A stretch of DNA of 64,000 bases, taken from Thermoproteota archaeon. GTDB lineage: Archaea; Korarchaeota; Korarchaeia; Korarchaeales; Korarchaeaceae. Position numbers and translations under genes: made by a program. Below, piece by piece: positions 1-64,000 of the stretch. Below the pieces are notes generated by a model. The model was not told the DNA's origin. It did not search any database and was given only the letters and a program-made list of their open reading frames with translations. Location: the NCBI GenBank assembly GCA_027492205.1, contig JAOZFN010000007.1, positions 11,978 through 75,977 on the forward strand, written 5' to 3'. Positions within the stretch are counted from its first letter, which is position 1. Each line of letters begins with the position of its first letter.

Positions 1-1013
1 GAGACGCCGGCCAGCAGGTATCCCATCTGGGAGACGCTGGAGTACGCCAGCAGCCTCTTGAAGTCGTCCTGCGCCAGGGCCATCAGGCCGCCGTAGATTA
101 TGGTGAACAGGGCCAGCGGAAGCGTGTAGGGCGTCAGACTAGCGAACTCAAACGGGAAGAGCACGTACACTATCCTCACGAGCGCGTAGGCGGCTATCCC
201 GATCAGGTTGGGCGAGAGCAGGGCGGACACGGGAGTCGGCGCCTCGGCGTGGGCGTAGGGCAGCCAGATGTGAACGCCGAATATGGCCAGCTTCACGAAG
301 AGCCCTATGCAGAGCGCCACGACGGTGAGCATCCTGAGGCTCGTCGGCACGAGCTGGCCGAGGCCCATCATTGGAGTCAGAGCGGCGGGGTCGTAGTAGT
401 CGAAGGTCCCAGCGTGGAGGCCGACTATCAGCGCCCCGACCAGAAAGACTAGGGCACCGACGTGCGTCCAGATCAGGTAGAGCAGGGCTATCTTCTCCCT
501 GTTTCCGTACCCATAGAACGCTATCAGGAGGAAGCTCGGCAGGAGGGAGACCTCCAAGAACAGATAGAACTCCACGAGGTTTGTAGAGAGCACGGTGCCC
601 ATCATCGCGGCCGCGAACATGACGAACAGCATGTAGTAGACTCCCCAGCCGGGCGGAGTCTCCCCCTCGGCCTCGAACTCCTCGAACCTGTGCTGCATGT
701 ACCTCCATGAGTACACGGAGATCAGCGTGGTGACGAGGCCTATGGATATGGCCAGGGGAGCGCTGAGGGAGTCGAGCAGCATGCTGAAAGAGCCTATCGA
801 GTCGGCCTGGAAGAACACCGGGTCGGCAATTGGCTCGTCAACGCCCGCCGCCAACGCGAGGTGCGCGGTGAGTGCCGCGGGAATGGCCAGCAGCATCGTC
901 GCGAGCGCGGCTATCCCCTTTCCACCCAGCGCGTCCTCGAGGAGGGGCAGGATCAGAGATCCCAGAATCGGGATCAGGACGGCATAGAACATGTACGGTT
1001 GTTCCAGAACCAC
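1..1013 (-). CDS. nuoM: Complex I-like antiporter subunit, NuoM/MrpD family (3' end runs off the window)
   Basis: Absent from the ORF track; manual translation from GTG at 1013 gives a hydrophobic protein with VKLAIFGVHIWLPYAHAEAPTPVSALLS and DFKRLLAYSSVSQMGY motifs; follows nuoK. Confidence 0.85.
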   Translation of the reverse strand, partial: MVLEQPYMFYAVLIPILGSLILPLLEDALGGKGIAALATMLLAIPAALTAHLALAAGVDEPIADPVFFQADSIGSFSMLLDSLSAPLAISIGLVTTLISVYSWRYMQHRFEEFEAEGETPPGWGVYYMLFVMFAAAMMGTVLSTNLVEFYLFLEVSLLPSFLLIAFYGYGNREKIALLYLIWTHVGALVFLVGALIVGLHAGTFDYYDPAALTPMMGLGQLVPTSLRMLTVVALCIGLFVKLAIFGVHIWLPYAHAEAPTPVSALLSPNLIGIAAYALVRIVYVLFPFEFASLTPYTLPLALFTIIYGGLMALAQDDFKRLLAYSSVSQMGYLLAGV

Positions 1014-1019
1014 CTAAAC

Positions 1020-1328
1020 TCACCCCCTAGACTCGGTCAGCTCGAAAACGTCCAGGCTCCTCTTGACGCGGAACATGAGGATCGCTATGGAGACAACAAC
1101 TCCGACCTCCGCAGCGGCGAGAGATATTGCAAGGAGGGCCAACACTACTCCGGTGGGTTTAGACGCCGCTGAAGTGGAGGAGAAGCTTAAGAGTGCGAGA
1201 AGGGCTCCGTTAAACACGAGTTCAACTGAGATAAGCATTCTAATCAGGTTTCTTTTCGCTACAAGGCCGTACAGGCCGATTGCGGCTAAGACGAACGACA
1301 CAGAGAGATACCAATAGACCGTCGGCAT
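1020..1328 (-). CDS. nuoK: NADH-quinone oxidoreductase subunit K
   Basis: 3 TM helices; RNLIRMLISVEL and AAAEVGV motifs. Confidence 0.93.
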   Translation of the reverse strand: MPTVYWYLSVSFVLAAIGLYGLVAKRNLIRMLISVELVFNGALLALLSFSSTSAASKPTGVVLALLAISLAAAEVGVVVSIAILMFRVKRSLDVFELTESRG

Positions 1329-1331
1329 ACC

Positions 1332-1820
1332 TCACACCTCCCTCCTAGCCAGAGTTATCGCCTCGATGAGGGTCGTGGCCATAGAGAGAATCGATAGCAG
1401 GAGAGCAAACCAGTACTTGTCGACGACCAGCCTCGTGAGTTCCTCCATCTCGACTGCCTGCGTCTGCGGGAAGATGCCTGAGAAGCTGTGGAACGTTACC
1501 AAGAGTGCGGCCGCAATCAGCGCTATCGTGACCGCAGCGAATTCCTTAAGCGGTACCGGCGGCTCTGGTACATCTTTGAACATGACTACCGAGAAGAGGA
1601 TAAATGTCACGGCAGAGCCGACGTAGACGGTTAGCTGAAACACAGCTACGAGCGGATATCCGAGGAGAGCAAAGAAGACCGCATTCGCGGTGCCTAAGAC
1701 ATCCAAGAAGAAGGCTGCGTACACAAGAGACCTGTGGCTGACCACCAGGATGGCCGAGGCGACGGCCAGCGCGGACGTCGCGAAGAACACGAGAGAGGTC
1801 AGGTCAATCGGCAGGCTCAT
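1332..1820 (-). CDS. nuoJ: NADH-quinone oxidoreductase subunit J
   Basis: Multi-TM; FQLTVYVGSAVTFILF motif; operon position. Confidence 0.9.
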   Translation of the reverse strand: MSLPIDLTSLVFFATSALAVASAILVVSHRSLVYAAFFLDVLGTANAVFFALLGYPLVAVFQLTVYVGSAVTFILFSVVMFKDVPEPPVPLKEFAAVTIALIAAALLVTFHSFSGIFPQTQAVEMEELTRLVVDKYWFALLLSILSMATTLIEAITLARREV

Positions 1821-2331
1821 AGGCTATCCCCCTCCTCTCGTCCATCGTGGGCCTGAGCCGCCTGGGCGGCGTATCGAACTCCGGCTTTGGCGGGCCCGCA
1901 GCGAACTCCCCCGGCGGGTAGATCATGGAGTTGAAGTCCTCGTAGGCGACGTCGTGGGTTTCCACGTGCTCGAGCGCCCCGGTGGGACACACGTCGACGC
2001 AGAACCCGCAGAAGATGCACCTGGTATAGTTTATCCCGGGGTACCTCTTCGGCTTGACCTCCTCCGCCGGCGCCTCCTCGCCCGGCTCCGCCGCGCGCTC
2101 AACGTACATCTTCATGGCGTTCGCAGGGCACACGGTCGCGCAGAGTCCGCAGCTTATGCAGATGTCCTTCTTGTATTCGATGAATCCCCTGTATCCCTCA
2201 GGAAGCTCTATGACCTCCTCCGGATATCTGACGGTCGCCCTCGGCGTGATGAGGTACTTGGCGCCGGTGAGTATGGCGTCCAGATGTCCCTTGAGCCTGA
2301 ATACCGGTGAACTCCACCTCCTGTCGGTCAT
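1804..2331 (-). CDS. nuoI: NADH-quinone oxidoreductase subunit I (2x[4Fe-4S])
   Basis: CISCGLCATVCP and CIFCGFCVDVCP; TVRYPEE; start set at MTDRRW. Confidence 0.93.
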   Translation of the reverse strand: MTDRRWSSPVFRLKGHLDAILTGAKYLITPRATVRYPEEVIELPEGYRGFIEYKKDICISCGLCATVCPANAMKMYVERAAEPGEEAPAEEVKPKRYPGINYTRCIFCGFCVDVCPTGALEHVETHDVAYEDFNSMIYPPGEFAAGPPKPEFDTPPRRLRPTMDERRGIAYEPAD

Positions 2332-3353
2332 ATCGACCACCCCGAGAGGACCAAGAGCGAGAGGAACACCGAGAGGATGGACGCCGGGAAGAGGTAGTGC
2401 CACGCCAGCCTCAGGGCCTGATCGATCCTGTAGCGTGGGTAGACGGCTCTCATGAAGACGGAGAGGCACATTATCACCAGCGCCTTGAGGAACAGCACCG
2501 CGCCCGGCAGGATGAGCCAGCTCCCCGGGAACTCGAGGGGCGGCAGCGGCTCCCACCCGCCGAGGAAGAGTATCGCGAAGAGGAGGCTCAGCACGTAGAG
2601 CTTGACGTATGAGGCGCCCATCGTAAGGCCGTACAGTATCCCGCTGTACTCGGTGAACGGACCCATGACGATCTCGCTTTCAGCCTCCACTATCTCGAAG
2701 GGGAACCTGGAGGTCGAGAGCAGCATCAGCACGAAGAACGTCACCGCGGCCAGCGGGTTCAGCGCGATCCCCCAGAGCCACTCTGACTGCAGCTCGACCA
2801 TCCTGACGAGGTCCATGGTCCCGTACAGGACGGCCATGGCCAGGGCTGAGACGAACATGGGTATCTCGTCGGCGGTGATCAGGAAGCCCTCTCTCAGGCC
2901 GCCTATCAGGCCGAACTTGTTGTTGCTTCCCCACCCTATCACCAGGTTGAACGCCGGCGCTAGGGTGTTGAGCCCCAAGACCACGAGGAGGGATATCTCG
3001 CTCCTGAACGCGTAGAAGTCGTAGCTTATCGGTATGGCGATGGCAGCTATGTAAGAGGAGGCGAACAGGAGGATGGGGCCGAAGATGAATGCCAGCCTGT
3101 CGGCCTGATCTGGAACGATGGGCTCGGCGAACAGGTACCTCAGGAGGTCGGCCACCAGCTGAATGGCCCCTCCAAGCCGCTTCAGCACGTACAGCGGCCC
3201 GTACCTGAGCTGAACCTTGGCGGCAAGCTTCCTCTCGAACCATATGATGAAGAGAAGCACGGCGAACGCTGAGATGAGTCCGGGGTAGATCAGGGGAACG
3301 AACAGCCAGGGAGAGAGCAGGAGGTCCAGAATCCACTCCAGCAGGCCCATCAT
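2328..3353 (-). CDS. nuoH: NADH-quinone oxidoreductase subunit H
   Basis: ERKLAAKVQLRYGP, RFPFEIVEAESEIVMGPFTEYSG, PRYRIDQ. Confidence 0.95.
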   Translation of the reverse strand: MMGLLEWILDLLLSPWLFVPLIYPGLISAFAVLLFIIWFERKLAAKVQLRYGPLYVLKRLGGAIQLVADLLRYLFAEPIVPDQADRLAFIFGPILLFASSYIAAIAIPISYDFYAFRSEISLLVVLGLNTLAPAFNLVIGWGSNNKFGLIGGLREGFLITADEIPMFVSALAMAVLYGTMDLVRMVELQSEWLWGIALNPLAAVTFFVLMLLSTSRFPFEIVEAESEIVMGPFTEYSGILYGLTMGASYVKLYVLSLLFAILFLGGWEPLPPLEFPGSWLILPGAVLFLKALVIMCLSVFMRAVYPRYRIDQALRLAWHYLFPASILSVFLSLLVLSGWSI

Positions 3354-4519
3354 CGATCAGCCTCCGGCGGGAAGTAATCCAGACTCCCGTAGATGGCGGG
3401 AATGTCGGCCACCCTGCAGTTCCTGATGAGGTGCTCGAACAGGACGACGTTCCTTATGGAGGGAGACACGACCCTGAACCTGTACGGCTTCGGAGACCCG
3501 TCGCTCACGATGTAGTAGACGGCCTCCCCCCTCGCGGCCTCCACCCTGGCGACTGCCTCGCCCTTTGGGGGTCTCAGGGATATAAGGGCCGCGGGGAGCT
3601 TTATCCTGCGGTGCTGGGCCATCCATTCCTTCCACTTCGGCGGTATCATCTTCAGGTATCTCTCCTCCAGGATCGGCCCGTCGGGCATCTTCTTCAGGAT
3701 CTGCCTGATCATGTTGATGCTCTCCCTGATCTCCCCGACCCTGACCATCATCCTGGCGAGCGAGTCCCCCTCCTCGCGGGTGACCACGTTGAAGTCCAGC
3801 TCGGGGTACGCGCAGTAGGGATCGACCTTCCTAACGTCGTACGGGACGCCCGACGCCCTCAGGTTCGGGCCAACTATCCCCAGCCTGATGGCGTCCTCCC
3901 TCCTCAGGACCCCGACCCCCTCCAGCCTGGCCCTGGTGACGGGGTTGTCGAAGAAGATCTTGTGGTAGTCCGGGATCCTCCTCTCGAGGTAGCGAAGGGC
4001 CTTATCCATCTCATCCTCGAAGCCCGGCGGCAGGTCTCTCCTGACGCCCCCGGGTATCATGTAGGAGTACGTGAGCCTGGCCCCGGTGAGCCTCTGGGCC
4101 AGCTCGATCATGATTTCCCTGTCCCAGAAGGCCCACATGAAGGCGGTGGAGGAGCCCAGCATTATCCCGTGGATTCCGAGCCCGTAGAAGTGGCTGTGGA
4201 TCCTCGTCATCTCCGCCAGGAGCGTCCTCAGCCACTGGGCCCTGGGCGGGGCCTCGATCCCCAGGAGCCTCTCGAGGGCGAGGACGTATCCCAGGTTGTG
4301 GTTGGCCGTGTCCGCCAGGGGAGGCCTCTCGATCAGGGGGATGATCTGTATGTAGTTCTTCGTCTCGGCCAGCTTCTCCACCGTCCTGTGGACGTACCCT
4401 ATGTCCGGCCTGAGGCTCACCACCACGTCCCCGTCGACCTTCGCCACGAGCCTCATGTGGCCGGACGCCGGGTGCTGGGGCCCTATCAGGAGTTCCAGAA
4501 CGTGTTCCTCCTCGCTCAT
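3350..4519 (-). CDS. nuoD: NADH-quinone oxidoreductase subunit D
   Basis: GPQHPASGHMRL, GYVHRTVEK; no NiFe CxxC pairs, so not a hydrogenase large subunit; start MSEEEH. Confidence 0.95.
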   Translation of the reverse strand: MSEEEHVLELLIGPQHPASGHMRLVAKVDGDVVVSLRPDIGYVHRTVEKLAETKNYIQIIPLIERPPLADTANHNLGYVLALERLLGIEAPPRAQWLRTLLAEMTRIHSHFYGLGIHGIMLGSSTAFMWAFWDREIMIELAQRLTGARLTYSYMIPGGVRRDLPPGFEDEMDKALRYLERRIPDYHKIFFDNPVTRARLEGVGVLRREDAIRLGIVGPNLRASGVPYDVRKVDPYCAYPELDFNVVTREEGDSLARMMVRVGEIRESINMIRQILKKMPDGPILEERYLKMIPPKWKEWMAQHRRIKLPAALISLRPPKGEAVARVEAARGEAVYYIVSDGSPKPYRFRVVSPSIRNVVLFEHLIRNCRVADIPAIYGSLDYFPPEADR

Positions 4520-5034
4520 GCGTTGATCCCCTCCACCTTCACCTTGAAGTCCTTCCTGAGCGGCGGGACGCCCTCGTAGCTCTCGGGCAGGAGCAGGCTC
4601 CTCGGGTCGGGGTGCCCCGAGAAGTGAATGCCGAGCATCTCCCTCTGCTCCATCTCGTGGTACTTCACGCTGGGCCACACGTCATACAGGGAGGGCGTCT
4701 CCGGATTGTCCCGCGGGAGGGTGGTCCTTAGGGCGACGATCCACTTTGACAGCCTCGGATCGAGGTAGGATGACACGTGGTAGACGAGCTCAATCTCGCC
4801 CGAGTCCGGGCGGTCTATGCCCGTGACCGCCTTGACGTGATCGAAGCCCGCGGCCTTCAGCCTCTCCGCGGCCTCCTTGAGGCGGTCAGGAGGGACCTTG
4901 ACCGACACCGCGCCCCTCGCAGAGGATATCTCGGGTGACAGCCCCTCCAGCACCTCGCCGAGGAGGGTCTCTATCTCCCCGGGGGGCGCGGCCTCGGCCT
5001 TCCCCTGAACCTGAGACTCAGACTTTGAGGCCAA
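4516..5034 (-). CDS. nuoC: NADH-quinone oxidoreductase subunit C
   Basis: EMEQREMLGIHFSGHPDPR...PLRKDF; start approximate (TTG). Confidence 0.92.
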   Translation of the reverse strand: MASKSESQVQGKAEAAPPGEIETLLGEVLEGLSPEISSARGAVSVKVPPDRLKEAAERLKAAGFDHVKAVTGIDRPDSGEIELVYHVSSYLDPRLSKWIVALRTTLPRDNPETPSLYDVWPSVKYHEMEQREMLGIHFSGHPDPRSLLLPESYEGVPPLRKDFKVKVEGINA

Positions 5035-5542
5035 TGGCCTCACCCCTCCTGATCCTCTTCTGGAGCTTGATCACCGCCCTCGCCACTGCCTCCGGCCTCG
5101 GGGGGCATCCGGGGATGAACACCTCGACCGGGAGGATGTCCTTCGGCCGGACTATGTTGTAGCTGTTCCAGAAGATTCCGCCGTCGATCGCACAAGCCCC
5201 CATGGCGATGACGAACTTGGGTTCCGGCATCTGCTCGTAGACCCAGATGGCCGCGTCGGCCATCTTCTTGGTGAGGGTTCCCTCGATCAGCATGAGGTTG
5301 CACTGCCTGGGGGCCACGAAGGGCAGGAATCCGAACCGCTCCGCGTCGAACCTGGGCGCAGAGGCGGCGGCGAACTCGGCCCCGCAGCATGCGGTGGTGA
5401 AGTGGACGGGCCACAGAGAGAATGCGATCCCCCAGTCCCGAAGTGAGCGGATGGGCGTCCTCTCCACGAGCCACCTGGCCGCCTTCCTGGCGGTCCTCTC
5501 GAGGTCTCCCAACCACATGGACCCGCTTATTCCACAGACCAT
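5018..5542 (-). CDS. nuoB: NADH-quinone oxidoreductase subunit B
   Basis: TACCGAEF, MGACAIDGG, PGCPPRPE; start may be 5518. Confidence 0.95.
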   Translation of the reverse strand: MVCGISGSMWLGDLERTARKAARWLVERTPIRSLRDWGIAFSLWPVHFTTACCGAEFAAASAPRFDAERFGFLPFVAPRQCNLMLIEGTLTKKMADAAIWVYEQMPEPKFVIAMGACAIDGGIFWNSYNIVRPKDILPVEVFIPGCPPRPEAVARAVIKLQKRIRRGEAIGLKV

Positions 5543-5913
5543 AGCTCAATCCTCCCGGCAAGCCTCAGACCGAATATCAGGGGCGGGATTAGCATCAGGA
5601 CTATGGCGCCCAAGATTCCGGCCACAGCCACGGTGCGGGTGTGGGCCGCCAGGGCCACCAAGAAGCCGTAGATGGCCACCGGCTCCACCGTCAGGAAGAC
5701 TATGAGGTACGGGTAGTACTGCATGGTGAATATGCCCCTTGCCCTTCCCTTGGGCGGGTTTCCGCACTCGTATCTCAGCCTCTTCTTGGGGAGTTCCCTC
5801 GTGGGAGCCAGCAGCTTTCCGAGGATGTACCCGATGACACCTATACCTACCCCAACAAGGAGAGCCACTATGAACGTCAAGATGGCGCTTGAGCCAATCG
5901 GTATCGGAGGCAT
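5527..5913 (-). CDS. nuoA: NADH-quinone oxidoreductase subunit A
   Basis: 3 TM; RYECGNPP, QYYPYLIVFL; AT-rich TATA-like tract at ~5944-5958. Confidence 0.92.
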   Translation of the reverse strand: MPPIPIGSSAILTFIVALLVGVGIGVIGYILGKLLAPTRELPKKRLRYECGNPPKGRARGIFTMQYYPYLIVFLTVEPVAIYGFLVALAAHTRTVAVAGILGAIVLMLIPPLIFGLRLAGRIELWSVE

Positions 5914-6153
5914 GGCCTGCCCCGGCTCCCGCCGTGGGTCAACTATAAAACATTTTAACAGGAGCATCGAAAGGCTTGCCTGCAGTCCTGTTTTCTAGAT
6001 GTGAGTAGAGAGATGTGGAGTTTCGGCGATTGACCTGGATTTAACCTCTGCTGGTTAAAATGTGCTCAGGAGAAATCCCAATAGATGCCAAACAGCGCCT
6101 TTAGAAGCTACCAGCTGATACGGGATCCAAAAAGGAGGGTTGAGTGGGCGCGA

Positions 6154-6984
6154 TCACAGCTCTGTGACCTTGAGCAGGGCCCACCCTCCGCCCGGATACT
6201 CCGTCTTGGCGTAGACCACTACCCAGAGGCCCCCTCCGAGGTCCCCCACATCGACCGTCACCTTTGAGACCCTGCTGTAGTCTTGGTTGCCGGGAAGCGG
6301 AACCGCCACGAACCTCCAGATGTGCATGCTCCTACCGCCCACGCTCTTGGTGCCCAGATCGCTCCAGGAGACCTGCCACCCTGCCCGCTCGGCAGACACC
6401 ACCTCCGCAGCTATCCCCTCAGTGGACAGAACGGGGAACAGGGCGGAGCTGAGCAACGCGGTGCCAGCCTGCTCCGCGAGCGGTCCCGTGATGACGGTTC
6501 CGTCGGGCATCTGCAGCTGAACGATCCTGCAGGCGGCTGTGTCGATCCAGAAGTACCCCGTCTGCTCCTCAACGTCGCTGCCTCGGCCCGTTATCCCGAT
6601 CTTTGGGGCCTGAACGCCCCCCACGTTCTCCCGACCCTCAACCGAGTATGAGACCTCCAGCCAGGTTCCGTTGGAGTCCTCGTACCTCCAGCCCCTCCGC
6701 TGGACCACCTCCACGAGGTCGCACAGCGTATCCTCGCGGGCCAGTCTGACGTCCGGCCGATGGGCTTCCGGTGGTTGCGTGGTCTCCGGCGGGTTCGTGG
6801 TCGGGGCAGCCGTGGTCTCAGGCGGTTGAGAGGTGGATGGCGGGACCGTGGTGTGCTGTGTGGTTGTTGGCGCCGGAGTGGTTTCCTTGGGGGCCGATCC
6901 GTGCTCACCGGTGGGAACCAGCAGCGCTGCCGCCGCGGCGACGATTACCACCGCAGCGACCACGGCGAGATAAGTCTTTTCCAA
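6154..6984 (-). CDS. Secreted or membrane-anchored protein with Thr/Pro-rich linker
   Basis: N-terminal hydrophobic anchor, PPETT-type repeats, beta-rich C-terminal domain; start (TTG) inferred. Confidence 0.7.
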   Translation of the reverse strand: MEKTYLAVVAAVVIVAAAAALLVPTGEHGSAPKETTPAPTTTQHTTVPPSTSQPPETTAAPTTNPPETTQPPEAHRPDVRLAREDTLCDLVEVVQRRGWRYEDSNGTWLEVSYSVEGRENVGGVQAPKIGITGRGSDVEEQTGYFWIDTAACRIVQLQMPDGTVITGPLAEQAGTALLSSALFPVLSTEGIAAEVVSAERAGWQVSWSDLGTKSVGGRSMHIWRFVAVPLPGNQDYSRVSKVTVDVGDLGGGLWVVVYAKTEYPGGGWALLKVTEL

Positions 6985-7099
6985 GAACTTGCACCTCCTA
7001 AGGCCAGTGCACCGTCCCGCCGGGGGGGCGGGATAAAAGGAGCCGGGTTCGAATTCCGAACCCAAGAAAGCTGTGGGGGCGGCCCGCCCACCCAGTCGC

Positions 7100-7996
7100 T
7101 CAGCCGCCCCTCCTCAGGTGCCTCGATATGGCCCTCAGGATGTACATCATCTGGCGCAGTGTCTGCCTGGCTCCCTCCTCGTCTCCAGCCTGAACCTGGC
7201 TCTTGAACTGCGAGAGAAGCTCCTGCAGACGCACCCGCACCTGGGCTACTCGCGCGGCAGCGTCCGTCCTGTTGGCCTGGATGAGCCTCTGCTCGACCTC
7301 CTCGAGCTTCGATATGGTCCTCTCAACCAACTCCACGATCTTATCGGCTCTCTCGGTCACGTTCACGTCACCGGTCTGCCTGACAATTTCCCTGATCTTC
7401 TCGACGACCCTGACGAGTATCTTGTGGGCCCCGGCCAGCTTCTGGGCGGCCGCGACCGGGTGGCCCTCCTCCAGCAGGGACTGAGCCTCGCCCAGGAGGG
7501 AGGAGGCGGTTGCCAGCGCGCCCCTGAGATCTGTCACGTCCACCCCGAACTTCTCCAACCTGCTGACCGCGATCGACAGCCTTCGAAGCAGCCTCCTGTT
7601 CCTCTCTATTCCGGCGGCCACCCTCCTGGCTATGGGAACGCTGGGAGCCTCGCCCACCCCCCTGAGGGCCTCCATTATGGTGTTGAAGGCGTCCCTCACC
7701 CTCTCCCCCGCCAGACCGAGGTTGCCGGACTGGTAGGCCTCGCGCGCCTCCTGGATTAGTGAGTCGGCCTCCTGAACCGCCGACTCTACGGCCTGGGCCT
7801 CCTCGACCCTTCCCTCCTCGCGGAGCTCCTCCGCGCGGTTGAGGGCGTAGGACCTGAGTCTGGAGTACTCCTTCAGTATCTTTGGGATCACCCTGCCAGA
7901 TGCGGAGGGGTCGGCCGAGGCGAGGGTCATGAAGGTCCCGCCGGCCGCGAGCACCACTAGGGCGAGCGCCATGGCGGCCTTCGTGGTCACGATCAT
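7100..7996 (-). CDS. Secreted alpha-helical/coiled-coil hypothetical protein
   Basis: Signal peptide then repeated amphipathic Ala/Glu/Arg helices. Confidence 0.7.
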   Translation of the reverse strand: MIVTTKAAMALALVVLAAGGTFMTLASADPSASGRVIPKILKEYSRLRSYALNRAEELREEGRVEEAQAVESAVQEADSLIQEAREAYQSGNLGLAGERVRDAFNTIMEALRGVGEAPSVPIARRVAAGIERNRRLLRRLSIAVSRLEKFGVDVTDLRGALATASSLLGEAQSLLEEGHPVAAAQKLAGAHKILVRVVEKIREIVRQTGDVNVTERADKIVELVERTISKLEEVEQRLIQANRTDAAARVAQVRVRLQELLSQFKSQVQAGDEEGARQTLRQMMYILRAISRHLRRGG

Positions 7997-8087
7997 CACA
8001 CCACCACCCGGCTCACTGGGCCGACGGTGAGGACATAACGAACTCGCCTGAAACGGGTTGGAACGGCGCGGAACGGGTAGGGAAGGA

Positions 8088-9341
8088 TCACAGCTTCCAG
8101 CTCTCAATGTATCTCCTCTGTTCCTCGGTCAACTCATCTATCCGAATGCCCATTGACTCCAGCTTGATCCTGGCAACTCTCTCGTCAATCTCCCTCGGCA
8201 GGAGGTGCACGCCGGGGTTCAGATCTCTCCCCCTCCTGGCGAGGTACTCGACCGCGAGGGCCTGGAGTGAGAAGCTCATGTCCATTATCTCCGCCGGGTG
8301 CCCGTCCGCGCACACCAGGTTGACGAGCCTCCCCTCCCCCAGAAGGTAGAGCCTCCTGCCGTCTGACATCTCGTACTCCGTCACGCACGGCCTGACCCGC
8401 CTCTTCCGAGCCGCGGCGGACTCCAGGTCCTCGACCGACACCTCCACGTTGAAGTGCCCAGCGTTCGCCAGGATTGCGCCGTCCTTCATGACCCTGAAGT
8501 GCTCCGCCGTGATCACGTCCACGTCCCCCGTGGCCGTCACGAAGATGTCGCCCACCCTGGCGGCCTCGGACATGGGCATGACCTCGAACCCGTCCATGGC
8601 GGCCTCCAAGGCCCTTATCGGATCCACCTCCGTGACAATCACCCTGGCGCCGAGGCCGCGGGCCCTCATCGCGATTCCCCTGCCCACCCATCCGTAGCCG
8701 GCCACGACCACGCTCTTGCCCGCTATCAGGAGGTTGGTGGCCCTCATGATGCCGTCCCAGGTCGACTGCCCCGTCCCGTACCTGTTGTCGAAGAGGTACT
8801 TGCAGAGGGCGTCGTTCACAGCCACGACCGGGATCCTGAGCGCCCCCTCCCTCTCCATCGCCCTGAGCCTGATCACCCCTGTGGTGGTCTCTTCGGTGGC
8901 GCCCACCACCCCGTCGAGGAGCTCGGTCCTGTGAGAGTGCAGACGGGCTATCATGTCGGCTCCGTCGTCTATCACCAGGTCGGGCCGCACGTCGAGGGCC
9001 CTGTCTATGTTCTCGAAGTACTCCTCATCCGTCTCACCCCTCCAGGCGAACACCCTCACCCCCTCCTCGGCCAGGGCGGCGGCGACGTCGTCCTGGGTCG
9101 TGAGCGGGTTGCTCGCGGCCAGGCTCACCTCGGCGCCCGCCTGCTGCAGGGTTAAGGCCAGAAAGGCCGTCTTCATCTCCACGTGGAGGCACGCGGCCAC
9201 CTTCAGGCCCTCGAGCGGCCTCTCCTCCCTGAACCTCTCGCCGATCCTGCGCAGGACGGGCATGAACCTGGAGACCCAATTGATCTTCTCCGCGCCCGAG
9301 GGGGCGAGAGAGATGTCCCGGACCCTATAGCCGGTGTCCAT
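8088..9341 (-). CDS. ahcY: S-adenosylhomocysteine hydrolase
   Basis: [44 protein letters not shown]. Confidence 0.97.
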
Positions 9342-9428
9342 CGGTATTCGCTTCGCGGCGGATCGATTACTACTTTTCCGCGCGGGGCCGAGAACCCTTT
9401 ATCACGTTCGTCGTCCACGCGGACCCGG

Positions 9429-9689
9429 GTGGTTTCGGCGGACGGGCCGAAGTCCGAGGAGAGGGACCTGGGCAGGAAGCCAGTGAAGAGGGCGAGCGAG
9501 GTTGCGATGGACGAGTACGCCAGGATAAGGGATCAGGTGGACTACGCGGTCAGGCCCTTCATCAAGATAAGGGTCTACATGCCGGAGGGGATCTCCGAGG
9601 ATGAGTTTAAGTCCTTGGAGGGCGACGAGGAGTTCGAGAAGAGGGTCGAGAGGCTCGCCCTCGAGTATCTCCTGTCCAGGAGGAAGTAG
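9429..9689 (+). CDS. Small hypothetical protein
   Basis: Typical codon usage; ends 3 bp before the permease; start GTG 9429 or ATG 9507. Confidence 0.55.
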   Translation: MVSADGPKSEERDLGRKPVKRASEVAMDEYARIRDQVDYAVRPFIKIRVYMPEGISEDEFKSLEGDEEFEKRVERLALEYLLSRRK

Positions 9690-9692
9690 GAC

Positions 9693-10985
9693 ATGCTGGA
9701 GGCCTCCCAGGGGCAGACAGTGATGATGTTGGTCTTCGCCTTCACCGTGGCCGCACTCGTGACGGAGAAGTACCACCGCGTGGTGTCGGCCCTCCTGGGC
9801 GCCTCCCTGGCTGTCTACTTCGGGGGTTTCGTCTACCACATCTTCAGCCCAGAGGAGGCCGTCTCGACCTTCATCGACGGGCCGACGATGAGGCTCATCC
9901 TGGGCGTCCTCTTGCTCATGGAGGGCCTCGCCAGGTCCGGCCTGTTCCAGTTCATCGGGCTCTGGATTGTCAGGCTGGTCAGGGGGAACGTTAGGCTCCT
10001 CTTCACCGCCTTCATGTTCATGTCGACGGGACTGACCCTCGTGATCCCGAACCTGCCGGCCATGCTGATCATCGGGGCGATCACCGCCTCGGTGGCCAGG
10101 CGGGCTCCCATCAGGCTGAGGAAGTGGATCCTCTACGAGGCGGTGGCCTGCAACGCGGGCTCCATCGGCCTGATGATCAGCTCGATCCCCAACCTCATAG
10201 TGGCGGCGGAGTTCGGCTTCACGTTCGCGGACTTCGTCTCCATCACGGCTCCACTCGCCCTCCTGCTCGCCGCCGTGACCACGGCCGTCGGACTTCGGAC
10301 CGGCGGCCTCGCGCGAGGCGAGGGATGTCGAATAGAGGTTGACGTCGATCCCTGGAAGGCGGTCAAGGGAGTCTGGTCGCTTGCCCGATCCGGAGCCATA
10401 TTCGTAGCCTTCGTGGCCCTCCTCGCCCTCTCCGACAGGACGGGCGTGCCGATGGACATAGTCGCGCTGATGGGCGGCGTGGCCATGCTGTGGCTGGGCG
10501 CGGCCGAGCCGGAGGACATCCTCAGGTCGCTGGACTGGGGGACCTTCTTCTTCCTGGCCGGCTTCTACGTGCTCGTTGGGGCAGAGGAGAGGGCTGGAGT
10601 CCTCGACCTCCTGGCCAAGCAGGTGGCCCCGATCTACGGCCTTCCCTGGCCGCTGAGCTCCTCCATCACGCTCTGGATCGCCGGGCTGGCCAGCGGGATC
10701 GTGGACAACATCCCGATAACCCTGACCCTCATTCCCATCGTCGAGAAGGCCGCGGCCGCGGGAGGCTCGGCCCCCAACCTGATGGCCTGGGCGCTGGCCA
10801 TAGGGGCGAACCTCGGCGGGAGCCTCACCTACTTCGCCTCCCCGCCTTCCCTCATTGCTGTGAGCATCCTTGAGCGGGAGGAGCCCGGGTTCACTCCGTG
10901 GGAGTTCGTCAAGGTCGGGGCCCCCATGACGCTCCTCCACCTGGCCGTTGCGGATGCCTACATGCTGCTGAGGCTGGGGCTGTGA
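9693..10985 (+). CDS. ArsB/NhaD (SLC13/IT superfamily) anion permease
   Basis: ~12 TM; NAGSIGLMISSIPN, SGIVDNIP, GANLGGSLTYFAS. Confidence 0.85.
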   Translation: MLEASQGQTVMMLVFAFTVAALVTEKYHRVVSALLGASLAVYFGGFVYHIFSPEEAVSTFIDGPTMRLILGVLLLMEGLARSGLFQFIGLWIVRLVRGNVRLLFTAFMFMSTGLTLVIPNLPAMLIIGAITASVARRAPIRLRKWILYEAVACNAGSIGLMISSIPNLIVAAEFGFTFADFVSITAPLALLLAAVTTAVGLRTGGLARGEGCRIEVDVDPWKAVKGVWSLARSGAIFVAFVALLALSDRTGVPMDIVALMGGVAMLWLGAAEPEDILRSLDWGTFFFLAGFYVLVGAEERAGVLDLLAKQVAPIYGLPWPLSSSITLWIAGLASGIVDNIPITLTLIPIVEKAAAAGGSAPNLMAWALAIGANLGGSLTYFASPPSLIAVSILEREEPGFTPWEFVKVGAPMTLLHLAVADAYMLLRLGL

Positions 10986-11000
10986 GGTCAACGCCTCTCC

Positions 11001-11624
11001 TCAGCCCTCCCGACTGGCCCCTCCCTCTGGTCGCGCAGAATCCCCTTCCTCCTGCTCTAAGAGGCCCCGGGCCAGGAACTCGGTGAGACCGTCCAGGAGA
11101 ACCTCAAACTTCTCCTTGAAAAGTCTGTAGACACTCTTTGCGAGGTCGTAGAACAGGAGGACTCCGACCGCGAGGAACGCGAGCGAGGGCACGAGCCTCG
11201 CCGCCCCGGGGGGGATGGAGCTCACTAGCGGGGACACGGCGTACCAGGCGAGGGCTAGCCCCATCAGGTAGATCACGTCCTGCCCGACCCTCCTGATTCC
11301 ACGTACCTCCGCAAGCCCGAGCAGCTTGGACAGCCTCTTGGCAGAGACGTCGAGCAGCCAGAGGAGTTCTGATAGCATGCTGTAGCCGAAGTAGACGACC
11401 GCGGCCAGCCGGAGCACGCCCACGACCTCGAACCCGCTTATCGTTATGCCGAAGAGGTCTATCGACGCTCCGTCCAAGACCCTGCCGAGGATGAACAGGA
11501 GGCCCAGGGCGATCGCGAGTTCAATTAAGCTCGTCAGGAGACGGCTAAGCCTAGTTCTGAGTTCCTCGACCGAGACCCTCGATCGCTGGGGGCGGGCGGC
11601 GGATTCGGGGCTCGACAATCTCAA
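11001..11624 (-). CDS. Hypothetical membrane protein (4 TM)
   Basis: Four hydrophobic segments; overlaps the MFS stop. Confidence 0.7.
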   Translation of the reverse strand: MRLSSPESAARPQRSRVSVEELRTRLSRLLTSLIELAIALGLLFILGRVLDGASIDLFGITISGFEVVGVLRLAAVVYFGYSMLSELLWLLDVSAKRLSKLLGLAEVRGIRRVGQDVIYLMGLALAWYAVSPLVSSIPPGAARLVPSLAFLAVGVLLFYDLAKSVYRLFKEKFEVLLDGLTEFLARGLLEQEEGDSARPEGGASREG

Positions 11625-12874
11625 TCGAGCCCGTCGCCTGCGGGCGCCCTATAAACTTCCGGGGCGCGAGCCGCGCCTCCCCCACTCGACAGGCCCCTCA
11701 AACCGAGCAGGATGGCGACCGCCACGGCGTCGATGACCGGGGCGATTGCGCCCCCGAGAAATGCCGCCCGGTACCCCAGGGTCCACGCGAGGGCTCCGGC
11801 CACAATTGGGCCGGAGGCGTGGCCCACGTCCTTAATGGACTCCAGAGCCCCAAGACCTGACCCGACCGCCGATCGTGGGGCTATCTCCGATATCAGGGGG
11901 GATGTCGCCGACGTGGCCGAAGCGGTGCCCACCCCGTGGGCGACGAGGCAGAGCCCGATAGTCAGAGGGTCCCTCGCCAGGGCCAGGGCGGCCGACCCCG
12001 CGGCGGAAACCGCCAGGCCGGCCAAGATGAACCTGACCCTGCCGAGCCTGTCTGAGAGCGCCCCCGTCGCAGGCTTGACCAGCGCTACGGTGAGCACCTC
12101 CAAGCCCATCAGGGCCCCGGTGACCCACCTCTCCATTCCCACCAGGTCGGCGTACAGCGGGAGGAAGGCCTCAACTCCGCCGAGGCTGAAGTAGGACGCC
12201 GCCTCCGCCGAGCTGACAAGGAGAACCCTGTGGTCGCGGAGGACGGAGGAGATCCCCCTCAGCGCGTCTCGGGGACTCATCCCCCTGTCCTCAGGGCCGG
12301 ATCCCACGTCCAGCCTTAGAGCCAGCGCCAGGCTGATGGAACCCATGACCCCACACACCAGGTAGGCCAGGCGAAATGGGCCGAGCAGCTGCACCGAGAC
12401 CAGCGCGCCGGAGGCGGCCGGGGCGACCAGCCTTCCCACCATCGTGGCCGAGGAGAATGTCCCCATAGTCTTCCCCCTGCTCTCCGGGGGGAACATGTCG
12501 GCAATGGCCGCCATGGACACCGGCGTGAACACGGCCGTGGCGACCCCGTGGTAGACCCTCAGGAGGCCCAGCTGCCAGGGCGTCCTCACCAGGAGGTAGA
12601 GGAAGGGGGCGGAGGCGAAAATGAAGGCGGACGTGAGGAGGAGCTTCCTCCTCCCGTAGACGTCCGACAGGGCGCCGGCCGAGACGTTCACGACAACACC
12701 CGTGACGGTGCTGGCGGACGCTATGAGCCCTATCTCAAACTCGGTGGCCCCCAGATACCCTGCAAACCAGGAGAGGAGCGGTGACTTGGAAGCTGTGGAG
12801 CTGAAGATGGCGAACGCCCCCATCAGGCACAGAAGTGCGAATTCCGTCGATCTAATCCTCCCCCCGGAGGGCAA
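11621..12874 (-). CDS. MFS transporter
   Basis: Motif A twice (GALSDVYGRR, GALSDRLGR); 12 TM. Confidence 0.92.
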   Translation of the reverse strand: MPSGGRIRSTEFALLCLMGAFAIFSSTASKSPLLSWFAGYLGATEFEIGLIASASTVTGVVVNVSAGALSDVYGRRKLLLTSAFIFASAPFLYLLVRTPWQLGLLRVYHGVATAVFTPVSMAAIADMFPPESRGKTMGTFSSATMVGRLVAPAASGALVSVQLLGPFRLAYLVCGVMGSISLALALRLDVGSGPEDRGMSPRDALRGISSVLRDHRVLLVSSAEAASYFSLGGVEAFLPLYADLVGMERWVTGALMGLEVLTVALVKPATGALSDRLGRVRFILAGLAVSAAGSAALALARDPLTIGLCLVAHGVGTASATSATSPLISEIAPRSAVGSGLGALESIKDVGHASGPIVAGALAWTLGYRAAFLGGAIAPVIDAVAVAILLGLRGLSSGGGAARAPEVYRAPAGDGLD

Positions 12875-12937
12875 GCCGACCCTGCCCCTTGGCTCGCCCC
12901 CCCTTTTTTACGGTATCGACAGACTTTTCCGGGGTGG

Positions 12938-13459
12938 TTGCGGCTGAGGTGGGTGACCCGGGCGCGGGTTCACGTGGACAGGGTCGCCTGTCCCTGGCTC
13001 ATCAAACGGTTCATCGACCCGGAGGCGGAGTTCAAGTTCGTCCCGTGGCCGGGAACCGAGCTCAAGCCTGAAGATGGAGTCCCATTCGACATACCGGGAG
13101 TGGAGCTTGGGCACCACAACGGCAAGTGCAGCTTCGAGGCGATCATCGAGAAGTACGGGCTGGACGACCCAGCCCTCCTCGAGCTGGCCAAGATAGTGCA
13201 CGCCGCGGACATCAAGAAGGACAGGCACCTGGCCCCGGAGGCCGCCGGGCTGGAGGCCATCGCGAGGGGCGCCATGTTCCTGGTGGAGGACGACTATGAG
13301 GCGCTCGAGAGGCAATTCTTCCTCTACGACGCCCTCTACGTCTACTGCCAGCTCAAGCTCCTGGAGGAGGAGTACAAGGGCGTGTTGGAGGGCATGGGGA
13401 AGGAGGAGAGGTTCCAGTTCCTCAAGTCGAAGATCAGGCTCCCGTGGAGGGGGGAGTAG
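12938..13459 (+). CDS. Chromate-resistance ChrB C-terminal-domain protein
   Basis: WVTRARVHVDRVACPWLIKRFIDPEAEF, GKCSFE, IVHAAD. Confidence 0.85.
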   Translation: MRLRWVTRARVHVDRVACPWLIKRFIDPEAEFKFVPWPGTELKPEDGVPFDIPGVELGHHNGKCSFEAIIEKYGLDDPALLELAKIVHAADIKKDRHLAPEAAGLEAIARGAMFLVEDDYEALERQFFLYDALYVYCQLKLLEEEYKGVLEGMGKEERFQFLKSKIRLPWRGE

Positions 13460-13497
13460 GAGGAGAGCCTAGCTGACCGGGCTCCCCTGGGCGGCGG

Positions 13498-14775
13498 TCA
13501 GATCACCCTCTTGACCAGGTTCTTGACCTTCAGTCCCTCAAGCACAGACTGCAGTATCCTCGGCGGGTAGTCTCCCAGCCCAACGATCGCAGCCTTTGAT
13601 CTGGGCCAGACCACATCGGACTCCAGGGCTATCTCGTAGTGGATGGAGCATGTCTCGGGAACTCCCCTGGCCTCGACCGAGTCGCCGGGGAACAGGACCC
13701 TCCCGACGGAGACCTCCTTGTCGCCGAACGTGACCTTCTCCACCTTGATTGGCCTCCTCCACGAGTTCTTGATCTCTAGGACACCGTTGCTCCCCCTGGA
13801 GAGCTCGAAGTGCCTCTCTCCGGCGACGTCCAGCCTCTCCCCGAAGAACCGCGCGACCGGGACGACCCTCCGAACCTCCGTCCCGGAGACCTCCGCCGTG
13901 AGCTGGAGCCTGTAGTCCACATCCAGGACGTAGATGTACCTGTCGGAGTACTCCCCCAGCACACCTTGGTAATACTTCCTCTCCCCGTCGACGTCGTCGA
14001 CCCTGACTGTGACGAGCCTGCCTATGCTGTTCTCGAGCAGCGGATCGTAGGATTGACCCACGGCCGCTCCGAGGGCCTTCGCCTGGGCCTCCTCGACGGC
14101 CTTCCTCAGATCGGCGGGCAGGCTGGACATCAGCATGCCGGTGGACGAGGACAGCGCCGCCGCGACCTTGTCCTTCACGTAGCTGAGAGAGTTGTAGATC
14201 CTCCTCTTCGCGCTCTTCAGGAGCGGCTTGCTGTAGAGGTCTGAGAGCTCCTTCCACCTCCTGAGCTTCTCTTCTTTAGTCATCTCGTCCACGAAGCTGA
14301 TTATCATCCAGAGGTCGCCTAGCTCGTTGGAGTACACCTTCCGGGACACCCGGCTTGGCGGGGCCCAAGAGTCGATCTTCACATCCTCTATCGTGACCTT
14401 CGGGTCGATCATGCCCCTGTCCTTCAGGTACTGGAGGAGGATCTCAGCCTTCTCCAGGAACCTCTCGTTCCCGGTCTCGTGGTAGTTCTCGACGAGGAAC
14501 GCCACAAGCGACAGCGGGTTCTCTATTCCTGAGTCGGTGTAGAAGACCTCAAAGCCGCCCTTGCTCCTCGGCGGTGTCTCCAGCCTACCGTAGTGCGCCT
14601 CCCTCCCGAGGAAGACGAAGACCCTCCTCCCCCTCACGAGCTTCAGGACCCTGTCGATTGAGAACATGTCTACGATGGAGAAGAGGATGGAAGCGACGAT
14701 CCCCAGCGCCATGAGGTAGATCAGGGGCATTATGGACTGTAGGGCCTGGTTGACCGAGGTGAGGTTCCCCTGCAT
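13498..14775 (-). CDS. Membrane-anchored hypothetical protein with Sm-like segments
   Basis: One N-terminal TM; 425 aa; genome-typical codon bias. Confidence 0.75.
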   Translation of the reverse strand: MQGNLTSVNQALQSIMPLIYLMALGIVASILFSIVDMFSIDRVLKLVRGRRVFVFLGREAHYGRLETPPRSKGGFEVFYTDSGIENPLSLVAFLVENYHETGNERFLEKAEILLQYLKDRGMIDPKVTIEDVKIDSWAPPSRVSRKVYSNELGDLWMIISFVDEMTKEEKLRRWKELSDLYSKPLLKSAKRRIYNSLSYVKDKVAAALSSSTGMLMSSLPADLRKAVEEAQAKALGAAVGQSYDPLLENSIGRLVTVRVDDVDGERKYYQGVLGEYSDRYIYVLDVDYRLQLTAEVSGTEVRRVVPVARFFGERLDVAGERHFELSRGSNGVLEIKNSWRRPIKVEKVTFGDKEVSVGRVLFPGDSVEARGVPETCSIHYEIALESDVVWPRSKAAIVGLGDYPPRILQSVLEGLKVKNLVKRVI

Positions 14776-14892
14776 TTCGTGTCACCCTCCCCCGCCCGCC
14801 CAGCCGCATCAATTAACTTAAGTCGACGTCAACCACGAGGTCGGGTGTGGTGGGGGGACGCCTGCCGTGAATCACAGTTCGCGGTCGACCGT

Positions 14893-15558
14893 TCAGCAGT
14901 CTTCCTGAGACGCGAGGGGGTCGAGGACCCTCTGAACGTCCTCCCAGACTTGGTGGATCTCCTTGCACCCGTCGATCTCCACCAGGAGGCCCCTTTCTCC
15001 GTAGTATTTTATGAGGGGCTCGGTCTGCTCGTGATACACCCTCAACCGCTCCCTGATGACCTCTTCCCGGTCATCGTCCCTCTGAATCAGCCTTCCCCCG
15101 CACCGATCGCAGACTCCGGGCCTCTTCGGTGGGTTGTAGTCTAGGTGATAGATGGCCCCGCAACTCTCGCACACCCTCCTCCTCGAGAGCCTGCGCACGA
15201 CGGCCTCCTCAGAGACTCTGAGGTAGAGCACCGCGTTGAGCTCCTTGCCCGCGCTCTCAAGCATCCTATCGAGCGCCTCGGCCTGGGCGACCGTTCTGGG
15301 GAACCCGTCCAGGATGAACCCCCTCTCGCAGTCGGGCCTGCAGATCCGATCTCGGACCATCTCGACGACCAGCTCGTCGGGTACGAGTTCCCCCGATTCG
15401 ACGTACTTTCTTATTCGGTTGGCGAGGCCATCGCTCCTCTTGAGGATCTCCCTGAACATGTCTCCGGTGGACACGTGCGGTATCCCATACTTAGACGAGA
15501 TCAGGGCGGATTGAGTCCCCTTACCCGCGCCCGGAGGCCCCATGATGACGAGCCTCAA
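14893..15558 (-). CDS. adk: Adenylate kinase (bacterial-type, Zn-LID)
   Basis: GPPGAGKGTQ, STGDMFR, LDGFPRT, CxxC...CxxC LID, QRDDD. Confidence 0.96.
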   Translation of the reverse strand: MRLVIMGPPGAGKGTQSALISSKYGIPHVSTGDMFREILKRSDGLANRIRKYVESGELVPDELVVEMVRDRICRPDCERGFILDGFPRTVAQAEALDRMLESAGKELNAVLYLRVSEEAVVRRLSRRRVCESCGAIYHLDYNPPKRPGVCDRCGGRLIQRDDDREEVIRERLRVYHEQTEPLIKYYGERGLLVEIDGCKEIHQVWEDVQRVLDPLASQEDC

Positions 15559-15564
15559 GGGGGA

Positions 15565-16239
15565 TCACCCTATCGAGGCGGCGACGAGTCTGCCGAGGGG
15601 AGTAAGCTCGACGGCCGTCCTCCGTCCGATGCGGGTCACCTTCACGAAGCCCATGGCCTCCAGCCCCGGCGTCCTCTCGGACCCCCTTATGTGGTAGCTT
15701 AAGAGGGCTCGACTCATCGCGGTCTTCCTCGAGAGGTTGTCGAGCCCCTCCACCCTCCCACCCTCCGACCACAGGGCCGCGAGTATGCCCAGCTTCTCCT
15801 CACTCAGCCCGACCCTGAGCCCGTTGGGCGGCGTGGGCAGGCAGATGATCTTTCCGTCGACGACGTCGAAGCAGGGGAGACCGTGGGCCATTGCCGCCAG
15901 GAGGCCGGCCACGGCCTGGCTCTTGTCGGCCGCGCCGACGTTGACCTCGATGGAGGTGTATTCCCCACAAAGCTGGTTCATGACCTCCCTTATTATTGCG
16001 GCCATCTCTTCCGGACTCTTGGAGTCCTGGTAAGGGACTAGCTTTATCGGGAGGCCCAGTAGGGAGCTGAGGACATCTGATTGTGCTGTTACGGCATCCA
16101 TCTCCTCTCTCCTGAATATCAGAACCAGTCCGTGGACCTGGCGCTCTCTCAGCGCGGCCGTTAGAGCTTCTGTGAAACTGCCTGAAACCAGTGCAAGCTG
16201 GCAGACCCTCTCCTCCCCCAAAGGAATCCCTGTAGGCAC
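15565..16239 (-). CDS. Transcription regulator: CARF/Rossmann-like N-domain plus winged HTH
   Basis: Beta-alpha N-domain (IEVNVGAADK); C-terminal SRALLSYHI...GLEAMGFVKV...VELTPLG. Confidence 0.7.
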   Translation of the reverse strand: MPTGIPLGEERVCQLALVSGSFTEALTAALRERQVHGLVLIFRREEMDAVTAQSDVLSSLLGLPIKLVPYQDSKSPEEMAAIIREVMNQLCGEYTSIEVNVGAADKSQAVAGLLAAMAHGLPCFDVVDGKIICLPTPPNGLRVGLSEEKLGILAALWSEGGRVEGLDNLSRKTAMSRALLSYHIRGSERTPGLEAMGFVKVTRIGRRTAVELTPLGRLVAASIG

Positions 16240-16351
16240 GCTAAGACAATTTATAAGCTCTCCGCACGACAGTCAAGCACAATCCTGCAGGGGCCTCGCG
16301 TTCGGGAAGGGGTAAATAGACGGGTACCCTACACTCACCCGGTGCTGAGAC

Positions 16352-16792
16352 TTGGGTGAGATCGAGGCTAGAGGCGAATTGGTCTTCAAGGAGCTAGCAC
16401 CCCTGGAGTCCCTCTTGAAGAAGCTCCAGGGAGGCGACTCGGCGTCGCAGTGGCTCGAGGCCCTCAAGATGGAGGGGGTCGCGGGGCGGCTGGGACTTCA
16501 ATCTGTGACGCTGGAGGAGGCGCGGGTGGATGAGTCGGGCATGATTCACGTCAAGTTCGCTGGCAGGGAGGACTGGCCGGCTCCGGCAGCGCCAGCGGAC
16601 GTGAACCCGGTGGACTGGATTCGCTCTCTGACCGTGTCGGGCGTGTGGGAATCGGAGATATCGAAGTCAATCGACAGCTGGGGAGATCCGGCGACGCTTT
16701 CCTTCTACGACGAGGGCTACATCGAGAAGAGGAGGAAAGAGCTGCTGAACTGGTGGATGGATGCCCTTGGAGACGTGATGGGAGGCCTCTGA
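16352..16792 (+). CDS. Hypothetical protein
   Basis: Protein-like ORF ending 1 bp before the S16 protease; TATA-like GGTAAATA upstream. Confidence 0.6.
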   Translation: MGEIEARGELVFKELAPLESLLKKLQGGDSASQWLEALKMEGVAGRLGLQSVTLEEARVDESGMIHVKFAGREDWPAPAAPADVNPVDWIRSLTVSGVWESEISKSIDSWGDPATLSFYDEGYIEKRRKELLNWWMDALGDVMGGL

Positions 16793-16793
16793 G

Positions 16794-18737
16794 TTGTTAG
16801 AGAGGGGGGCTCGGCTATCAGGGTCCCTCCTTCTAGCCATGCTCGTCGTCTCCCTCCCCCCCATCTCTGGCGTCGGTGACGCGTGGGCCCAGTCGGCTGG
16901 CGGTGGAGAGGCGACGCTCATCGTGCCCGCCGTCAGCACGAGCGGGGAGGGGGTCCTGGGAAGGCTCACCATCAGGGTTGAAGGGGGCTCTGGCCGGGTG
17001 TACTTTTCGGCCGACCCGCTCACCCAACTTGACACTCAGTCTGCCGCCAGGACCGCAGCGCTGGTGGCTTGCTCGCTCCTGGGCGTCGACCCTTCAAAGT
17101 ACGACTTCTACGTCAGCATGGAGTCCGACAGCATGGTCGTCGGGGGGCCCAGCGCCGGGGCCGCCATGGCGGTCGGGATGGTGGCGGCCCTCGCGAACCT
17201 GAGCCTGAGGTCGGACGTGATCGTCACCGGCATGGTCAACCCCGACGGCACGATTGGTCCGGTGGGGGGCATTCCTGACAAGCTCCGAGCCGCGGCCGCC
17301 GGCGGGGCCCGCCTCTTCCTGATCCCAGCTGGCCAGGAGGTGGTTATCGAGAGCAAGGTCGTGGAGGAGAGAGGTCCATTTTGGGTCACCAGAAGGCTCG
17401 TCAGTGAGCGGGTGAACGTAACGCAGCTCGGCCGGGAACTCGGGGTGGAGGTCAGGGAGGTTATGACCGTCAGGGAGGCGCTCGAGATCTTCACAGGGTG
17501 GAGGATAGAGAGGGAAGCCGCCGGGGACGTATCGCTGCCCGAGAACGTGAGGTCTGAGATCGCCTCGTGGATAGACTCCTACATGGAGTCCTACAGGTCC
17601 GCAAGTGCGGAGGCAAAGTCGCTGCTCGCCGGGATTCCGAGCCGATCCCTGGGTGAGTACGTCTCACAGGCCCTCTCGTTAGCGGACAGAGAGGCCAGGG
17701 GGTCTGAAGATCTCCTCGCTGAGGGAAGGGTTTACTCGGCCGTGAGCTCAGCCTTCAGGGCGGCCATAGAGGCTGACAGGGCGAGACTAGTCGCCCGAAT
17801 GGCTACTGCCGATTCGCCGGAAGAAGAGCTGCTCTCCTACGCCTCTGAGGCGAACGGGTCGCTGTCGTCGGCCGAGGCCGCGCTGTCGTCCCTCGAGCCA
17901 AACTCGCTGACCGAGCTGGAGGTCTTGGTAGGGGCGTGGGAGAGGCTCTACGACGCCAAGCAAGCTATGGCCCAGGCAGAGTCGTCGTACAAGGAGGGGA
18001 ACTTGATATCTGCGGCAGAGTGGCTTTGCTACGCAAACTGGAGGGCTAAGACGGCTGAGAACTGGGCGTCCCTCAGGGTCTCCGGAGGGCCGCCCCCATC
18101 CCGGGCTGGCGTCTACAGGGTCGCCTCCACGATGGTGTACGAGGCTGATAGCGTCGTTGGGTACGCAGCCACCCTGCTGGAGGAGATCGGCGCGCAGAGC
18201 GGATTCCTAGACAGGGCCCTGTCTAGCCTGAGCATGGCGAAGATGGCCGAAGATGACGGCCGGGCGTATGCCGCACTCGGCCTGGCCGCCGAAGCCATCT
18301 CTTACGCCACGCTTAGCATTCACGGCGCATTCGCCACGGCGGACCCGGGCTCCCTCGCAGGGGCGGTTTCGGAGGAGTCAAGGTGGCTCATATCGAGAGT
18401 GATGAAGACGGGCGCAGTCCCGGTGCTGGCCTTGAGCTACCTCGAGCACGCGGAGGTATCCGAGTCTCAGGGAGACCTCACTACGGCTCTCCTGTTCTAC
18501 GAACTCGCCGCCACCTACGCCAACCTCGACTCTCTGATGGCCGAGCTCAAACCCCCCCTCGAGGGCCCGCCGCTGGTCTCTCCGGCTCCAACCGAGGCTC
18601 CGCCCTCTCAGGGGCCGACAAAGAGGCCACAGCCGGCGGAATTTGACAGGGCGGGCCTGGTGGCCATGGGGCTGCTCGGATTTTTCGCCGGGGCGGCGGT
18701 GACCCTGGCGATCACCAGGTCCAGGAGAGGGCTCTGA
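16794..18737 (+). CDS. Secreted/membrane-anchored Lon-like S16 serine protease (no ATPase domain)
   Basis: Signal peptide; GPSAG (Ser) and PVGGIPDK (Lys) dyad; helical region; C-terminal TM with basic tail. Confidence 0.88.
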   Translation: MLERGARLSGSLLLAMLVVSLPPISGVGDAWAQSAGGGEATLIVPAVSTSGEGVLGRLTIRVEGGSGRVYFSADPLTQLDTQSAARTAALVACSLLGVDPSKYDFYVSMESDSMVVGGPSAGAAMAVGMVAALANLSLRSDVIVTGMVNPDGTIGPVGGIPDKLRAAAAGGARLFLIPAGQEVVIESKVVEERGPFWVTRRLVSERVNVTQLGRELGVEVREVMTVREALEIFTGWRIEREAAGDVSLPENVRSEIASWIDSYMESYRSASAEAKSLLAGIPSRSLGEYVSQALSLADREARGSEDLLAEGRVYSAVSSAFRAAIEADRARLVARMATADSPEEELLSYASEANGSLSSAEAALSSLEPNSLTELEVLVGAWERLYDAKQAMAQAESSYKEGNLISAAEWLCYANWRAKTAENWASLRVSGGPPPSRAGVYRVASTMVYEADSVVGYAATLLEEIGAQSGFLDRALSSLSMAKMAEDDGRAYAALGLAAEAISYATLSIHGAFATADPGSLAGAVSEESRWLISRVMKTGAVPVLALSYLEHAEVSESQGDLTTALLFYELAATYANLDSLMAELKPPLEGPPLVSPAPTEAPPSQGPTKRPQPAEFDRAGLVAMGLLGFFAGAAVTLAITRSRRGL

Positions 18738-18767
18738 CGCTCCGAACCGGCCCTCCCCGTAGGGGGC

Positions 18768-19403
18768 TCAGTACCACAACCGGGCCCCCCTCTCGGGCCT
18801 TCCCAAGAAGGCCCAGCCCATGGCCGCCCCGACCGCGAGCCCCAGCACGTGGGCTATCACGTCAACCCCCTGAAGGAAACCCCCTCCAACGGCTAGCACG
18901 GCCACGATGATTGTGCTGGATGAGACTCTCCCGAATCTGACCCACTCGAGAATGATGGCAACGCCAAACAGGCCCAGTATCCCACCCGAGGCCCCGACGG
19001 ACACGGCCCAGGGGGTGAGGATCGCGGACCCGAGGCCCCCCACCAGGGCCGCCGCGAAGAAAGTCGCCAGCATGCGGGCGGGGCCCAACACCTGCTCCGT
19101 CAGCGTTCCCAGGACGTAGAGCGCGTACGAGTTGAAAGCCAAGTGGAGGAGGCCGGCGTGGAGGAAAATGGACGTTACGAGGGTGTACGCCCTTCCCGAC
19201 AAAATGGCGTCAAGGGAGGACCCCCAGGCGTACAGGATGGCCCTCGACGGGACGAGAAATCCCCCGAGAGAGGCCGCATAGCCCGCCATGACGGCAGCCA
19301 GAAGGGCAGAGGTGGCCTTGGGAACCCTAGAGTGCCTCTGAAGAATGAGAAAGGTGAGCAAGCCAATCAGGGAGAAGATTAACGGTCTCAAGAGGACGGG
19401 CAA
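18768..19403 (-). CDS. Rhomboid intramembrane serine protease
   Basis: FLHAGLLHLAFN, GASG, AHVLG. Confidence 0.92.
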   Translation of the reverse strand: MPVLLRPLIFSLIGLLTFLILQRHSRVPKATSALLAAVMAGYAASLGGFLVPSRAILYAWGSSLDAILSGRAYTLVTSIFLHAGLLHLAFNSYALYVLGTLTEQVLGPARMLATFFAAALVGGLGSAILTPWAVSVGASGGILGLFGVAIILEWVRFGRVSSSTIIVAVLAVGGGFLQGVDVIAHVLGLAVGAAMGWAFLGRPERGARLWY

Positions 19404-19410
19404 GACTCAA

Positions 19411-20574
19411 TCACCACCCCACGAGTTCGGTTATCAGCCTGGCGACCGCCGAAGCGGCGGCTGTGGGAGATATCGCGACCAGGCTGGCCGCCACCGCCGG
19501 GCTCAAAAGCTTGGCTGCCGCCCCTCCCTGCAGGTCGACGTGAAAGCTCTCTCTGAGGATCTCCTCTCTGCCCTTCAAGAGCTGGAACAACTTTTCGATT
19601 CCCCTCGGACTCAGTCGCTCTAGATAGGAGCGGGCAGAGAGGGAGAGGGCCACTTCTCTCTTGAACTTCCCCCACCAGCGTCTCTGGTAGGCCATCACGG
19701 ACCCGCGGCCATCCAGCTCGTCTAGAATGGCTTCAGCGGCCATTCTGGCAGCAGAGACCCCCCAGTAAATCCCGCCCCGGCTCAGCGGCTTGACCTGGCC
19801 GGCCGCGTCCCCGACCAGGACGACCCAAGAGTCGCCAAACCTGACCACGAGTCTCCTGAGCGGCCTTCTCGGGATGAGCCCTCCCCTGACCTCTCCTCGG
19901 GGACACCTCGCGTGCGATTTGGCCCAGTCCACCACGGGATCTCCCAGGCGACCGAGGGCCCCGGCCATGAGGCCGCCCGGCCCGGGGTGTATCCACGAGA
20001 ACCTGGACCCTCCCCTCAGGCGAACCTCGTATCCGTCCATGTCCCCGTCAGAGCACCTGACGTTGACTCCCAGCTCGATCCCCGGATTGCTGAGCCCCAG
20101 GATGCCCCTTACCGTGGAGTTCGCTCCATCGGCGGAGATCAGGTAGTCGAAGCGAACTTCTAACCTCGCACCACCCCTCTTGGCGACGGCAAGTCCCGGA
20201 GACAACCCAATCAACTTCGAGCCGGTCAGCAGGACAGCCCCCGCATCCTCGGCCCTCCGAGCCAGATCCCGGTTCAGCGCCTCCCTGTCCACCACCCTGG
20301 CGAGGCCCCGGCCCTCCACTTCCAGCCGTGAGCCCAGGGGCGAGATGAATCGCGCCCACTCTATGCGGCCCACGACCCAGTCCTGACGCCTGATGGGGAG
20401 GACCTCCCATGCTAGCGGGCCTAGAATGCCCGAGCACGCCGTCTTAAGGCCCGGTAGAGACTTGGCCTCCAGAGTGATCACGTCAACGCCTGCCTCCGCC
20501 AACACGCCCGCGGCGGAGGAGCCCGCCGGGCCCGCCCCCACGATCAGGACGCTAGTCCTCAGCCTGCTCGACAA
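19411..20574 (-). CDS. Geranylgeranyl reductase family FAD oxidoreductase
   Basis: GAGPAG, ACSG, ADGANS, VGDAAGQVKPLSRGGI. Confidence 0.85.
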   Translation of the reverse strand: MSSRLRTSVLIVGAGPAGSSAAGVLAEAGVDVITLEAKSLPGLKTACSGILGPLAWEVLPIRRQDWVVGRIEWARFISPLGSRLEVEGRGLARVVDREALNRDLARRAEDAGAVLLTGSKLIGLSPGLAVAKRGGARLEVRFDYLISADGANSTVRGILGLSNPGIELGVNVRCSDGDMDGYEVRLRGGSRFSWIHPGPGGLMAGALGRLGDPVVDWAKSHARCPRGEVRGGLIPRRPLRRLVVRFGDSWVVLVGDAAGQVKPLSRGGIYWGVSAARMAAEAILDELDGRGSVMAYQRRWWGKFKREVALSLSARSYLERLSPRGIEKLFQLLKGREEILRESFHVDLQGGAAAKLLSPAVAASLVAISPTAAASAVARLITELVGW

Positions 20575-20803
20575 TTCTCCGCAGCGCCTCCTCGGAGATG
20601 GGCCCCTGGTGGACGAGCTTACCGTCGATCAGGAGGGCGGGAAGGAGCTTCACTCCCGCCCGCAGGGCCATCCTCTGACCCTCCATCGTCCTCACCGAGA
20701 CCTCCTCGTACTCCAGCCCCCTCTCCAGGCAGAATCTGCTGACGAACCTGGCGGCCTCGAGCGAGGAGTCGCACAGCGGGGAGACCAGGAGGGTTACCTT
20801 CAA
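20552..20803 (-). CDS. Small thioredoxin/glutaredoxin-fold protein (CxxS)
   Basis: SPLCDSS; LPALLIDGK cis-Pro loop. Confidence 0.7.
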   Translation of the reverse strand: MKVTLLVSPLCDSSLEAARFVSRFCLERGLEYEEVSVRTMEGQRMALRAGVKLLPALLIDGKLVHQGPISEEALRRIVEQAED

Positions 20804-20832
20804 AACGGGTCACCGGCCCCCTTGGGGTAACG

Positions 20833-21501
20833 CTACTGGCTCCAAGGTGCCCTGACGAACTTGTACCTTATCGGGCGACCCTCTATTCTCTTCACATATC
20901 CCTGGGCCTCCAGCCTCTTCAGGTAATCCCTCGCAGTCGGGTCCGCAACGCCCAAGAAGCTGGCCACCTCCACGCTGGTCTTTGGACCCTGAACCTCCAG
21001 GAACCTCAGAGCCCTCAGCCCCTTGTCCCTCTTCGTCAATTCGTTTATCAGCTTCTGCACGATCTCAGACTCGACCTCGGCGCCCACCCTCTTTCTGGCC
21101 TCGAGTTCGGAGGCCATCTCGATGAGTTCCTCCATCCTGCTGACCAGCTCCTCCACGACCTCCCCGCCGGTCCACCTGAACATGCCCTCGACCAGCTCGG
21201 GTATCAGCTTCACGAGGTCCGTGAGCATCGTGCTGTAGGTGTCGTCAAACACGGCCGCAAGGTCCTCACCGCGCTCATCTCCGCAGCCGTCCAGCGTCAG
21301 CCTCAGCCCGTTCAGAAAGATCTCCCTATAGTGCTCCTTCTTGAGGTTCATGTGTTCGATGACCTTCCTCGAGAGGACCCCACTCAGCTCAGAGGCAAAC
21401 TCCTTCCTCAGCCTGTCTAGGTCGCCTAGGTACCTCTGCCTAAACTCCCTTTCAACCTCTTCCTTGATCTCCCTGAAGGAGTCCTCTCCCGGGCGTTCCA
21501 T
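20833..21501 (-). CDS. Coiled-coil plus C-terminal winged-HTH protein
   Basis: SVEVASFLGVADPTARDYLKRLEAQGYV. Confidence 0.75.
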   Translation of the reverse strand: MERPGEDSFREIKEEVEREFRQRYLGDLDRLRKEFASELSGVLSRKVIEHMNLKKEHYREIFLNGLRLTLDGCGDERGEDLAAVFDDTYSTMLTDLVKLIPELVEGMFRWTGGEVVEELVSRMEELIEMASELEARKRVGAEVESEIVQKLINELTKRDKGLRALRFLEVQGPKTSVEVASFLGVADPTARDYLKRLEAQGYVKRIEGRPIRYKFVRAPWSQ

Positions 21502-21570
21502 ACCCTATCCTCCTCTCTTTTTGGCGTGAATAGGCCGGAAGGGCCCAAAATACCCAGGCGGGTCCGATTA

Positions 21571-22464
21571 CTATAAACTTGGGTTGCCGCCGCCACGCCG
21601 CTTCGGTCTAACCTCAACGTCGATCCTGAACTTCCACTTCCGGGGGGAGTAGCTGCCGACCCTCCTCCACCCCAGAACCCTCGCCTTCAGGCCAATCCGA
21701 CTCGCGGCCCCCTCGATAAGCGCGGCGGCCCTCTCCGGAGCGTCCTCCCCGCCCCAGTAGTAGAAGTGGATCACCCCTCCCTCGGGTCGGAGGCACCTTA
21801 GGGCCAGGTCGAGGAACATGTACGCCCCCTTGGGGAGCGGCATGACCACCCTGTCAAACTCCCCAAACATGGAGGGACAAACCTCTCTGACGTCCCCGAG
21901 AATCGCTCGAACTTTCCCCTCCAGCCTGTTGAGCCTGATGTTCTCCTCGAAGTACCTGACGGCGTCCGGGTTTATCTCGACGCCCACCACCTCCCTGACC
22001 CTCGGCTGGGCCCTCGCTATGGCCACCGCGTAGGGGCCCACGCCCGCGAACATGACCAGCACCCGCTCGCCGGGCCTCACCATCGAGGCGACCTCCATCC
22101 TGTCGGTGGCCTCTCTTGGAGAGAAATACACCCTCCTGGGGTCCAGCCTGAGCCGGTACCCGTGCTCCTTGTGGATCACCTCTGTGTTCTCATCCCCCCA
22201 GACCAGCTCGTACTGCCTCAGCCTTTCCTCTCCCTCCCTGGGTCCTCGCTTAATCAGAACCGACTTGACGTGCCTGTGTCTCGAGGAGACTTCCCTCGCG
22301 GCCCCGGCCGGGTCCATCCCCTCGGGGACCTCGATAATCGCGACGGCCCCAGTCTCTCTAGAACCAATCAGGTCATAGGCTATTCGCTCCAAACCCCTTC
22401 TCTCTCCACGCTTCGTGCCGGCGTCGGGCGTGGAGGGCCCCCCGACAGAGTCCACCCGCCCCAC
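21571..22464 (-). CDS. trm5: tRNA m1G37 methyltransferase, Trm5/Taw2 family
   Basis: HKEHG, VYFSPRE, MFAGVGPY, EINPDA, DRVVMPLP. Confidence 0.85.
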   Translation of the reverse strand: MGRVDSVGGPSTPDAGTKRGERRGLERIAYDLIGSRETGAVAIIEVPEGMDPAGAAREVSSRHRHVKSVLIKRGPREGEERLRQYELVWGDENTEVIHKEHGYRLRLDPRRVYFSPREATDRMEVASMVRPGERVLVMFAGVGPYAVAIARAQPRVREVVGVEINPDAVRYFEENIRLNRLEGKVRAILGDVREVCPSMFGEFDRVVMPLPKGAYMFLDLALRCLRPEGGVIHFYYWGGEDAPERAAALIEGAASRIGLKARVLGWRRVGSYSPRKWKFRIDVEVRPKRRGGGNPSL

Positions 22465-22475
22465 TCCCCATGGAC

Positions 22476-23243
22476 CTACCTCAGGCCGTATACCTCCATG
22501 GCGTTCGTGGTCGTTACTTCAGCGAGCTCTGCTGGCTTCATACCCTTCAGCTTGGCCAGGAACTTCGCCGACTTAACCAGGTTTGCCGGCTCGTTTCTCC
22601 CCCTGGAGTCTGGGCTCAGAACCGGAGAGTCGCTCTCTAGGACCATGTACTCAATGGGCGTAGCCTCGGCTACCCTCTGCACGTTGGCGCTCCTTGTTAC
22701 GTTGGTGGCTATGCTCACATACCACCCCCTCTCTACCGCCGTTCTCACGTCCCTCTGAGATCCACCGAAGGCGTGGAGTACAACCCTCGTGGCGCCCTCG
22801 TCCTCTAGGACCCTCAAGACCGGCCTCTGGGCCCACAGGCTGTGCACGACGATGGGCTTGTCTATCTCCTCCGCGAGCCTGATGAACCTCCTGAACACCT
22901 CCTCTTGCCTCTTCCTGACGGACTCCTGCTTGGCTATCCTGTAGTCCATCCCCACCTCTCCCACCGCAACGATGTCCTTCTCGTTCTCCAGGATGAGCCT
23001 CTCAACGGCTTTAATCTCGGTCTCGTCGTCCACGTCCCTGGGGTCGAGGCCCAGAGAGATGTGGACGACGTTGGTTGGGAGGAAGAGCCTAAGGGCCTTC
23101 TCCGCATCCGAGCTGTCCAGCGAGGACGAGACCATTCCGATCACGCCGGCCTTGACGGCCCTGTCGATGACCTCCCACCTGTCGTCGTCGAAGGAGGGGT
23201 CCTCCAAGTGGCAGTGCGCGTCGAACAGCCTCAGCGACGGCAT
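22476..23243 (-). CDS. tatD: TatD family nuclease
   Basis: DAHCH, GEVGMDY, VVHS, LHAF, ESDSP. Confidence 0.92.
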   Translation of the reverse strand: MPSLRLFDAHCHLEDPSFDDDRWEVIDRAVKAGVIGMVSSSLDSSDAEKALRLFLPTNVVHISLGLDPRDVDDETEIKAVERLILENEKDIVAVGEVGMDYRIAKQESVRKRQEEVFRRFIRLAEEIDKPIVVHSLWAQRPVLRVLEDEGATRVVLHAFGGSQRDVRTAVERGWYVSIATNVTRSANVQRVAEATPIEYMVLESDSPVLSPDSRGRNEPANLVKSAKFLAKLKGMKPAELAEVTTTNAMEVYGLR

Positions 23244-23310
23244 CTCGATTTCGCGCACGCGAGGGGTAAATATGTTGCTACCACTCCATCGTCAAGCGGA
23301 CGGCTTAAAC

Positions 23311-24360
23311 TCAGCGAGGTCGGAGGCCCCGGGTCGGGAGAGGGACGACCTCCGACCCCCTACGGATCACCAGGTGCGTCACCTTAGACTCGTGGCAGTC
23401 CACGACGGCAAGTCCCGAGTCGCCTGGCCAGCCCACCAGCGACAACTTCCTCCATCCTCCGGGGGCGCCGGAGGTCCAGAGCGCAACTGGATCCTCTAAC
23501 TCATCTAATGAGGCCTCTCTCAGGATGCGGGTCTTGCCGCCGTGGGCCTCGACCATGAAGGCCCCGCCCCCGGAGACGAGCCAGATTTCCCACCCGGGCG
23601 GAGTGGCTACGGCGGCGGAAATGCCGGAGGGGAATGCCTTCGACGCGTCGTGAACGAAATCCGGCAGTCTGGCCAGCCTGTGCTTCACGAGCTTCACCGC
23701 GTGGGATATCGGGGCGAGGAGGGCCCCGCTCATCCTGGGCATCTTGAGCGCCACCACCTGGCCGCCATCGCCGATCAGAACCGCCGACCTCCCAACCTCA
23801 AGCGCCAGGTGACCGTCGCTGCCGCCCGTCCAGGGGAGGCCGAGCTCGGCGGCCAGCCTCTGAGCTCGCCTATTAGACTCCATCGGGGATCTAGAGTTGG
23901 ACGCCTCCAGGGCGTGTATCCTGTGGGATATCTCCCTAACCGTGGCCGCGCTCATGGCGTTCTTCCTAGTCCAGTCCCCCGGGTGCGGGACGGTGATGAG
24001 ACCTCCGTGCTCCACGATCTCGTCGGCGGTTTCGAGGGGATCCATGTTCTGCCTCACCCAGTCCGAGAGGTTGAGCCCGATGATTTCCCCCCTCGAAGTC
24101 TTGATCTCCTCCCCGGGGATCACCGCTAGTCCGAACCTCTCGGCAGCCCTCCGCACGTCTCCGTAGCCAAGGGTCTCTCCGTGGTCGGTCACGGCCAGGC
24201 CCGCGAGGCCCCTCCTCTTGGCCCACTTCACGATGGACGCGGGTCTTGAGGGAGAGTCCCTCGACCACCTCGTGTGCACGTGGAGGTCGTACCACCCAGG
24301 GGGGACCTTGAGGCCCAGCCTCATCGACCCGGGCGCCTCGATCAAGGGCAGGGTTACCAC
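23311..24360 (-). CDS. PHP-domain phosphoesterase with C-terminal extension
   Basis: DLHVHT, VTDH, GEE, PHP, GGSDGH. Confidence 0.85.
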   Translation of the reverse strand: MVTLPLIEAPGSMRLGLKVPPGWYDLHVHTRWSRDSPSRPASIVKWAKRRGLAGLAVTDHGETLGYGDVRRAAERFGLAVIPGEEIKTSRGEIIGLNLSDWVRQNMDPLETADEIVEHGGLITVPHPGDWTRKNAMSAATVREISHRIHALEASNSRSPMESNRRAQRLAAELGLPWTGGSDGHLALEVGRSAVLIGDGGQVVALKMPRMSGALLAPISHAVKLVKHRLARLPDFVHDASKAFPSGISAAVATPPGWEIWLVSGGGAFMVEAHGGKTRILREASLDELEDPVALWTSGAPGGWRKLSLVGWPGDSGLAVVDCHESKVTHLVIRRGSEVVPLPTRGLRPR

Positions 24361-24668
24361 CCCACTCCGACCCGGTCAGAAGCCCCCAACCCTTCATCCA
24401 GCTCCTCGAGGTCCTCCAGGTCGACATCCTCCAGCTCGAGGTCATCCTCAAGCTCCAGTCCCCCTACCTCGGCCTCAAGTTCCGGGAGCTCAAGCTCTTC
24501 CTCTTCAAACTCGAGTTCCTCCTCTCGGAGTTCAATCAGCCGAACAGAGCCCCCTTCAATAACGACAAAGAGCCGCGCTCCGCAGTCAGGGCACTCCACC
24601 TCGCCCTGAAAGTCGGGGGACCCAACCGGGATCCCGGCCCCGCAGATGGGACACTCGACCTCACGCAT
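24354..24668 (-). CDS. LysW-like zinc-ribbon protein with long acidic tail
   Basis: CPICG...CPDCG followed by ~45 aa Glu/Asp/Leu tract; TATA-like tract upstream (~24692-24703). Confidence 0.75.
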   Translation of the reverse strand: MREVECPICGAGIPVGSPDFQGEVECPDCGARLFVVIEGGSVRLIELREEELEFEEEELELPELEAEVGGLELEDDLELEDVDLEDLEELDEGLGASDRVGVGW

Positions 24669-24699
24669 TTCCGGACCCGCGTCCGATGGTGGTATAAAA

Positions 24700-25641
24700 T
24701 TAACCCCCCGACTCGCCGCCGACCAGCCTGCTCGGGACCCTGCCCCCCAGCTTCTCTACCAGCCTGCAGAACGAGCACACCTCCGTTCTGCTCGGGTAGC
24801 CGCACCTTGAGCACTCTCTGAATCCCTCCATCTTCTCCCCCAGCAGGCCAGCCATTCTCGCCAGCTCCCTCATCGAGTCGACGAAGTTCACGATGCTGGT
24901 GGGCCAGAGCGAGCGGAGATCGTTGAGGAGGGGCTTTACGAGAGCCTGCTTGTCCTGGCCCTCGTGTGGGCACTTAGTGGAGCACCTCGGGGCTCCGGTG
25001 ATCCTCACGTACGTCTCGGCGTCGGCGTCGCTGAGCCAGAAGAGGGGCCTCACCCTCCCGACCAGCTTGAGCTCGGGGATGGGCGGCGTGACCGAGTCGA
25101 GGGATCGAAGGTAGGCAAGGTTGTGGGTGATCATGTTGTTGAGGGCGAAGTAGGCCATGTCGTCCAGGTTGTGTCCCGTCGCGACGTAGTCGTAGCCCGC
25201 CTCGTGGGCCACCCTGTTAAGGACGTACCTCGTAACCGTCCCGCAGACCACGCAGGCGAATGAGGGGTCGTCCGGCACCCTGATGGCGAGGTCGTCCCTC
25301 AGCGAGACGAGGTGCCTGCTGGCCCCGACTTCCGAGACCGCCCTCTCGAACACCTCGACGCACGCCTCGTTGCCCGGCACGCCCACATCTATCATTAGGG
25401 CCCCTATCTCCAGGGAGAACTCGTCGGCCATCTCCGCAAGCGCGTAGAGGGCTGCCACAGAGTCCTTCCCGCCGGAGACACCGACGAGCACCCTCTTGCC
25501 CTTGCCCACCCTCCTGAGGACCCTCCTCACCCTCTTCCTGAAGTACCTCAGGAAGTGCTCGGTGCAGACCCTACCGCCGAGGTTCGGGACGAAGTGCTCC
25601 CCGGGTCTCTCGCAGTACAAGCAGCGCTCGGTCGCCATCAT
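24700..25641 (-). CDS. tRNA thiolation protein, TtuA/Ncs6 family
   Basis: N- and C-terminal Zn fingers; PP-loop SGGKDS; CxxC; GHNLDD. Confidence 0.88.
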   Translation of the reverse strand: MMATERCLYCERPGEHFVPNLGGRVCTEHFLRYFRKRVRRVLRRVGKGKRVLVGVSGGKDSVAALYALAEMADEFSLEIGALMIDVGVPGNEACVEVFERAVSEVGASRHLVSLRDDLAIRVPDDPSFACVVCGTVTRYVLNRVAHEAGYDYVATGHNLDDMAYFALNNMITHNLAYLRSLDSVTPPIPELKLVGRVRPLFWLSDADAETYVRITGAPRCSTKCPHEGQDKQALVKPLLNDLRSLWPTSIVNFVDSMRELARMAGLLGEKMEGFRECSRCGYPSRTEVCSFCRLVEKLGGRVPSRLVGGESGG

Positions 25642-25689
25642 GGGCGGCCGCTGCCACCTCTAATTAACTGAGGTCGTCCCGCTCGGCGA

Positions 25690-26604
25690 CTAAGCCAGCC
25701 TCAGGAGCTTTGCGATCAGCGTCTTTAGGGCCCCTACGATAATGACCCGGGCCACCTTCCCGCTGGGGGCTATCCAATCCTCGGAACTGGCATCTTCGTC
25801 CATCTCAACGTTTAGCCCCTTGAACAGCACGACGGGTATGCCCTCGTCGGCCTGCCCCATGAGCAGGGCCGCCGCGGCCGCGAGCTCGTCGGCCACGGAG
25901 TCGTCTCCCCCGAACTTTGGCCTTCCAAAGTAGTCCCTGGCCCCAAACCTCCTGCGGATCGGAAAGACGTTGGCGACCCCCACCGCCACGTCGATGGAGC
26001 CGATCTTCATGGGCTGGAACTCCGTGTCGGAGATCACGATCCCCACCCTGGCGCCCGTGAGTTCCCTTATGCGGTCGGCTATCTCTCGGGCCTCCTCATC
26101 CGGATCTGGCGGCAGCAGGCAGACGTGGCCCTCGGGGCAGTTGGAGTAGTCCATCCCAGCGTCGATGAGGGTCAGCCCCCTGGCTCTCATGAGCAGGACG
26201 TCCCCGGCAGACTCCACCATCTTCCTGGCTTCTTCGGGGTCAACCGCGAACCTCTCCGGGAAGCCCGTCCCCCTGGCGGCCTTGGAGAAGGGCATGATGA
26301 ACGCGAGGCTTCCCCTCTCCCTGATCAGCTCGACCTCCCAGGGCTCTCGGCCTGTCAGCCACGCCAACAGCTTGCTCCTGATACTCGGCTTGACCTCCCC
26401 CGGCATCGCGACGTATCCCTTGGCGCGAGAGATCACCTTGCTCGCCACCACGAGCACATCTCCGTCCTCGAGTCTCTCTCCAACCTCACCTGCGGCCTGG
26501 ACGATGAGCTCGGCCAGGTCATCTCCCTGCAAAACCCGAGGGAGTCTGAGCCCGATCATCCTGACATCCGCGGGGTGGGGATCCTCCTTGGAGGGAGATC
26601 TCAT
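25690..26604 (-). CDS. CofE-like (F420:gamma-glutamyl ligase family) protein, paralog 1
   Basis: GDDL, DGDVLVVASK, AGMDYSN, LPPDPD, ISDT, VADELAAAAALLMGQ. Confidence 0.85.
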   Translation of the reverse strand: MRSPSKEDPHPADVRMIGLRLPRVLQGDDLAELIVQAAGEVGERLEDGDVLVVASKVISRAKGYVAMPGEVKPSIRSKLLAWLTGREPWEVELIRERGSLAFIMPFSKAARGTGFPERFAVDPEEARKMVESAGDVLLMRARGLTLIDAGMDYSNCPEGHVCLLPPDPDEEAREIADRIRELTGARVGIVISDTEFQPMKIGSIDVAVGVANVFPIRRRFGARDYFGRPKFGGDDSVADELAAAAALLMGQADEGIPVVLFKGLNVEMDEDASSEDWIAPSGKVARVIIVGALKTLIAKLLRLA

Positions 26605-26764
26605 TAGGCGACGCGCTCTCGGCTCGGAATTTAATCTGACCGCGGCGTTTTTCCGGACAGGAGGGGTGAACGTAACAGCGGCCGGGTTCGAAAGCCTAAC
26701 CGACCTATCACTTTTATGGGGGGGCCTCGGGTGCCCGCAAAAGAAACCGTAGACGGGTGTTTAG

Positions 26765-28186
26765 GTGTTGAACGAGGAGGGTAGGGGCCTGCGGCTCTCA
26801 GTTCAGGAGGCCCTCGCTGCCATCTGGATAGCCCTGGGGGCCATCGTCGTCGCCGCCACATCTCGCCAGTGGAGCTTCCGCCCCCTCACCCAGGCGGAGT
26901 TCCTCCTGAGGTTCATCGGCCTCCTAGGGGCAATGGCCTTCACTTCGCTCCTCTACACGGCCTGGAAGTCGAAGGTCGAGGCGCTACTGTCGGGGCACTG
27001 GAGGGGGGTCCTGGCGGGCCTGAGCGTGATGGTGATGTTCGGCTGGCTCGACGTGATAGAGACGGTCTTCGAGGTCCCGCCCATCTTGCACTTCTACAAG
27101 CTCGGGTGCACGGTGCTGGCAACGTTCGTGGCTGGCTGGAGCCTCACGAGCTACCTGACCGACCTAACGAGTGGGCTCACAGCCAAGAGGGCGATCCCGC
27201 GGGTGGACCCCCTGCTGGTGCTCGTCGGCTGGCTCGCACTCTTGACCGCAGTGGTTATCGCCCAGAGGCCGTGGGAGTGGCCGACGATGCCCGAACCCAA
27301 GCTGGGGGAGGTCCCGTTCGACATAATCAACCTGGCGTTTGACGCCGTCCTGGGCACGAGGCTCCTGCTGGAGTCGAGGAGGTCCGGCTATCCGGCCAGG
27401 TGGCTCCTGAGGTGCGGCTCCGCCGCCCTGTACCTGGGGGCCGCCGCCAGCGTCTTCACCACGCTGGACGACACGCTGATCATCCCCCGCATCGTGAGAA
27501 TCGTCGGGGTGAGCGGGAGCGCCGCCGTGGCCCTGGGATTTGCGCTGGCCCTGGTCGCCTACTACCTGTACGGCACGACGGCCCTCAGGCCCACGCTCCC
27601 CGGAGTTGCCGGGCACTTAGGCCTGCCGGAGGTGGGGCCAATCAGGTCCAGGCGACCGGACGAGTGGAGCCGCCTGGGGACGTTCTCCGGGAGGGTCATC
27701 CTGTTCGAGGTCTCCACGATGAGGGGCTACGCCGATGCGCTCGAGGACCTGGCCTCCCACCTGAAGTCTAAGGGATACAGGATCGTGCTGATAGGGAGGA
27801 GGTCGTCCCCCGCGGCCCCCAAGATTGCCAAGCACGCCTCTCTCACCCTCTACGTCTCCGCCGGCAGGATGGGACCGCCCAAGCAGGTCGGGGTGGGGGA
27901 ATTCGAGATAGGGGCGGATCCGGCCGTAATCCTGGGGATGATATCCAGGGCCAGGGAGGAGGGCGACAGGCTGGCAGCGATCGTCGAGGACACCACCGGT
28001 CTGCTGGTTCTCCTGGGCGGAGAAAGCACATACCGGCTCCTCAGGGCGATGATCGACCAGCTGGCCGCTCACGATTCCGTGGTGGTGATGGTCCTGCCGC
28101 CGGAGGCCCACGACCCGAAGCTTGTCAACCTGCTGAGGAGCCTCGCCACGAACATAATCGACCTGACCGAGGGGGTGGAGGCGTGA
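26765..28186 (+). CDS. Multi-TM membrane protein with C-terminal DUF835-like (inactive KaiC/RecA-fold) domain, paralog 1
   Basis: ~8 TM then alpha/beta domain ending AHDPKLVNLLRSLATNIIDL; no Walker A. Confidence 0.75.
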   Translation: MLNEEGRGLRLSVQEALAAIWIALGAIVVAATSRQWSFRPLTQAEFLLRFIGLLGAMAFTSLLYTAWKSKVEALLSGHWRGVLAGLSVMVMFGWLDVIETVFEVPPILHFYKLGCTVLATFVAGWSLTSYLTDLTSGLTAKRAIPRVDPLLVLVGWLALLTAVVIAQRPWEWPTMPEPKLGEVPFDIINLAFDAVLGTRLLLESRRSGYPARWLLRCGSAALYLGAAASVFTTLDDTLIIPRIVRIVGVSGSAAVALGFALALVAYYLYGTTALRPTLPGVAGHLGLPEVGPIRSRRPDEWSRLGTFSGRVILFEVSTMRGYADALEDLASHLKSKGYRIVLIGRRSSPAAPKIAKHASLTLYVSAGRMGPPKQVGVGEFEIGADPAVILGMISRAREEGDRLAAIVEDTTGLLVLLGGESTYRLLRAMIDQLAAHDSVVVMVLPPEAHDPKLVNLLRSLATNIIDLTEGVEA

Positions 28187-28460
28187 TCGCCCCGGGGGCG
28201 AAGGCCTCTATCCAGTCCGGCTCGCCTGGCCATTCGATCGTTGGGTAGGCCCTAAGCGTGACCTCAGCGTAGTTTTAGGGACTTTCCTCACGCTGACTCT
28301 ATCGGCGGCCTTCCTGGCGATGATGGTCGTCTGAGAAGTCTTCAACCCGGCTGAGAGCCTCAGGGTTGCCGAGATGCTTGCTGGAGACCTCGCTCCGGGG
28401 CTCGTTGCCCTTAGGTCGGCGTGCCTGTCGCATCTAATCGCCCGGAGAATGGCCCAAGCG

Positions 28461-28500
28461 AGAAGATAAGAAAGAAGAGAGCCCGAAAACGGGCAGAAAA
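28461..28500 (-). terminator. Pyrimidine/oligo-T terminator after tRNA-Trp
   Basis: TTTTCTGCCCGTTTTCGGGCTCTCTTCTTTCTT just 3' of CCA. Confidence 0.6.
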
Positions 28501-28503
28501 GCG

Positions 28504-28642
28504 TGGTGGGGCCGGTGGGATTTGAACCCACGTCCTACGGGTCTCCCCCTCAGTGCTCCACCGACTGGAGCCCGCCGCCCTGACCTGTCCAGGGCGACCT
28601 CGGCCTTATCATCGGGAGGCCACCTGGCTGGGCCACGGCCCC
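28504..28642 (-). tRNA. trnW: tRNA-Trp(CCA) with two introns (28587-28625, D-loop 17/17a; 28543-28564, 37/38); CCA end encoded
   Basis: Acceptor GGGGCCG/CGGCCCC-A-CCA; D stem GCCC/GGGC; anticodon stem GCGGG/CCCGT with loop CTCCAG^A; T arm GTGGG-TTCAAAT-CCCAC; removing 39+22 nt leaves a 78-nt cloverleaf; BHB motifs at both junctions. Confidence 0.93.
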
Positions 28643-28668
28643 ACCGCACGCCCTCTGGGGCCAGACAG

Positions 28669-28680
28669 TATATAACGGTT
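28669..28680 (-). promoter_or_regulatory. BRE/TATA promoter of tRNA-Trp
   Basis: AACCG-TTATATA 27-33 nt upstream of the mature 5' end. Confidence 0.75.
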
Positions 28681-28799
28681 GCGAGGACCTCCCAGATCTA
28701 GCCGGAGGTCGAGGGTCCTCTCCGCCGGACGCTCCGCGGGTGGGCTCTCCCGCCCCACTCCAGGCGGGCCGGTCGAGCTGAGCTTGCGTCGGCGGTCGC

Positions 28800-30257
28800 T
28801 CACGCGACGCGGACCTTCTCCGCCCTTGCCCTCGCGACCAGGAGGCAACCCGGGTCGGGCGCCTGTGGGTCTCCCAGGTAGCCGTACGCCCTCGCCCTGC
28901 ACCCCCCGCAGACGTACCTGAACGGGCAGGTCCCGCAGGGCTCCCTCAGGGAGTCCTTGTCCCTGAGCCTCCACAGGAACTCGTCGGTGCGCCACCACTC
29001 CTCGAATCCGTCGCCCAGCTCGAGCACGTTGGCCAGGGTCTTTGGGAAGAACACGCACGGCCTCACGTCCCCGTTGGGCGAGAGCCCGATGTAGAACCTG
29101 CCGGCCCCGCAGCCGCCTATGAAGTCGGCCAGGCTCCTGAGCCTCCCGCCCAGCTCGGCGTCGTAGAAGTGGGTCGGCAGCACCAGCTTGCCACGCCCGC
29201 CCTCTCTCGCCTCCGCCTGCAGGGACACCCTGGCGAACTGGGGGGCCGTTGTCAGCACCTTCGGGCTTCCTCCTTCCCTCAGCTTATCCCAGAGCCACCT
29301 GAGCAGCTCCTCCCTCTCCTCTGGCGAGAGGTCGAACCGGTCGATGAACACGCCCCTGCCGGTGGGCACAAAGTTGTACACCATGAACCACTGGGCCCCG
29401 AGCTCCCGCACGAGATCCACGATCCGGGGAATCTCTCGGTAGTTAAGCTTCGTCGCCGTGGTCGCCACGTTGACGAAGAAGCCCCTCTTGACCGCGACCT
29501 TTATCCCCCTCACGGTCTTCTCCCAGGCGCCGGGGACGCCCCTGAACCCGTCGTGGGTCTCCGGCGAGGCCCCATCGAGGCTTATCTGGAGAAACCTCAC
29601 ACCTGAGTCCCAGAGCCTGTCAGCCGTCTCCTCGTCTATGAGCGTGCCGTTCGTCGCCATGGCCACGTAGAATCCCTTCTGATGGGCGTACCTGCTCAGC
29701 TCGTATATGTCGGGCCTCACCAGGGGCTCTCCCCCGGACCAGGCTATCGCCACGACCCCGGCCCTGTGCAGGATGTCGATGACCCTCTTCGCCTCCTGAG
29801 TGGTCAGCTCGTCCTCCAGAGGAACGCCCGCGTTGGCGTAGCAGTGCCTGCACCGGAGGTTGCAGGCGTACGTGACGTCCCAGACCACCAGGAAGGGGGC
29901 CCCGGGCACGAAGGGCCTGCGCACGCCGAAGGCCTCCAGCCCCCTCATGACGCTGACGAGCGCCCTCCTCCAGTGCTCTTCGCCCATCCTGCTCTTCAGC
30001 TCCGAGAAGTCGGCCCCGAACGCCTTGGCGCCCATTCTGAGCACGAGCTCGGTCAGCCTGGCGGCCGTCCGGCAGGACATCGGCAGGCGCTCCCGGCCTC
30101 TGACCCCCGCGATGAACTCCAGGGCCACCTCAAGTCTGCTCTTTCCCGTCCCACGGCACTCCCTCAGGAGCCTCCTAAGCAGCATCCTCGATGCCGGGCT
30201 CTCGATTATTCTCTTGAAGGACCCTACGGATCCGGCCAGGTCACTCAAGCCGCTCAC
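28800..30257 (-). CDS. Radical SAM/SPASM protein with N-terminal extension (NirJ/AhbC-D/PqqE-like)
   Basis: CNLRCRHC, SGGEP, SPASM cysteines CGAG...PC...CGTC...CGGCRARA...DPGC. Confidence 0.9.
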   Translation of the reverse strand: MSGLSDLAGSVGSFKRIIESPASRMLLRRLLRECRGTGKSRLEVALEFIAGVRGRERLPMSCRTAARLTELVLRMGAKAFGADFSELKSRMGEEHWRRALVSVMRGLEAFGVRRPFVPGAPFLVVWDVTYACNLRCRHCYANAGVPLEDELTTQEAKRVIDILHRAGVVAIAWSGGEPLVRPDIYELSRYAHQKGFYVAMATNGTLIDEETADRLWDSGVRFLQISLDGASPETHDGFRGVPGAWEKTVRGIKVAVKRGFFVNVATTATKLNYREIPRIVDLVRELGAQWFMVYNFVPTGRGVFIDRFDLSPEEREELLRWLWDKLREGGSPKVLTTAPQFARVSLQAEAREGGRGKLVLPTHFYDAELGGRLRSLADFIGGCGAGRFYIGLSPNGDVRPCVFFPKTLANVLELGDGFEEWWRTDEFLWRLRDKDSLREPCGTCPFRYVCGGCRARAYGYLGDPQAPDPGCLLVARARAEKVRVA

Positions 30258-30570
30258 CTCCCTCGAGCAGGCGCTCCAGCTCCCGGATCCTCTCCCTCAG
30301 GTGATCCGCGGCCGCCTGGATCATCTCCGAGGGGGGCGGCAGGAAGTAGGCGTAGGACAGCCTCCCTCCCCTCTCCACCGGTCTCCGCCTGATCAGCCTC
30401 CTGGACAGGAGGCTGTGGAGCCAGTCGTGGGCGGCCCTCCGCGAGATGCTGAGCGCCCTGGCCACCTCGGATATGGTGAGCTCGCCCTCCTTTGCCAGGA
30501 GGTGGAGGATCTCCGCGGCCCTGGGCCTCAGTCCGAGGGTGCGAACTACCGTGTCGATTATTCCTTCCAT
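30241..30570 (-). CDS. TrmB-like winged-HTH regulator
   Basis: TISEVARALSISRRAAHDWLHSL; overlaps the rSAM start; TATA at ~30594-30603. Confidence 0.8.
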   Translation of the reverse strand: MEGIIDTVVRTLGLRPRAAEILHLLAKEGELTISEVARALSISRRAAHDWLHSLLSRRLIRRRPVERGGRLSYAYFLPPPSEMIQAAADHLRERIRELERLLEGGERLE

Positions 30571-30830
30571 CGTGTGAAGAAAAATTCTTCATGTTATATA
30601 AAAGAATGACCTTCGCAGTGGGAACTCCCCCCCATGATGGCGGACCTGGCCTCACACACCAGTCCTCCCCCGCGATCTCGGGCCGCCCGATCGCCAAGAA
30701 GGGGTCTACGCAGTTCCTGCGCTCTAAGAAGCCTCCTCTGGCCGCTTCCCGGAAAGACGTGGCGGTAGACGCCGGAGGCGAGTTCTGGAGGCCCCTCGAT
30801 CCTCAAGACGGCCCGCCTGACCGCCGAGGA

Positions 30831-31079
30831 TCACCCCTCCTCCCAGACCTCCTCTAGGTACTTCAGCGGGGCTCCGGCCCCCTTCCTCCTCCTCCAGGCC
30901 CTGACGGCGGCCGCCAGGGCGGCGGCGGTCAGGGTAGCGTAGATGATCGCCGAGGCCCTCGACCCCCGAAGAGCGCTGACGGCGGCCCCGACGGATCCGA
31001 GGACGCAGGCCAGCGTTGCCAGGGTGAGCGCCAGCCCGTACCGCCTGTAGCTCTCCCTCAGCCTCTCCAGGGCCCCCAG
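30831..31079 (-). CDS. Small 2-TM membrane protein (probable CTG start; not in ORF track)
   Basis: Manual translation LGALERLRESYRRYGLALTLATLACVLG...IIYATLTAAALAAAVRAWRRRK...; purine-rich RBS; starts just after the udp stop. Confidence 0.6.
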   Translation of the reverse strand: MGALERLRESYRRYGLALTLATLACVLGSVGAAVSALRGSRASAIIYATLTAAALAAAVRAWRRRKGAGAPLKYLEEVWEEG

Positions 31080-31083
31080 GACC

Positions 31084-31848
31084 CTACCCTCCCCTCTCCC
31101 TCTCGAGGATGACGGCGGCCTCCAGTGCTGTCTTGATTGCCCTGTCTATGGCCTCGGCCCGCCTGGGGTCGTCCTGATCGACCAGACCACCCTCGCCCGT
31201 GCTGAGATTCGCAACGACGCCGTTGACTGTGCCCGCCTCCAGCCCGCGCAGGTGACTCACGACGAATATGGCGGAACTCTCCATGTCTAGGCTGATCACC
31301 CCTAGCTCTCTGAGCCCCTCTAGGTACTCGGGCGTCTCGGCGTAGAATGCGTCGTCCGAGCTGATAATGCCAATGTGGTGTTTGTATCCAAGCGACTCCG
31401 CCGCCCTCCTGAGGGCCAGGAGCACCCTGAGGCTGGGAACAGCCGGGAATCCCTCGGGCACGTAGAAGTACGACGTCCCCTCGTTCCTCACGGCCCCGTT
31501 GGGTATGATCAGGTCGGCTATTCTCACGTGAGGCTGGAGCGCCGCGGAGGTGCCTACGCGGATGAACACCTCGGCCCCCACGTTCGCGAGTTCCTCCACG
31601 GCTATCGAGGCGGAGGGGCACCCTATCCCCGTGGAGGTGGCGGAGATCCTGACCCCCCTGTAGGTCCCCGTGACGGTCAGGAACTCCCTGTTGTGGGCCA
31701 CTTCCTCGGCCTCGTCCATGTGCTCGGCTATCCTCCTGACCCTGCCCGGATCCCCGGGTAGGAGGACGTACCGGGCCACGTCGCCCGGCCTAACCTTGAG
31801 ATGGTACTGCAGCCTCCCCTTGGAGACCTCCCTCTTGTCAACGGCCAA
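31084..31848 (-). CDS. udp: Uridine/nucleoside phosphorylase
   Basis: QYHL, LPGDPGR, REF, STGIGCPS, RVGT, DMESS; start TTG inferred. Confidence 0.88.
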   Translation of the reverse strand: MAVDKREVSKGRLQYHLKVRPGDVARYVLLPGDPGRVRRIAEHMDEAEEVAHNREFLTVTGTYRGVRISATSTGIGCPSASIAVEELANVGAEVFIRVGTSAALQPHVRIADLIIPNGAVRNEGTSYFYVPEGFPAVPSLRVLLALRRAAESLGYKHHIGIISSDDAFYAETPEYLEGLRELGVISLDMESSAIFVVSHLRGLEAGTVNGVVANLSTGEGGLVDQDDPRRAEAIDRAIKTALEAAVILERERGG

Positions 31849-31907
31849 CCCAGGATCACCGAGGGCGGGAACCACCGGCAAGTTATAACGGCGGGAGTGG
31901 TTTCCCT

Positions 31908-32291
31908 TCAGAGAGTCTCCCACCTCGCCATCTCCGTGGCGGGGTACATGAACGCCCTGACGACCCCGTAGGCCTCGAGCGCGTCCTTCGCCCGGGACCT
32001 CAGGGTCGTCGGACTCGCCCTCACCGACCCCGGAATCAGGTGGGCGACGTCGCCCATCTCGGGACCCGTGAACTCTGCCTCTACATCCAGCGGTCCGGTT
32101 GGGGGCCTGACCATCACGCGCCCCTCCGCGATCCTCCTCACCGCCCGGAACGCGTCCTCCATCTCTCTCAGAACTACACGCCGGGGCGGCCTGCCCAGTA
32201 TCAGGACGTTGTATCCGAGAGGCAGGCCGCCGAGGGTGTAATCGATGGGTTCGATCCCGGTCCTCAGTCTGTCGGTTGGGATGGCCGTCAA
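31908..32291 (-). pseudogene. Chimeric remnant: KaiC/RecA-like ATPase N-terminus fused to D-aminopeptidase (DppA/M55) C-terminus
   Basis: RLRTGIEPIDYTLGGLPLGYNVLILGRP ends where Walker A should be; then EF..PEMGDVAHLIPG..R....LR..AKDALEAY resembles a DppA C-terminus. Confidence 0.55.
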
Positions 32292-32499
32292 TCTGGACCA
32301 CCCGCCGGGAGCCTCTCCAGGCGGCGTGAACGGGCGAGGTAAAAAATCAACTGCGAACTGCAGCCAATTCAATGCCCTCCACATCATGAGACGAGTTTCT
32401 TTACATCTGCACGGTTACCCTACCCAAAGGGATAAGCGCAACTCAAAGGAGGGAGCACCGTCCGTCCCCCCAGGGGGCTGGCGAGGCCCCCTCCCAACC

Positions 32500-32677
32500 G
32501 GCTGGGGAGATTCGGCCAAGTGGGGCGCCTCTGGGGTACAACCACCCTCAAATAAGGGTCAATCGCGTTGGCCATCGGGCGGAGAGCGGGGTCGAGTTCG
32601 TTGAGTGGACGGGGGTCGGCAAGCCGACCGTCGGCCACGGCACGGGGCCCCGCGAGTCGGCTTCGTCATCCCCAGCC
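32500..32677 (-). ncRNA. Candidate structured non-coding RNA (or MITE-like element)
   Basis: 9-bp terminal inverted repeat GGCTGGGGA/TCCCCAGCC; several internal hairpins; TATA at 32698-32706; no convincing ORF. Confidence 0.4.
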
Positions 32678-32734
32678 TACCAGCGCACCCACCCACCTAT
32701 ATTATATTCCAGTCGCGGGGCCGCCTGACCCGCC

Positions 32735-32974
32735 ATGCCGGTGGAGGCCTACACGGCGGTGAAAGTCAAGCCCCCGAAAGCTCCCAAGTTCAAGGAGGTC
32801 TTCCCCACCCTCAACAACGTGGTCGAGGTCCTCTACGTCACCGGACCATTCGACTTCCTCCTGAGGATAGTCGCCGACAACACCTTCGAACTCTCGAAGG
32901 TGCTTGAGGACATCAGGTCCGACGAGGATGTAGTGGAGACCGTGACATTCATAGTCCTGGAGAGGCTGAAGTGA
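32735..32974 (+). CDS. Stand-alone Lrp/AsnC ligand-binding (RAM) domain protein
   Basis: VTGPFDFLLRI...VVETVTFIVL; leaderless position after TATA. Confidence 0.85.
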   Translation: MPVEAYTAVKVKPPKAPKFKEVFPTLNNVVEVLYVTGPFDFLLRIVADNTFELSKVLEDIRSDEDVVETVTFIVLERLK

Positions 32975-33483
32975 AGGAAATCAGGCTGTTCGTAGTCAGG
33001 CTCGAGCACGACGACCCGAGGAAGGCCACAGGGATCAGGCTGATTAGGCGGGGCCTTGCCGTGAGGACTCACAGACCCCCTCGGGGGGCCGTAATCTTGG
33101 ACCCAACCTCTCACGTTTACCTGAGCCCTGCAGACCGCGAATCGGCGGAATCCAGGGGTCTCGTGGCGGTCGACGCCTCCTGGCGCAGGATCGACGAGGT
33201 TAGGTGGCCCCGAGGGAGGAGGAGGGTGCTCCCGCTACTCGTTGCGGCCAATCCGATAAACTACGGCAGGCCCTTCAGGCTCTCAACCGCAGAGGCCCTC
33301 GCCGCGGCTCTGTTCATCTTGGGCCGCAGAGATCAGGCCGAGAGGGTGCTCGCAGAGTTCAAGTGGGGCCCCGAGTTCATCAGGATCAACGAAGACTGGC
33401 TCGAGGCGTACTCGGAGGCTGAAGGTCCAGAGGAGGTCGGAAAACTCAGCGAGAGGTTTTACGGTGAGCTGGCGGGGGGGTGA
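32971..33483 (+). CDS. tsr3: rRNA aminocarboxypropyltransferase Tsr3
   Basis: DDPRKATG, LSPAD, DASW, LPLLVAANPINYG, LSTAEA, FKWG. Confidence 0.93.
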   Translation: MKEIRLFVVRLEHDDPRKATGIRLIRRGLAVRTHRPPRGAVILDPTSHVYLSPADRESAESRGLVAVDASWRRIDEVRWPRGRRRVLPLLVAANPINYGRPFRLSTAEALAAALFILGRRDQAERVLAEFKWGPEFIRINEDWLEAYSEAEGPEEVGKLSERFYGELAGG

Positions 33484-33486
33484 TCC

Positions 33487-33918
33487 TTGGGCGCCTACGA
33501 GCCAGATTGGATTCGCCGCCTGCGGTCTTCCCTCGGTGACAGCGCCACAGTCACGGTCGTGGGCCGGAGGGTGCTCATTCAGGTGAGGTACGACCCGGCA
33601 CTCGACCTCAGGCTTAGGCTGAGGCGGGCCCTTTCCCGCCTGAACTCCCCTCCACGCGGCCGGCCCACGGGCCTGGACAGGAGGACCTCTAGAGACCTGG
33701 AGAACCAGCTCAGGGGGTTGATAAAGCGGGCCAGGGACGTCGCTGTAGCTTGGAACGTCTCCCTCCCGCTGCACCCGTCCGACGGGACGGTGGAGAGGAC
33801 GCTCTCCCGGATACTGGAGGACATAGAGAGGGCGACTAGAGAGGCTGAGTACCTCCAATCGGTCGCTAGAAAGGTTCTCGCATACGTGAACGAATTTCTC
33901 AGAGTCTCTGGCAGGTGA
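33487..33918 (+). CDS. Hypothetical protein
   Basis: Tightly packed in the tsr3 operon. Confidence 0.6.
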   Translation: MGAYEPDWIRRLRSSLGDSATVTVVGRRVLIQVRYDPALDLRLRLRRALSRLNSPPRGRPTGLDRRTSRDLENQLRGLIKRARDVAVAWNVSLPLHPSDGTVERTLSRILEDIERATREAEYLQSVARKVLAYVNEFLRVSGR

Positions 33919-34244
33919 GCAGCGGGTCGAGTTGGGGTTATATCGGTCGCCCGCCGCGGGGGATCGGTAGGTGCATGGGACAATACAGGGGGGATAATCC
34001 CGTTCTGAACGGTCTGCTCGGCTATCTCTCAAAGCTGGGGAGCATAGAGAGTGTGGCCGAGTCAGACGCCTACCTCCCCGACGGAACGAGGACGATATCT
34101 TACGAGGTGCTCGTAAGGTCTAACGGCCCGATAGACCTGGTGGAGCTTGAGAGCTCGATAAGCGAGATGGGGTTCGTCGCCACCACGTCCCAGAAGCCGC
34201 GCTCCAGGGTGATCAGAATATGCCTTTGGCAGGTGGAGCCCTGA
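33915..34244 (+). CDS. Hypothetical protein
   Basis: GTGA overlap with upstream ORF; alpha/beta pattern. Confidence 0.55.
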   Translation: MSSGSSWGYIGRPPRGIGRCMGQYRGDNPVLNGLLGYLSKLGSIESVAESDAYLPDGTRTISYEVLVRSNGPIDLVELESSISEMGFVATTSQKPRSRVIRICLWQVEP

Positions 34245-34270
34245 TCCCCGGCGGGGGGGTTCGCTCTCGA

Positions 34271-35005
34271 ATGAGGGTAATATTCGACGGCCTCACGACC
34301 ATCCTGCAGGACTCCGGCAACCTCCCAACCTGCTACCTGGCGGCACTTCGGAGCCTCGGCTTGGACTTACGTGAGGCTAAGCGGATGGCCAAGGATCTAA
34401 CGCTCCTCGAGTCCCTCCGGCGATCTTCCGGTCGCGTGAATCGCGTGGAGCTGCTCAGGGAGTACCTCTCGGAGAGGGGCGTTCGACCAACGCTGGGCGA
34501 CATCCAGAGGGCGGTGAACGCCTTCAACGAGGTCTGGATCTCCACCGTCACGCCAGTTCCCGGATCTAAGAGCCTATTGGAGTATCTGAAGGGCATAGGC
34601 GCCTCCATCGGGGTTCTATTCATAGGCGTCGAGTCGGGAGAGACGGCGCCGACCGAGGTGCTGAGATCCGCTGGCCTATCTGGGCTGGTGGACGTTTCCC
34701 TGTACTCGGGCCCGGAGGGTTGGTTGGAGTCGCTGAAGAGGCTCCTCTCCGAACTGCAGGGAGATCCACCCGACATCTTTGTCACCGGGGTGGCCGAGAG
34801 AGCCCTCGCGAGTTCACAGCTCGACCTCAGGCCGATCTTCCTTGGGCACAGGGAGTCCGTTAGGAGAGTCTCACGCGCCTCCGGGTTCGGAGAGCTCCTC
34901 GGGATGCTGCGCGACCTGTCGCGAGGAACCGTACTGGGGGGAGGAGACCTCCCTAATCAGCCCGGCCAGCGGGATCGCGGCCGCGAGCGCGAGCGCGCAC
35001 GATAG
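34271..35005 (+). CDS. Degenerate HAD-superfamily protein
   Basis: VIFDGLTTI (motif I variant), cap domain, PVPGSKSLLEYLK; motif IV not evident. Confidence 0.6.
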   Translation: MRVIFDGLTTILQDSGNLPTCYLAALRSLGLDLREAKRMAKDLTLLESLRRSSGRVNRVELLREYLSERGVRPTLGDIQRAVNAFNEVWISTVTPVPGSKSLLEYLKGIGASIGVLFIGVESGETAPTEVLRSAGLSGLVDVSLYSGPEGWLESLKRLLSELQGDPPDIFVTGVAERALASSQLDLRPIFLGHRESVRRVSRASGFGELLGMLRDLSRGTVLGGGDLPNQPGQRDRGRERERAR

Positions 35006-36115
35006 GCCAAAGGCTGCCCTGGCCCCCCACGCGTCGTAGACGAATCCGAAGGCGAGGTTACCCGGCATGGTTGCGATCCCCTTCGTGGCGTGGAACGCGC
35101 CGTACGCGGTTCCCCTGAGGTCCTCCGGCACCAGCGAGGGGAGCGCGGCCCTCTCGAGGGTGTCCACGAGTGCCATGTAGGTCCCGAATGCAACCACGGC
35201 CGCCGGGCCGGTCCACCTGCTCTCCGTGGAGGCCACGACGGCGGTGAGGGCCAGGCTCAGGTAACCCAGAAGCAGCGCCCTGAGGTTTCCGACCCTGTCT
35301 CCGAGCGCCCCGACGGGTATGGCCGCAGAGCTGTACACGAGGTTTGCTGCCACGTACAGGGCTATCGCGCTTTTCACGCTCCAACCGAGCTCCACCAGCC
35401 TCGTGAGGAGGAAGGCGTAGCTGAACTGTCCCGCACTGAAGATGGCCACCGAGGCCAAGTAGAGCTTGAACTGGGGTGTCAGCGCGCCCCTCGCGGGAGG
35501 GGCACCCGCCCTCCTCCCCGGCCTCACCTCGACCACGAGGGCGGCGAGCACGAGCACCCCCAGCAGGCCGGGGACGGCCGACGCGGCGAAGGTGCCCCTG
35601 TAGCCCACCCTGGGTATGAGCGCCATGGCGAGGAGCGGGCCCACCACGGCTCCGGCCGTGTCCATGGCCCTGTGGAGGCCGAACGCCCTCCCCCTGAACT
35701 CCTCACCGACGCTGTCGGCTATCAGGGCGTCCCTGGGCGAGGTCCTCACGCCCTTCCCCACCCTGTCTCCCACTCTGACGGCTAGGGCGTGCCACCAGCT
35801 GGTGGCGAGCGCAAGCATGGGCTTTAGAACGGCGGAAATCGCGTATCCAAGCACGGCCAACGGCTTCCTTCGTCCCATTACGTCGCTGAGCCTCCCGGAT
35901 ACTGCCTTCAGGAGGCTCGCCGTCAGCTCTGCCGAGCCCTCTATGGCCCCCAGGGCGGTCATCCCCCCTCCCAGCTCCTGAGTGAGGAAGAACGGGAGTC
36001 CGGCAAGCACCATCTCCGTGCTCACGTCGGTCAGGAGGCTGGTGAGCCCCATGGCCAGGACGTTTCTCTTTCCGACGGTCTCGCTGTCGCCCACGTGGTC
36101 GCACGTGTGGGCCAA
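34871..36115 (-). CDS. MFS transporter
   Basis: SLLTDVSTEM, GRLSDVMGRRK, DRVGKGVRTSPRDALI, HRAMDTAGA. Confidence 0.92.
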   Translation of the reverse strand: MAHTCDHVGDSETVGKRNVLAMGLTSLLTDVSTEMVLAGLPFFLTQELGGGMTALGAIEGSAELTASLLKAVSGRLSDVMGRRKPLAVLGYAISAVLKPMLALATSWWHALAVRVGDRVGKGVRTSPRDALIADSVGEEFRGRAFGLHRAMDTAGAVVGPLLAMALIPRVGYRGTFAASAVPGLLGVLVLAALVVEVRPGRRAGAPPARGALTPQFKLYLASVAIFSAGQFSYAFLLTRLVELGWSVKSAIALYVAANLVYSSAAIPVGALGDRVGNLRALLLGYLSLALTAVVASTESRWTGPAAVVAFGTYMALVDTLERAALPSLVPEDLRGTAYGAFHATKGIATMPGNLAFGFVYDAWGARAAFGLSCALALAAAIPLAGLIREVSSPQYGSSRQVAQHPEELSEPGGA

Positions 36116-36186
36116 TCGAATTAAGCGCTCCCCTCCCGACGTCGGCTAAGGTTAATTTCCGCCCCTCTCACTGCCCCAACCGATCG

Positions 36187-37008
36187 ATGTTGCTGCGAGA
36201 GAGGCTCCGCCCCTACGTTGAGAGGGCCGACAGGGCTCTGTCCAGGCTTCTGTCCGAACACGCGTCCTCTCCATTCGCACATCCCCTAATGGAATTCGTT
36301 TCGGGCGGTAAGAGGGTCAGACCGGTCCTCCTATACCTGAGCCACGAGGCGTGCGGGGGCGGAGCCGAGCCCGACCCTGACCCCGCCGCAGCGGCCGTAG
36401 AACTCATTCACACCGCGTCCCTGATCCACGACGATCTGATAGACGGGGACCGAGTCCGAAGGGGGAGGCTGGCCTTTCACGTGAGGTTCGGCACGGACCT
36501 CGCCGTACTTATCTCCGACTTCGTACTGTCCCTCGTGCTGGATGTGGCCGCCGGCTATGCAGATCCAAGGATCGCCCGGGCCCTGGCGCGGACTACGAGG
36601 GTCATGAGCGAGGGCGAGGCAGAGGAGGCGAGGATCAGGGCGAGGGGAGAGCAGATATCCTTCAAGACCTACCTCCGAATACTTGAGAGGAAGACCGCCT
36701 CCCTGTTCAGCGCATCCGCCGAGCTCGGGGCGATCATCGCCAGGGCAGAGGACAGGGTGGTGAGCGGGATGGCCGAGTTTGGCAGGCTGGTCGGCATGGC
36801 GTACCAGCTGAGGGACGACCTGCTCGACTTCGGAAAGCCCGGCGAGATAAGCGCGCTCGTCGAGGCGAAGCCCGTCGGCCCGATAGGCGCGGCCTCGGAG
36901 GACTTCGCCAGCAGGGCAGTCGGCCTTCTGGAGTCTCTGGTTTTGCCGTCTGAAGCTAGGGACCTGCTGCGAGAGCTGGCCCTCTACGCGACGAGGTGGG
37001 AGGGGTGA
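36187..37008 (+). CDS. Trans-polyprenyl diphosphate synthase, probably medium/long chain
   Basis: GGKRVRP, FARM HDDLID, RRG, KTA, SARM QLRDDLLD; Ala five residues before FARM. Confidence 0.88.
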   Translation: MLLRERLRPYVERADRALSRLLSEHASSPFAHPLMEFVSGGKRVRPVLLYLSHEACGGGAEPDPDPAAAAVELIHTASLIHDDLIDGDRVRRGRLAFHVRFGTDLAVLISDFVLSLVLDVAAGYADPRIARALARTTRVMSEGEAEEARIRARGEQISFKTYLRILERKTASLFSASAELGAIIARAEDRVVSGMAEFGRLVGMAYQLRDDLLDFGKPGEISALVEAKPVGPIGAASEDFASRAVGLLESLVLPSEARDLLRELALYATRWEG

Positions 37009-37730
37009 GCGGCGGCCTCCCGAGCGACCGCTGGATCAGGGTGGAGGCCGCGCTGAGTGAGCTCGGCGGGGCGTATGAGAGGGCCAACGCCGCCATGTCT
37101 CTCGGGCTGGCCGGTAGGCTGAGATCGAGGCTCGTGGCCGACCTCCAGCCCAGGCCGGGAGAGGTGGCGCTGGACGCCGGCTGCGGTCCGGGTCAATCCT
37201 CAGAGCTGCTCGCGATGGCCATCTCGCCGGGCGGAACCCTGATACTCATGGACCCACTCGCCGAGATGCTGGTCGCGGCCCGGGAGAGGGCCTCCCGCGC
37301 GGGGAGGTGCCTCGGGGTGCTCACCGTCAGGGCGAAGTTCGAAGACATCCCGCTGGCGGACGAGTCCGTGGATCTGGCCCTGGCCTCATACTCTCTCCGC
37401 GACGCCGTGGACAGGGGGGAGGCGCTGAGGGAGCTGAGGCGAGTCTTGAAGGTGGGCGGAAGGCTGGGGGTCCTGGACCTCACCAGGCCCGACGGGGGGG
37501 CGGTTGACGCCCTGGCCCGGGCCTACGTCAGGTGGGTGGCCCCGGCCTTGGCGGGTCTGGCGACCCTGAGGCTCGACGTCTCCCCGTGGAGGGAGATCTA
37601 TCCCACTTACGAGGCGATGTGGACCTCGTCGGAGCTCGTCAGGGAGGTAAGGAGGATCTTTGAGGTGAGGAAGGCGTTCAGGTCCGCGCTGGGCGTCTTC
37701 ACAGGTGTGGTGGCCGAGAGGTTGAGGTGA
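36996..37730 (+). CDS. UbiE/MenG family methyltransferase
   Basis: YERANAAMSLG, DAGCGPG, YSLRD, RVLKVGG; overlaps the prenyl synthase. Confidence 0.82.
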   Translation: MGGVSGGLPSDRWIRVEAALSELGGAYERANAAMSLGLAGRLRSRLVADLQPRPGEVALDAGCGPGQSSELLAMAISPGGTLILMDPLAEMLVAARERASRAGRCLGVLTVRAKFEDIPLADESVDLALASYSLRDAVDRGEALRELRRVLKVGGRLGVLDLTRPDGGAVDALARAYVRWVAPALAGLATLRLDVSPWREIYPTYEAMWTSSELVREVRRIFEVRKAFRSALGVFTGVVAERLR

Positions 37731-37764
37731 AATTTTTTCCTTTTAGGGAGGGCAACAACCTGAG

Positions 37765-39492
37765 ATGCCCAAATACGATCTCGCCCTGTTTCACGCCCCC
37801 AGCGTCTATGACTTCAGGAACAGACCGATGTTCAAGTGCCTGACGAGCGAGGTGGTGCCTTCTTTTCAGGTATTCGACATGTACCCCTACGGGTTCCTCA
37901 CCCTCTCCACCTGGCTCTCCCGCCGCGGGAGGGGGGTCGGCATCTTCAACCTCGCCTCGAAGATGATCATCGACCCTGACTACGACCCGATGAGGACGAT
38001 TCGATCCGTAGACTCCCTCGTCTACGGCGTGGATCTCCACTGGCTCGTCCATGCCCAGGGGTCCCTAGAGGTCGCCAGGCTGATCAAGCGGGAGCACCCC
38101 GACTCGCTCGTGCTGCTCGGGGGGATCTCGGCGACGTACTTCTGGAGGGAGATCTTGGAGGGGCACCCGTACGTCGACGCGGTCGCGCTCGGGGATACGA
38201 CGGAGGAGACGGTCGAAGAGATAGTGGAGAGGGTTGATCGCGGGAGGGGGCTGGACGGAATCCCCGGGGTTGCCTGGAGGGACGCCGACGGGAGGATCAG
38301 GATCCAGCCCCCTCGAGACCCTCCCGAGTCCCTGGACCCCTACGAGGTTGACCACGGTATCCTTGTGAAGATGACGCTCAAGGAGAGGGACCTGGCACTC
38401 GTGGCGCCCTGCGCCTCCTTCATCAGCACCCCCATAGCCGCCGTCCTGACCGTCAAGGGCTGCACGTACAACTGCGTCACCTGCGGCGGCTCCAGGAGCG
38501 CCCAGGAGAGGATCTTCGGAAGGAGGGGGGTTGCCCTCAAGAGCCCGGAGGCCATAGCGAGGGAGGCCGAGTCTGTCTCTTCCATGTCAAAGATGACGAT
38601 ATTCTTCATCGGGGACCTGAGGCTGGGCAGGGGGGAGGAAGGGGCCTTGGAGGTGGTGGAGACTCTCAAGAGGGCCGATCTGGACAACCCGCTGATGTTC
38701 GAGTTCTTCTATCCCGCCGGCAGGAGACTCTTAGGGTCGCTGAGATCCCTTGGAGACGAGGTTTACATACAGATCTCACCCGAAAGTCAGGATGAGTCCG
38801 TGAGGCGGGCCTTCGGGAGGATCTACGGCAACGAGGAGCTGGAGAAGATGGTGAGGGTCTCGGGGGAGTTAGGCTTCAGGAGGCTCGACCTGTATTTCAT
38901 GACGGGGCTCCCGCGGCAGACCCCCGAGGTAGCGGCCGGGGTCGCCGACTACGTGGACAGGCTCATCGAGCTGCACGGAGAGGGGCGGATGGACGCCTTC
39001 ACGGCCCCCCTCGCCCCCTTCGTCGACCCCGGGAGCCCGGCCTTCGAGCATCCGGAGACCTACGGGTATGAGATACTGTTCAGGAACCTCGAGTCCCACC
39101 GCAGGGCCCTCGAGGAGCCTCACTGGGGCTTCACCCTCAACTACAGGACGGTGTGGATGAACCGACCGGACATAGTCGAGGCCAGCCTGAGCGCCTCCCT
39201 CAACCTGGCGAGGGTCAAGAGGGACAGGGGAATGATAGGAGAGGACCTCTACGAGATCATCAGCGAGAGGGTGGCGCTGGACAGAGAGATATTCTCCAGG
39301 CTTCAGAGGGGCCCGCTCACGCCGGAGGAGGAGTCCGAGTTCCTGGAGAGAGCCAGAGAGCTGGTCACGAACAAGGAGGTGGCCATAAACAGGGAACTCT
39401 ACCCGTCCACACCGCTCAGCGAGTCCCTGAGGCTCCCGCCCCCCCTGAACCTCCTCGTCTCCAGGGTGATAGGGCGGATCAAGCCGGCTTGA
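37765..39492 (+). CDS. B12-binding-domain radical SAM protein (Ta0216/TIGR04190-like)
   Basis: HAPSVYDFR, DMYPYG, DLHWLVHAQG, CTYNCVTC, FVDPGSPAF. Confidence 0.85.
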   Translation: MPKYDLALFHAPSVYDFRNRPMFKCLTSEVVPSFQVFDMYPYGFLTLSTWLSRRGRGVGIFNLASKMIIDPDYDPMRTIRSVDSLVYGVDLHWLVHAQGSLEVARLIKREHPDSLVLLGGISATYFWREILEGHPYVDAVALGDTTEETVEEIVERVDRGRGLDGIPGVAWRDADGRIRIQPPRDPPESLDPYEVDHGILVKMTLKERDLALVAPCASFISTPIAAVLTVKGCTYNCVTCGGSRSAQERIFGRRGVALKSPEAIAREAESVSSMSKMTIFFIGDLRLGRGEEGALEVVETLKRADLDNPLMFEFFYPAGRRLLGSLRSLGDEVYIQISPESQDESVRRAFGRIYGNEELEKMVRVSGELGFRRLDLYFMTGLPRQTPEVAAGVADYVDRLIELHGEGRMDAFTAPLAPFVDPGSPAFEHPETYGYEILFRNLESHRRALEEPHWGFTLNYRTVWMNRPDIVEASLSASLNLARVKRDRGMIGEDLYEIISERVALDREIFSRLQRGPLTPEEESEFLERARELVTNKEVAINRELYPSTPLSESLRLPPPLNLLVSRVIGRIKPA

Positions 39493-39497
39493 TTGGT

Positions 39498-40727
39498 TCA
39501 AGTTCGCACGGGAATGGTGGTGGTCCCCTCCGGCATCACCACGACCTTGGGATTTGAGAGCCCCCTCAGGGCCGCGTCGACCCCCTCCTGGAGGGAGGAG
39601 ACCGGCTCCATCTTGTAGAGCCCCCTCACCTCTGCGGGATCCATAGAGGTCAGGAACAGGATCCTGTTCCTCTCCACGGCTCTAAGGTGATAGTAGGCCT
39701 TGTGACCCCCCAACTCGAACGTCCGCTTGAGGGCAGCCTCGACCTCGTCTGAGGAGGAGTACTTCCTCATGTACTCGACAAACTTCCTATTCCCCGCCCC
39801 GTCCCTGCACTCCGCGACGAACACCACCGCCCCCCCTGGCTTTACGACCCTGAGGGCCATGTGAAGAGCCTTGTAGGCCTGGTAAAGGTCTACGTCGTGC
39901 GGGTATCCGTTGGCAGCAACGATCACCACATCCGCTGGCTCCCCCTCGTACCTCACCTTGTACATGCGATCCACGACCCTCGCGCCGGCCCTGAGCACGT
40001 CCCTGTGGTGCCCGCCGTGCGCAGAGACTATCTCGTGCTCGGCGTTCTGCACCACGTTGAGCGTGAACTCTGCCCCGGCCATGTCAGCGGCCTCCTCCAT
40101 GTCCTCGCTGACTGGGTTCCCGTCGAGGACGCCCACCTCGGCTCCCGGGAGGAACATCATCTTGTGGTTGGCCTGTATGGTCTCGTAGGAACTCACTCCC
40201 GGGAGTACGCTCTTCCTACCGCCGCCGTACCCGGCGAAGTAATGAGGTTCGACGTCGCCCAGGAGAATGCGGTAGTCCGCGGTCTGGTAGAGCTCGTCCA
40301 CCGCGACGGGGGTGCCCCTGCCGGTCTCCCCGAGGTAGACGTGGGCCCCCCTGCAGTCGTGGCTGACCGCCTCGACGGTTCCGTGGTGCTTTCCCAGGAT
40401 CTCCTTCGCCTCATCCGGGGAAACGGGCCTGTGGGTGCCGGTTGCGAAGATCACCTTTATCCGGCCCCTGGGGACCCTCAGCCTCCCCAGCACGTGGTCC
40501 AGCATGACCTCGGTCGGGCAGGGCCTAGTGTGGTCGTCGACCACTATCACGACCCTGCCGGAGGGCTCCTCCTCCAGGCCCGGGCTCGCGGACTCCAGCG
40601 CCTCGGAGACGATCTCCCCTGCCTGGGCGTCAGGTTTGAGGGGCCTGGGGCGCAGCACGGTCACGTCCGCGGTCTCTGGTATCTCGGCGGAGACGAAGCC
40701 CCGCCCGTAGGGGAGTTCTATCCTCAT
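39498..40727 (-). CDS. LarA (nickel-pincer lactate racemase) family protein
   Basis: MRIELPYG, DDHTRP, ATGTHR, HD, HYFAGYGGGRKS, DLYQAYK. Confidence 0.9.
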   Translation of the reverse strand: MRIELPYGRGFVSAEIPETADVTVLRPRPLKPDAQAGEIVSEALESASPGLEEEPSGRVVIVVDDHTRPCPTEVMLDHVLGRLRVPRGRIKVIFATGTHRPVSPDEAKEILGKHHGTVEAVSHDCRGAHVYLGETGRGTPVAVDELYQTADYRILLGDVEPHYFAGYGGGRKSVLPGVSSYETIQANHKMMFLPGAEVGVLDGNPVSEDMEEAADMAGAEFTLNVVQNAEHEIVSAHGGHHRDVLRAGARVVDRMYKVRYEGEPADVVIVAANGYPHDVDLYQAYKALHMALRVVKPGGAVVFVAECRDGAGNRKFVEYMRKYSSSDEVEAALKRTFELGGHKAYYHLRAVERNRILFLTSMDPAEVRGLYKMEPVSSLQEGVDAALRGLSNPKVVVMPEGTTTIPVRT

Positions 40728-40791
40728 CGCGTTCCGCGTGTCGGTCGGTGGATAAAACGTTTTGACGGACCGAGGTCCGCCTCGGCTGAAG

Positions 40792-42117
40792 ATGACCAGG
40801 CTGAACGTGGACCTCCTGGTGCTGGCCTCCGCAGTGATCCCCGTCGACCCGCCAGGGCTCGTGATCCGAGATGGGTACGTGGCCGTCGAGGGAGGTAGGA
40901 TTGTCTCAATCGGCAGGAGGTCATCCATGCCGCCCGTCTCCGCAGGGGAGGTCGTCGAGGGGAGGGGCATGGTCGCCCTACCCGGCCTGGTAAACGCCCA
41001 CACTCACGTGGCCATGACCCTGCTGAGGGGGCTCGCCTCCGACAGGCCGCTGGACGAGTGGCTCAGGGAGATATGGAGGGTAGAGGCCAAGATGGGTCCA
41101 GAGGAGGTGCTAGACGGCGCGAGGCTGGGGATATTGGAGATGCTCCTCTCAGGAACAACCACCTTCTCAGACATGTACTTCCACGAGGACTCGGTGGCCA
41201 GGGCCGCTCTGGAGTCCGGGGTGAGGGCAGTCCTTTCCTACGGGATGATAGACGCCCCGGGCTGGGAGAGGGATCCGGACAGGACCGTTAAGGAGCTCAG
41301 GGAGGCCGAGAGGTTCATAGAGGATTGGCACATGGCTGGCGCCGGCAGAATAAGGGCGGCAGTGGGTCCGCACGCCCCGTACACGTGCTCTGAGGAGCTC
41401 CTACGCGCCTCCGCCGAGCTCGCCAGGTCCAGGGGTCTGAGGCTCCACATACACCTCTCCGAGACCAGGAGGGAGGTTGAGGAGCTCAGGGAGATAGCTG
41501 GGGAGGGGCCCCCCTCCTACCTGGACTCCCTCGGGGTGCTGGGACCCAACGTCCTGGCGGCTCACGGGGTCTGGCTCGACCGGGAGGAGATCTCACTCTT
41601 GGCCTCCAAGGGGGCGAGCGTGGTCCACTGCCCGGCCAGCAACCTGAAGCTGGCGTCCGGCATCGCCCCGGTGGCCGACATGCTCAGGGAGGGGGTGAAC
41701 GTCGCCCTGGGGACCGACGGCCCGGCCAGTAACGACTCCCTCGACATGTTCAGAGAGATGCGCCTTGCGGCCCTCCTCCAGAGGGGGAGTAGGCTCGACC
41801 CGAGGGCGCTGACCTCCTGGGACGTGCTCAGGATGGCGACCGTGAACGGGGCGAGGGCGCTGGGACTCGCCGATGAGATCGGAACGCTGGAGGCCGGCAA
41901 GCGGGCCGACCTAATCTTGGTGGACCTCAGGAAGCCCCACCTCTCCACTCACAGGGACCCGGTACCGGCGCTGGTCTTCTCTGCCACCGGCGACGACGTG
42001 GACACGGTGATAATCGAGGGGAGGGTGATTGTCAGGGCCAGACGGGTAATGACGATGGACGCGGAGGAGGTGGTGGAGCGGGCCTCCCGGGCCGCGACGA
42101 GGCTCGCATCCGGCTGA
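40792..42117 (+). CDS. MTA/SAH/5'-deoxyadenosine deaminase-type amidohydrolase
   Basis: PGLVNAHTH, DMYF, PHAPYTC, HLSET, HCPASNLKLASG, GTDGPASN. Confidence 0.88.
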   Translation: MTRLNVDLLVLASAVIPVDPPGLVIRDGYVAVEGGRIVSIGRRSSMPPVSAGEVVEGRGMVALPGLVNAHTHVAMTLLRGLASDRPLDEWLREIWRVEAKMGPEEVLDGARLGILEMLLSGTTTFSDMYFHEDSVARAALESGVRAVLSYGMIDAPGWERDPDRTVKELREAERFIEDWHMAGAGRIRAAVGPHAPYTCSEELLRASAELARSRGLRLHIHLSETRREVEELREIAGEGPPSYLDSLGVLGPNVLAAHGVWLDREEISLLASKGASVVHCPASNLKLASGIAPVADMLREGVNVALGTDGPASNDSLDMFREMRLAALLQRGSRLDPRALTSWDVLRMATVNGARALGLADEIGTLEAGKRADLILVDLRKPHLSTHRDPVPALVFSATGDDVDTVIIEGRVIVRARRVMTMDAEEVVERASRAATRLASG

Positions 42118-42153
42118 GGACCATTTCAACCTTGACCTAGATCCCAGAAAACC

Positions 42154-43572
42154 TCAGGCCAACTTCTTGATCTCGGGTGGGTATCGCGTGGCGTTAATGA
42201 CCCAAGTGGCGAGGCCCCTTATCAGGTTCATCTCCCGATCGCCGTGGGCGCCTCGGTTCACTACGAGCACTACCACGGCCCTCTCCGGGATTAGCATGTC
42301 TATGAGGGCCCTGATCAGGCGGTAGGCCCCGTCCAACCCGATGAGAGTGGTCATATCGCTGACGTTCTCCACCACGAGCGACATCCTCTTCTCGGGCGTG
42401 ATCAACCTGCTCACGATCCCCAGGATCACGGATGGGCTCAGGCCCACCTCCAGCTCGCCCGGAGACAGCTCCTTAGGCGCGGCCATCCTGCCGGGGCTGA
42501 CCCGGATAGTCAGGTCAGACTCCGACGCCACCTCCCTCAGAGGGGTACCCCGCCTAGCGATCACCACGATCTTCATGTCGAGCTCCCTAAGCCACGACAC
42601 TAGGCTGGCTATCATCTCCGAGGGAGATGTCAGAGGCTCGAACTCCATCAGAATAACCTCGCCCTCTCCTCCGACGTCCAGGCCAAACTCCCTCCAGTCA
42701 ATCTCCGGTCCACCCTCCCCCTCCGTGTGGGGGGGCTCCCTATATGGCGTGGTTCCCAGCAGATAATAGCCGAACCCGGATATGGCCACCCCAAGAGCGA
42801 TGGCTCCCGTGAGAGTGTAACCGAAAACGTTCATCGTCTTTGGGGTGAGGAACAGGTCCTCGAACATCACGTAGAGTTCCGCCACCGCGCCAAGTGCCAT
42901 CGAGGTCATGGAGGCCTCGACTAGCCACCTGCCAGCCCCTGTGACCGTCCCCAGGGCTTTGGTGAGCCTCCACAGGTTCGCGGCGAGCACGCCCGCGATC
43001 GCTATGTCCAAGGTGAGGTCCAGATACCTCGGCCGTGGGAGCGGCCCGATGTACCGAAGCGACCACGCGGTGACTGAGATCAGCACAGCTAGCCACGCTG
43101 CGAAGATCCAGGTCGGTCGAACCCTGGGGACCCCCCTCTTGGCGGTCACTAGGGAGGCCAGCCTGGCCATTATCGACGTGAGTGACCAGGAGCATATCCC
43201 CACCGAGATTAGGATCGTGAGGAGTTCCATCACGTGCACGTACTCAGGGAGGACGAAGGCCGAGTCGACGAGTTCGATGAGCAGGAAGTATACCAGGAGT
43301 GCCTGCCCCCAGGTGAAGTACTTCCAGTCCCTCCAGAGAAGGGCCTCCAGCCTCTGCAGCACGATGAAATACAGGATGATGAGGGCCATACCAGCCGCCA
43401 GGAGCCCCACGGCCCTGCCGAGGAAGCTCAGCGGGTCGACATTCTTCGGCACCCAGTCCCCCGTGCTCTCCAGCAGCACGATCGTGGCCAAGATCACCCA
43501 GACAAGCGACGCAATCTCTGGTATGTTTGTGCTGGAAGCGGAAAGGGCGTGAGACCTCGGGGACATTTTCAA
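42154..43572 (-). CDS. Multi-TM membrane protein with DUF835-like C-terminal domain, paralog 2
   Basis: Collinear with 26765..28186 (WSLTS, TAKR.PRV, GRM..PK, P.VILG, YRL.RA.ID.L, AH). Confidence 0.75.
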   Translation of the reverse strand: MKMSPRSHALSASSTNIPEIASLVWVILATIVLLESTGDWVPKNVDPLSFLGRAVGLLAAGMALIILYFIVLQRLEALLWRDWKYFTWGQALLVYFLLIELVDSAFVLPEYVHVMELLTILISVGICSWSLTSIMARLASLVTAKRGVPRVRPTWIFAAWLAVLISVTAWSLRYIGPLPRPRYLDLTLDIAIAGVLAANLWRLTKALGTVTGAGRWLVEASMTSMALGAVAELYVMFEDLFLTPKTMNVFGYTLTGAIALGVAISGFGYYLLGTTPYREPPHTEGEGGPEIDWREFGLDVGGEGEVILMEFEPLTSPSEMIASLVSWLRELDMKIVVIARRGTPLREVASESDLTIRVSPGRMAAPKELSPGELEVGLSPSVILGIVSRLITPEKRMSLVVENVSDMTTLIGLDGAYRLIRALIDMLIPERAVVVLVVNRGAHGDREMNLIRGLATWVINATRYPPEIKKLA

Positions 43573-43699
43573 CCTCCTCCCGCGCTCCCCTTCGACCCGT
43601 CAGGTCCATTCATAGTGAGAACCGAACACCACGAGCGCTTGTATGTAGAAGGCAAACCGGCTAATAGTCTTGGCGTCTAATCAGGGGGGAGGATATTTC

Positions 43700-44596
43700 A
43701 TGTCTAATCCGGGTGGGAGGATTGAGTTAATTGGGTTGAGGCTCCCGGAACTCAGGCAGGGAGACGATCTCCCGAGTGTGATCCTCTCCGCGATCGATTC
43801 CATGGGAATCGAGCTCAGTGACGGCGACGTGTTGGTGGTAGCCAGCAAGGTGGTCTCCAAGGCGAAGGGCCACTCAGTGCGGATCTCTGATGTGAAGCCT
43901 TCCCTCAAGTCCAGGATCTTGGCCAGGATAGCGGGCAGGCCGGCCTGGCTCGTGGAGCTCGTCAGGAGCGTCGGGAGGATCGTGCTGATACTTCCCTTCT
44001 CGGAGGCAAGCAGGGGGACCGGCTTCCCGGAGGAGTTCTCCCCGGACCCGGAGGCGGCGAGGGCTATGGTCGAGGAGGAGGGGGGGACGATACTGGCCGA
44101 GGTGGCCGGAGTCGTGATCACGGACGCAGGGATCGACTGGTCCAACTGCCCGGAGGGTGTGGCCGCGCTCCCTCCCCCCGACCCAGACGCCGAGGCCCGG
44201 GAGATAGCGGAGCGCATCAGGGAGCGGACGGGGGCCAGGGTCGGGGTGGTGATCTCGGACACGGACTTCGCGCCGTTCAGGATGGGCTCCGTGGACTGGG
44301 CCGTGGGCGTCTCCGGAATCGATCCCGTGAGGAGGTCTTTCGGGGAGCCAGACCTCTATGGGAAGCCCAAGTTCGGGGGCGTGGACCTCGTGGCCGACGA
44401 GCTCGCGGCAGCGGCCGCCCTCCTCATGGGGCAGGGGTCCGAGGGAATCCCTGCGGTGCTCGTCAGGGGGGCGCCGGTGACGCTGAGCGACGACGCCAGG
44501 TACTCCACGGTTACGGCCCCGGTCTCCAACATGGGCAGGGCGTTCCTCAAGGGACTCCTGAAGACGGCCCTCGCCAAGATTCTAAGGCTCGTCTGA
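43700..44596 (+). CDS. CofE-like ligase, paralog 2
   Basis: Same motifs as 25690..26604 (DAGIDWSNCPEG, PKFGG.D.VADELAAAAALLMGQ). Confidence 0.85.
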   Translation: MSNPGGRIELIGLRLPELRQGDDLPSVILSAIDSMGIELSDGDVLVVASKVVSKAKGHSVRISDVKPSLKSRILARIAGRPAWLVELVRSVGRIVLILPFSEASRGTGFPEEFSPDPEAARAMVEEEGGTILAEVAGVVITDAGIDWSNCPEGVAALPPPDPDAEAREIAERIRERTGARVGVVISDTDFAPFRMGSVDWAVGVSGIDPVRRSFGEPDLYGKPKFGGVDLVADELAAAAALLMGQGSEGIPAVLVRGAPVTLSDDARYSTVTAPVSNMGRAFLKGLLKTALAKILRLV

Positions 44597-44638
44597 ACAC
44601 TGAGAGGCCTTAATAGCCCCCCGATTAGATCGACGGGT

Positions 44639-45379
44639 GTGCCGGTCCTCGACTTCCTGCCGGCGGAGGGGGACGAGCCCATAATAGACCCATACGAGCT
44701 GAGGGTTGACTGGCTGGGGGGAGGTTCGGCCGTCATCGCCCTGACCCCCAGGATCTTTAGGCTCGCCGCCGAGACCCTCGGGGCGACCCCGGAAGGGTGC
44801 CGGGCGGCCGGGTGCTTGGAGAGGTTCCACTTCGAGGGCATCCCATTTCTGCTGGCCTACTTCGGGGCGCCGGCGGCCGCAATGCTGCTGGAGGTCCTGG
44901 CGGCAAGTGGGGCGAAGAGGATCTTGGTCCTGGGAGAGGCGGGCTCCATATCACCCGATGTTGGGATTGGGGACGTGGTGCTGCCGGAGTGGGCCATCAG
45001 GGAGGAGGGAACGAGCTATCACTACCTGCCGCCTGAGAGGGTCCCCCTCGCCGACCCAGAGATGATCGAGGCCCTGGAATCCTCGCTCGGAGGGTCGGGC
45101 GTAAGGGTGCTGAGGGGCGGGGTCTGGACCACCGACGCGCCGTTTCGCGAGACCGTCGGAAAGGTTCGAAGGTACTCTCTGCTCGGGGCCCTGGCGGTTG
45201 AGATGGAGTGCTCTGCCCTGATGGCGGTGGCGGAGTTCAGGGGGGTCAGGCTGGCGGCCGGGCTAGCGATTACCGACGAGCTGTTCGAGGGGGTCTGGAG
45301 GGCGCGGTTCTCATCGCGCAAGGTAGACAGGTCTCGGAGGGCGCTCGCGAAGGCCGCGGTCGAAGTGCTCTCGCCTTAA
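44639..45379 (+). CDS. Nucleoside phosphorylase (PNP/UDP family 1)
   Basis: FGAPAA, REEGTSYHY, WTTDAPFRET, VEME. Confidence 0.85.
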   Translation: MPVLDFLPAEGDEPIIDPYELRVDWLGGGSAVIALTPRIFRLAAETLGATPEGCRAAGCLERFHFEGIPFLLAYFGAPAAAMLLEVLAASGAKRILVLGEAGSISPDVGIGDVVLPEWAIREEGTSYHYLPPERVPLADPEMIEALESSLGGSGVRVLRGGVWTTDAPFRETVGKVRRYSLLGALAVEMECSALMAVAEFRGVRLAAGLAITDELFEGVWRARFSSRKVDRSRRALAKAAVEVLSP

Positions 45380-45434
45380 CATCCGGCCTCGTTCGACGCT
45401 GCTCAAAGGGCGGGTCGGGAAGCGGCGTGGTAGT

Positions 45435-45962
45435 TCAGCCTCCCACCGACGCGAGCCTCTTGAGCCAGTCATTCAGCCTGACCCTGTATGTGCCCCCCAC
45501 CCTCTCCCTGACCACAACCCCCCTCTCCTCCAGAGAGTCCAGCCTCCTTGACGCAGTCACTCTGCTCATCCCGAGTTCCGCCCACACCTCCCGCTGGAGC
45601 GCCTCACCTCCCTTCCTAATGAGGAACCTGACTATCTCCCTGTCCCTGGGGTCAAGCATCCTCAACACTTCCTCCGCACTCGGGCTCCGAGTCGGCCCCC
45701 CGAATTCAGGGCCGGCGGAGTTACCCCCCCTCCCAGCTAGGAGAAGGGCCAAAGAGAATCCGGCCGCGGCCGACGCGGCAGATATGAGGAGAGTCTCCCT
45801 GAGGCTGTACATTAGTGGGCTAGTCACCACGAGCCTGTCGCCACCGGGCATCAAGATCACGAGGGTCTCCCTCTTTACGAGCAGATTCGTGAGAGCCAGC
45901 ATAGAGGCGAATAGGACGGCCAGAGTCAGGCCTTTCCGGGCACTAGGCTTCAACCTACCCAC
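45435..45962 (-). CDS. Membrane-anchored winged-HTH protein
   Basis: 2 TM plus LQREVWAELGMSRVTASRRLDSLEERGVV. Confidence 0.8.
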   Translation of the reverse strand: MGRLKPSARKGLTLAVLFASMLALTNLLVKRETLVILMPGGDRLVVTSPLMYSLRETLLISAASAAAGFSLALLLAGRGGNSAGPEFGGPTRSPSAEEVLRMLDPRDREIVRFLIRKGGEALQREVWAELGMSRVTASRRLDSLEERGVVVRERVGGTYRVRLNDWLKRLASVGG

Positions 45963-47310
45963 CTGATCCAGCAGTCTTCGAGAGGGCTGAGTCCATCGCC
46001 TCAGCCAGCGCTAGGAGTTCCGCATCGTAAGGCAGGGCGGTCTCCACTGCTCGGTCGACCCGCAACGAGCAGATCCCCCGAGCTGGCGCCTGGGGGCTGA
46101 GGTTGAACTCTTCGGAGTACAGGCTCACGACGACGTTACCCCTCCTGAACACCAGTTCGACGCTCGCCCCGGTCGTCACCACCTCTCCCGTCTCCGGGTC
46201 CTTAAAGGTGCTTCTGGGGTCACGCAGGATCACGGCCTCACTGCCTAGACCCCTCAGCTCCTCTACGTACTCAGACCCGCGTTGGTGGAGGGAGAGCATC
46301 CACCTGGAGGCTCGCCCTTCGTCGGAGAGTATCCACATCGACGCGAAGACCACGCGAGGCCTGCCCTCCGCCATGGAGATCAGGGTCGCCCTCCACGCCC
46401 ACGCTGGCCTCGGGTCACCCGTGAGGCCGACTTGGACATCCCAAAGCATCCCCTCCGACGTCCAACACATCCCCCAACCCAACAGGGCTGCCTGCCTCAG
46501 GAACCCGCAACGAGCTGCCTTGCCCCCCTCTATCCCGATGGGCTCGGGTCTGAAGACGGATCTGGGGTCCTCGCCTGGCGCAACCTCCACGGGCCTAGTC
46601 GCCCTGGCCGTGAGGTTGGTGAGCAGATCTATCACTACAACCACAAGTGTGTAGTTGCCGGGTTGGAGGTCGGGCACCAGGAACCAGCCCCACCTTCGCC
46701 AGCTCCACGTTGTGAAGTCGTACCCGGGAGAGTAATCCACCCAGGAGCCCTCAAACAAGGGAGGGCGGGCGTCCAACCTCCAGACCTCCCTCCCGTCGCC
46801 GTCCGTGAGTCTTAGGGTGTAGCCGATCTGCCCGACGATCACATCTACACCTCTCCCCAGGGCCCCGACTTCCCCACCGTCCATCAGCTCGTCCTCGGTA
46901 CGGGGGTGGAGGCGTACGTGAAACCTCGCCACCTCGATATCGCGGTCCCCTGGATAGCAGGTCTCAAATCCTCCCCCCGACATTTTGACTACAGCCCTCG
47001 AATCCAAGCCGAGGGACTCCCCGATCTCTGAGTTGTTCAGCTTTCCCCACAGCTTTACGGAGACGTACGCTGGCCATCCCGTCTTGAACACTTGCGAGAG
47101 GGCCAAGTCCTCGATCCTCAGATCCACCAGCGCCCCAACGGTGCGGCCGTCGGGCAGCCTGCCGCACAATTTCCCAGCCAAATACCCCTGCACAGGAGCC
47201 GTGGGTGGCCCGACGAGCCTCAGATCGCCTTGAGACAGAAGGTAGCCCAAAGTCATCGCTAGCAGCATCGCCCCAGCGGCGGCCCTCCAGGGCTCTAGCG
47301 CGGCCATCAA
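45955..47310 (-). CDS. Secreted hypothetical protein with Ig-like segment
   Basis: Signal peptide; LQPGNYTLVVVVIDLLTNLTA...VEV beta-sandwich signature. Confidence 0.6.
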   Translation of the reverse strand: MMAALEPWRAAAGAMLLAMTLGYLLSQGDLRLVGPPTAPVQGYLAGKLCGRLPDGRTVGALVDLRIEDLALSQVFKTGWPAYVSVKLWGKLNNSEIGESLGLDSRAVVKMSGGGFETCYPGDRDIEVARFHVRLHPRTEDELMDGGEVGALGRGVDVIVGQIGYTLRLTDGDGREVWRLDARPPLFEGSWVDYSPGYDFTTWSWRRWGWFLVPDLQPGNYTLVVVVIDLLTNLTARATRPVEVAPGEDPRSVFRPEPIGIEGGKAARCGFLRQAALLGWGMCWTSEGMLWDVQVGLTGDPRPAWAWRATLISMAEGRPRVVFASMWILSDEGRASRWMLSLHQRGSEYVEELRGLGSEAVILRDPRSTFKDPETGEVVTTGASVELVFRRGNVVVSLYSEEFNLSPQAPARGICSLRVDRAVETALPYDAELLALAEAMDSALSKTAGSGG

Positions 47311-47511
47311 GCCGACGAAATGGCGAAACGACCTTTATACCTCGCTTCACCCTAGCGAAACCGAGGTTTCTTTGGCCTCACCATGCCGAGAGGTCCGAGG
47401 ACGACGATGACGAGGGACGCGAACCAAGCGAGCCTTTTCGAGCGGGTCGTGGGGGCGGTCTATCTGCCTGGTGAAACGTTTTTTGCGGGCGGAAGACCCG
47501 CCCGATCAAGG

Positions 47512-47811
47512 ATGCCCGAGTTCCCCGAAGAAGTGTTGACCGTCTCCAAAAAGGGTAGGGTGGAGGTGAGAGCCCTAGTCAGGAGGGGTAAGTTTGCCCT
47601 GATTGAGTATCTGGACCCGGAGACCATGGAGAGGACGGAGGACAAGTACAAGCTCGTGCTCATCGGAGACGACGGGGTGGTGGAAGAGTACTTCATTCTC
47701 CCCCTGAAGCAAGCCAACAGGCGCCTAATGGTTATTCCAAGGGAGAAAAAGGGGGATAAGCTCATGGTGTGGAACCGCGAGGCCCAGAGGGCCGAGCCAA
47801 TGTTCCCATGA
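47512..47811 (+). CDS. Hypothetical protein (beta-rich, 99 aa)
   Basis: MPEFPEEVL...; typical codon usage. Confidence 0.65.
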   Translation: MPEFPEEVLTVSKKGRVEVRALVRRGKFALIEYLDPETMERTEDKYKLVLIGDDGVVEEYFILPLKQANRRLMVIPREKKGDKLMVWNREAQRAEPMFP

Positions 47812-47899
47812 GATCTTTGGACATTGAGGGCAGTCTCTACGCGATTAGTGTGAATGTTTTAAACAAATTGGCGGCGCGCCCATCCCCGGGGGTCTTGGG

Positions 47900-48718
47900 C
47901 TGAAGAGGAAGGCTATAGAGATCTCCACGCTCTCAGTAGTCACCGCCCGACCTGAAGACGCTATTCTGAAGGCAGCCAAGGTGATGACGAGGGGGTGGTT
48001 CCGGCGCCTGCCGGTGCTGGAGGAGGGCCGAGTGATCGGGCTCGTGACGGCCAGAGACGTGTTGAAGGCCATCTCGGAGGCCATCAGACCGGACGCAGGT
48101 CGCTCCTGCGTAATAGAGGCCCTTAGAAAACCCCTAAGGAGCGTCCTCCACGCCCCTCCCGCCGTCGTCGACCCCTATGCCCCGATAAAGGATGTGCTGG
48201 AGACCGTGCTGTCGACCGACGCGGGAGCCGCGCTGGTGGTTGACGAGAGTGGAAGGCTGCTAGGCATAGTTACCGAGAGGGACCTCCTCAACGCCCTAAA
48301 AGACTCTGTAGAGGTCCGGGAGAGCGTCGAAGAGATCATGACCCGGGATGTGAGAACCCTGAAGCCCGGCGACCCGGTTTACATGGCCGTCAGGGGCATG
48401 GTCGAGGGCGGGTTCAGGAGGTACCCCGTGGTGGACGAGGGCGGCAAACTCCTCGGCATAGTGACGGCGCGGGATCTCGTGGCCCTGGCTTCGGGGTGCG
48501 AGGAGGATGTCTCGGCCGCCGACTCCTTCTTTGGTCCTGTGGAGAGGGTCATGACCAAGAATCCTCTGACCGTGAGCCCCCAGTTCGGGGTGATGGCCGC
48601 CGTCAGGAGGACCACCGAGGCCGGGGTAGGCGCGCTACCGGTGGTGACGGCGGGGCGGCTCGTCGGCATAGTGACTGAGATGGACCTCCTGAGGGCGATA
48701 GCCAAGCACCTCGAGTAG
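47900..48718 (+). CDS. Four-CBS-domain protein
   Basis: FRRLPV...GLVTARD, GIVTERD, FRRYPV...GIVTARD, GALPV...GIVTEMD; first CBS needs a start upstream of 47981 (CTG at 47900). Confidence 0.88.
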   Translation: MKRKAIEISTLSVVTARPEDAILKAAKVMTRGWFRRLPVLEEGRVIGLVTARDVLKAISEAIRPDAGRSCVIEALRKPLRSVLHAPPAVVDPYAPIKDVLETVLSTDAGAALVVDESGRLLGIVTERDLLNALKDSVEVRESVEEIMTRDVRTLKPGDPVYMAVRGMVEGGFRRYPVVDEGGKLLGIVTARDLVALASGCEEDVSAADSFFGPVERVMTKNPLTVSPQFGVMAAVRRTTEAGVGALPVVTAGRLVGIVTEMDLLRAIAKHLE

Positions 48719-48743
48719 CCTCGCGCCCCAGCGCGTGGGTCGG

Positions 48744-49901
48744 CTACCCCACCACCGCCGTTTCACCCTCGAACGCGCCTTTCTCAAATCTATCAGGCGA
48801 GAACGGCTCCAATGGGAGGTCAAGGGGTTCCCCTGCTATGAGCTGGGCCACCAGGTGGGCTGTGGCCGGGCCCATCATGAATCCGTGCCCGCTGAAGCCG
48901 TTGACCTGTATGAAGCCCTCAACGCCCCTCACGGGACCCGTGATCTGACGCGCGTCCGGGGTGACGTCGTACAGACCCGCCCACTGTCTGACGACCCTCA
49001 CCCCCCTCAGCGGCGGGATGTACTTGGCCAGGAGTCTCGCCATGGTGATCAGGAACCTAGGGCTGGACTCGAAGTTGTATCCCGGCTTCTCGTTGGGGTC
49101 TCCCCAGCCACCGATTATCCCGCCCCGGGAGGACTGTCTGAAGTAGACGTTGTCGTGGAAGGAGATCACCATGGGCCTCAGGAAGGGCTTGACTGGTTCG
49201 GTGACCAGTATCTCGTGCCTGTAGGGCCTGTTGGGCAGGCTGACCCCAGCCGTCTCGGCGACCAGCCTTGACCAGGCTCCGGCCGCGTTGACGACCCACT
49301 CCGCCCTGACTACTCCCCTGGAGGTCTTGACGCCCCTAGCCTGGCCGTCCTCCACGATTACCCTCTCCACCTCCGTGAAGGTGAATATCTCGGCCCCCAG
49401 CCTCTCGGCGGCCCTCGCATAGCCGAACGTGACCTTGAAGGGATCCGCGTACCCGTCTGTCGGATTCCAGGCCGCCCCAAGGGCCCCTATACCCTCGACG
49501 TCCAGCTCGGGCACTATCTCCCGAATTTCCCCGGGCTCCAGCCACCTGACGGGGAGGCCGAGTGACCTCTGCATCCTCATGTTCCTCTCGAAGTCCTCGA
49601 CCTCCCGCTCGGTCTTCGCCAGGATCAAGTACCCGCCCTGCCTATATCCGGTCTCAACGCCCAGCTCCTGGTTGAGGTTCTTGTAGATCTCGACGCTCTT
49701 CATCGCCAGTCTGACGTGATCCTCGGTGGACCACTGCTGCCTTATCCCGCCCGGACAGCGGCCCGTCGCCCCCGAGGTTATGTAGGAGCGGTCGAAGACC
49801 GCAACGCTCAGTCCCCTGCTGGCGAGGTAGTAGGCGGTCGCGCAGCCGATTATCCCCGCCCCAATCACGGCGACGTCGTAACTCTCCCTCGGCCGCCTCA
49901 C
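48744..49901 (-). CDS. Dye-linked L-proline dehydrogenase / sarcosine oxidase beta-like FAD subunit
   Basis: GAGIIG, GATGRCPGGIRQQW, WAGLYDVTPD, GFSGHGFMMGP. Confidence 0.88.
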   Translation of the reverse strand: MRRPRESYDVAVIGAGIIGCATAYYLASRGLSVAVFDRSYITSGATGRCPGGIRQQWSTEDHVRLAMKSVEIYKNLNQELGVETGYRQGGYLILAKTEREVEDFERNMRMQRSLGLPVRWLEPGEIREIVPELDVEGIGALGAAWNPTDGYADPFKVTFGYARAAERLGAEIFTFTEVERVIVEDGQARGVKTSRGVVRAEWVVNAAGAWSRLVAETAGVSLPNRPYRHEILVTEPVKPFLRPMVISFHDNVYFRQSSRGGIIGGWGDPNEKPGYNFESSPRFLITMARLLAKYIPPLRGVRVVRQWAGLYDVTPDARQITGPVRGVEGFIQVNGFSGHGFMMGPATAHLVAQLIAGEPLDLPLEPFSPDRFEKGAFEGETAVVG

Positions 49902-50239
49902 GGATCACCCCCTCCCTCGGGCTCGCGCCCTCCGGGCTCAAGCAGGGCCAGGTGTCCAATGGGGACGGGCACTATGGGGGGCCTGACCCTCGGGAGCTCT
50001 CGCATGACCTCTGAGGCGGGGACCCCCAGCTCCCTCGCCAAGACCCCGGCGGCCAGCCTCAGGCAGGTCCTCCCCTGGCACGGCCCCATCCCGATCCTCA
50101 GTATTCGCTTCAGCTCGTCGAGCGTCCTGGCGCCGTGGACCCTGATCGCCTCCAGGACCTCAGCCATCGTAACATCCTCGCACCTGCATATCGTCACCTC
50201 GTCCTCGCCCGCCAACCCACCATCACCCCCCCGTCCCAT
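49898..50239 (-). CDS. BFD-like [2Fe-2S] small subunit of the dehydrogenase complex
   Basis: ICRCEDV, RIGMGPCQGRTC, RPP. Confidence 0.85.
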   Translation of the reverse strand: MGRGGDGGLAGEDEVTICRCEDVTMAEVLEAIRVHGARTLDELKRILRIGMGPCQGRTCLRLAAGVLARELGVPASEVMRELPRVRPPIVPVPIGHLALLEPGGREPEGGGDP

Positions 50240-50708
50240 CCTCCGGCGGGAGGATTGCCCGCACGCTGTGGGCCAGCCCCCTGGGTACTCTGATCGTGAC
50301 CATGGAGGTCCTGTCCTTCGACGTCACCGCCCTAACCACCTCGGCCGTCGCCACCCTCCTGCCCACCCTGTCCAGAGCCCAGACGACCTCCCCCCTCTTG
50401 GGGACAGGGAGGAACTCGTACGGGACGGACACCTCGGCCCACTCCCCGTCGAGCTTCACCATGAAGATCGCCAGCCCGGGGCAGGCCAGCACGCAGGTCC
50501 CGCACCCGATGCACGCGTCCCAGTCGCACCTCGGCGGAGTCGTGATGGCGGGCTTGATGACCGCCTTGACGGGGCACACCCACCTGCAGGTGTCGCATGG
50601 GATCTCCTCGTGGCACTCTATGACCGCGACGGCTCTTCCCTCGGCCTTCTCGTCCGGCGGGAGGAGCTCGGCCAGCACATCCTCCGGAATGACGCCGGGC
50701 TCGCTCAT
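50223..50708 (-). CDS. [4Fe-4S] ferredoxin subunit of the dehydrogenase complex
   Basis: EC.EEIPCDTCRWVCP, CIGCGTCVLACPGLAIF, PYEFLP. Confidence 0.88.
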   Translation of the reverse strand: MSEPGVIPEDVLAELLPPDEKAEGRAVAVIECHEEIPCDTCRWVCPVKAVIKPAITTPPRCDWDACIGCGTCVLACPGLAIFMVKLDGEWAEVSVPYEFLPVPKRGEVVWALDRVGRRVATAEVVRAVTSKDRTSMVTIRVPRGLAHSVRAILPPEDGTGG

Positions 50709-52144
50709 CCGATCACCTCCCTGGCCCTCTCCCACACCCTCTGCTTGCCTCTCACGACCTTCGCGCTGAACGGGCCGCTCCTGAACGACTCGAGCTGGCG
50801 AAGGGCCTCCTTGATCACCCCCTCGGCCCTGTCCGGCCTCAGTCCCAGCTCGGCGGCGGCGTGCGCGCCCGCCACCCTCCCCTCCAGCATGGCCGTCGTC
50901 GCCTCCTCTATCCCTGAGGAGTCTCCAGCCACGTACATACCCTCCACGGAGGTTCTGAGGTAAGGGTCGTGTATCGGGACGGGCCCTCCCAGCTCCGGCA
51001 CGTAGTCCCACGCGGCCCCAGCCTGCCGGGGTATCTCCGTGGAGGGCGTGAGTCCCACCGCCAGCACGATCATGTCCACGTCGAAACTCTCCTCGGTGCC
51101 CTCGATGGGCCTGAAATTCTCGTCCACCCGGACTATCTCCGCCCCCTCCACCCTCTCCCTCCCGACCGCCCTCCTGAGGGTATGCCTCAGGAGAATGGGG
51201 ACCCCCATCCTCCTGACCTTGGCGGCGTGCACCGCGTAGCCCCCGATCTTCGGCATTATCTCCACGATCGCCTTGACGTCAACCCCAGCCTGGAGGAGCT
51301 GGTAGGCCAGTATGAGTCCCACGTTTCCGGCGCCCACGATCAGGGCGCTCTCCCCGGGCACCACCCCGAAGACGTGCATGAGCGTCTGCAGCCCGCCGGC
51401 CCCCATCACCCCCGGCAGGTCGTTGTTCGGGAAGGGGATCATGTTCTCCATGGCCCCGGTGGAGACCACCACTGCGTCCGCCCTGATCCTCCAGGGCCCC
51501 TCGGGAGTGCTCACCACGACGTCGTGCGATCTACCCGAGTAATCGGCGATGACGGTCGCCCGGGTGAGCCATGTGGCGCTTAGCCCGTCTAGCTCCCTGA
51601 GGAGGATCCTCGCTATCTCTATTCCCCTCACGCCGGCGTAGTTCTCCCTCGACCCGAAGAACTTGTGAGTCTGCTTGATCAGCTGCCCGCCGGGCCTCAC
51701 GTTCTCGTCTGCAATGGCCACCCTGGCCCCGAGCCTGGACGCCTCTATGGCGGCAGACAGCCCCGCGGGTCCACCGCCTATCACCAGGAGGTCGACGTCC
51801 AGCTCGCCAGCCTTGGCCTCGGGAGGGGGGGCCTCTGGGAGTTCGCCTAGGGGGCGCTGCCTCCAGACCTCCACGCCGTCCCTCACGGGTGTGATGCACG
51901 TCCTGACGTTTGGAACGCCATCCACGGTCATCAGGCAGGAGGAGCACTTCCCGATTCCGCAGAAGAACCCTCTTGGTCTCCGCCTCTTTGGGCTCCAGCC
52001 CAGGGTGAGGACGCCCTCTGCCACGAGGGCTGCGGCGATGCTCTCCGACTCAAAGGCCCTTATTCGCCTGCCCTCGAAGTTGAACTCGACTTCTCTCCCC
52101 CTGTCGAACTCGAGAATTGGGTGGGCCATCAGCCTCCGCGGCAA
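50705..52144 (-). CDS. Dehydrogenase alpha subunit ([2Fe-2S] plus FAD/NAD oxidoreductase)
   Basis: HPILEF, FCGIGKCSSC...RTC, GGGPAG, GGQLIKQTHKFFG, GAGNVG. Confidence 0.88.
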   Translation of the reverse strand: MPRRLMAHPILEFDRGREVEFNFEGRRIRAFESESIAAALVAEGVLTLGWSPKRRRPRGFFCGIGKCSSCLMTVDGVPNVRTCITPVRDGVEVWRQRPLGELPEAPPPEAKAGELDVDLLVIGGGPAGLSAAIEASRLGARVAIADENVRPGGQLIKQTHKFFGSRENYAGVRGIEIARILLRELDGLSATWLTRATVIADYSGRSHDVVVSTPEGPWRIRADAVVVSTGAMENMIPFPNNDLPGVMGAGGLQTLMHVFGVVPGESALIVGAGNVGLILAYQLLQAGVDVKAIVEIMPKIGGYAVHAAKVRRMGVPILLRHTLRRAVGRERVEGAEIVRVDENFRPIEGTEESFDVDMIVLAVGLTPSTEIPRQAGAAWDYVPELGGPVPIHDPYLRTSVEGMYVAGDSSGIEEATTAMLEGRVAGAHAAAELGLRPDRAEGVIKEALRQLESFRSGPFSAKVVRGKQRVWERAREVIG

Positions 52145-52177
52145 ATTGGATCGTGGGGGCCCTGTCAGGCACAAACG

Positions 52178-53149
52178 TTAAAGACTTGAAGTCTCACCAA
52201 AGCGACCCTCTCCCGGCTTGGGAAACTCAGCTAACTTGTGGGCAAGCCTCACAGGCGTAGGAATCCTCGTTCCTCCCCTGAACTTCTTGACTATCTTGGC
52301 AGAGCCCTCCAATGACACCTTGTGGCCGGGAGAGACGTAGACCGGCCTGCCCTCAGGCTTCACCGGAAGGGCCCACCCCACCTGCCTGGTCATGTAGATC
52401 AGCTCCTCTCCGCGGATCTTACCGACCAGCCTCCGCTTGGCCACCCCCAGGGCTGGGATGTCGAGGCAGACTCCGACGTGGCTGGCCTCACCGAAGAAGA
52501 CCGGATGCGCGATTCCATGGCCGTCCATCATCGCCACGTCAAAGCTCAGCCTCGACAGCGCCCGTGCCAGGGCCGGGAACTCTCGAAAGCCCAGGTAGGT
52601 CGGCACGTAGGGCATTACCGCCGGAGAGATCTGAATAGACCCGTCAACCACCCTGAGATCCGTGTCCACGACGACGACGGCCCCTCTTGCGACCTCGACT
52701 GGGAGGCCCCCCTCGTCGCGCTCCCAGCGGTACGCCACGTCGGCCCCCGCAACGAGCTCTGGCCTCTCGACCTCATCCTCCAAAATCACTCTCTCGGCCA
52801 ATATCCGTTGAGTTCTTCTCATCTCAGCCAGAATGGGCCTAGCCTCGAGTTCTCCGGCTTCTACTAGCCTTCTAGTCAGATCAACCACCCTCCCCCCCTT
52901 AACGACGACGCCCTCCTCCCTCAGGAATTCCTCTGCCCCGCGCAGGATCTCGCCCCGCGACGACACTACCCTATGCCACGGAACCCCGTAGGCCCTCCCC
53001 ATAACCGAAATCACCTCGGCCACGGCCTTGGCCGCCCTGTAGTCGCCGAGCGTCCTCGCTATCTCTCCGAAGGTCGTCAGCCTCCCCCTGGGAACCGAGT
53101 CGGCTGCCCTCAAGATCTCCACGTAGACGGGTCCGGGGCGGAGAGGCAC
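52178..53149 (-). CDS. nfi: Alkyltransferase-like (ATL) domain fused to endonuclease V
   Basis: N-terminal PWHRVV (Trp for Cys); EndoV GADVAY, PYVPTYLGFRE, DGHGIAHP, GVAK, YVSPGH. Confidence 0.9.
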   Translation of the reverse strand: MPLRPGPVYVEILRAADSVPRGRLTTFGEIARTLGDYRAAKAVAEVISVMGRAYGVPWHRVVSSRGEILRGAEEFLREEGVVVKGGRVVDLTRRLVEAGELEARPILAEMRRTQRILAERVILEDEVERPELVAGADVAYRWERDEGGLPVEVARGAVVVVDTDLRVVDGSIQISPAVMPYVPTYLGFREFPALARALSRLSFDVAMMDGHGIAHPVFFGEASHVGVCLDIPALGVAKRRLVGKIRGEELIYMTRQVGWALPVKPEGRPVYVSPGHKVSLEGSAKIVKKFRGGTRIPTPVRLAHKLAEFPKPGEGRFGETSSL

Positions 53150-53219
53150 CGGATACGTCGTTCCGGGGTGGCTATAAGGAGAGCCACGGCTTTATTTCCC
53201 ACCCCCGCTCCGAACCCCC

Positions 53220-53900
53220 GTGCGGGTCCAAGTGAGGCTCTTCGCCTCGTTCAGGGAGGCTGCCGGTAGGTCTCAGCTGGATGTGGAACTAGGGGATGGT
53301 TCGAAGGTAGAGGACCTCGTTAGGGAACTCGAAGGCCTAATCCCCGACATAGTCGCAAGGCTCGAGGAAGGAAGGGTCGTCGTGGCGGTCAACGGACGCT
53401 TCGCGAGGCCTGACGACTCCCTGCGCGACGGGGATCTGGTGGCCGTCTTCCCTCCTGTGTCGGGCGGGGGGCCCAAGGTGGGCCTCTTCGACGAACTTCC
53501 CTCGGTGGATGACCTGCTTTCGGAGGTGTCTCCCGAGTCCGGGGAGGCTGGGGCCGTGGTCGTGTTCGTCGGCGTGGTCAGGGGGCACTCTCCGGAGGGC
53601 AGGGTGCGCCGGCTGGAGTACGAGGCCTACGAGGAGATGGCCCTCAGGGAGATGGAGTTAATCCGGGCGGAGGCGCTCCAGACAAGGGGGGTCAGGGACG
53701 TCGTGATCTACCACGCGCTCGGCGTGAGGGAGCCGGGAGATCCCGTGATGCTGGTGGCCGTGGCCGCCGAGCACAGGAAGGAGGCGTTCGAGACGATCGC
53801 TCGCGTGGTTAACGCCGTTAAGAGCAGGGTTCCGATCTGGAAGAAGGAAATCACCGAAAAGGGCGGCAGATGGGTCGAAGAGGGAACCCCGTGGGGTTGA
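53220..53900 (+). CDS. Molybdopterin synthase MoaD-MoaE fusion
   Basis: Ubiquitin-like domain ending PPVSGG, read through into MoaE (GAVVVFVGVVR, LEYEAY, HR, PIWKKE). Confidence 0.92.
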   Translation: MRVQVRLFASFREAAGRSQLDVELGDGSKVEDLVRELEGLIPDIVARLEEGRVVVAVNGRFARPDDSLRDGDLVAVFPPVSGGGPKVGLFDELPSVDDLLSEVSPESGEAGAVVVFVGVVRGHSPEGRVRRLEYEAYEEMALREMELIRAEALQTRGVRDVVIYHALGVREPGDPVMLVAVAAEHRKEAFETIARVVNAVKSRVPIWKKEITEKGGRWVEEGTPWG

Positions 53901-53942
53901 GGTGGGTTTTTTACCTCCTCCTCAGCCGGGCCTTCGATCGAA

Positions 53943-54908
53943 TTGAGGGTGGTTGACCCGTTCGATCGACCGGTCCACAACGTCAGGATATCCGTCACGA
54001 GCGCCTGCAACTTCTCCTGCTTCTACTGCCACAGGGAGGGGTACGTACCCAACGGCGCAGAGATGACCGCGGAGGAGATAGGGAGGATCGTAAAGATCTT
54101 GGCCGAGACCGGCGTCTCGAGGGTGAAGCTCACGGGCGGCGAGCCCACCGTCAGACCCGACATAGTCGAAATAGTCCGCCGCATCTCGGATGTGGATGGA
54201 ATAGTCGACCTGAGCATGGTGACCAACGGGTCGAAGCTCGCGGGCCTGGCCGCCGAGCTGAGGGACGCTGGCCTAGACAGGCTGAACGTGAGTCTCCCCA
54301 GCCTGTACCCTGAGAGGTTCCGTGCCATAACACGGGTGGACATGCTGAGAGAGGTCGTCCGGGGGGTAGAGGCCGCCGCGGCCGTCGGGTTCAGGCAGCT
54401 CAAGCTGAACAGGGTCCTCCTGAGAGGCGTGAATGAGGATGAGACGCGCGAACTCATCGACCTTGCCAGGGACGTCGGGGCCGTGGTTCAGCTCATTCAG
54501 CTGGAGGATGCCGATCCGGAGTCCCCCCTAATAAGGAGGTACGGGATCACGCTCGAGGAGCTCGTCGAGACCGTCAAGGGGCTGGGGGGTAGGCTCGTCC
54601 ACATCAGACACGACATGCAGAACCGGCTGGTCTTCGACGTGGGCGGGGTTGAGGTGGAGCTGGTCGGGCCAATGGGGAACCCCGACTTCTGCGCGAGGTG
54701 CACAAGGATAAGGATAACAAGCGACGGCCGCTTCAAGCCGTGCCTGTTTCTGGAGGAAAACACCGTGGACTTCCTTAGTTCCATGAGATCGGGGGCCAGC
54801 GACGAGGAGCTCAGGCAGATATACCTAAGGGCGGTCTCCCTCAGGAAGCCGTACTTCGGGTGGGTGGTTCCGGTGGCGGAGGAGGGGGGTGTTGTCGCTG
54901 GACGTTAG
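53943..54908 (+). CDS. moaA: GTP 3',8-cyclase
   Basis: RISVTSACNFSCFYC, TGGEP, FCARCTRIRITSDG..KPCL. Confidence 0.95.
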   Translation: MRVVDPFDRPVHNVRISVTSACNFSCFYCHREGYVPNGAEMTAEEIGRIVKILAETGVSRVKLTGGEPTVRPDIVEIVRRISDVDGIVDLSMVTNGSKLAGLAAELRDAGLDRLNVSLPSLYPERFRAITRVDMLREVVRGVEAAAAVGFRQLKLNRVLLRGVNEDETRELIDLARDVGAVVQLIQLEDADPESPLIRRYGITLEELVETVKGLGGRLVHIRHDMQNRLVFDVGGVEVELVGPMGNPDFCARCTRIRITSDGRFKPCLFLEENTVDFLSSMRSGASDEELRQIYLRAVSLRKPYFGWVVPVAEEGGVVAGR

Positions 54909-55365
54909 GATGGTGGACATAACGGGTAAGGGGGACGTGTTCAGGGCCGCGCGGGCCCGCGGATTCATCAGGCTGACCGAGGAGAGCCTGAGGAGGATAA
55001 GAGAGGGAAGGGTCGAGAAGGGCGACGTGTACTCGGTGGCCAGGGTGGCCGCAATCTTGGCTGTCAAGAGGACCCCCGAGCTGGTGCCCCTCTGCCACCC
55101 CATCCCCATCACCGGGGTAGAGGTGGACATCCGGGCGCTAGACGATGGGGTCGAGGTGGAGGTCACCGTGAAGAGCGTCGGCAAGACGGGGGTTGAGATG
55201 GAGGCCCTCGCCGGCGTCTCCGCGGCGCTCTTGGCGGTGTGGGACATGGTAAAGAAGTACGAGAAGGACGAGCGCGGCCAGTACCCTCACACCAAGATTG
55301 AGCGGATTGAGGTTGTCGAGAAAGAGAAGGGAAGGTTAGATGGCTTCAGTGTAACGGGTTCTTAA
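54889..55365 (+). CDS. moaC: Cyclic pyranopterin monophosphate synthase
   Basis: MVDIT.K, KGD, PLCHP, KTGVEMEAL, WDMVK. Confidence 0.96.
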   Translation: MLSLDVRMVDITGKGDVFRAARARGFIRLTEESLRRIREGRVEKGDVYSVARVAAILAVKRTPELVPLCHPIPITGVEVDIRALDDGVEVEVTVKSVGKTGVEMEALAGVSAALLAVWDMVKKYEKDERGQYPHTKIERIEVVEKEKGRLDGFSVTGS

Positions 55366-55366
55366 C

Positions 55367-55600
55367 CTAGGCCCTCTTCTCCGATCGGGCCCTAGACCTG
55401 ATGAGCCGAAGCCCCTTGGGGGTTATGTAGACCCTCCCACCGGCGCCCTGCCTCTTGACCCTGATGTACCCCTTCCTTGAGAGGAACTTCAGGACAAACT
55501 CCCTGTACTCCCTCTTTGGGATGAGCTCGCTCGCTGGAACACCCTCCTCGCCCGCCTCGGCGACCTCTCTCAGCATCCGAATGTGGGACTCGAGCAACAT
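55367..55600 (-). CDS. Small winged-helix protein
   Basis: LSRKGYI...VYITPKG. Confidence 0.65.
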   Translation of the reverse strand: MLLESHIRMLREVAEAGEEGVPASELIPKREYREFVLKFLSRKGYIRVKRQGAGGRVYITPKGLRLIRSRARSEKRA

Positions 55601-55663
55601 ATCCTATCACGGTGTTAACCGGGCCCCAGATTAAAACTCAACGGTGGTTATAGGGGGAGGGCG

Positions 55664-56998
55664 TCAGGAGGGTCCGGCCACCCGGACCTCCCTCACCCTC
55701 ACAGGCGGTGAAATGGTGCCCATCACAGCCCTCTTTTCCCTGCCAACCGCGTCTATGCCCCTAAGGAGATCGACGAGGTGTATCCCGAAGCTGGCCTCCC
55801 TGATGCCCGTGGTGACCTCCCCGTTCTCGATGAGGAAGCCCATGTAGACCATTCCGCTGAACTCTCCGTTGGCCAAGTTTGGCCTGTCCTCCGTAAGTTT
55901 GAGCAGAACTCCCCTCTTGAGGTCGAAGAGGTCTTCGTTCGACACCTCCAGATCCGGTGCCTCCAAGATGACGTTGTGAGACCCTACCCCGGGGAGCGAG
56001 TCGAAGGACCTAGAGGCGTTTCCTGTGGACTCGACCCCCATCCTGCCGGCGGTATAGGTGTTGTGAATGTAGTTCCTGAGTACCCCCCTCTCCACTATCG
56101 GGGTCCTCCTAGTCGGAACGCCCTCCCCGTCGAAGCTCGCGCTGCCCTCCCCCCCTGCCAGGGTCCCGTCGTCGAGTATGGTCACCCCCTCGGACGCCAC
56201 CGTCTGGCCGATCTTTCCCGCCAGAAAGCTCCTCCCATACATCACGTTCTCGCCGTTCGCCGCCGCAGAGACCAGGAAGCCTATGAAGGGCCTCATGGTC
56301 AGCGGGTCTATCACCATCGGGTACGTGCCCGTCTCGATTCTGACGGCCTCGAGGAGGGTAGAGGCCAGCTCCCCGGCCTGGGAGCCCACCCACGAAGGAT
56401 TTATCTCCCCCAAGAACCTTCCAGAGTTGACCTCGAAGCCAGAGCTGCTCTTTTCTCCATCCCTCGCGGCCACGAACGCGTAGAGGGATGTGGAGGTCCT
56501 CTTCTCGGAGAGGCTCACTCCCCGGCTGCTCACCACTGCGACCTCTTGGGAAGAGGCGCTCATGGCGCCGCCGACCGACACGACTCCGGCCTTGGAACTC
56601 GCCGCGGACACCATCTCGCCGATGAACTCCACGGCCTCTGCCACGTCTAGGTCGGCGACCCGCGGGTCAAACAGACCCTCTACTGGAGACACGCGGCCGG
56701 GTTCCGGCAGGCCCTTGAAGTGAGGGTCGGGCTTGCTGGCCAGGGCGTTCTTTACGGACTTGACAGCCACATCGAGCGCGTCAGAAAGGCTGGTGGCGTA
56801 GGCGAAGCCCACCTTCCCCTGAACGACCGACCTGACGCCTATGCCCGACAGTATCTCGGAGCGGGCGGTCTTGACCTCTCCCTTCTCCACCTCGACGGAG
56901 ATCCTCCTCCCGGTGACGAGGAAGGCCTCGGCCTCCTCGGCCCCCTCGGAGGCGGCCCTCCTGACGACGTCCTCGCCTACGCTCAGCAGGTCCACCAT
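55664..56998 (-). CDS. pmbA: TldE/PmbA family protein
   Basis: FDGEGVP, STGNASR, NGEFSG; lacks HExxH. Confidence 0.88.
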   Translation of the reverse strand: MVDLLSVGEDVVRRAASEGAEEAEAFLVTGRRISVEVEKGEVKTARSEILSGIGVRSVVQGKVGFAYATSLSDALDVAVKSVKNALASKPDPHFKGLPEPGRVSPVEGLFDPRVADLDVAEAVEFIGEMVSAASSKAGVVSVGGAMSASSQEVAVVSSRGVSLSEKRTSTSLYAFVAARDGEKSSSGFEVNSGRFLGEINPSWVGSQAGELASTLLEAVRIETGTYPMVIDPLTMRPFIGFLVSAAANGENVMYGRSFLAGKIGQTVASEGVTILDDGTLAGGEGSASFDGEGVPTRRTPIVERGVLRNYIHNTYTAGRMGVESTGNASRSFDSLPGVGSHNVILEAPDLEVSNEDLFDLKRGVLLKLTEDRPNLANGEFSGMVYMGFLIENGEVTTGIREASFGIHLVDLLRGIDAVGREKRAVMGTISPPVRVREVRVAGPS

Positions 56999-57003
56999 AT
57001 CGA

Positions 57004-58389
57004 TCACCTCATGCCCCCGAAGACGACCCGCTCCACCAGTATGTGTGGAGACCCGGTCGTCACCGGCACCCACTGGCCGAACTTCCCGCAGTGGCCTGGG
57101 TCATACTGGAGATCCCTGCCGACCGCGGAGATGTTGTGAAGTATCTCCAAGATCGTGCCGGTTATGGCCACCTCCCTGAGCCTCTCCACCCGCTCTCCGT
57201 TCTTGATGCGCCACCCTCCCTCGGCCTTGAACACGAACTCTCCCTTCGCTGGGTCGGTGTAGCCGTAGAGGCTGCCCGCGGCGTATATCCCGTCTCTCAC
57301 CTCCGCGAACATCTCCTCGACGCCCCAGTCCCCGGGCTCTATGAACGTGTTGCTCATCCGGACTATGGGCGGGTGGGAGTAGTCCGTGGCCCTCCCGTTG
57401 CCGGTGCTGACCGTGCCCATTCGGCTGGCCGTCTCCAGGTTGTGCATGAATGAAGTCAGCACCCCCTCCCTGACTAGGTGCTTCTTCCTCGCGCGGGAAC
57501 CCTCGGAGTCGAACGCGTAGGAACCGTACAGGCCCGGCAGGGTCGGGTCGTCTGACACGTTCACGATCTCCCTGCCGACCCTCTCGCCTATCCTCCCCTC
57601 GAGGATGCTCATCTTCGCCAGGACCTCGTCGGCCTCGCAGGCGTGGCCAAACGCCTCGTGGATGAAGACCCCCGCAAGCTTGGGGTCCAGTATGGCCTTG
57701 AACGGACCGGCTGGGGCCGACTTGGCCGAGAGGAGGTCGACGGCGCGCCTGGCGGCCTCCTCCCCCATGGCCAAGGCCTTGTCGGTCTGAACCACCTCAA
57801 AGCCTCCGAGTCCGCCGACGCTTTCAAACGCCCTCTCGGTCGTCCCGGCCTCGTGGGCAAAGATCTGAACGGCTGCCCGCGTCCTGACGATTTCCTGGGA
57901 CACTCGAGTCCCCAGCGTGTTCGCTATCCTCTCCTCGGAGACCGTGTCGACGTAGGCCACGTTCACGTTCTTGACCCTCTGGTCGACGGCCCTGGCTGAG
58001 TCGTTCAGCTCCATCGTGAAGTCGATCTTCTGGGATATGTCCACCTCCCTCGGGTCCATCCGGGCGCGGGTCTCCCACGTGCCCGAGCTCGGCTCGCCGC
58101 CCATCTTGAAGCTCTCGGACTTCAGCTTGGAGGCGGCTGAGGCCAGCCTGACGGCCTCCTCGACGGCCCTCATGGCGGCAGACTCGTCCCCGCCGTGGAG
58201 GGTAGAGAACCCCCAGGCGCCGCCCACAAATGCCCTTATGCCGAAGCCCTCGCGGACGCCGGTGTTGAGCTCCCTCAGCGTCCCGTCAACGACCACGAGT
58301 CGCGTGCTTTCGACCCTCTGCCACCTGACCTCCGCGAACTCAGCCCCCAGGGACTCGGCCCTCTCAACGAGCCTCTCGACGTCTGGCAT
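57004..58389 (-). CDS. tldD: TldD metalloprotease
   Basis: HEAFGHACEAD, DDPT, RMSNT, CGKFGQ.VPV. Confidence 0.93.
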   Translation of the reverse strand: MPDVERLVERAESLGAEFAEVRWQRVESTRLVVVDGTLRELNTGVREGFGIRAFVGGAWGFSTLHGGDESAAMRAVEEAVRLASAASKLKSESFKMGGEPSSGTWETRARMDPREVDISQKIDFTMELNDSARAVDQRVKNVNVAYVDTVSEERIANTLGTRVSQEIVRTRAAVQIFAHEAGTTERAFESVGGLGGFEVVQTDKALAMGEEAARRAVDLLSAKSAPAGPFKAILDPKLAGVFIHEAFGHACEADEVLAKMSILEGRIGERVGREIVNVSDDPTLPGLYGSYAFDSEGSRARKKHLVREGVLTSFMHNLETASRMGTVSTGNGRATDYSHPPIVRMSNTFIEPGDWGVEEMFAEVRDGIYAAGSLYGYTDPAKGEFVFKAEGGWRIKNGERVERLREVAITGTILEILHNISAVGRDLQYDPGHCGKFGQWVPVTTGSPHILVERVVFGGMR

Positions 58390-58435
58390 CACCCGGGCCT
58401 GCGGGTGGCTCCTCAAATAGTTTGGGTGGGGAGGT

Positions 58436-59278
58436 CTACCTCACGACCTCCTCGACGTCGCGCCACCACTTCTTCTTGGTGCCCGTCTTGGCCCTCTTCT
58501 GCCACTTCTTGGACTTCGGTTCCGCCTCTATCTTCCCGAGAAGCTGGTCCACCTTCTGGTTGACGAGATCTCTCTCCTCGGGCTTCAGCCTACCCTCCCC
58601 AACCATCTGGTCGGCGTACTTCTTGACCAGGTTCAGGTTGTTCACTGCGTCGTACCAGAAGCCCCAGTCATCCGCCAGGAGCTGGGCGATGTACTTGCCG
58701 TTGATCTTGCCCTCCCCCTCCTCATCCGCGATCTCGTGCGTCAGGAATAGGACTATCAGATCGACGAGGTCCTTGGGGTTGATCTCGTGGATCTGGAGCT
58801 TCTCGAGCACCACGTCAGTCGGGGAGATGGCGGGGAAGCTCAGCTCGAGCCTTCCCTCTCCGGGCTTCTTCCCGAACGGGACGTCGTGGCTGAACTCCAG
58901 CTTGTCGAAGAAGACATCGACGTGATACTTCCCCTCCGGGTGGTAGTAGATCAGCCTCCTGTCTCCGAACAGGGCGTTGATCATCTTGTCGGGGAGGAAC
59001 TTCAGCTCCTTCTCGAAGAACTCCTTGATCTTCTTCTTCTGCTTCTTGTAGGCCATAACGTCGAGGTCGGTGAACATCGGCGCTCCGGCCCCGAACCTGG
59101 TCTGGTGTATCTCCCTGGCGCGGGGGTTGTCTTGCGTGTGTATGTAGACGGCCATGGCGCCGAGGATCCTGATGACGATGCCCCTATCCTGGGCCCTCTT
59201 GATTATGTCGACGCACTCCTGAACGAACTTCTCCGGATCCAGCTCGACGAAGTGGATTCCCTCGTGGCCCTCAGTCAT
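58436..59278 (-). CDS. Pol-beta-superfamily nucleotidyltransferase-like protein
   Basis: ILGAMAV...TDLD, third acidic residue in VDVF, C-terminal EKLQ...KDLVD. Confidence 0.7.
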   Translation of the reverse strand: MTEGHEGIHFVELDPEKFVQECVDIIKRAQDRGIVIRILGAMAVYIHTQDNPRAREIHQTRFGAGAPMFTDLDVMAYKKQKKKIKEFFEKELKFLPDKMINALFGDRRLIYYHPEGKYHVDVFFDKLEFSHDVPFGKKPGEGRLELSFPAISPTDVVLEKLQIHEINPKDLVDLIVLFLTHEIADEEGEGKINGKYIAQLLADDWGFWYDAVNNLNLVKKYADQMVGEGRLKPEERDLVNQKVDQLLGKIEAEPKSKKWQKRAKTGTKKKWWRDVEEVVR

Positions 59279-59294
59279 GCGGGCACCCCTGAGT

Positions 59295-60266
59295 TCAGCC
59301 CTCGATCTTCCACCAGTTCTTGAGGCCCTCCTCGGTGAGCTCCACCACGAAGCCCCTGAGGATGCCCTCGCTGTACTCGCTCCCGGGGTTGAGCACCACG
59401 GTCCTGCCGATCTTGTCGCTTGCGTAGCTCTCGTGGATGTGTCCGTGCAGGCCCAGTATGGGCTGGTACTTCTCTATGACCTCCCTGACCGCCTTGGATC
59501 CCACGTGAACCAGCACCGGCTTGCCTCCGATGTAGACTGGCTTGAGGTCCTTCGTGAGCTTGGGCGCGAGGTCGAGCTTCGTGTTCCAGGGCGGGCAGTG
59601 GAAGTTGAAGATTATCTTGTCGAAGTCGGTGTAGCCCTTGTCCATCGCCCACTTGATCTTCTTCTCAAGCATCTTCTTCAGCTTGGGCTCAGGGGCCTCC
59701 CTGGGCGTGTTCCAGGGGGTCGGATTGACGTACTCGTGGCTCACGATCGCGTATCCAAGGGGAATCTCCACAACCTTGTCCAGGGGATAGACGATGCCCC
59801 TGTCCTCGTAGGACTTGATTATCTCGTCTATGTACTGCTCGTCGTCGTTCCCGGGCATCACTATTGGTATGACCTCGTCCAGATTCAGCTTCTCTATGAT
59901 GAGGTCGAGCCACTTCTTCATCCTCTCCTTCATCAGCCTCTCAAACAGCTCCGCCTGCTTCTTGGGATCTGCGGCTATCTCCTGGATCTCGTCCGGAGTG
60001 GCCACAATGTAGTAGTAGCTCAGGCCCTCGATGAAGTCTAGGAGCTTCTGGAGCTCCTCCTTGGTCTTCGCCTTCCTCTTCTGACCGAGCACCTCCGTCT
60101 CGTAGTGGTCACCATAGTCGAAGACGGGGACTATGGCCTTGCCGGTGAGGTCTCCGGCGAAGATCAGCACGTCGGCCTTGTAGACCTGCACGGCGCTGAG
60201 CCACTTCCTCCAGACCACGGTGTTCCCGTGGGTGTCCGCCGAGAAGAATATCCTGAAACTCTCCAA
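59295..60266 (-). CDS. Calcineurin-like (Icc-related) metallophosphoesterase
   Basis: ADTHG, GDLTGK, PGNDD, FHCPP, HGHIHE, NPGS; TTG start after RBS. Confidence 0.9.
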   Translation of the reverse strand: MESFRIFFSADTHGNTVVWRKWLSAVQVYKADVLIFAGDLTGKAIVPVFDYGDHYETEVLGQKRKAKTKEELQKLLDFIEGLSYYYIVATPDEIQEIAADPKKQAELFERLMKERMKKWLDLIIEKLNLDEVIPIVMPGNDDEQYIDEIIKSYEDRGIVYPLDKVVEIPLGYAIVSHEYVNPTPWNTPREAPEPKLKKMLEKKIKWAMDKGYTDFDKIIFNFHCPPWNTKLDLAPKLTKDLKPVYIGGKPVLVHVGSKAVREVIEKYQPILGLHGHIHESYASDKIGRTVVLNPGSEYSEGILRGFVVELTEEGLKNWWKIEG

Positions 60267-60414
60267 CAGAAACCACCTCTCTCGCTGCGGGACCATGGCA
60301 TGAAATCGCGACCCAAATAAAGGTTGAATGTCGGGGGGGGACACATTCGAATGTCAAACTGGACTCTTAAAGCGTTGTAAGGCTCCAAAAAGGGAAAAAG
60401 AAGGGGGAGGTCCT

Positions 60415-62121
60415 TCAGGCGGGCGGGATCTCCGTGTAGATGGTCCTCACGTCGATGCCACGCCTCTGGTTGTAAGCCAAGAAGCCCATGAAGATGAAGG
60501 CGCCAAGGCCCATCCAGAAGGCCTGGTGCAGCGCAATCATCAGCCTGAAGCCGCCGAAGTAGTAGAAGATCTCGTGGGTGGCCACGAAGAAGAAGAAGAA
60601 GTTCACCGCAAAGGCATAGGCTCCAATGATGCTGAGTACGGGCACTCCGCCTATCTCCCACTTGTACGGCGCCTTCTCGTAGAGGTCGGACCTGAGGAAC
60701 GGCAGGACCGCGGCAGCCAGCGAGGCCATCATGACGGCGAACTGGTACAGGTTGGTCGTGTCCGCCGCTGCAGCCCAGTCTCCCTGGGCGGTGAGCCAGA
60801 CGCCGACGATGCCTCCTATCATGGTGAGGATGATGGCCCAGTGCGGGCTGTGGAACTGCTCGTTGACCGAGGCGAAGACCTCCGGGAAGAACCTGTCGAA
60901 CGCCCAGGCGAAGACCATCCTGCTGGCGACGACGAAGAACGCCGGGATGTCCTTCAGCAGGATGATACCAACTATGGTCCCGTTGAGCACCTGAAGCCAC
61001 TCCATGCCCTTCGGCACGAGCGGGATGGTGAAGCTGGTTATCACCCTCTCAGGCAGGAGCCAGCTCGATGGTACACCGAGCAGCTGGGCCACTCCGTCGG
61101 CGCCCAGCTTCCCTTTCAGGTAGGCGTAGAGCGCGGTGAAGTATACCCTGTCAGTGGGGATGTTGTTGGCCCTGAGGTAGGCGAGGCCGTCGGCGGGTAT
61201 GTACTGTTCGGGCACCTTCCAGGCTCCGTACACCATGAACGGCAGGGCTATGTAGTATGCCATGATCACGAGCGTGCCAACGACCTGAGCCACGAGGAGC
61301 GACATGGCAGGGGACTTGAGCTCGCCACCGACGAAGACCGCCGAGACGATCCCTATGTACGCCCAGATGGCCCCTATGCTGGCCTTCATCGTGCCGCCCC
61401 AGCTGAAGGCAGCCACGGGCAGGTCGCCATTCTGGATTCCAAGCCTGAATGCCTCTTCGACTATCTTCTGATAGGCGCCCTGGCCGTAGATGGAGTTCCA
61501 ACCTGCAACGGTGTTGTTCCCCCATGCCCCTAGGATGAGCAGGTTGCTTATGCAGCCTATGATCGCTATGATCCCTAGTATGTTGATGATCCACCCGTAG
61601 ATCTTCATTCCGAAGAGGGCTATGGCGCCGAACACTATCACGAAGGTCAGGCCCAGCACCCAGTGGCCCTGCGTGCTGGCCATCCACTGGGCCCTGGAAA
61701 GCCATGCCTCGCTCTTCAGCGCGACTCCGGCCGCGGTGGCCGCGCTGACGAAGAAGTCAATGCTGTACCAAGCTATGATTCCGTAGCTCAGCACCTCGGT
61801 GAACCAGAATCCCCAGGAGGCCAGGAATCCCAGGGCCGGGCTCAGGCCCCTGGTGATGAAGATGTAGTCGCCGCCGGTCCTGGGCATCATGGAGCCCAGC
61901 ATGGTGTAGACGAGGGCGGTGGGGATCATGGCGAGGATGCCCGTAATCAAGAACGAGAAGGGTACGAAGGCGTCGGGGTGCTGGTAGGCGGCGATAACGG
62001 CTAGCCTGTGTATTCCGCCACCGACGGTGTGCGTGAACACTATCATGAAGGCCGTGAAGGGACCCACCGTCCTGACGAGCCCTGAAGCCCTCCTTACGAA
62101 CAGGGTCGGGGTCTCGGACAT
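60415..62121 (-). CDS. APC-superfamily amino acid/polyamine permease
   Basis: FVRRASGLVR, MPRTGGDY, GGELKSP, SRMVFAWAFDR, ends EIPPA; ~12 TM. Confidence 0.92.
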   Translation of the reverse strand: MSETPTLFVRRASGLVRTVGPFTAFMIVFTHTVGGGIHRLAVIAAYQHPDAFVPFSFLITGILAMIPTALVYTMLGSMMPRTGGDYIFITRGLSPALGFLASWGFWFTEVLSYGIIAWYSIDFFVSAATAAGVALKSEAWLSRAQWMASTQGHWVLGLTFVIVFGAIALFGMKIYGWIINILGIIAIIGCISNLLILGAWGNNTVAGWNSIYGQGAYQKIVEEAFRLGIQNGDLPVAAFSWGGTMKASIGAIWAYIGIVSAVFVGGELKSPAMSLLVAQVVGTLVIMAYYIALPFMVYGAWKVPEQYIPADGLAYLRANNIPTDRVYFTALYAYLKGKLGADGVAQLLGVPSSWLLPERVITSFTIPLVPKGMEWLQVLNGTIVGIILLKDIPAFFVVASRMVFAWAFDRFFPEVFASVNEQFHSPHWAIILTMIGGIVGVWLTAQGDWAAAADTTNLYQFAVMMASLAAAVLPFLRSDLYEKAPYKWEIGGVPVLSIIGAYAFAVNFFFFFVATHEIFYYFGGFRLMIALHQAFWMGLGAFIFMGFLAYNQRRGIDVRTIYTEIPPA

Positions 62122-62285
62122 CGCATACACCCCCTACAACCCCTAGGTTCGACTGATGCCGTAAGATACGGCTGGATCCTCCAACGAAAGTCTATATTAA
62201 AACTCTTTCGACCAATTGCAAAGCTCGCGCTCAATGAAACGTTTTAGTGGGCCGCTAACTGGTGCCCGGGAGCGGTGGTGATGGG

Positions 62286-62933
62286 GTGAAGCTCCGTGCA
62301 AAAAAGCCGCATAAGGAGCTTGCTGAGGATATCGCTTTGTTAATAGAGGCCGCAGACGGTTATAGAGTTGGTAGAAACACCGATCTTCGCAGGATAAGGG
62401 AGATAATGGACCGGCGGGCGAAGGAGTTAACTGACGTCTTCGCGGGAGGTTTGAGGAAGAAGTTTGAGAAGACAGCCGATTATGTGATTAATCTTCCCAC
62501 TATCGATCCGACTGCCAGAAAATGGTCGGCTGTGTTCCTGGTGGTGAGGTTCCTCCTGAGGATATCCCTGCTCGGTTTCATGGTGGGTCTCATCGTGGTT
62601 ACCCTCCAGAAGGAGTGGGCCCCCCTGCTGCTCTACGCCTCGACGGGCATACTCTACGTCGTCTTCTTCCTGAGGTGGTACAGCCTCGTCAAGCTCGAGG
62701 AGTTCTACCTGCGGGAGTTCGCCAAGAGGCCTGGCCGCGACAAGATCCTCAGGGAGACGGCAAACCGCCTGATAAGGAAGCTCGCTCAGGTCATAAAGGA
62801 TCATCAACTCAACCCCAAGAAGCACAGGCTCCACCTCTTCAAGACCGACTACGAGGGAATCCGCGTGATCAAGAAGCCCAACATCCTGAGGGACACGTAC
62901 GTGGTGGAGGTGCTGCTGGATGCCGCGGGCTAG
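62286..62933 (+). CDS. Hypothetical membrane protein (2 TM, basic)
   Basis: Two central TM helices; first gene of an overlapping 3-gene run. Confidence 0.7.
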   Translation: MKLRAKKPHKELAEDIALLIEAADGYRVGRNTDLRRIREIMDRRAKELTDVFAGGLRKKFEKTADYVINLPTIDPTARKWSAVFLVVRFLLRISLLGFMVGLIVVTLQKEWAPLLLYASTGILYVVFFLRWYSLVKLEEFYLREFAKRPGRDKILRETANRLIRKLAQVIKDHQLNPKKHRLHLFKTDYEGIRVIKKPNILRDTYVVEVLLDAAG

Positions 62934-63702
62934 CGTGAGGGTGGAGAGGAGCGTCATCAGGCTGGGCGAGCCCATTGCCGGGGTGGTCGAGGGCGACAGG
63001 GTCTACGCCGCGTTCTCGGTTTGGATGGCGTCGACCCTCCTGACGAGGGGGGAGGCGATCCCCAGCGCGAGGCTGCTCTACAAGGAGTCCTTCTGGCTTG
63101 AGCCCGGGAGGTTCGAGATACGCTACCCCAGGGGCCTGCCGCCCACCATCTCCACCAGGGCGCACAAGGTTAGGTGGTCGATCACCTTCGGGGTCCCCCG
63201 GCTGGGTGGGAGGATCCTGTTCCCGAGGTCGACCCTGCGGATCAAGGTCCTCCCCCCGATTCCAGAGGAGATAGAGGCTGACCTGGGCTGGCTGGTCCTG
63301 AACGGTCGGAGGTTCCACCCCGACGACGAACTCCTCGGAAGGATCAAGGTCGAGGGCGTTGCCCCCGAGGACGTGACGGCCGAGCTCGTGGTGAGGGAGT
63401 GGCTCGAGGTGGACGGCGACAGGAGGGAGTACACTTGGACCCTCGCCCCGGGCGACTCCGGCACGCTCGCCGGGGAGACGGCGATCAGGGTCGAGCTGCC
63501 GCACGACCCCACCGTTCCCAAGGACCTGTTCTTCTTCTACCCCTACACCTTCTCCGCCGACTTCGGCGGGATAAGGTTTGGAACGGAGACCTACCTCGTG
63601 GTGACCCTGCCCGATGGTGTCAAGGAGGTTCCCCTGCCCATATCTCCGAGGCTGCCTCGATTCGAGCCAACGAAGGAAAAGAGGGGCCCGCCGCTGTGGT
63701 GA
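62920..63702 (+). CDS. Arrestin/SpoOM-like tandem beta-sandwich protein
   Basis: Two repeats: GEPIAGVV...LPPTIST..KVRWSI and PDDELLGRIKV...PYTFSA..GGIRF. Confidence 0.55.
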   Translation: MPRASVRVERSVIRLGEPIAGVVEGDRVYAAFSVWMASTLLTRGEAIPSARLLYKESFWLEPGRFEIRYPRGLPPTISTRAHKVRWSITFGVPRLGGRILFPRSTLRIKVLPPIPEEIEADLGWLVLNGRRFHPDDELLGRIKVEGVAPEDVTAELVVREWLEVDGDRREYTWTLAPGDSGTLAGETAIRVELPHDPTVPKDLFFFYPYTFSADFGGIRFGTETYLVVTLPDGVKEVPLPISPRLPRFEPTKEKRGPPLW

Positions 63703-63708
63703 CGACGG

Positions 63709-63909
63709 ATGGGCAGGCGAAAGGCGCGGAGGGTCAGGGTTTGCCCCATCTGCGGCAGCACGAGGCTGAGGAAGGAGTCCCCCCTCTCGGGATGGCTCAC
63801 GCCTGAGATTTGGGTGTGCCCAGACTGTGGGTACAGGGGGCCGATATACGGGGAGATAGAGGTGGAGGTCGAGGAAGATGGGGCGAAGAAAGAGGAGAGG
63901 GAGGGATAG
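63709..63909 (+). CDS. Small zinc-ribbon protein
   Basis: CPICGS...GWL....CPDCGYRGP; acidic tail. Confidence 0.8.
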   Translation: MGRRKARRVRVCPICGSTRLRKESPLSGWLTPEIWVCPDCGYRGPIYGEIEVEVEEDGAKKEEREG

Positions 63910-63927
63910 CGAAGACCGGCCGAGCCC

Positions 63928-64000
63928 TCACCTCAGCCTGATGTAGGCGTAGGCCTCCTTCGCGCTCTCAAATGCGTAGTGTATGTGCCTGAAGTTCTCC
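63928..64000 (-). CDS. 3' end of a CDS entering from beyond the window
   Basis: ...ENFRHIHYAFESAKEAYAYIRLR*; typical codon bias. Confidence 0.55.
   Translation of the reverse strand, partial: ENFRHIHYAFESAKEAYAYIRLR

Follow-up and report, generated by a model that had tools for sequence, protein, structure and literature searches.

A predicted kink-turn spanning the two introns of korarchaeal tRNA-Trp: a candidate split box C/D guide for C34

The window analysed here is a 64,000-nucleotide stretch of a korarchaeal genome (contig JAOZFN010000007.1). Its positions 28504..28642, on the minus strand like every feature described below, hold a tRNA-Trp(CCA) gene with an encoded CCA, which consists of three exons and two introns and measures 139 nt as a precursor with both introns included. 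The gene is matched by the Rfam model RF00005 (28642-28504, 44.8 bits; gathering score 29), and a run of ARAGORN on this stretch called no tRNA. The introns were placed by a systematic BHB search of the gene, and the coordinates were then verified. Exon 1 (28626..28642, tRNA nt 1-17) comprises the acceptor 5' strand, the D-stem 5' strand and the start of the D-loop; it is followed by intron 1 (28587..28625), which has 39 nt and interrupts the D-loop after nt 17. Exon 2 (28565..28586) holds the remainder of the D-arm, the anticodon stem 5' strand and the anticodon loop up to G37. Intron 2 (28543..28564, 22 nt) occupies the canonical 37/38 position, and exon 3 (28504..28542) runs from A38 through the anticodon stem 3' strand, the variable loop and the T-arm to the acceptor 3' strand and the CCA. 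The letters TTATATA about 30 nt 5' of the gene (28669..28675) are likely to be an archaeal TATA box; a sigma-70 promoter scan at the locus found none, as expected in an archaeon. Just 3' of the gene, a GC hairpin and then a T-rich run (28481..28494; one site in the terminator scan, with a shuffle mean of 0.4) possibly mark the transcription end.

Both introns show the features of archaeal BHB introns, i.e., a 4-bp central helix, two 3-nt bulges with the cut sites, and a canonical mature tRNA, in the relaxed form with a weak outer helix in intron 1 and a weak inner helix in intron 2. For intron 1, the central helix is formed by tRNA C12-G15 and the intron letters CUGG, and is accompanied by the two 3-nt bulges and a 9-bp intron hairpin; in the alignment of relatives, 100% of the cells of this helix are paired, and a CG to UA compensation is seen in 5 of 28 sequences. 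For intron 2, the anticodon-loop letters CUCC pair with the intron letters GGGG, the 3' bulge is AG/A (the slash marking the cut), and 96.4% of the central helix cells are paired.

Superimposed on these splicing signals are motifs of another kind. In intron 1, the strand CUCCC (28614..28618) adjoins, on the upstream side, the 3-nt bulge of a box C-like GAUGAUA (28607..28613), in which the bulge GAU is followed by GA and U. In intron 2, the stretch UGGAGC (28555..28560) is followed by a single A (28554), a box D CUGA (28550..28553) and the strand GGGGG (28545..28549), which can pair with CUCCC to give what we call stem I. UGGAGC is complementary to tRNA nt 31-36 and is regarded here as an antisense, or guide; the wobble base C34 (28568), the predicted target of 2'-O-methylation, lies opposite the fifth nucleotide upstream of box D (N+5). 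A preliminary description of this DNA had proposed these elements from the letters, and they were indeed present: CTCCC and GATGATA at 28618-28614 and 28613-28607, all of TGGAGC-A-CTGA-GGGGG at 28560-28545, the complementarity to nt 31-36 with C34 at N+5 from CTGA, and the CTCCC/GGGGG stem with a 3-nt bulge and tandem GA, which is paired throughout 33 relatives. It should be noted that box C lies in intron 1, box D in intron 2 and exon 2 between them, and the motif is not part of one contiguous small RNA or of one intron.

We compared this arrangement with mononucleotide shuffles of both introns. Of 200,000 shuffles, 7,858 (3.9%) contained some GA/GA pair with a 5-bp helix beside it, and 52 (0.026%) in addition had C34 at N+5 in a 5-bp duplex. 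The GA/GA-plus-helix arrangement was present in none of the genome's 43 remaining tRNA genes. A kink-turn scan of the gene gave one pair only: no second, internal C'/D' motif was recognised between the boxes, and no conserved partner GA followed by a matching strand, as in a local kink-turn or K-loop, was found within intron 1.

The gene with both introns is present in 33 of the 36 genomes of the family (apparently Korarchaeia), and the same arrangement was seen in all 19 complete tRNA-Trp genes recovered by a metagenome scan that was anchored on exon letters only. Three patterns did not find a tRNA-Trp gene in genus g4 or in family f3. During this search, a match in one genome (G007) was rejected as coding DNA, and another locus (L034) was rejected as tRNA-Trp since its sequence reads as tRNA-Met and tRNA-Pro. 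Two loci of family f3 (L145 and L146) appear to hold a disrupted tRNA. The tRNA-Trp of the sister family f2 is without a D-loop intron and has a single intron of about 56 nt, which contains the same antisense stretch but no GA that would place C34 at N+5.

The related genes were aligned as 33 distinct sequences, 28 from genomes of one family and five from metagenomes. The preliminary description had named conservation among relatives as a check: in this alignment, the guide, stem I and the core of both boxes are conserved and stem I covaries; every one of the 33 has the C-rich strand with the box C-like element in intron 1, and the antisense, box D and G-run in intron 2. Each intron has 14 columns that are the same in 31 or more of the 33 sequences, and all of them belong to BHB or to kink-turn/guide elements. 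Those that have no role in the BHB are, counted along the gene, U32 G33 A34 U35, U83-A89 and G92 A93. In intron 1, U32 G33 A34 is invariant and U35 is found in 32 sequences; in intron 2, G84-C88 (GGAGC) and G92 A93 are invariant. The consensus of box C is RUGAUGA. The korarchaeal sequences have R-U-G-A in 33 of 33 and the next U in 32, and positions 6-7 vary, so that the caveat of a variant box C raised in the preliminary description holds. In the 3-nt bulge, the third letter is always U and the second a purine (A or G). Box D takes the forms CUGA (18), AUGA (8), UCGA (5), UUGA (1) and UAGA (1), with NUGA in 27 of the 33. The spacing, i.e., GGAGC, one nucleotide and a 4-nt box D ending in GA, is identical in every sequence, and C34 is always at N+5.

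The RNAalifold consensus of the same alignment is the hairpin between anticodon and antisense, with five pairs in 33 of 33 sequences and the sixth in 31. Box C/D antisense elements are typically about 8-12 nt long and immediately precede box D, and the target pairs with the fifth nucleotide upstream of that box. The caveat that the guide is short thus applies to three of the four genera (g1, g3 and g5), in which the antisense duplex has 5-7 bp; in genus g2, it has 8-10 bp, with compensation. Letters 5' of UGGAGC vary freely among the relatives. Genus g2 also has a longer intron 2, whose BHB is built on a separate GGAG at the 3' end, and the stretch xxGA-GGAGG is still retained there and matches CCUCC of intron 1.

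Stem I was analysed in the same 33 sequences. No cell of its core (pairs 1-5) is unpaired (165 of 165, and 140 of 140 in a second alignment, A1); 16 sequences have a stem of 7 bp, six one of 6 bp and eleven one of 5 bp. The stem abuts both GA dinucleotides and shows about four compensatory changes: CG to GC at position 1 (in the sequence L128), CG to UA at position 3 (in six sequences), UA (19) or GC (2) at position 6, and CG (10) or GC (7) at position 7, the last with seven CG versus seven GC within genus g3. At positions 6-7, the 3' strand is made up of the two final letters of intron 2, unpaired bulge letters in the BHB of that intron, and the intron 1 partners are unpaired in the local intron 1 hairpin. 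When the 3' strands were dealt among the sequences, the observed pairing total was reached in 1 of 5000 trials, and when the strands were slid by 1-2 nt, the number of paired cells was 152-170, compared to 204 of 231 in register. In the alignment A1, stem I was 100% paired, with two pairs changed on both sides, versus 36-55% for the slid versions. It should be noted that conservation of the G-run is not independent evidence, because the BHB also needs the G-run in three genera. Taken at the level of sequence and alignment, these observations make it very probable that the kink-turn between the introns exists in the precursor.

How does this fold relate to splicing? The preliminary description held that the kink-turn and BHB folds are mutually exclusive. 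For intron 2 this is completely so: four letters of the 3' strand of stem I double as its central BHB helix, and the kink-turn fold fully excludes the intron 2 BHB because both draw on the same anticodon letters and the same GGGG. For intron 1 the claim goes too far, since the BHB core is spared and the long hairpin loses no more than its inner 3-5 bp. The two states are close in computed energy. Without any kink-turn bonus, the kink-turn fold has -64.6 kcal/mol at 37 C compared to -63.6 for the double-BHB fold, and -24.2 compared to -20.2 kcal/mol at 75 C; the unconstrained minimum of the precursor at 75 C includes stem I and the guide hairpin.

The motif was also compared with the rules for box C/D RNAs and kink-turns. 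At the level of sequence, all 33 relatives have a stem of 5-7 bp, a 3-nt bulge and a GA in each strand. The -1b:-1n pair is C:G in 31 of 33, and U.U at 3b:3n is seen in 26 of 33 (hand tally); in archaeal C/D kinks, C:G is the commonest -1b:-1n pair and U:U is usual at 3b:3n (PMC5689011). The same source describes 4b:4n as a strongly conserved G:C in archaeal box C/D kinks (PMC5689011), and here it is G:C in 0 of 33 and Watson-Crick in 10 of 33 (both tallied by hand). The loop that connects guide and target is only 3-5 nt long, and may be a poor fit to the RNP. Rfam searches with E up to 10 gave no match of an archaeal C/D family to the locus; the sole CD-box match spanning the region was the unrelated v-snoRNA-1 (11.1 bits, E 5.9; gathering score 75). 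A search with RF00095 found nothing near the tRNA-Trp locus and no match above the cut-off in the genome.

The protein machinery is encoded in the genome: genes for fibrillarin (PF01269, 296.5 bits), Nop5 (PF01798, 233.3 bits) and L7Ae (PF01248, 104.8 bits) were found, and the first two adjoin each other. We also searched for a stand-alone guide to C34. The pattern TGGAGCNNTGA is matched by 17 sites in the genome, and a wider scan gave 149 sites with at least eight contiguous pairs around C34 followed by NNGA, five of which have a C'-like box 9-15 nt upstream. Four of the five lie inside long stop-free frames (169-872 codons), and the fifth falls close to where a frame of about 108 codons ends. 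The most tempting site, at a 3' gene end (contig C11), was rejected as chance: three of four congeners have lost its box-like letters and even its TGA. Thus, no convincing independent guide for Trp C34, of the kind that the preliminary description named as a competing explanation, was found in the genome, in a search whose power is limited, given that only two to three canonical C/D sRNA candidates were found by pattern genome-wide. For expression, a contig of 227 nt from an RNA library of a close relative (depth 2) is colinear with the whole unspliced gene and has no joints, and it may stem from DNA carry-over.

Methylation of this nucleotide is known in other archaea. Cm34 in tRNA-Trp is reported for Haloferax volcanii, T. 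kodakarensis and S. acidocaldarius (PMC7668247). In euryarchaea, the tRNA-Trp intron (105 nt in H. volcanii; also Pyrococcus) carries a guide with the same tRNA and the same C34 as target (PMC3326292, PMC7994747); in H. volcanii, the C/D RNA within this intron is directed at positions 34 and 39 (PMC3326292). Common to both cases are a guide carried by the substrate's own intron, with the antisense directly upstream of box D, and a guide fold that competes with the splicing fold. The euryarchaeal guide has C, D', C' and D in one 37/38 intron and serves sites 34 and 39, whereas the korarchaeal kink would be composed of the D-loop and 37/38 introns with the target exon between them, with one kink, one guide, a box C reduced to RUGAU, and introns of only 39 and 22 nt. 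In Pyrobaculum, which belongs to the same phylum-level group (Thermoproteota), the stand-alone sR26 is described as targeting C34 of tRNA-Trp (PMC6009581); target nucleotide and machinery are the same, but sR26, as described, has a separate gene and full boxes and acts in trans. The 65-nt tRNA-Trp intron of Sulfolobus solfataricus is reported to hold stretches complementary to the surroundings of position 34 without consensus boxes (PMC3326292); it is a single intron with no recognisable C/D boxes, in contrast to the korarchaeal kink-turn, which is recognisable and spans two introns. Structural parallels are half-mer and engineered two-strand C/D RNAs studied in vitro, which likewise have one kink-turn and one guide, with the target five nucleotides upstream; half-mers are reported to be about as active as two-motif RNAs in holo-RNPs, and even a plain stem can replace the C/D motif for archaeal Nop5 (PMC9670817). 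Those RNAs are laboratory constructs, whereas the korarchaeal strands are natural introns of one transcript.

Given these observations, we lean towards the reading in which the two introns constitute a one-kink, half-mer box C/D guide that acts in cis on C34 before the splicing fold of intron 2 forms. In the unspliced pre-tRNA-Trp, the C-rich strand and GAUGAU of intron 1 would meet the NUGA and G-rich strand of intron 2, and the joined elements would make a kink-turn with a stem of 5-7 bp, a 3-nt bulge, tandem G.A and usually U.U. The terminal box C/D motif of a methylation guide would thus be assembled from two introns. The (U)GGAGC directly upstream of box D would pair with the anticodon loop of the same molecule, with C34 at N+5; L7Ae would presumably bind the kink, and Nop5-fibrillarin could dock as on a half-mer guide and make Cm34. 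While the guide fold persists, the anticodon loop and the G-run would be occupied (and likewise, in genus g3, the two letters that end the intron), and because of this the intron 2 BHB would be unable to form. On release, the G-run would pair with the anticodon loop, the BHB would form and intron 2 would be excised, in that probable order.

A further step, which we put forward tentatively, is that the C/D RNP kink built from two introns doubles as a checkpoint, and that the D-loop intron is kept as the carrier of half a guide. With L7Ae, Nop5 and fibrillarin bound as a lock, intron 2 would have both its central BHB helix and its 3' splice site concealed, so that this intron would be removed only after Cm34 has been installed and the RNP is gone.

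It is also conceivable, and in our view unlikely, that the kink-turn is real and binds L7Ae, but serves as a folding or timing device rather than a guide, with the antisense hairpin masking the anticodon. The two introns would be held together and intron 2 kept from its BHB, which would order splicing or protect the precursor. Direct competition of the fold with the intron 2 BHB is in keeping with such a role, as is the lack of features of the Nop5/fibrillarin type (no G:C at 4b:4n, variable box C positions 6-7, no C'/D'), and binding of L7Ae to kinks is reported for RNase P RNA and for the leader of the L7Ae mRNA as well. However, a timing device leaves unexplained the invariance of GGAGC and its fixed 1-nt gap to box D in 33 of 33 sequences, a gap that puts C34 precisely at N+5. 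In addition, C34 of tRNA-Trp is described as a C/D target in other archaea (PMC3326292, PMC6009581, PMC7668247), and archaeal Nop5 is reported to accept even a plain stem where the motif would be (PMC9670817).

Less probable still is a guide in trans, in which the excised, probably circularised introns pair through stem I, and the resulting two-piece C/D RNA methylates C34 in tRNA-Trp that is already spliced or in further precursor molecules. In H. volcanii and S. solfataricus, the tRNA-Trp intron is described as forming a stable circle once excised, and that of Haloferax as trans-acting (PMC3326292); two-strand kink-turns are reported to support activity in vitro (PMC9670817), and a stem I of 5-7 bp together with L7Ae could join two small RNAs. 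Yet a bimolecular 5-bp helix is weak at high temperature, and the antisense makes no additional pairs with the junction left by splicing, as the letters 5' of UGGAGC vary freely. Furthermore, the extra guide pairs of genus g2 use the first letters of intron 2 itself and covary with them; therefore, the unspliced precursor fits as the substrate. That there is no kink-turn at all, the conserved letters reflecting BHB and hairpin needs plus shared ancestry and the C/D likeness being coincidental, is very improbable: the C-rich strand does pair locally in intron 1 and the G-run is the anticodon BHB partner in three genera, so that the apparent covariation is partly common to the local and BHB folds, and the relatives are one family and not independent, but UGAU in the hairpin loop and GGAGC-N-NNGA in the intron 2 loop have no BHB role and are near-invariant among varying neighbours, intron 1 covaries with the two final letters of intron 2, genus g2 retains GA-GGAGG though its BHB uses another strand, and the arrangement is absent from the other tRNA genes and from nearly all shuffles.

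Returning to the cis-acting guide, a full-text literature search returned no C/D motif common to two tRNA introns and none for Korarchaeia. To our knowledge, C/D guides made from separate transcript pieces have so far existed only as laboratory constructs. If the guide reading is true, nature too assembles a C/D guide from parts that lie apart in a transcript, and guide searches that need all boxes in one RNA would miss such split guides. There is a consequence for annotation as well, since this tRNA-Trp gene was missed entirely by ARAGORN. Archaeal tRNA introns, and above all the non-canonical ones, are mostly regarded as functionless; the checkpoint reading, if true, would provide a rare selected function for a non-canonical tRNA intron. 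The 139-nt system offers a direct test of whether methylation of the anticodon and the order of splicing are coupled. For the family, the D-loop and anticodon introns appear to be mutually dependent, which would explain why both have been retained throughout.

The gene under study is on the minus strand of the window, at positions 28642-28504, in the gap between two long ORFs. The Rfam tRNA model RF00005 aligns there with 44.8 bits and two large insertions, and the anticodon loop is CUCCAG; thus, the gene is tRNA-Trp(CCA). TTATATA is located about 30 nt upstream, and downstream of the gene a GC hairpin is followed by a T-run. ARAGORN reported no tRNAs across the entire 64-kb window, this one included, and the gene was also absent from the 43 tRNAs listed by a first-look RF00005 search of the whole genome. 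We searched all pairs of cut sites for the bulge-helix-bulge (BHB) splicing fold, in which each strand of a 4-bp helix is followed on its 3' side by a 3-nt bulge, and found a single solution common to every relative examined. Intron 1 (39 nt, minus strand) interrupts the D-loop after nucleotide 17, and its central helix pairs tRNA C12-G15 with intron CUGG, followed by a 9-bp intron hairpin. Intron 2 (22 nt, minus strand) is at the canonical 37/38 position, and its central helix pairs the anticodon-loop CUCC with intron GGGG, the 3' bulge being AG/A (the slash marks the cut). Removal of both introns leaves a normal cloverleaf. A metatranscriptome run (X1) contained one contig of 227 nt, at depth 2 and with three differences, that is colinear over window 28503-28647 with the unspliced form of the gene in a close relative; it could be either precursor RNA or carried-over DNA. 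Two tRNA-Trp genes of genus g1 in the window's family are interrupted once more, in the T-loop, by a third intron whose length, as read from sequence, is about 47 nt in L004 (genome G002) and about 26 nt in L005 (genome G003); the former contains GUGAUGA, but as an arm of the inverted repeat AUCACGC/GCGUGAU.

The preliminary description had proposed a box C/D guide that is divided between the two introns and aimed at the tRNA's own wobble base, C34, and all motifs that it named were found in place when coordinates were checked. Intron 1 contains, in this order, CUCCC, GAU, GA and U; intron 2 contains UGGAGC, A, CUGA (box D) and GGGGG. The stretch UGGAGC is the complement of tRNA nucleotides 31-36, with C34 pairing with the fifth nucleotide counted back from CUGA (N+5), and CUCCC can pair with GGGGG (stem I), leaving GAU as a 3-nt bulge and GA opposite GA, i.e., the box C/D kink-turn geometry. 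A GA/GA pair with a 5-bp flanking helix arises in 3.9% of mononucleotide shuffles of both introns; with C34 at N+5 as a further demand, the fraction is only 0.026%. None of the 43 further tRNA genes detected in this genome shows the GA/GA-plus-helix arrangement; 15 of them are at least 86 nt long, and several of these are intron-bearing. One tRNA gene of this genome other than that for Trp (C10:7616-7723, plus strand, 108 nt, anticodon region CUCGAGA) also has a D-loop insertion, without the kink-turn motif, as read from the sequence.

A DNA search of 61 related genomes recovered the whole gene with its introns from the window's own family alone, where, with further searches included, 33 of 36 genomes (genera g1, g2, g3 and g5) carry it with both introns. 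The three genomes that did not yield it, G007, G018 and G031, are 91, 71 and 70% complete, respectively. We also scanned metagenomes with a pattern of exon letters only, the D-loop gap being left open. The 23 stretches recovered comprised 19 complete tRNA-Trp genes, 2 truncated genes and 2 chance matches in other DNA, and both motifs were present in all 19 complete genes. Genomes and metagenomes combined yielded an alignment of 33 distinct sequences, and the motifs are kept in every one of them.

Pairing in stem I was counted with each sequence anchored on the two GA dinucleotides. The five pairs adjoining the kink are intact throughout (165 of 165 cells); the helix has 7 bp in 16, 6 bp in 6 and 5 bp in 11 sequences, and the full 7 bp are present in 14 of the 15 sequences of g3. 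Covariation, which had been named as a check, was observed as double-sided changes at four positions. At position 1, CG is replaced by GC in the locus L128, whose intron 1 has one more G, balanced by an additional C that follows CUGA in intron 2; at position 3, CG is replaced by UA in six g2-type sequences. Position 6 is UA in 19 sequences and GC in 2, and position 7 is CG in 10 and GC in 7 (7 versus 7 within g3). These changes correspond to about four independent events; we give no probability for them, because the related sequences are not independent. The most telling pairs of the putative helix are those at positions 6 and 7. Their intron 2 letters are the final two of that intron, i.e., unpaired bulge letters of the BHB, and the intron 1 partners, as read from the sequences, are unpaired in the local hairpin. 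When the 3' strands were dealt among the sequences, the observed pairing total was reached in 1 of 5000 trials, and sliding the register by 1-2 nt left 152-170 of 231 cells paired, versus 204 of 231 unslid. For the 28 genome sequences alone, stem I is 100% paired with two pairs doubly changed, and 36-55% paired when slid.

The C-rich strand also pairs locally within intron 1, and the G-run in g1, g3 and g5 doubles as the BHB partner of the anticodon; therefore, part of the stem I signal is common to the splicing folds. In genus g2, intron 2 is 34-47 nt long and the BHB uses a separate GGAG at its 3' end; this genus still keeps xxGA-GGAGG, complementary to CCUCC of intron 1, which adds a further argument for the predicted inter-intron helix. 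Columns conserved in at least 31 of the 33 sequences number 14 in each intron. In intron 1, G19, G20, C49-U52, G54 and A55 belong to the first two hairpin pairs and the central BHB helix with its bulge A, and the others are the stem I letters C25 and C28 and the stretch U32, G33, A34 and U35; in intron 2, the conserved columns are U83-A89, G92, A93, G94, G95, G97, G98 and A99. The variable columns (25 in intron 1, 8 in intron 2) include most of the intron 1 hairpin and the first four letters of intron 2. Thus, the conserved columns that play no part in splicing coincide exactly with the kink-turn core (UGAU, GA) plus the antisense stretch and spacer.

All 33 sequences contain GGAGC, one nucleotide and a four-letter box D ending in GA, and this constant spacing therefore places C34 at N+5 in every sequence. 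The RNAalifold consensus fold is the hairpin between anticodon and antisense stretch. In g2 this hairpin extends into the first letters of intron 2, to 8-10 bp in total, with a compensatory change (AG...CU versus AAG...CUU) between the genomes and the metagenome contig L129; this extension fits the unspliced precursor as the probable substrate. The other three genera (g1, g3, g5) have a shorter duplex of only 5-7 bp, with a closing loop of 3-5 nt.

The kink-turn fold and the BHB of intron 2 need the same letters (the anticodon-loop CUCC and the G-run) and therefore exclude each other; in g3 the bulge at the 3' splice site is common to both as well. The mutual exclusion suggested in the preliminary description thus holds for intron 2 and goes too far for intron 1, where the kink-turn disrupts just the inner part of the long hairpin and can coexist with the BHB core. 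Constrained folding, with zero bonus for the kink or protein binding, gave -64.6 kcal/mol at 37 C and -24.2 at 75 C for the kink-turn fold, and -63.6 and -20.2, respectively, for the double-BHB fold; the unconstrained minimum at 75 C already holds stem I and the guide hairpin.

A separate guide for C34, such as the stand-alone Pyrobaculum sR26 described in PMC6009581, was not found in a search of the genome. Guide-like matches to the spliced anticodon arm were all in coding-like frames or without boxes, and one tempting stand-alone site was set aside as not conserved among congeners. This search is weak, because few canonical sRNAs are recognisable in this genome: the canonical C, D', C', D pattern gave only 2-3 candidates in 1.94 Mb (C3:72567, plus strand; C10:41524, minus strand; also C9:14223, plus strand, which is window 2246), versus 0 in a reversed control. 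Either C/D sRNAs are few here or their boxes are degenerate. In g3 (L083, L086, L092, L109, L111 and others), GGGGGCGUGGUCC through ACGAACAUUGC is conserved about 10-45 nt downstream of tRNA-Trp, and may represent all or the beginning of a further small RNA gene.

The sister family f2 has no D-loop intron in tRNA-Trp (L140 of genome G036, 85-214; L141 of G037, 69-199; both minus strand); the only intron there, about 56 nt long, occupies the 37/38 site. In this intron, a C'-like GAUGAAGA is followed by CUCUGGAGC, the same antisense stretch; no GA or box D was found in it at an N+5-compatible distance, which counts against a true guide. Its start, CCCCUAUGU, is similar to the sequence around box C in the g3 intron 1, and the f2 layout may be near the ancestral one-intron state. 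In a further family, f3, L145 (G039, about 1501-1605) and L146 (G038) carry a disrupted tRNA-like gene with the acceptor and D-arm of tRNA-Trp; its interior contains UGGAGCGCUGGAGG, and the Rfam tRNA model gives no whole-length alignment.

Several departures from canonical box C/D RNAs also count against a true guide: box C is reduced to RUGAU, no C'/D' motif was recognised in the gene, no Rfam C/D family matches, and in three genera the antisense stretch is short and tightly linked to its target. According to PMC5689011, archaeal C/D kinks have mostly C:G at -1b:-1n, U:U at 3b:3n and, strongly, G:C at 4b:4n. Here the first is C:G in 31 of 33 sequences and the second U.U in 26 of 33 (tallied by hand); the third, again by hand tally, is G:C in none and Watson-Crick in 10 of 33, a further point against. 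The machinery is encoded in the genome, with adjacent fibrillarin and Nop5 genes and an L7Ae gene. PMC9670817 states that in holo-RNPs half-mer (one-kink) C/D RNAs have roughly the activity of two-motif RNAs, and that with archaeal Nop5 a plain stem can replace one motif, the target still being five nucleotides upstream. Cm34 itself is listed for tRNA-Trp of H. volcanii, T. kodakarensis and S. acidocaldarius in PMC7668247.

Taken together, the comparative evidence supports the inter-intron kink-turn well, and we consider its existence highly probable. We favor, by a little over even chances, the reading that it serves as a half-mer box C/D guide for Cm34 while intron 2 is still part of the precursor; this is the most economical explanation of the invariant antisense stretch and the fixed spacing. 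An intron-borne tRNA-Trp guide is itself known: as PMC3326292 describes, the H. volcanii intron carries a C/D RNA with positions 34 and 39 as its targets, and that of S. solfataricus has the complementarity without consensus boxes. Our literature searches found no description of a tRNA-Trp guide whose kink is divided between introns. Two-intron tRNAs of such a layout are easily overlooked by annotation, and the new feature in this family, compared to the known guide, is that the kink of the proposed guide is common to two introns, with the target exon between them.
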